NCBI GenBank assembly: GCA_964430785.1
Contig: CAYSFJ010000014.1
Location: 1 to 13,755, forward strand
Direction of reading: 5' to 3'
From: an uncultured Mycoplasma sp.
GTDB lineage: Bacteria; Bacillota_I; Bacilli_A; RF39; UBA660
Length of the DNA stretch: 13,755 bases
A program made the translations under genes and the position numbers. Positions within the stretch are counted from its first letter, which is position 1. The number at the start of each line of letters is the position of its first letter. The notes beneath the pieces are model-generated. The model did not search any database, was not told where the DNA came from, and saw only the letters and a list, made by a program, of their open reading frames with translations. Below are positions 1 through 13,755 of the stretch, one piece after another.

Positions 1-870
1 TGGGTAGGTTAATGCTCCATTTCCATTACTTGTATTTACTGTGAATTTATCACTTTCTTCAGGACAAGTTAGTATTGGTGCTTTATTTGTGTATAATCTT
101 CCATATGCTCCATAGTAATAGTAAGCTCCTGTTGATGTCCAAGCTGCTGTTTGTGTTGATGATGCACTTCTATCATTACAGAATATTTGGTCTTTTGACA
201 CTAAAGTATTATCTTTTAACGTCGTTCCTGCATACCAGTTTTCTAATGTAGTTTTTATTGCACTTGATGTACTATTGCCGTGTTGCTCTCCTATTGTATA
301 CATATATCCTACATATTCTGATTTATCATAACTACTATTAAATGTACTTGATCTTATTTGTGTTCCTTCACCAGCCATAACAATTGCTGTACTACTTGTT
401 GGTGCGGTTGTTCCCGAATATATCATTCTTATACTTCCATCACCATTTATTCTAATTATTCTCCAGTATATATCATTTCCACTACTATCTTTTCCAAATT
501 TTACCCAATTATTATCAACTGCACCCCTAAAATAATATGATGTTCCTAAATCATCTGTTGCTGCATACATACCTTCATTTGTTGTTGCAGTAGTACTAAA
601 ATCTGGTGTTCCTTTTGTCTCAATTAAAGTAGCCCCTCCATTATTATTTAATATTAATTCCCAACCATTTAAAGTATCATCAATATCATCTGAATCATCT
701 ATATTATTTTTATCAATTTCATATATATAATTTTTAACATCATTTTTTATCATTTTAAAATTAACTCTATTATTAATATATGTTGTCATAATAAGTATTA
801 AAAGCATACAAAATACTAGAAAAAAAGTATAAATTGTTGCTGTTGAAATAAAACCTTTTCTATTCACCAT
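1..870 (-). CDS. Pilin-like / minor pseudopilin-like protein, N-terminal 290 codons (3' end lies beyond the window start)
   Basis: I translated the minus strand by hand from the ATG at 870..868 down to base 1. It gives 290 sense codons with no stop (MVNRKGFISTATIYTFFLVFCMLLILIMTT...DIYWRIIRINGDGSIRMIYSG...ALTYP). The N-terminus is a short basic leader, then KGF, then a hydrophobic helix, which resembles a class III (prepilin) signal but has Thr instead of Glu at +5. The start overlaps the stop of the upstream pilin-like gene by 11 nt. It is absent from the ORF track, presumably because no stop codon lies inside the window. Confidence 0.6.
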   Translation of the reverse strand, partial: MVNRKGFISTATIYTFFLVFCMLLILIMTTYINNRVNFKMIKNDVKNYIYEIDKNNIDDSDDIDDTLNGWELILNNNGGATLIETKGTPDFSTTATTNEGMYAATDDLGTSYYFRGAVDNNWVKFGKDSSGNDIYWRIIRINGDGSIRMIYSGTTAPTSSTAIVMAGEGTQIRSSTFNSSYDKSEYVGYMYTIGEQHGNSTSSAIKTTLENWYAGTTLKDNTLVSKDQIFCNDRSASSTQTAAWTSTGAYYYYGAYGRLYTNKAPILTCPEESDKFTVNTSNGNGALTYP

Positions 871-1678
871 AATACACCCACGAAATATAATATGCATTTT
901 CACACCCCATACTATAACTTATTTCATCTTGATTATAATAAGCCTCAACTTTTTCTTTATTAGTTTCATAAAAAGTAAAATCTGTTCCATTAATTATTTT
1001 TTCATTTATGCAATTTTTATAACTTGTAGAACTATAACTTGAACCATCTTTTTTTTCATAAAATATACCAATCATTATACTATTCTTATTTGCATCTGTT
1101 CCATTTATTGTAAGCATATATTCTTTTAAATTAATACCTGAGTAGCTTTCCGTAAAACTTAGAAAATTTTCACATTTATTTTTAATTTGATTTTCTTCAA
1201 AATAGTCTTTACCCTTATTAATACACTTTTTTATATTAGGAAGATCTTCAGTTCTAAGATAAATTAATGTTTTAAAATTATATAATGAATACACATTATT
1301 AATATAAGTATTATCATCATATATTGATTTATAATCTACTGCAGCACAGTCCATATTACTTGAATCATTATCTATATATTTAGTACAAAATTTAGATTCA
1401 CTACTAAATAAATATACAAAATTATTTTCTAAACTATTTTTATTATTTGTCTTTTTATCATTTATAGCGGCATTAAATATAGTATCATCTACCGTATTTT
1501 TAACTGCATTTCTAATATATGCGGTTTTATAAATATAAGCTATATCATCATAATATAATCTTTGTTTTTCATCATTAATATTTTTACTAAAATTTGAATA
1601 TAAAAAAATAAGTGTCGTTGTTAAAACAACAGTAATTATAATAGTTTCTAAAAATACAAAACCTTTATTATTTATCAT
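860..1678 (-). CDS. Prepilin-type N-terminal cleavage/methylation domain protein (type IV pilin / Com pseudopilin-like)
   Basis: ORF 860..1705. The internal Met gives MINNKGF|VFLETIIITVVLTT, with the canonical G(-1) F(+1) E(+5) prepilin peptidase motif followed by a hydrophobic helix. The track start at 1705 is a TTG lying inside a promoter-like element, so I prefer the ATG at 1678. Neither start has a convincing Shine-Dalgarno, so the start is uncertain. Confidence 0.6.
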   Translation of the reverse strand: MINNKGFVFLETIIITVVLTTTLIFLYSNFSKNINDEKQRLYYDDIAYIYKTAYIRNAVKNTVDDTIFNAAINDKKTNNKNSLENNFVYLFSSESKFCTKYIDNDSSNMDCAAVDYKSIYDDNTYINNVYSLYNFKTLIYLRTEDLPNIKKCINKGKDYFEENQIKNKCENFLSFTESYSGINLKEYMLTINGTDANKNSIMIGIFYEKKDGSSYSSTSYKNCINEKIINGTDFTFYETNKEKVEAYYNQDEISYSMGCENAYYISWVYYGE

Positions 1679-1695
1679 ATCTATCACTACTATAA

Positions 1696-1724
1696 AGTTT
1701 AGCAAATAAATGGTTAAATGTCAA
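1696..1724 (-). promoter_or_regulatory. Candidate sigma-A type promoter for the pilin-like genes (TTGACA-17 nt-TAAACT)
   Basis: The minus strand reads TTGACA (1724..1719), a 17-nt spacer, then TAAACT (1701..1696), about 18 nt upstream of the ATG at 1678. AT-rich DNA produces such matches by chance. Confidence 0.3.
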
Positions 1725-1886
1725 TTTACACAATAATGTATATAATAAGATATGGATAATTTTATAAAAAAAATATTATTAATTTTTATTATTAGTTTAT
1801 TTATAATCATTATATTTTATGAATTATGTTTTATAGTAATATTTCCATTTAAATCAAATATATTTATATTAAAAATAACAATATTA

Positions 1887-2783
1887 CTACTCATTATCAC
1901 TATTAATACCATAATATTCTTTCGTTAATTTTTCTGCTTTTAAAAGATATAAAATATTATTATGAACTTTAATAGTATTTTTTTGAATATCATCATTTTT
2001 TTCAAGCCTTATTGGAATATTTAATAATATAAAAAGTAAATCTTTTTCATCATCAGTAAGTTCAAAAGACGATAAATATTGCTCTAAAAATGGTGAAAAG
2101 TCCATATTTAAATATTCATTATGAAATAAGGTTATAAAATCAAGAATTGGAGTATCTATTTTATAATTATCCCAACTTATTAGTGATGAAGAATTTTCAT
2201 TATATATAAAGTGTTCCATAGAAAGATTATTATGAACTATACTTACCCTAACCTTTTCATTATCTTTTACTTTTTCATACCAATTATCAAGCCTATCTTT
2301 ACAAAATTTTATAGCTCCATTAATTTTTGAATAATTACGACAAAATAAATATTTATCAGGACTTTGATATTCATAAGATAAATTTTTTAAAAAAATACCA
2401 TTATAATAAGCATCTAAATATTTTAAATTATTATCTATATTTTCATATATTTCTTTATAATCATCTAATTTTACTTTTTTAAAATATACAGTTTTATTAT
2501 GAAGACTTGCTAATACCATAGATAATTCTAAAAGTTTTTGTTCCTCAAATATATTATCTTCCTTTACAAATTCAAAAAGGTTTTCTTCTTCGCGAAAATT
2601 TTTTATTAATTTTGGAAAATTATTAAAACCTCTTTTATTTAAATAATTAAATAATGTATATAAATCTTTATTTTCTTTTTTTAAAACAAATTTTCCTACA
2701 GAGGAATCTAATATTATAGCATTACTTATTTTAGTAATTCGATATGGATTATATAGATTTTTAATATATTCTAAACTATTCAT
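1887..2783 (-). CDS. CotS/YsxE-family spore-coat kinase-like (aminoglycoside phosphotransferase fold) protein
   Basis: 298 aa. It has a kinase-like layout with a catalytic-loop region IVHNNLSMEHFIY and a downstream ISWDNYKIDTPILDF segment resembling the APH/CotS hxDxxxxN ... iDwd...p..Dl pattern. Its start overlaps the stop of the spoVID-like gene by 8 nt, mirroring the spoVID-ysxE gene pair of Bacillus subtilis. Confidence 0.5.
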   Translation of the reverse strand: MNSLEYIKNLYNPYRITKISNAIILDSSVGKFVLKKENKDLYTLFNYLNKRGFNNFPKLIKNFREEENLFEFVKEDNIFEEQKLLELSMVLASLHNKTVYFKKVKLDDYKEIYENIDNNLKYLDAYYNGIFLKNLSYEYQSPDKYLFCRNYSKINGAIKFCKDRLDNWYEKVKDNEKVRVSIVHNNLSMEHFIYNENSSSLISWDNYKIDTPILDFITLFHNEYLNMDFSPFLEQYLSSFELTDDEKDLLFILLNIPIRLEKNDDIQKNTIKVHNNILYLLKAEKLTKEYYGINSDNE

Positions 2784-3414
2784 TTACTATTGGAACAAGT
2801 AATTTATCATTAATATTTATATCAGATATTCCATTTATATTTAATAACTCTTCCCTAGTTATATTATATTTTTTACATATACAATCAATATCTTCAGTTT
2901 CTTTTACAATATGTATATGGTAAGAAATATAATCATTTTCAGCATTAATGCCAGTAACAGTGGTTATCATATTATCATTTAATTTATCATTAGATTTATT
3001 TATATCTTCATTATTTTCAATTAAATCTTTTCTTTCTTCGATTAAATCAATTGGTTCTGGAAGTCTTTCTGTTTTTTCAAAAGTTGGTGTTTCTTTTTTT
3101 TCTTTAGCCTTTACAATATAATCAATTTTAATTAATAAATCTTTATCATTTAAATCATATGTAAAATTATCTATAGAAAACTCTAATGTATCAATATCAA
3201 TATTACTTGCTATTTCTACGTTAAATGGTAATGTATAAGAAAAATCTTTTTTATTTAAACTAAGTTCATATTCTTTATATGTTCCTTTTATAATAAAATT
3301 TCCTAGAACTTCTTTATCATTTTTAGTAAATTCATGTTCTAAAGATATACTAGATATTTCACTTATAGGTGTATCAAATTTCACTACTTTCTCAAAAGGT
3401 ATAATTAAATTCAT
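2776..3414 (-). CDS. spoVID: SpoVID-like spore coat morphogenetic protein (N-terminal SpoVID/SPOCS-like region, acidic linker, C-terminal LysM)
   Basis: 212 aa. The N-terminus (FEKVVKFDTPISEISSISLEHEF...VLGNFIIKGTYKEYE...PFNVEI...IDNFTYDL) follows the pattern of the SpoVID N-terminal domain as I recall it. The C-terminus (YHIHIVKETEDIDCICKKYNITREELLNINGISDININDKLLVP) is a LysM-type motif. An AGGAG lies about 10 nt upstream of the ATG. Confidence 0.55.
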   Translation of the reverse strand: MNLIIPFEKVVKFDTPISEISSISLEHEFTKNDKEVLGNFIIKGTYKEYELSLNKKDFSYTLPFNVEIASNIDIDTLEFSIDNFTYDLNDKDLLIKIDYIVKAKEKKETPTFEKTERLPEPIDLIEERKDLIENNEDINKSNDKLNDNMITTVTGINAENDYISYHIHIVKETEDIDCICKKYNITREELLNINGISDININDKLLVPIVNE

Positions 3415-3463
3415 AAAAAATCATCTCCTATCAAAAGATATGAAGACGACTTTTATTTTATTA

Positions 3464-3907
3464 CTATTTATTTTTAGAATCAATTATTATAGTTATTGGA
3501 CCATCATTTTTTATATTTACTAGCATATCTGCTCCAAAAACGCCACCATAAGTTTTAACATAATCATTTAAACTTTTTAGCATTTTTTCATAAATTGGTT
3601 TTGCAATATCCCTTTTAGCGGCCTTAATATAACTTGGTCTATTTCCCTTTGAAGTATCCGCCATTAAAGTAAATTGACTAATTAAAAGTATTTCACCAGC
3701 ACTTTCTAAAATGCTTTTATTCATAATGCCATTTTCATCATCAAAAATACGTAAATTAACTATTTTTTTTACTAAATAAGAAATATCTTCATCAGTATCA
3801 TCTGGAGTAATACCTACTAAAATACATAATCCCTTCTCTATTTTATTAATAAGTTTACCAGATACACTTACACTAGAATTTTTACTTCTTTGAATAACTA
3901 CTTTCAT
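3464..3907 (-). CDS. dtd: D-aminoacyl-tRNA deacylase
   Basis: 147 aa. MKVVIQRSKNSSVSV...IVNLRIFDDENG...ISQFTLMADTSKGNRPSY...DGPITIIIDS matches Dtd along its full length. Its start overlaps the rel stop as ATGA. Confidence 0.9.
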   Translation of the reverse strand: MKVVIQRSKNSSVSVSGKLINKIEKGLCILVGITPDDTDEDISYLVKKIVNLRIFDDENGIMNKSILESAGEILLISQFTLMADTSKGNRPSYIKAAKRDIAKPIYEKMLKSLNDYVKTYGGVFGADMLVNIKNDGPITIIIDSKNK

Positions 3908-6006
3908 AATCTTTTAACATCCTTTACATACCTTAATTTACAAACATTTTTAATAACTAAATCAATATATGAATTATCTTCAACTTTAATTTTAACAAGA
4001 TAATTTATTTCATCTATTGTTTCAATAGAAATAATGTAAACTTTAGGTATAGATATTTTAGCAATAATATCAGATAATTTATTTTTATTACTACTTAAAG
4101 TTATTTTAATAGAGCATATATAATCATTATGAACAGTATCAATCCATGATGCAGATACAGTTTTATCATCGGAATTTATAATATTTTCACAATTTTTTTG
4201 ATGAACTGATATACCATCATTTTTAGTTATAATACCAATTATTTCATCGCCTTTAACTGGATTACAACATTTTGCTAAATGAGTAAGAATATTAACTTTA
4301 CCATCAATTAATATATCACTACCAGATTTTATATTAATGTTTTTCTTAGTAGCACTAGTTTCCTCTTTAGGAATTATAATATTAACTATATGAGTAACAG
4401 TATATTTATACGATCCTATGTTAAAATATAATTCATCTAAATCCTTAAGTTTTAATTCCTTTAAAATAAGTTTTAAATTATCTTGAGATGTAACCATACT
4501 TTGAGGTATTTTTCTTTTTCGAAGTTCCTTTTCTAAAATATTTTTTCCACGTTCAATATAATTTTGTTTATCTATTTTAGAAAAATATGCTTTAATTTTA
4601 TCCTTAGCTTGTGTGGTCTTAACAATATTTAACCATTCCTTTGAGGGCGTACTATTAGTATTAGTTAATATTTTACATATATCCCCATTATGAAGAGGTG
4701 TATTAATGGAAACCATTATATCATTTACAATAGCACCAGTCATTGTATCACCAACTTTTGAATGTACTCTATATGCAAAGTCAATTGGTGTTGCCTCTTC
4801 AGGTAACTCTATTACATCTCCTTTAGGAGTAAATACATACATTAAATTACCTAAAATATTGCTTCCAACAACTTCATTAAATACTTCATCAGTATCATTT
4901 TCACTATTTTCAATAATTGAACGATATATTTCAAGTTTTTGCTCCATATAAGTTTGAATCTTTTTTGCACCTTTTTCTTTATATGACCAATGTGATGCAA
5001 TACCTTTTTCGGCAATTTCATCCATCTCATATGTTCTAATTTGAATTTCATAAAATTTTCCACCAGGACCAAATACCGTTGTATGAAGACTTTGATACAT
5101 ATTTTCTTTTGGAACTGCAATATAATCTTTAAATCTTGATGGAATTGGTCTAAATTTTGAATGGATTAAACCAACTACTGCATAACAATCACTTTCTTTA
5201 TCAACAAAAATTCTTAAAGCTAATATATCATAAATATCATCCCATTTTTTTCCAGCACTTAATTTATTATAAATACTATATACACTTTTTACTCTACCCT
5301 TTATTTCAAATTTAATTTCATTTTCATTAAGTAACGTGCAAATACTTTCTTGCATTTCAACTAAATAGTTATTTAAACTATCCACTGTTATATTAAGCTT
5401 TTCTAAAATATCATTATATACATCTGGTTTTAAATAATATAAACACAAATTTTCAAGTTCACTTTTAATTGAATTAATACCAAGTCTATGAGCAATTGGA
5501 ACAAGAACTGATAATGTCTCATTTGCAACCTTCTTTTGTCTTTCACTACTTATAGCATTAAATGTACGCATGTTATGAAGTCTATCAGCTAGTTTAATAA
5601 ATAATACTCTTACATCTTCGCTTAAACCAACCATTACTTTACGTAGATATACTGCAGCGCTTTCTGAATCATCTACCATTTCAAGATTATTAATTTTTGA
5701 TAAAGAAAATATTATTTTATAAGTTTCTAAAGAAAAATTTTTTACAATTTCCTTTTCTTCAATTTCATTAAAATCAAGAACACTATGAAGTAATGCACAT
5801 ATAATTGTTTCCTTATCTACATTTAAATCTAATAATATATTAGCAACTTCAAGACAATGTGATAATTCAGTATCACCATTTTTTCTTTTTATTCCAGAAA
5901 GTTTTTCTTTTGCATACTCATATGCTATTTTTATATCTTTTATATCATCTGGATTTTTTATTTTATTTAATACATAGTTAAATGTCATCATTTTTTTCAC
6001 CTTCAA
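3904..6006 (-). CDS. relA: RelA/SpoT-family (p)ppGpp synthetase, long RSH with HD-like, synthetase, TGS and ACT-like regions
   Basis: 700 aa. Motifs seen: KLADRLHNMRT, RVKSVYSIYNKL, RFKDYIAVPKENMYQSLHTTV, IQIRTYEMDEIAEKGIASHWSYKE, and a TGS segment FTPKGDVIELPEEATPIDFAYRVHSKVG. The start could also be Met6 or Met7 (5991 or 5988). See the finding on the degenerate HD motif. Confidence 0.9.
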   Translation of the reverse strand: MKVKKMMTFNYVLNKIKNPDDIKDIKIAYEYAKEKLSGIKRKNGDTELSHCLEVANILLDLNVDKETIICALLHSVLDFNEIEEKEIVKNFSLETYKIIFSLSKINNLEMVDDSESAAVYLRKVMVGLSEDVRVLFIKLADRLHNMRTFNAISSERQKKVANETLSVLVPIAHRLGINSIKSELENLCLYYLKPDVYNDILEKLNITVDSLNNYLVEMQESICTLLNENEIKFEIKGRVKSVYSIYNKLSAGKKWDDIYDILALRIFVDKESDCYAVVGLIHSKFRPIPSRFKDYIAVPKENMYQSLHTTVFGPGGKFYEIQIRTYEMDEIAEKGIASHWSYKEKGAKKIQTYMEQKLEIYRSIIENSENDTDEVFNEVVGSNILGNLMYVFTPKGDVIELPEEATPIDFAYRVHSKVGDTMTGAIVNDIMVSINTPLHNGDICKILTNTNSTPSKEWLNIVKTTQAKDKIKAYFSKIDKQNYIERGKNILEKELRKRKIPQSMVTSQDNLKLILKELKLKDLDELYFNIGSYKYTVTHIVNIIIPKEETSATKKNINIKSGSDILIDGKVNILTHLAKCCNPVKGDEIIGIITKNDGISVHQKNCENIINSDDKTVSASWIDTVHNDYICSIKITLSSNKNKLSDIIAKISIPKVYIISIETIDEINYLVKIKVEDNSYIDLVIKNVCKLRYVKDVKRL

Positions 6007-6217
6007 AATCTGATTTAGAAAGATTTAATATGTCACTTACCATTTCATATAAAGTAAGATTTTTACAATTTGACCACTTATTTTCTTTTAAAAAATTCCA
6101 TAATTTAACCTCACTTACATTAATACCTAATTTTTTTAACTCACAAACTTTTGTATTAAACGCTGGGTATAGTCTATTAAATAATTCATTTAATGATTCA
6201 AATTTTATTTCTTCCAT
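5978..6217 (-). CDS. Small ComN-like (post-transcriptional regulator family) protein
   Basis: 79 aa. The segment LGINVSEVKLWNFLKENKWSNCKNLTLYEMVSDILNLS resembles the core of the ComN/YrzD family as I recall it. It is co-oriented with rel and overlaps it. An A/G-rich stretch (AAGGAAAG) lies upstream of the ATG. The family assignment is from memory only. Confidence 0.4.
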   Translation of the reverse strand: MEEIKFESLNELFNRLYPAFNTKVCELKKLGINVSEVKLWNFLKENKWSNCKNLTLYEMVSDILNLSKSDFEGEKNDDI

Positions 6218-6321
6218 ACTTCTTTTTCTTTCCTTACTTATTTTACTAAAAATTATCTAAAAAGTCTATAATTTTTAAATCTGTTAATTTAATAGGATAT
6301 ATAAAATTTTATCTATTTAAT

Positions 6322-6350
6322 TTGCCCTTTATATTCTAAAATGATATAAT
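6322..6350 (+). promoter_or_regulatory. Candidate promoter for rarA-gpsA (TTGCCC-17 nt-TATAAT)
   Basis: TTGCCC at 6322..6327, a 17-nt spacer, TATAAT at 6345..6350. The -10 sits only 14 nt from the ATG, so the predicted transcript start would clip the AGGA ribosome-binding site. An alternative TATAAT lies at 6267..6272. Confidence 0.25.
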
Positions 6351-6364
6351 AATTAGGATGTCTT

Positions 6365-7561
6365 ATGAAAATATTAGCAAATAGTATTAGACCTAAAACA
6401 CTTGATGATGTTCTTGGTCAGCAACATTTAATTGGAAAAGGTAAAGTACTTAGAAATTTAATAGAAAATAAAAAAATGTTCTCATTAATATTATATGGAA
6501 CACCTGGAATTGGCAAAACAACTCTTGCAAAAGTAATTGCAAATGAAATGAATATGCCATATGAATTTTTGAATGCCACTCAAAATAATAAAGATGATTT
6601 TTTAAGAGCAATAAATGATGCAAGACTTTCAGGAGAAAAAATACTTATTATAGATGAGATACATCGTATGAATAAAGATAAACAAGATATACTTCTTCCA
6701 TATCTTGAAAATGGAACAATTATTTTAATAGGTCTTACTACCTCAAATCCATTTATAAAAGTAAATCCTGCAATAAGAAGTAGATGTACAATTTTAGAAC
6801 TAACTCCTCTTTCTAAGGAAAATATAAAAAAGGGATTAGAAAATGCATTAAAATATCTTCCTGATATTGATATAACTAGTGATGCTCTTACATATATTGC
6901 GGGTGCAAGTGGTGGAGATGTTAGATGTGCTTATAATATACTTGAAATATCTTACTATGCTTTTAAAAAAGATATTACTGTAGATAAGATTAAGGAAATA
7001 ATACCAAAGGCAAATGTTTTTATTGATGAAACAGATGATGGACATTATGATGCTTTAAGTGGCTTACAAAAAAGTATACGAGGAAGTGATATTGATGCTT
7101 CCCTTCACTACCTTGCAAGGCTACTTTATGCTGGAGATTTAGATTCAATTGAACGTAGGCTTTCTGTTATTGCTTATGAAGATATTGGTCTTGCAAATCC
7201 TGGTATTGGGCCTAGACTAGATAGTGCAATAAATGCAGCAGAAAGAGTTGGTTTTCCTGAATGCAATATTATTTTGGGAGCCATTGTTACTGAAATGGCT
7301 CTGTCACCAAAAAGTAATAGTACTACAATTGCAATAGATAAAGCAATTAATGATTTAAATGAAAAAGGTGCCACTAAAATACCAGATAATATTAGAACAA
7401 ATTCTAGTACATATTTGTATCCACATAATTATAAAAATCATTATGTGAAACAAAATTATATGCCAAAAGAATATATTGGAAGTAAATATTACTTACCTCA
7501 AGATAATAATATAGAAAATGGACTTAATAAAGTTTATAAAGAAAGGACAGATAAAAAATGA
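6365..7561 (+). CDS. rarA: Replication-associated recombination protein A (AAA+ ATPase, MgsA/RarA)
   Basis: 398 aa. N-terminal RPKTLDDVLGQQHLIG, Walker A GTPGIGKTTLA, Walker B ILIIDEIHR, and C-terminal HYDALSGLQKSIRGSD...ALHYLARLL...GD...IERRL...AYEDIGLANP typical of RarA. Confidence 0.9.
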   Translation: MKILANSIRPKTLDDVLGQQHLIGKGKVLRNLIENKKMFSLILYGTPGIGKTTLAKVIANEMNMPYEFLNATQNNKDDFLRAINDARLSGEKILIIDEIHRMNKDKQDILLPYLENGTIILIGLTTSNPFIKVNPAIRSRCTILELTPLSKENIKKGLENALKYLPDIDITSDALTYIAGASGGDVRCAYNILEISYYAFKKDITVDKIKEIIPKANVFIDETDDGHYDALSGLQKSIRGSDIDASLHYLARLLYAGDLDSIERRLSVIAYEDIGLANPGIGPRLDSAINAAERVGFPECNIILGAIVTEMALSPKSNSTTIAIDKAINDLNEKGATKIPDNIRTNSSTYLYPHNYKNHYVKQNYMPKEYIGSKYYLPQDNNIENGLNKVYKERTDKK

Positions 7562-8535
7562 AAATAGCAATGCTTGGAACAGGTGTTTATGGGCTTGCAA
7601 TAGCAAGTAAACTCGCTGAAAATGGAAATCAAGTTATAATGTGGACAGAAAATAAAGATAAAGAAAATGAATATCAAACAACACATAATTTAAAAAGTAT
7701 AAATGAAAGTTATAATCTTTCTGATAATATTGAAGTTACCTCAAATGTGCAAGATGCAATGAATGGTGCAAAAATAGTATTTTTTACTTGTGCATCAAAA
7801 TATACAAATGAAATTGCAAGTATGATTCTTCCCTACTTTGAAAAAAATATGATCATATGTATTGCAAGTAAAGGTATTGAAGAAAAAACTTGTCATTTAC
7901 TTTCTAATGTAATTAAATTTATTTTAAATGCAAAAAATATAACAGTTATATCAGGGCCAACTTTTGCAGTTGATATGCTTGCTGGAGAACCAGTTGCATT
8001 AGCAATCGCAGGAACTAATAGAAAAAGTCAAAATATAGTAGTTAAAGCTTTATCTTGTGATACAGTCAAACTTAGAATTTCAAAAGATATAATTGGAGTC
8101 CAAATATGTGGTGCTGTTAAAAATGTAATTGCTATTGCCTCAGGTATATTGGGAGGTTTAGGGTATTCAGAAAGTACAAGAGCATTTTTAATAAATGAAT
8201 CACTTCATGATATCAAAGATTTAATTTCTTTTTTAGGAGGTAAACCAAAAACTATACTTTCTTTTGCTGGAGTTGGAGATTTATTAATGACATGTATGAG
8301 TACAAAAAGTCGTAACTATTCATTTGGATATGTTATAGGTTCAACTAAAGATAAAAATAAAATTGATAAATTTTTAAAAGAACACACCGTTGAGGGATAT
8401 AATACTTTGAAAACTGTTATGCTCCTTTTAAAAAAGAAAAATATAAATATCGAACTTATATCACTTATCAATGATATAGTTGATTATAAAGAAAGTCCAG
8501 AAAAATTAAGTGAATTTCTTATAAACAAAAAATAA
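7558..8535 (+). CDS. gpsA: NAD(P)H-dependent glycerol-3-phosphate dehydrogenase
   Basis: 325 aa. N-terminal Rossmann motif MKIAMLGTGVYGLA, plus GPTFAVDMLAGEPVALAIAG and CGAVKNVIAIASGILGGLGY typical of GpsA. Its start overlaps the rarA stop (ATGA). Confidence 0.9.
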   Translation: MKIAMLGTGVYGLAIASKLAENGNQVIMWTENKDKENEYQTTHNLKSINESYNLSDNIEVTSNVQDAMNGAKIVFFTCASKYTNEIASMILPYFEKNMIICIASKGIEEKTCHLLSNVIKFILNAKNITVISGPTFAVDMLAGEPVALAIAGTNRKSQNIVVKALSCDTVKLRISKDIIGVQICGAVKNVIAIASGILGGLGYSESTRAFLINESLHDIKDLISFLGGKPKTILSFAGVGDLLMTCMSTKSRNYSFGYVIGSTKDKNKIDKFLKEHTVEGYNTLKTVMLLLKKKNINIELISLINDIVDYKESPEKLSEFLINKK

Positions 8536-8541
8536 AACTAG
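8525..8541. repeat. Left copy of the 17-nt direct repeat ACAAAAAATAAAACTAG (covers the last gpsA codons and the left arm of the terminator)
   Basis: Exact 17/17 match to 9084..9100, checked base by base. The sequence is low complexity (A-rich), so chance or convergent terminator sequence cannot be excluded. Confidence 0.5.
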
Positions 8542-8557
8542 CCTATCTAGTTTTTTT
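8534..8557. terminator. Bidirectional Rho-independent terminator between convergent gpsA and the toxN-like gene
   Basis: AAAACTAG (8534..8541), loop CCTAT, CTAGTTTT (8547..8554), then a T-run to 8557. The A-run on the left makes it usable from the minus strand too. Confidence 0.65.
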
Positions 8558-8642
8558 ATTATATTCTTTGCACTTTTTTCTAATAGTTTAAAATCACAAC
8601 ATCTACTTGCAATATGTGAATTTAAAGTTTTATTAATAAATT

Positions 8643-9050
8643 TTAAATATAGTTTTTTGATTTATTATAAAGAATATCACTGTTACGGTTAAGCCAATAA
8701 ATTTGTTCTTTTAATAACTTCACATATTTTTCTTTACTTTTTATAAAACAATCTTTATCTAAATTTAATTTAATAATATTTTTATTTGTTACAGGTATCA
8801 TACTATTAAAATTTACAGCTCCTAAATCACCATTTGAAATTTTCAAAAAGTCTAATGTTGTTCTCATAGTTTTATGTTTCGCTTTAGGACTTGATAATGG
8901 AACAAAATATTTACAATTGTTTATTTCAAATAAAACGCCTACAAAAGGTCGCAACTCTTTCTTATCATAGTTATAAGGAACTTTCAGGTCAAACTTACGT
9001 AAGTAATTACAATAATCTGAGTCAATTTTAACTAATACTAATTTCTTCAT
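8643..9050 (-). CDS. ToxN/AbiQ-family endoribonuclease (type III toxin-antitoxin toxin / abortive-infection protein), short form
   Basis: 135 aa. It aligns by eye with ToxN/AbiQ: YCNYLRKFDLKVP (compare YIEYLKEFDDKVP), PFVGVLFEINNCKYFVPLSSPKAKH (compare AFIGIVLEIQGHKYLAPLTSPKKWH), LGAVNFNSMIPV (compare LGLINLKFMIPI) and YVKLLKEQIYWLNRNSDIL. A strong ribosome-binding site GAGGTGG lies 5 nt upstream of the ATG. It is roughly 35 aa shorter than the ~170-aa ToxN/AbiQ proteins as I recall them. Confidence 0.75.
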   Translation of the reverse strand: MKKLVLVKIDSDYCNYLRKFDLKVPYNYDKKELRPFVGVLFEINNCKYFVPLSSPKAKHKTMRTTLDFLKISNGDLGAVNFNSMIPVTNKNIIKLNLDKDCFIKSKEKYVKLLKEQIYWLNRNSDILYNKSKNYI

Positions 9051-9083
9051 TTAAACCACCTCAAAAACCATTATACAATAATT

Positions 9084-9100
9084 ACAAAAAATAAAACTAG
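9084..9100. repeat. Right copy of the 17-nt direct repeat ACAAAAAATAAAACTAG
   Basis: Exact match to 8525..8541. It forms the left arm and A-tract of the terminator hairpin at 9094..9117. Confidence 0.5.
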
Positions 9101-9124
9101 AGTAAGCTCTCTAGTTTCTTTTTT
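9086..9124. terminator. Strong bidirectional terminator hairpin immediately upstream of the toxN-like gene
   Basis: AAACTAGAG (9094..9102), loop TAAGCT, CTCTAGTTT (9109..9117). It is followed by CTTTTTT on the plus strand and by TTTTATTTTTT on the minus strand. On the minus strand it lies between the upstream hairpin region and the toxN ribosome-binding site, the position the terminator occupies in type III TA loci. Confidence 0.6.
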
Positions 9125-9136
9125 AAGTTCCTCTTA

Positions 9137-9160
9137 TAGTGGGAATCACTAGTTTTTTTT
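9137..9160. terminator. Second hairpin plus T8 tract (terminator-like on the plus strand; hairpin preceded by A8 on the minus strand)
   Basis: TAGTG (9137..9141), loop GGAAT, CACTA (9147..9151), then G and T8 (9153..9160). The stem is only 5 bp. Confidence 0.35.
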
Positions 9161-9221
9161 AATAACCATCTACATAGCACTCTATGTAAACAGTTAAATG
9201 CATAAATTAATATGCGTAATT

Positions 9222-9230
9222 AATATACCA
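9222..9230 (-). promoter_or_regulatory. Candidate extended -10 promoter (TGgTATATT) upstream of the hairpin region
   Basis: The minus strand reads TG (9230..9229), g, TATATT (9227..9222). It overlaps a 13-nt-period direct repeat TATTAATT(n)YGCA x2 (about 9225..9200). No good -35 element is present. Confidence 0.3.
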
Positions 9231-9259
9231 CAAAATTATTAAAATTTACATATTTTTTA

Positions 9260-11125
9260 TTAATTTTTATATTCATTTTTAATTTTATTATAAACCTTCT
9301 CTTCATCTAAATTATTTAATTTTATAAGTTCCTCTCTTGAAGCTGTAAACATAAACTTATTTGGGATATTATAAATATAAAAATCATTCTTGCTGTTTAT
9401 TTTACTAGCAAAGGAAAGTATTACACTATCTAAACTACACCCTTCCATACTTTCTTCATAAATAAATACTTTTTTATAATATTGGAGTATTTTAGTAAGC
9501 ATTTTTTCATCAATTGGTTTTAAAAATCTAGCATTAATAATTGTAAGATTTATATTATCTTTAGATAACCATTCACAAATAGTTTTTGTTTTGCCTACAA
9601 AATCACCATAAGTAATAATTACGCCATCTTCTCCAGATGCAAGTACACTCCAAGAACCTAAAATAATATTTTCTTTCTTTTGAAAATCATATTTTAAATT
9701 TATTTTGGGATATCTTATAGCAAAAGGTTTATTACATTTTAATGCAAGTTCTAATAGATTATCAGCTTCTTTAGGACTCGATGGCATAGAAATAGCCATA
9801 TTAGGAATAGGAAGTAGCATTGGCACGTCAAATAATCCTTGATGCGTTTCTCCATCAGATGATACAAATCCCGCTCTATCAATACATAAAATAACATGTT
9901 CATTCATTCTAGCAATATCATGAACTATTTCATCATAACCACGCTGAAGAAAACTTGAATATATAAAACATATTGGTTTTTTACCATTTTCCGCAAGGGA
10001 AGAAGCTAGAACTAAAGCGTGCTCTTCGTTAATGCCAACATCGATAAATTGATTAGGTAATTTTTCTTTAATAATGCTAAGCTTACAACCTTTCTCCATC
10101 GCAGGCGTAATAACAATTATATCTTTATCTTTTTTAGCATAATTTAAAACATAAGAACTCATTATTTCACTATATGATGGTAAATTTGATATTTCTTTAG
10201 GTTTACCATCGCTTATATTAAAAGGGCCAACTCCATGAAAAGATCCATTTTCATCATTTTCAGCAGGTTCATAGCCAAATCCTTTTTTAGTTATTACATG
10301 AAGTAAAACAGGTTTATTAATATTTTTAACCATTTGTAAATACTTAATCATTTCATTAAAGTCTTCACCATCTATCGGGCCAAAATATTCAAGACCTAAA
10401 GATGTAAATAAACTTCCCTTTTTTACATATAACATTTTAAAGTTATCTTTAATACTATTTAAGGCATTAGCACACACTTTACCAAACTTTGTTTTATTTA
10501 AAAAACTTTTAGTGTTTTTTTTAACTTTATTATACTTTTTACCCGCTCTTACGGAATCTAAAAAATTATGAACAGCACCAACATTTTTAGAAATGCTCAT
10601 TTCATTATCATTTAAAATAATAATTAGTCTTGTATTTAAACTTCCTATGTGATTAAGTGCCTCAAAGGAAAGACCATTAGAAATAGAACCATCTCCGATA
10701 ACACATACAACATTATAATTTTTCTTATCTAAATCTCTTGCTAAAGCAAAACCAAGACCTGCAGATAAAGATGTTGAACTATGTCCTGCTTCATAAACAT
10801 CATATTTACTTTCACTTTTCTTTTGAAAACCATCTAGCCCATTATACTTTCTTAAATTTTTGAAATCTTTTGCTCTACCAGTTAATATTTTATATGGATA
10901 AGTTTGATGCCCAACATCAAAAATTATTTTATCTTTATTTACATCAAATACTTTAAGAATTGCAATTGTTAAATCTGTTATACCCAAATTTGAGGATAAA
11001 TGTCCTCCTGTATTAGAAACATTTTGTAAAATAAATTCTCTAATATCCGCACCTAAAACAGCAAGTTCATCATTATTTAATTTCTTTAAAAAATCAGGAT
11101 TTTTTATATTTTCAATCTTATCCAT
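9260..11125 (-). CDS. dxs: 1-deoxy-D-xylulose-5-phosphate synthase
   Basis: 621 aa. N-terminal GGHLSSNLGITDLTIAL..FDVGHQTYPYKILTGR, TPP-binding IGDGSISNGLSFEALN, and central and C-terminal transketolase-like regions (FIDVGINEEHAL, DGETHQG). Full-length Dxs architecture. Confidence 0.92.
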   Translation of the reverse strand: MDKIENIKNPDFLKKLNNDELAVLGADIREFILQNVSNTGGHLSSNLGITDLTIAILKVFDVNKDKIIFDVGHQTYPYKILTGRAKDFKNLRKYNGLDGFQKKSESKYDVYEAGHSSTSLSAGLGFALARDLDKKNYNVVCVIGDGSISNGLSFEALNHIGSLNTRLIIILNDNEMSISKNVGAVHNFLDSVRAGKKYNKVKKNTKSFLNKTKFGKVCANALNSIKDNFKMLYVKKGSLFTSLGLEYFGPIDGEDFNEMIKYLQMVKNINKPVLLHVITKKGFGYEPAENDENGSFHGVGPFNISDGKPKEISNLPSYSEIMSSYVLNYAKKDKDIIVITPAMEKGCKLSIIKEKLPNQFIDVGINEEHALVLASSLAENGKKPICFIYSSFLQRGYDEIVHDIARMNEHVILCIDRAGFVSSDGETHQGLFDVPMLLPIPNMAISMPSSPKEADNLLELALKCNKPFAIRYPKINLKYDFQKKENIILGSWSVLASGEDGVIITYGDFVGKTKTICEWLSKDNINLTIINARFLKPIDEKMLTKILQYYKKVFIYEESMEGCSLDSVILSFASKINSKNDFYIYNIPNKFMFTASREELIKLNNLDEEKVYNKIKNEYKN

Positions 11126-11786
11126 TGATAATATCCTTTATTACATAATCAGTTAAATATATTCCCGCAATTGAGGTAGTACAAACATATGATGAAACAA
11201 TCTTACTTTTAATTGGTTTTTCTTTAGAACATATTACATTAACATTATCAGTAAAATTACATTTTTTAATTAAATAATGATTTAGTTTTTTACCAAGTGG
11301 ATCAGATAAACTTTCTTTTAAGGTACTTTTACATACTAATTCAGGGCAAACCCTATTGCCAATTCCTAAAGAAACAATTATTTTCTTATTATATTTTTTT
11401 GCATTTAATATAAGATTTGCCTTAGCAGGAACACTATCACAAGCATCAATTATATAATCATATGAAGAAAAATCGAATTCAGATTTAAAATCTAAAAAAG
11501 TATCTAAAACATTAATATTTACATTTTTATTAATACTTTTGGCTCTTATAACGGCTTCATCAATTTTCTTTTTGCCTATTGAATCAATTGTTGCATATAA
11601 CTGTCTATTTAAATTACTTTCTTCATAAGTATCAAAATCAATTACAGTAATATTTTCTACTCCACATCTAATTAGAGTTTCAAAGCAAAAAGATCCTACT
11701 CCACCAATCCCCACTAAAAGGATATGAGTATTTTTAATCTTTTCTAAATTACTTTCTCCAAACAAATTTATTAATCTTTCTTTCAT
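11118..11786 (-). CDS. tcdA: ThiF/MoeB-family E1-like enzyme, most like tRNA threonylcarbamoyladenosine dehydratase (TcdA/YrvM)
   Basis: 222 aa. LFGESNLEKIKNTHILLVGIGGVGSFCFETLIRCGVENITVIDFDTYEESNLNRQ is the TcdA-type Rossmann/ATP motif. The protein is small and lacks ThiF/MoeB C-terminal extras. It overlaps the dxs start by 8 nt. AGGAG lies 7 nt upstream of the ATG. Confidence 0.7.
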   Translation of the reverse strand: MKERLINLFGESNLEKIKNTHILLVGIGGVGSFCFETLIRCGVENITVIDFDTYEESNLNRQLYATIDSIGKKKIDEAVIRAKSINKNVNINVLDTFLDFKSEFDFSSYDYIIDACDSVPAKANLILNAKKYNKKIIVSLGIGNRVCPELVCKSTLKESLSDPLGKKLNHYLIKKCNFTDNVNVICSKEKPIKSKIVSSYVCTTSIAGIYLTDYVIKDIING

Positions 11787-11789
11787 ACA

Positions 11790-11981
11790 TACTCCTATTA
11801 AAAAACCCAGTAAGATTAGTCTATGCTAGATAAAATCCCGCGCTCTCCGCAGGTGGGCATCACATAAGTTATTTTAGGATTCTTATGTACTTAATGAATA
11901 AGCATTCTACACCATAACCTAATTAGATTCCCTTATTTCTATCTTTAGTCGGTTTTATACGCTATAAACTATCAACTAGGT
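11790..11981 (-). promoter_or_regulatory. Candidate structured 5' leader (unclassified cis-regulatory RNA) of tcdA-dxs
   Basis: On the minus strand an 8-bp helix pairs 11981..11974 (ACCTAGTT) with 11924..11917 (AATTAGGT, one G-U pair). A 7-bp hairpin spans 11888..11862. A GC-rich 6-bp hairpin CCTGCG-GAGAG-CGCGGG at 11853..11837 is followed by ATTTTAT. This is the only GC-rich patch in about 340 nt of AT-rich spacer. Confidence 0.35.
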
Positions 11982-11987
11982 ATCTTT

Positions 11988-11996
11988 ATTATAGCA
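11988..11996 (-). promoter_or_regulatory. Candidate extended -10 promoter (TGcTATAAT) for the tcdA-dxs leader
   Basis: Exact TGnTATAAT on the minus strand. The predicted start near 11981 coincides with the 5' strand of the outer helix of the leader. Confidence 0.35.
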
Positions 11997-12078
11997 AACT
12001 ATTTATCTAAAATAAATATAATAAAATTAAGTTTACATTATATTTTATAATTTTAGCATATATTCCACTAAAATTATA

Positions 12079-12107
12079 TTAATATTTTACAGTAAAATAA
12101 GTGTCAA
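12079..12107 (-). promoter_or_regulatory. Alternative upstream promoter (TTGACA-17 nt-TATTAA)
   Basis: On the minus strand: TTGACA at 12107..12102, a 17-nt spacer, TATTAA at 12084..12079. It lies just downstream of the stop of the 12127..12762 gene. Confidence 0.3.
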
Positions 12108-12126
12108 ATAAAAAAGCGTAAGCATC

Positions 12127-12762
12127 TTAATATCTTACTCCTCCCCATTCAACAGCAACAAAACCTATTCTTTCAAATGTAGGAAGTTCTTGCTCTTTAA
12201 TTTTAACTTTTTTATTTACTTTTTTTACATGCATAGTTACTCTTAATAAACTATCAGGTACAGGCTCTATAATTAATTTATTATATTTTTCTATACTTTC
12301 AGTTAATTCAAAATATACTAAACTTTTTCCATTATTTTCAAGTATTGGAAGCCAGTACATTATAAATTCATTTTTTTCTCTATCATTTAAACCAATTAGA
12401 GAAAGTTTTTCCTCAAGAAAAGAAATAGCATCAACTTTTTCTACATAAAAGCCTTCGTCAAAAGATGATTTAACATTATTTTTCTCTTCCCAATATAATG
12501 CATAATAATATTTTCCGTTTTCATCATATAAATTACCAAGTGTATCTGCATTTACACTCCATCCATTATTATATTTAGGATATGTTGTTGCAAGATATTC
12601 TGGATGCTCAAACTTAACAGTTATATTTTCATTTTTAATTGGATATAAATATAAAACTGGTTTAGCTTTCATTGGAACCAATGAGGAAAATATAATACAT
12701 AATATAAAGAATAAAATAAGTGCTAAAATAATTTTACCTATCATATAAATAATTTTTTTCAC
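12127..12762 (-). CDS. Membrane-anchored protein of unknown function, paralogue B (PVLYLYP...VEWGG domain)
   Basis: ORF 12127..12780. I prefer the GTG at 12762 (VKKIIYMIGKIILALILFFILCIIF, read as MKK plus a hydrophobic anchor), which has GGGGA 5 nt upstream and lies 1 nt after the stop of the preceding gene. About 175 C-terminal residues are identical to 13005..13667 apart from I/T and K/E near the repeat boundary and R/T at the penultimate residue (VRY vs VTY). I do not recall a named family. Confidence 0.65.
   Translation of the reverse strand: MKKIIYMIGKIILALILFFILCIIFSSLVPMKAKPVLYLYPIKNENITVKFEHPEYLATTYPKYNNGWSVNADTLGNLYDENGKYYYALYWEEKNNVKSSFDEGFYVEKVDAISFLEEKLSLIGLNDREKNEFIMYWLPILENNGKSLVYFELTESIEKYNKLIIEPVPDSLLRVTMHVKKVNKKVKIKEQELPTFERIGFVAVEWGGVRY
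12137..12663. repeat. 527-bp direct repeat, copy 1 (2 mismatches to copy 2)
   Basis: Base-by-base comparison with 13015..13541 at a constant offset of 878 nt. The only differences I found are at 12636 (t vs c) and 12638 (a vs g). Confidence 0.9.
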
Positions 12763-12763
12763 T

Positions 12764-13003
12764 TTAATCCCCACATTCACACTTTATTGTATCTGTACTT
12801 TCTTTCATTTCATCATCATAATAATGACATGTTTGCATGCCACCACTACACTCAGTACAATTTACTGAACTTTGGCAATATAATCTACCACCACTGTCAT
12901 GATGAAAAAATATAATAAAAATTATATAAGCAAAAGTAATAACATTTAAAATAGCCAAAATTACAAACGAAACTTTCCAATAATTTTTCCTTTCTTTTTT
13001 CAT
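12764..13003 (-). CDS. Small single-pass membrane protein with a Cys-rich extracytoplasmic tail
   Basis: I prefer the ATG at 13003 (MKKERKNYWK, then TM VSFVILAILNVITFAYIIFIIFF, then the tail with C-x5-C-x2-C-x6-C-x15-C-x-C). This start lies 1 nt after the stop of the upstream gene. The track start at 13039 would overlap that gene by 35 nt. Confidence 0.5.
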   Translation of the reverse strand: MKKERKNYWKVSFVILAILNVITFAYIIFIIFFHHDSGGRLYCQSSVNCTECSGGMQTCHYYDDEMKESTDTIKCECGD

Positions 13004-13004
13004 T

Positions 13005-13667
13005 TTAGTAAGTAACTCCTCCCCATTCAACAGCAACAAAACCTATTCTTTCAAATGTAGGAAGTTCTTGCTCTTTAATTTTAACTTTTTTATTTACTTT
13101 TTTTACATGCATAGTTACTCTTAATAAACTATCAGGTACAGGCTCTATAATTAATTTATTATATTTTTCTATACTTTCAGTTAATTCAAAATATACTAAA
13201 CTTTTTCCATTATTTTCAAGTATTGGAAGCCAGTACATTATAAATTCATTTTTTTCTCTATCATTTAAACCAATTAGAGAAAGTTTTTCCTCAAGAAAAG
13301 AAATAGCATCAACTTTTTCTACATAAAAGCCTTCGTCAAAAGATGATTTAACATTATTTTTCTCTTCCCAATATAATGCATAATAATATTTTCCGTTTTC
13401 ATCATATAAATTACCAAGTGTATCTGCATTTACACTCCATCCATTATTATATTTAGGATATGTTGTTGCAAGATATTCTGGATGCTCAAACTTAACAGTT
13501 ATATTTTCATTTTCAGTTGGATATAAATATAAAACTGGTTTTCTGATTACACTTGTTAAAGAAGGATACAAAAAATAAATAAATAGTATTTGTAATATTA
13601 ATATCAAAAGCAAAGTTATAGTTAAACTTTTATAATTATTTTCTTCATTTGAATTATTTTTATTCAT
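13005..13667 (-). CDS. Membrane-anchored protein of unknown function, paralogue A (PVLYLYP...VEWGG domain)
   Basis: ORF 13005..13691. I prefer the ATG at 13667 (MNKNNSNEENNYKSLTITLLLILILQILFIYF), which has GGAG 5 nt upstream and lies 1 nt after an upstream in-frame stop. The C-terminal domain is encoded by the 527-bp repeat. Confidence 0.65.
   Translation of the reverse strand: MNKNNSNEENNYKSLTITLLLILILQILFIYFLYPSLTSVIRKPVLYLYPTENENITVKFEHPEYLATTYPKYNNGWSVNADTLGNLYDENGKYYYALYWEEKNNVKSSFDEGFYVEKVDAISFLEEKLSLIGLNDREKNEFIMYWLPILENNGKSLVYFELTESIEKYNKLIIEPVPDSLLRVTMHVKKVNKKVKIKEQELPTFERIGFVAVEWGGVTY
13015..13541. repeat. 527-bp direct repeat, copy 2
   Basis: See copy 1. Identity stops abruptly at both ends: the last three codons differ (VRY vs VTY) and the N-terminal anchors are unrelated. 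Confidence 0.9.
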
Positions 13668-13668
13668 G

Positions 13669-13755
13669 TTATCTCCAACAAGATGAAACATTACAGTTTG
13701 ATGAATAAGGCATTGGGTTAGGCATTTCCATCTTAACTATCATAGGTATTTTAAA
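13669..13755 (-). CDS. 3' end of a further upstream ORF (C-terminus ...PMPYSSNCNVSSCWR), gene start outside the window
   Basis: The minus-strand frame is open from the window edge to the TAA at 13671..13669 (28 codons). The stop is followed by 1 nt and then the ATG of paralogue A, the same junction geometry as the other two junctions in this operon. Too short to be certain it is coding. Confidence 0.3.
   Translation of the reverse strand, partial: FKIPMIVKMEMPNPMPYSSNCNVSSCWR

Follow-up and report, generated by a model that had tools for sequence, protein, structure and literature searches.

The 724-nt interval between the gpsA and dxs genes of an uncultured human-gut bacterium contains an ORF that was originally predicted, from the DNA alone, to encode a solitary toxin of the ToxN/AbiQ family. 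A toxin gene of this kind raises the question of whether the locus is an orphan toxin, a working type III toxin-antitoxin system or the remains of one. We addressed this question in a window of 13,755 nt, by which we mean the whole stretch of DNA that was analyzed, and in related genomes and metagenome contigs. The organism belongs to a group of uncultured human-gut Bacilli (‘Mycoplasma sp. CAG:472’, UBA6448 and Hadza MAGs; 24.8% GC). The coordinates of the features discussed below are collected in Table 1.

Table 1. Features of the gpsA-dxs interval, with their positions in the window; L001 is the metagenome contig that carries the nearest intact homologue.
Feature	Coordinates	Strand	Remarks
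gpsA	7558..8535	+	convergent with dxs
Low-divergence tract versus L001	8425..9295		last ~110 nt of gpsA, toxN, toxI, promoter, last ~35 nt of dxs
17-nt direct repeat ACAAAAAATAAAACTAG, copy 1	8525..8541	+	last gpsA codons, stop, start of gpsA-side hairpin 8534..8554
toxN pseudogene	8543..9050	-	ancestral frame of 169 codons and stop TAG 8545..8543; present ORF 9050..8643, 135 aa
Frameshift 2	8574..8579	-	second A7 to A6 change, downstream of the premature stop
Frameshift 1	8653..8658	-	A6, corresponding to A7 in intact alleles; codons Ser-Lys-Lys 131-133; gives ...SKNYI and stop 8645..8643
Shine-Dalgarno GAGGTGG	9056..9062	-	5 nt upstream of the toxN ATG; read from the sequence
Predicted intrinsic terminator between toxI and toxN	9083..9118	-	hairpin 9118..9093 (10 pairs closing a 6-nt loop), followed by ATTTTTTGTA
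17-nt direct repeat ACAAAAAATAAAACTAG, copy 2	9084..9100	+	toxN 5' UTR and terminator
Partial (0.3) toxI repeat	9114..9124	-	AAAAAAGAAAC; 3' A-rich boundary, runs into the terminator; from the L001 alignment
Single full toxI repeat, 36 nt	9125..9160	-	AAAAAAAACTAGTGATTCCCACTATAAGAGGAACTT; corresponds to L001 repeat 1
Predicted transcribed leader with two hairpins	9163..9215	-	hairpins 9215..9200 and 9196..9163; between promoter and array
Promoter-like site of the toxIN operon	9222..9250	-	-35 TGTAAA 9250..9245; 17-nt spacer; extended -10 TG 9230..9229; -10 TATATT 9227..9222
dxs	9260..11125	-	convergent with gpsA

The ATG-to-TAA ORF at positions 8643..9050 of the reverse strand (135 aa) was confirmed, as were its place in the gap from the gpsA stop (8535) to the dxs stop (9260) and its orientation opposite to gpsA. 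Its assignment to the ToxN/AbiQ family was also borne out. The product matched the Pfam ToxN_toxin profile (PF13958) with 130.2 bits (E = 9.9e-38; cut-off 25), in a match that spans only profile positions 3-128 of 159, as well as the PADLOC AbiQ model (E = 4.1e-30), and its homologues bear the NCBI name ‘type III toxin-antitoxin system ToxN/AbiQ family toxin’. Its only solved relatives by sequence are the ToxN proteins of Bacillus thuringiensis (PDB 4ATO; E = 5.7e-16), Escherichia coli (7D8O) and Pectobacterium atrosepticum (2XD0), and AbiQ (4GLK; E = 9e-10). The PLSSPK segment, which had been equated with the catalytic PLTSPK region of ToxN, does align with it, as VPLSSPK of the window protein faces APLTSPK of ToxN, a motif that holds the catalytic Thr52, Ser53 and Lys55 (PMC8860590). 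The catalytic positions are kept, with R34 and S53-S54-P55-K56 aligning with ToxN Lys33, Thr52, Ser53 and Lys55, whose roles were described in the same study (PMC8860590). Membership in two other type III families was rejected, since the NCBIfam TenpIN model scored 15.2 bits against a cut-off of 90 and no CptN match was found in Pfam, PADLOC or NCBIfam. A phage-borne origin was likewise rejected, because the relatives in IMG/VR are distant (at most 38% identity). No other window ORF tested matched a PADLOC model, in agreement with the claim that this is the only defence-like element in the window.

While the toxin family is real, the gene proved to be neither solitary nor intact. Almost all of the best 120 homologues listed are 166-175 aa long, and short forms of about 130-147 aa make up six of these 120. 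Complete ToxN proteins, with their C-terminal helices, have about 165-195 aa, a length that the 135-aa ORF does not reach. The nearest intact homologue (P0001) is a protein of 169 aa that is 95% identical and occupies the same dxs-gpsA site on a 100-kb metagenome contig (L001), where the gene order is that of the window (a thiF-like gene, dxs, toxN, convergent gpsA, and mgsA). In the alignment of the two loci the window differs in three places: two A7 runs have each lost 1 nt, and a stretch of 68 nt is absent upstream of toxN. The ORF ends early because of the first of these deletions. Addition of one A at both tracts restores a 169-aa protein, the last 36 residues of which are identical to those of P0001, and the ancestral gene would have ended 7 nt from the gpsA stop. 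By these results the 135-aa product is no natural protein, and the ORF belongs to a frameshifted pseudogene of a 169-aa protein.

Frameshift 1 removes 34 C-terminal residues, including 13 positions with a conservation of at least 90% in the subfamily (Y135, Y138, L143, R150, C151, C152, F154, L156, L157, E158, K160, C161 and Y164). In an AlphaFold2 model of a full-length relative, the lost C-terminus is predicted to form helices 124-139, 145-148 and 154-167, and the C-terminal helices have the highest pLDDT of the whole model (92-95). This model matched the four solved structures (7D8O, 2XD0, 4ATO and 4GLK) over their whole length with TM scores of 0.68-0.77, no other structure was matched below E = 0.9 (the next one at E of about 1), and the lost segment aligns with the C-terminal helices of all four. 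As the frameshift takes away 34 conserved residues that belong to helices of the ToxN fold, the window toxin is most likely inactive, and its toxicity would have been lost. The catalytic and RNA-holding residues (R34, equivalent to Lys33, S53, S54, K56, Y109 and Q116) all lie upstream of the frameshift and are kept, and with the known catalytic residues in place some residual nuclease activity of the 135-aa product would be possible. Restoration of the full protein by transcriptional slippage or ribosomal frameshifting appears unlikely, since both deletions would have to be corrected and the tract is no longer than A6.

Substitutions elsewhere in the gene also point to relaxed constraint. The window allele has changes at three near-invariant positions of the subfamily (A50V, N83S and E106K; N83 lines up with Phe88 of ToxN in the alignment of the two proteins), together with T103I. 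Between the window and L001, toxN has a dN/dS ratio of 0.26, or of 0.45 if only the part upstream of the frameshift is counted, whereas the ratios of gpsA, dxs and mgsA lie at 0.07-0.10; the toxN comparison is based on only six non-synonymous and five synonymous changes.

The original prediction reported no repeats, no terminator and no obvious neutralizing partner upstream of the toxin, and here it was contradicted, as the region 9051..9259 contains both a terminator and a contracted toxI array of 1.3 copies. Tandem Repeats Finder (TRF) detected no array in 9051..9259, where one full and a 0.3 repeat remain, and neither TRF nor a repeat finder showed one when run on the window alone; the remnant became recognizable only after comparison with the orthologous locus of L001. 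There, the dxs-toxN spacer of 274 nt holds a 114-nt tandem array with a period of 34 nt and 3.3 copies (TRF score 170). The window spacer is 209 nt long, and the 68 nt missing relative to L001 are exactly two 34-nt repeats, with the deletion junction mapping to about 9115-9125. The repeat core has a single match in the whole window, at the full repeat listed in Table 1, which is flanked by two A-rich boundaries and could fold into a stem (TAGTG/CACTA) whose loop (ATTCC) pairs with a downstream GGAA to form a pseudoknot. This repeat carries an allele-specific G-to-A change at the nucleotide after the A-run, where the consensus of all other arrays has G. The partial repeat is covered by a direct-repeat family (D6) with a spacing of 38. 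An Rfam 15 scan of the whole window (E ≤ 10) returned no ToxI-like family; the only match above the gathering score in that scan was 6S RNA.

Putative transcription signals surround the remnant. The extended -10 element of the promoter-like site reads TGgTATATT at 9230..9222 (reverse strand), and in L001, L044, L050, L125, L127 and L197-L203 the array is likewise preceded, at a comparable distance, by an extended -10 (TGnTAxxxT). A simple promoter scan missed this candidate, the -35 of which is weak; the site would act as the toxIN promoter. Both leader hairpins are present in the MFE and the centroid structures predicted for the RNA 9222..9051 (reverse strand; z = -4.48 against shuffles), and so is the hairpin of the toxI terminator, which reads as a terminator on the forward strand too. 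The terminator scan found two sites against 0.1 expected, and the hairpin (AACTAGAGAGCxxACTCTAGTT) is conserved in other lineages. Promoter, Shine-Dalgarno sequence, terminator and the pairing of the remaining repeat are all intact in the window. The predicted elements of this upstream region follow one another as in the canonical type III arrangement that Blower et al., 2012 (PMC3401426) reported.

The repeat has relatives well beyond this site. Three other toxN lineages at other chromosomal positions (rpmB-dnaE and tex) have 3.3 repeats of 34 nt followed by the same AACTAGAGAGC..ACTCTAGTT terminator, and among about 70 related metagenome loci with enough upstream sequence to be surveyed, most have arrays of 34-36-nt units together with this terminator. 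Copy numbers of 3.2-3.3 are the commonest, followed by 2.2, and 4.1 or 1.2 copies are rare. In 70 distinct repeat units, which were pulled out with a sequence pattern of our own making, stem pair 11-23 is G-C in 51 and A-U in 19 and is never unpaired, and pair 13-21 is paired in 69; none of the 500 shuffles and none of the slid controls reached the covariation score of the stem. Pseudoknot pairing joins the loop (xxTCC) to a GGA further downstream, and the third pair of this pseudoknot is T-A in 102, C-G in 10 and T-G in three of the 115 cases, all of which are thus paired, the 10 C-G pairs being compensatory changes. The window unit keeps all of the covarying stem and pseudoknot pairs. By this covariation, the toxI repeat is a predicted structured RNA family with a hairpin-type pseudoknot as in ToxI.

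We consider it very probable, on these grounds, that the locus is a degenerate chromosomal type III toxin-antitoxin (toxIN) locus of the ToxN/AbiQ family at an early stage of decay, which retains a dead toxin gene, a residual single-repeat RNA and a terminator. Three other readings of the allele itself have to be weighed against it. In the first, homopolymer miscounts and a collapsed array would mask an intact toxIN with 3.3 repeats. Both frameshifts do lie in homopolymers, the missing 68 nt correspond to two identical tandem repeats, and an assembly gap falls inside the array of one related genome (L004). However, the exact 135-aa sequence (P0121 in the protein collection) is found on seven contigs from at least five samples and two assembly pipelines, so that a sequencing error is excluded, and independent assemblies agree on the allele, with its frameshift 1 and its spacer of 209 nt. 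The five other loci with the window allele that were read are 98-99.97% identical to the window, and all have both of these features. No indels separate the window from L001 across 4.7 kb of flanking genes, and the 20 other homopolymer runs of at least 7 nt in window ORFs are all in frame. In addition, the intact array is shorter than the read length that we assume, and after a simple collapse one would expect 2.3 copies to remain instead of the 1.3 observed. The artefact reading is therefore largely refuted, and we give it next to no chance. The same contigs indicate the order of the lesions: the tract of frameshift 2 is A6 in the window, L192 and L195 and A7 in L191, L193 and L194, and since it is polymorphic among near-identical contigs, frameshift 2 is later than frameshift 1 and arose in sequence that was no longer translated.

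In the second reading, the allele would be a functional minimal toxIN, with an active short ToxN of 135 aa held by a single toxI repeat. Several observations are in keeping with this: the catalytic and RNA-holding residues, promoter, terminator and Shine-Dalgarno sequence are preserved, one complete repeat stands between two A-rich boundaries, and the allele persists in at least five samples. Furthermore, two relatives (L125 and L127) have an intact toxN with a single full repeat, and 1.3 copies alone are therefore no proof of a dead antitoxin. Set against this, the 34 lost residues are among the most conserved of the subfamily and form confidently modelled helices that align with all four solved ToxN/AbiQ C-termini, short forms are scarce among the listed homologues, other alleles truncated at the same A tract bear further lesions, and the window allele has accumulated substitutions at near-invariant sites as well as the G-to-A change in its repeat. 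At least 1.8 repeats are needed for AbiQ, clones with fewer being inviable with active toxin, and 2.5 for P. atrosepticum ToxI (PMC5086642). A working minimal system is thus very unlikely in our judgement.

Comparison of the gpsA-dxs site in related genomes revealed states that range from an intact toxIN to an empty site. Intact toxN genes are accompanied by 3.3 repeats in L001, L198 and L199 and by 2.3 in L197. A second, independent dead allele combines a stop codon at R34 with a frameshift in the same tract and a full 3.3-repeat array (L201-203 and L196). Sites without toxN keep the promoter, 1.3 repeats and the terminator (L003 and L005), at least 2.3 repeats (L004), or the promoter and terminator only (L042). 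In others the toxIN is replaced by other cargo, either a PLD-family gene or an unknown 605-aa gene (L006/L012 and L009), and in L007 and L008 the site is empty, with a gap of 14-22 nt. Across the metagenome loci, toxN is disrupted in about 8 of 80, which, together with the sites that lack it, indicates that loss of toxN is common. Dead toxN genes can stand beside a full 3.3-copy array (L044, L081, L085 and L201-203), and by a rough estimate across about 80 metagenome loci, disruption of toxN and contraction of the array show no significant link (one unit or less in about two of eight disrupted versus about four of about 64 intact loci). In a limited literature search, we did not find a stepwise series of antitoxin repeats (3.3, 2.3, 1.3, 0.3) described for type III systems.

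The A tract of frameshift 1 has been shortened independently in three lineages, namely in the window allele, in P0055/56 (L044) and in P0126/P0131 (L201-203 and L196). This recurrence favours a third reading, in which the A7 tract at codons 131-133 would be a contingency locus where slipped-strand events turn the toxin off and on reversibly. A single added A would restore the whole ORF in L191, L193 and L194, and the C-terminal codons still encode a protein sequence identical to that of the intact relative. However, A-runs are everywhere at 25% GC, and the 20 long runs in other ORFs of the window are in frame; the window would need two corrections, and A7 is short, the tracts of characterized phase-variable loci being longer. 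Irreversible lesions have also been added in the other two lineages truncated at this tract: the P0055/56 lineage, which sits at the rpmB-dnaE site, has an 8-aa deletion that removes the invariant M84, P86 and V87, and the other has the stop codon at R34. Phase variation of this kind is, in our view, highly improbable, and early decay of a toxIN locus remains the reading that we prefer.

Decay at this site may proceed by clean deletion as well. The window has two exact copies of a 17-nt direct repeat that flank toxN, against 0.01 expected by chance, and relatives without toxN have a single copy, ACAAAAAATAAAACTAG, by which the gpsA stop is joined to the toxI terminator. This arrangement fits deletion of toxN by recombination between the 17-nt copies.

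The locus also appears to have a history of its own. Between the window and L001, mismatches number 3-6 per 200 nt in the low-divergence tract, compared with 20-35 in mgsA/gpsA and 12-16 in dxs, and the tract (about 8425-9295) begins and ends abruptly within the 3' ends of gpsA and dxs. The dS of toxN is 0.056, whereas that of the flanking genes is 0.34-0.57. Given the low divergence of the tract and the low dS of toxN, the common ancestor of the cassette is much more recent than that of its flanks. Exchange by homologous recombination would most likely be the reason for the young cassette, and the inactivation of toxN in the window lineage is later than this exchange.

These observations could be combined into a broader proposal, in which the hits to the A7 tract in three lineages and the one-repeat steps of the array (3.3, 2.3, 1.3, 0.3) would be more than decay and would jointly make up a tunable and partly reversible switch of a costly abortive-infection toxin. 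As a separate element of this proposal, the toxI arrays without toxN (L003, L004 and L005) would serve as anti-addiction elements against incoming toxIN, or would have been adopted as the shared gpsA/dxs terminator, and the tract 8425-9295 would then reflect recent between-species sweeps of the cassette by homologous recombination. We regard this proposal as unlikely and continue with the degenerate toxIN locus.

Among characterized systems, the ToxIN of B. thuringiensis (pAW63; 4ATO) is the best solved sequence relative, although at about 32% identity only, and its structure matches the model of the full-length relative with a TM score of 0.68. It shares the A-rich repeat boundaries and the order of repeats, terminator and toxN, and its repeat unit is likewise 34 nt, in 2.9 copies (PMC5086642) compared with 3.3 in the intact relatives here. 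It is located on a plasmid, whereas the present locus is part of the chromosome of a gut Bacilli MAG lineage, where core genes flank it; in the window copy, moreover, the array is down to 1.3 repeats and the toxin gene is frameshifted. The AbiQ/antiQ system of Lactococcus lactis (4GLK) is related through the PADLOC AbiQ match and the fold (TM 0.72-0.74), but it is distant in sequence; its need for at least 1.8 repeats applies beside an active toxin, while here 1.3 repeats stand beside a broken one. As antiQ has 2.8 repeats of 35 nt (PMC5086642), the predicted toxI is closest in unit length and copy number to antiQ and the B. thuringiensis ToxI. The ToxIN systems of P. atrosepticum and E. coli (2XD0 and 7D8O) have the same fold (TM 0.71-0.77), an aligned Thr/Ser-Ser-x-Lys motif and likewise a pseudoknot antitoxin that is processed by the toxin, as would be the case here by analogy. 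They differ in their 36-nt repeats (5.5 copies), their Gram-negative hosts, their location on plasmids and their sequence (28-30% identity).

By analogy with these systems, we can suggest how the intact form seen in L001 may work. One promoter would drive the 3.3 tandem 34-nt toxI repeats, and the terminator would let only a fraction of transcripts reach toxN. The ToxN endoribonuclease would then process the precursor by cleavage at the A-rich boundaries between repeats, and the individual pseudoknot RNAs released in this way would bind ToxN in a closed complex and block it. If the supply of the labile toxI RNA failed, for instance in the course of phage infection, ToxN would be released and could cleave cellular and phage RNA, in keeping with a presumed role in defence. 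In the window allele, two repeats (68 nt) have been lost from this arrangement, leaving 1.3, and toxN has suffered a -1 frameshift in the A7 run at codon 133 and, later, the second one downstream. The remnant of promoter, single repeat and terminator may still give rise to a transcript, and it probably continues to aid termination of the convergent genes.

Chromosomal toxin-antitoxin loci usually decay through presence and absence, inactivation of the toxin and retention of antitoxin remnants. The present locus shares with such degenerate loci its presence or absence at a fixed core-gene site, the recurrent inactivation of the toxin and the antitoxin remnants that are kept. Unlike in degenerate loci in general, the antitoxin remnant here is an RNA repeat array, the copy number of which can be read directly (3.3, 2.3, 1.3 or 0.3).

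In conclusion, the system is well known and the locus is one of its degenerate members, the value of which is that of an observation in natural history, with no new mechanism revealed. For annotation, the ORF at 8643..9050 should be described as a toxN pseudogene with a residual toxI repeat, rather than as an orphan toxin or an active defence gene. In the gut Bacilli of the CAG:472 group, one type III locus can be followed at the same chromosomal position through a natural series from intact to absent. Toxin inactivation, whether by homopolymer frameshifts, a nonsense codon or clean deletion between 17-nt repeats, is common in this series, and so is the stepwise loss of repeats. Such a series could be of use for work on the gain and loss of RNA-antitoxin systems.

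Divergence between the window and L001, the closest relative with an intact toxIN cassette at the same gpsA-dxs site, is ~1.8% across window positions 8425-9295, versus 7-12% outside this tract, and the edges of the tract are sharp. It comprises the toxIN cassette together with ~110 nt of gpsA and ~35 nt of dxs. This low-divergence tract suggests that the cassette recently moved between lineages via homologous recombination.

An exact 17-nt direct repeat (ACAAAAAATAAAACTAG) is found on both sides of toxN (window 8525-8541 and 9084-9100), with one copy taking in the last gpsA codons. The endpoints of toxN deletions in relatives coincide with this repeat. toxN is cleanly missing from several species representatives that have kept toxI remnants (loci L003, L004, L005 and L042, listed below with the other features), and in these toxN-less loci the toxI terminator hairpin is fused to the gpsA stop. 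Candidate roles for the toxin-less remnants may include transcriptional termination and anti-addiction.

Features in the window and in related loci (L-handles)
Feature	Location	Strand	Details
Two stable leader hairpins	window 9163-9215	-	between putative promoter and first toxI repeat
6S/SsrS RNA gene	window 11800-11985	-	Rfam RF00013, 53.9 bits (gathering score 46.4), full length
Uncharacterised ORF, 217 aa	window 12127-12780	-	tandem paralogue of 13005-13691
Uncharacterised ORF, 228 aa	window 13005-13691	-	tandem paralogue of 12127-12780
toxI remnant without toxN	L003 5960-6180		toxIN promoter and 1.3 repeats
toxI remnant without toxN	L005 5960-6215		toxIN promoter and 1.3 repeats
toxI remnant without toxN	L004 5960-6240		at least 2.3 repeats; N gap within array
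toxI remnant without toxN	L042 90-300		of array and terminator, terminator only
Second, independent dead toxN allele, same locus	L201-L203 1393-1910; L196 67-474		
PLD-family (cardiolipin-synthase-like) gene, 506 aa	L006/L012 6006-7526		in gpsA-dxs interval
ORF, 605 aa, no Pfam match	L009 5998-7815		in gpsA-dxs interval

The second dead toxN allele combines a change of R34 to TGA with a frameshift in the A tract at codons 131-133, the tract also hit in the window, and it retains a full 3.3-repeat toxI array alongside. Its TGA was called as Trp by one gene caller (protein P0131, ‘KELWPF’), presumably under genetic code 4. Hairpins are also located immediately 5′ of the array in other lineages, where their sequences differ, and those in the window leader might stabilise the 5′ end. 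In locus L117 (1150-1500), an intact toxN homologue is ~55% identical to P0001, the intact toxin of L001, and comparison with L127 revealed no repeat array and no terminator upstream of it. An apparent coding sequence replaces this upstream region and reaches to ~35 nt from the start codon, while sister loci carry 1.2, 2.2 or 3.2 repeats; the toxN of L117 could truly lack an antitoxin, or the locus could have been rearranged.

Elsewhere in the window, the 6S/SsrS RNA gene sits directly downstream of a thiF-like gene. The two paralogous ORFs share 94% identity across 189 aa, are separated by a 91-aa ORF and have no Pfam or PADLOC match; the pair appears to have arisen recently by local duplication. 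In L001, the stretch at 908-2864, which lies upstream of the thiF-like gene, contains a DUF4160/DUF2442 pair plus a gene encoding a DUF87 ATPase; its counterpart is absent from the window.

Other relatives (L006/L012 and L009) hold different cargo between gpsA and dxs, and this interval is a variable insertion site.

Follow-up and report, generated by a model that had tools for sequence, protein, structure and literature searches.

A probable decayed ToxIN locus with a contracted ToxI array and a frameshifted toxN in an uncultured gut bacterium

Gene order and the spacer upstream of toxN

In the analysed stretch of 13,755 nucleotides (the window), the gene order is thiF-dxs-spacer-toxN, convergent with gpsA-mgsA, and the sister locus L001 has the same synteny. 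The spacer (9051..9259, minus strand; 209 nt) lies between the dxs stop (9260) and the start of a ToxN-like open reading frame (9050), while gpsA ends at 8535, on the far side of toxN from the spacer hairpins. A preliminary description of this DNA had reported a promoter-like TGnTATATT element on the minus strand, followed by hairpins at 9215..9200, 9188..9171 and 9151..9137 and by a terminator hairpin. Direct reading bears out the promoter-like element, and reading together with folding shows that all of the hairpins are real.

The putative toxI promoter (9222..9250, minus strand; direct reading) consists of a weak -35 box, TGTAAA (9250..9245), a 17-nt spacer and an extended -10 element, TGgTATATT (9230..9222). 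At the same position, homologous loci carry TTGACA/TAGACA-17-(TG)nTATATT. A simple consensus promoter scan did not list the promoter of the window, because just three of the six -35 bases match the consensus. Downstream of it, the MFE fold gives a leader of two hairpins (9164..9215, minus strand). The first pairs GCATA with TATGC (9215..9200), and the second has the core TACATAG/CTATGTA at 9188..9171 and extends to 15 bp over 9195..9164; folding of the minus strand of the spacer region gave z = -5.7. L001 retains the second hairpin, in which an A-to-G change produces a G-U pair, and other loci likewise have a hairpin directly 5' of the first A-run, with a differing sequence (GCTAC/GTAGC, GCAAC/GTTGC or GCC/GGC). 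The hairpin at 9188..9171 had been proposed as the first of three periodic hairpins; judged against these loci, both it and the hairpin at 9215..9200 are leader elements and not repeat units.

At the other end of the spacer, the start of a partial fourth ToxI unit (AAAAAAGAA, 9124..9116) is fused to an intrinsic terminator (together 9085..9124, minus strand; terminator scan), whose 10-bp stem-loop (9118..9093, minus strand) runs into a T-run. The scan returned two terminator-like sites against 0.1 expected, and the 9118..9093 hairpin scored as a terminator on both strands. The closer homologous loci shown conserve its sequence, AAAAAAGAAACTAGAGAGCnnACTCTAGTTTTAT; by this comparison, the hairpin described at 9117..9094 is the sequence-conserved terminator of the family and sits at the P1 position of the partial fourth unit, which is why the terminator looks periodic with the unit. 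The dxs gene lacks a terminator of its own ahead of the spacer region; transcription of dxs and toxI is probably still ended by the surviving terminator. Between the terminator and the toxN start lie a TATAAT box (9075..9070) and the ribosome-binding site GAGGTGG (9062..9056; together 9056..9075, minus strand, direct reading). Of 80 loci, 63 have a perfect TATAAT at the matching position; counted over the 68 distinct segments, it is found in 51 as against 8.3 expected from shuffles. The conserved box is an apparent separate, second promoter for toxN in the gut clade to which these loci belong.

The toxN reading frame

The toxN pseudogene occupies 8543..9050 on the minus strand. Its open frame (8643..9050) encodes 135 aa, and the ancestral frame, which runs to a TAG at 8545..8543, would encode 169 aa. 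The open frame matched Pfam PF13958 (ToxN_toxin, E 1e-37) over profile positions 3-128 of 159 only and PADLOC AbiQ (E 4e-30), and both matches stop at profile position 127-128 of about 160. The 1283 ToxN homologues in the database are typically 166-172 aa long, and toxN homologues measure 161-175 aa in 78 of 79 loci. The preliminary description had taken the 135-aa frame to be an intact toxN, a view that these lengths and the frameshifts described below overturn.

The closest homologue, P0001, is an intact ToxN of 169 aa encoded at L001 and L002 in the same synteny as in the window. It is 95% identical to the window fragment and continues "...SKKLYLKFINKTLNSHIASRCCDFKLLEKKCKEYNKKTR", a continuation that is present in the window but split across the two other reading frames. 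DNA alignment traces the split to two A-runs on the minus strand. At 8653..8658, the window has A6 against A7 in L001 and L002, which truncates ToxN after residue 133, and at 8574..8579 it has A6 against A7 in intact relatives. Relative to L001 and L002, toxN thus carries two uncompensated 1-nt deletions in 515 nt, whereas the flanking thiF, dxs, gpsA and mgsA (about 4.7 kb) show compensated alignment gaps only and no net frameshift. Adding one A at each of the two sites gives a 169-aa protein collinear with P0001. Sequencing error was considered as the source of the A-run indels and rejected, given that the neighbouring genes have no net frameshifts and independent assemblies agree. At least five such assemblies (L086-L090), drawn from different samples, carry exactly this 135-aa product together with an identical 209-nt spacer. 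The first frameshift is common to the window and all of L086-L090. The second is polymorphic: L087 and L090 match the window, and an alignment offset indicates an extra base in L086, L088 and L089, where gpsA also lies one base further along.

Compared with 78 homologues, the window product has substitutions at invariant or near-invariant positions, namely A50V in YFAPLSSPK, N83S in NFNNM and E106K; L001 keeps the consensus at residues 50, 83 and 106. The window deviates from invariant residues five times, a count that is high and within the range of intact homologues (maximum 8). The loss from the second A-run and these substitutions are consistent with relaxed selection. The toxN span is 97.9% similar to L001 as against 88-93% for the flanking genes, which suggests either very recent inactivation or a recent exchange of the cassette. 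Such a similarity is unexpected for a long-dead gene.

An AlphaFold model of P0001 (pLDDT 80, pTM 0.78) matches the structures 4ATO (ToxN_Bt), 7D8O (ToxN_Ec), 4GLK (AbiQ) and 2XD0 (ToxN_Pa) with TM scores of 0.72-0.75. On this model, truncation at residue 133 cuts the helix 124-139 and deletes the helices 145-150 and 154-167. The lost helices are the most confidently modelled part of the protein and carry the conserved motif RCC.F.LLE.KC..YN; the lost C-terminal part also corresponds to the region of ToxN_Bt in which Lys148 contacts ToxI (PMC5086642). The first 133 codons are kept in the window, including the PLSSPK active-site motif, as are the promoter and the ribosome-binding site.

On the far side of the gene, the gpsA terminator hairpin (AAAACTAG-CCTAT-CTAGTTTT with a T-run; 8534..8557, plus strand, direct reading) overlaps the ancestral toxN stop. 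It resembles the toxI terminator, the two forming the repeat family D1 (8523-8566 and 9087-9130, 70% identical). Insertion of the toxN cassette through duplication of a terminator was considered for this pair and rejected, the regions downstream of toxN in other loci being unrelated; since those regions are not conserved, the resemblance is probably local or due to chance.

The ToxI unit and the arrays of related loci

The surviving unit was located with R1, a covariance model trained on 128 distinct units that came from about 80 homologous loci and included none from the lineage of the window. A search of the whole window gave one match (9158..9125, minus strand, 43.4 bits, E 2e-6), the next best scoring 14 bits. 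Applied to 76 loci, R1 scored genuine units at about 30-52 bits, usually three per locus, so that the window unit falls within the range. This match and sequence identity to relatives define the sole remaining ToxI unit of the window as a 36-nt element at 9125..9160 (minus strand), A8-CTAGTG-ATTCC-CACTA-TAAG-AGGAA-CTT. It corresponds to unit 1 of L001, L003 and L010, to which it is identical except at the A-run/G7 position, where the near-universal G after the A-run is gone (AAAAAAG to AAAAAAAA). The P1 stem, TAGTG/CACTA (9151..9137, minus strand; direct reading and folding), is the stem of the unit pseudoknot and has 5 bp with two G-C pairs, and the loop TTCC is complementary to a downstream GGAA, giving the predicted pseudoknot helix P2. 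An A8 run (9160..9153) and an A6 run (9124..9119; both minus strand, direct reading) lie where the preliminary description had placed them. They flank the unit as candidate ToxN cleavage sites, and GAGGAACTT stands between the P1 stem and the A6 run. With its loop ATTCCC and tail AGGAAC, the unit belongs to one of the commonest classes (22 units), both helices can form, and all covarying pairs of P1 and P2 in the family are kept. By these comparisons, the hairpin at 9151..9137 forms, together with the A-runs on either side of it, a real and canonical ToxI unit whose predicted pseudoknot helices are intact and whose conserved G is lost.

The wider family was surveyed with one genome per species; the 80 further loci obtained in this way come from gut MAGs that carry the labels Bacilli, Tenericutes, Erysipelotrichaceae and Clostridia. 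In 76 of the 80, TRF called an array with a 33-36-nt period directly upstream of toxN, its copy number lying at about 2.5-3.4 and mostly at 3.2-3.3; L082 has 59-nt units, and among the 80 no array was called in L017 and L041, which are at contig ends, or in L060. A regex count found exactly three full units in 66 of 81 loci, the remainder being mostly contig-end or pattern artefacts. Intact relatives have the order promoter, structured leader, three full 34-36-nt units each starting A5-7G, and a partial fourth unit with the terminator, and 3' of the terminator come the TATAAT box, the ribosome-binding site and toxN. Covariation analysis upstream of homologous toxN genes, which the preliminary description had called for, found compensatory pairs in both helices. 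Of the 128 units, 100 have GC and 25 have AU at the P1 pair 12-24; at the pair 14-22, 64 have UG, 44 UA and 20 CG. In P2, the loop position 18 and the tail position 33 form T-A in 115 units, and of the eight units with C18, seven have C-G; the pair A21-T30 was seen 58 times. P2 was counted by a GG-anchored parse, as the 3' third of the units is wrongly aligned in the MAFFT alignment (A2). The covariation supports an H-type pseudoknot in which the loop pairs with the 3' GGAA segment. Relatives in which these hairpins were neither conserved nor covarying had been named as evidence against an antitoxin; instead, the unit is conserved and covaries, and the terminator is conserved in the closer loci.

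The spacer of L001 holds a canonical array of 3.3 copies of 34-35 nt, consisting of the leader, AAAAAAGCTAGTGATTCCCACTATAAGAGGAACTT, AAAAAAGAAGCGATTCCGGCTTAAACAGGAACTT twice and then AAAAAAGAA with the terminator. The spacer of the window aligns with it end to end with single-base differences, interrupted by a clean 68-nt gap equal to two units: the window retains unit 1 and the partial unit with the terminator, and units 2 and 3 are absent. On this alignment, a standard 3.3-copy array has lost units 2 and 3, leaving 1.3 copies. A 68-nt deletion between the repeated ...GGAACTTAAAAAAGAA junctions took out both.

The contraction accounts for what the window displays by itself. TRF found no tandem repeat in 9051..9259, in agreement with the earlier observation that the spacer has neither a perfect tandem repeat nor a canonical ToxI array. 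A quasi-periodicity of about 37 nt had also been described. Its one concrete trace, and the sole periodic element in the window, is a 13/15-nt direct repeat, AAAAAAAACTAGTGA / AAAAGAAACTAGAGA, at a spacing of 38 nt (D6), but a repeat as good arose in 23 of 1000 Markov-1 random sequences (2.3%), and the offset self-match at 36-40 (0.35-0.36) is hardly above that at other offsets and forms no clear peak, so that the periodicity is weak and, from the window alone, statistically marginal. The suggested check against ToxI-type models of Rfam was run with cmscan and gave no ToxI-type match in 8400..9400 (E <= 10) or in the whole window (gathering score). As ToxI sequences are family-specific, this is no argument against ToxI function. 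Set against the features by which Blower et al. 2012 (PMC3401426) assign loci to the type III toxin-antitoxin family toxIN, the window has a predicted ToxN/AbiQ-family endoribonuclease toxin gene, as assigned by profile match, and a palindromic terminator between antitoxin and toxin. In place of a tandem array of at least two copies before the terminator it has 1.3 copies, and in place of a full-length toxin frame of 161-175 aa it has one of 135 aa.

The state of the array can be compared with that of the toxin across the family. About three units are retained at every one of the 78 loci whose toxN is intact. L060, with two units and a frameshifted toxN, is the only other contracted array among the loci examined. 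In the lineage of L083-L085, toxN is broken at the same A-run and has an internal deletion and a GTG start (P0055/P0056), yet the 3.3-copy array is intact. Contraction of the array thus appears to go with death of the toxin, L083-L085 making the link a non-strict one, and the same lineage suggests that loss of the toxin can precede contraction of the array.

Reading of the locus and its known relatives

On the model of characterised ToxIN systems, ToxN of this family would cut the precursor RNA in its A-tracts; the units set free would take on an H-type pseudoknot fold and hold ToxN in a cyclic complex that is inactive. In the ToxIN_Pa system of Pectobacterium atrosepticum, ToxI is processed by ToxN, and the resulting pseudoknot units inhibit the toxin within a cyclic complex (PMC3401426, PMC5086642). 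In the window, the loss of one nucleotide from the A7 run stops ToxN at 135 aa and removes its C-terminal helices, which would inactivate the toxin gene, and in the one unit that outlasted the deletion the conserved G after the A-run is mutated as well. The locus is very probably a decayed ToxIN (ToxN_Bt/AbiQ-like) type III locus with a collapsed array and a toxN pseudogene, and its function as a toxin-antitoxin or abortive-infection system has, we infer, most likely been lost. It is the frameshifted toxN that shifts the reading from an unusual toxin-antitoxin system to a decaying one. The repeat number points the same way: of the 2.8 repeats of antiQ at least 1.8 are required, and ToxI_Pa depends on 2.5 of its 5.5 (PMC5086642), and an array of 1.3 units would therefore be hard to tolerate beside a live toxin. 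With the promoter, the unit, the terminator and the ribosome-binding site all intact, a residual or secondary role of the orphan ToxI RNA is possible.

Several other accounts of this layout were weighed. It is very unlikely that tandem repeats were collapsed and homopolymers miscalled during sequencing or assembly. Units 2 and 3 of L001 are identical, the Logan contig L002 breaks within the array, and the small indels all lie in homopolymers, as such an artefact would predict. However, collapse of the identical units 2 and 3 would keep unit 2, and the window contains no unit-2 sequence; the whole array, at about 114 nt, falls short of the k = 141 to which the contig names (k141_...) point; at least five independent assemblies, from two pipelines and different samples, repeat the single-unit spacer and the first frameshift; and about 4.7 kb of neighbouring genes are free of net homopolymer frameshifts. 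Just as improbable is the proposal that the hairpins are stacked bidirectional terminators inherited from gpsA, with no antitoxin meaning and the toxin left lacking a cognate RNA. The calling of 9118..9093 on both strands, the T8 that follows the 9137..9151 hairpin on the plus strand and the lack of a dxs terminator before the spacer region fit that proposal, which fails on the position of gpsA: as gpsA lies across toxN (ending at 8535) and is served by a terminator of its own (8534..8557), it cannot be the source of the hairpins at 9094..9151. Moreover, the 9151..9137 hairpin would be weak as a terminator, with 5 bp and two G-C pairs, and belongs to a 36-nt, 43-bit ToxI unit match that is near-identical to unit 1 in many genomes. 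The preliminary description had also offered a new or highly degenerate antitoxin format, with dissimilar hairpins about 37 nt apart serving as units. Its connection of the A-tracts and hairpins with an antitoxin holds, as the 43-bit unit match indicates; the format does not, what remains being one canonical unit of a contracted array. Hairpin centres about 36-38 nt apart and a CTAG-type core common to the unit stem and the terminator stem (D6) speak for a new format, but the leader hairpin at 9188..9171 also stands upstream of the array in intact loci, the periodicity is marginal, and the 68-nt deletion from a canonical array accounts for the whole layout; the comparative anatomy leaves no need for a new format, the most improbable of these accounts.

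Decay of the locus also has to be set against continued function. We consider it unlikely that this is a still-functional minimal type III system, in which the single unit would neutralise either full-length ToxN produced by A-run slippage or a 135-aa ToxN that is truncated but active. In its favour, the unit has a score of 43 bits with P1 and P2 pairing kept, and conservation extends to the promoter, terminator, TATAAT box, ribosome-binding site and catalytic-motif region. The frameshift at the A-run is seen again in L083-L085, and the second run is polymorphic, a pattern reminiscent of phase-variable tracts. Against this, restoring the frame in the window needs two separate +1 corrections, the 36 lost residues include the best-conserved and most confidently modelled helices, and the invariant residues A50 and N83 are mutated. 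All 78 intact homologues have about three units, and characterised relatives require at least 1.8-2.5 repeats (PMC5086642). The internal deletion and GTG start of L083 toxN point to decay instead of switching. Quite unlikely as well, in our view, is that the orphan unit is kept as a decoy or anti-addiction RNA against ToxN of mobile elements or phages, or that the A-run frameshifts constitute a reversible switch with array length co-adjusting.

The main value of the decayed-locus reading is a corrected annotation, that of a ToxIN pseudo-locus, neither an intact toxin nor a new antitoxin format. The locus would offer a natural snapshot of the decay of a type III system, with homopolymer frameshifts in the toxin and recombinational collapse of the antitoxin array. 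Among the loci examined, no contracted array was found beside an unbroken toxN, in keeping with selection that maintains about three units for as long as the toxin is live. A large, uncharacterised gut-bacterial ToxIN clade is also defined by the comparison, with a strikingly fixed 3.3-copy array and an apparent separate toxN promoter.

By descent, the window locus is a member of this clade of gut Bacilli and Clostridia (L001, L003-L082), with which it shares a near-identical unit 1, the terminator, the TATAAT box and the ribosome-binding site, and from which its lineage differs in having lost units 2 and 3 and the toxN reading frame. Among solved structures, ToxIN_Bt of Bacillus thuringiensis (pAW63-type; 4ATO) is the best sequence match to P0001 (E 8.5e-24) and matches the fold of its model with a TM score of 0.72. 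The ToxIN_Bt locus (L091) has a repeat of 34 nt x 3.1 (AAAAAATTGGTGTAGCCTTACCGTAGTAGGCAC x 3.1; AAAAAATTGGTG...). This design agrees with published work, in which ToxI_Bt is given as 34 nt x 2.9 and ToxI is described as an H-type pseudoknot (PMC5086642). Its units resemble those of the gut family in having an A-run followed by ..GGTG and a loop complementary to a downstream segment, and terminator and toxN follow. However, protein identity is only about 36%, the unit sequence is unlike outside the A-run/GGTG part, R1 does not match the B. thuringiensis locus at E <= 0.5, and, unlike the gut family, that locus has no TATAAT box between terminator and ribosome-binding site. The window copy differs further in its 1.3 units and broken toxN.

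AbiQ/antiQ of Lactococcus lactis (4GLK) falls in the same Pfam and PADLOC family and shares the fold (TM 0.72), with a repeat of 35 nt x 2.8 and a protein identity of about 39% on plasmid copies. It is a plasmid-borne, proven abortive-infection system, whereas the window locus is chromosomal and decayed, in an uncultured gut bacterium labelled Bacilli/"Tenericutes". The paradigm of the architecture, with promoter, tandem repeats, terminator and toxN in that order, is ToxIN_Pa of Pectobacterium atrosepticum (pECA1039; 2XD0/2XDD), in which 36 nt x 5.5 repeats are transcribed from a single promoter and the terminator sets the toxI:toxN ratio (PMC3401426). Compared with ToxIN_Pa, the gut clade is set apart by its fixed array of about 3.3 copies and its apparent second promoter.

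toxN inactivation and the flanks of the cassette

The window is not alone in carrying a broken toxN, as independent pseudogenes were also found in the lineage represented by L083-L085 and in L060. In the toxN products of the former (P0055/P0056), the frameshift falls at the poly-A tract that is also affected in the window (SKK to SKN...), and these genes additionally begin with GTG and have lost an internal segment. In L060 (2501..3000) the frame is lost near codon 35 and the array consists of 2 units. Inactivation appears to have a recurrent hotspot in the A7 run at toxN codons 132-134.

Compared with the sister locus L001, in which toxN is intact, the toxN cassette of the window (8543..9050) is 97.9% identical, whereas the flanking housekeeping genes reach only 88-93%. 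This excess of similarity over the flanks hints that the cassette may have been recently exchanged horizontally, or swept, between related strains.

In the window, toxN is also flanked by two direct repeats that are 70% similar (8523..8566 and 9087..9130), which contain the gpsA/toxN convergent terminator (AAAACTAG-CCTAT-CTAGTTTT) and the toxI terminator (AAACTAGAG-AGCTTA-CTCTAGTTT), respectively. Because the sequence downstream of toxN is not conserved among the other loci, this likeness probably arose by chance between terminators that are both A/T-rich.

ToxI copy number and variant arrays

Across the homologous loci L003-L082, the array lies upstream of toxN, at about 2260-2440 in each locus, and comprises three full ToxI units and a fourth, partial one that is fused with the terminator; most arrays amount to 3.2-3.3 copies. 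This copy number is remarkably constant throughout the clade, in which the ToxN proteins diverge down to about 58% identity and the unit sequences have co-varied.

Two of the loci carry variant arrangements. In L082 (2140..2400), three units each contain an insertion of roughly 25 nt, giving a 59-nt period, with normal 34-nt units on either side. In L052, two extra unit matches (71..140) lie about 2.2 kb upstream of the main array and may represent another array, or part of one, at the edge of the locus.

Other features of the window

A 6S (SsrS) RNA gene is located upstream of thiF at 11800..11985 on the minus strand; it matches Rfam RF00013 with 53.9 bits, which exceeds the gathering score. 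Two paralogous minus-strand ORFs of 217 aa (12127..12780) and 228 aa (13005..13691) stand in tandem; they have in common 300 nt at 98% identity (12123..12422 and 13001..13300) and near-identical C-terminal protein sequences. The pair stems from a recent tandem duplication and encodes a predicted small membrane-anchored protein.

A -10-like box before toxN

In the window (9070..9075, minus strand) and, at the homologous position, in L001 and L003-L082, a -10-like TATAAT box follows the ToxI terminator and precedes the toxN RBS, the start codon being 12-40 nt away. A perfect box occurs in 63 of the 80 loci; counting distinct segments only, 51 of 68 carry one, against 8.3 expected from shuffles and a shuffle maximum of 18. 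A TTGnnn -35-like element is frequently found 17 nt upstream of it. This pattern suggests that toxN in this gut clade may have its own promoter, beyond terminator read-through alone. Unlike the gut clade, the B. thuringiensis toxIN locus (L091) lacks the TATAAT box.
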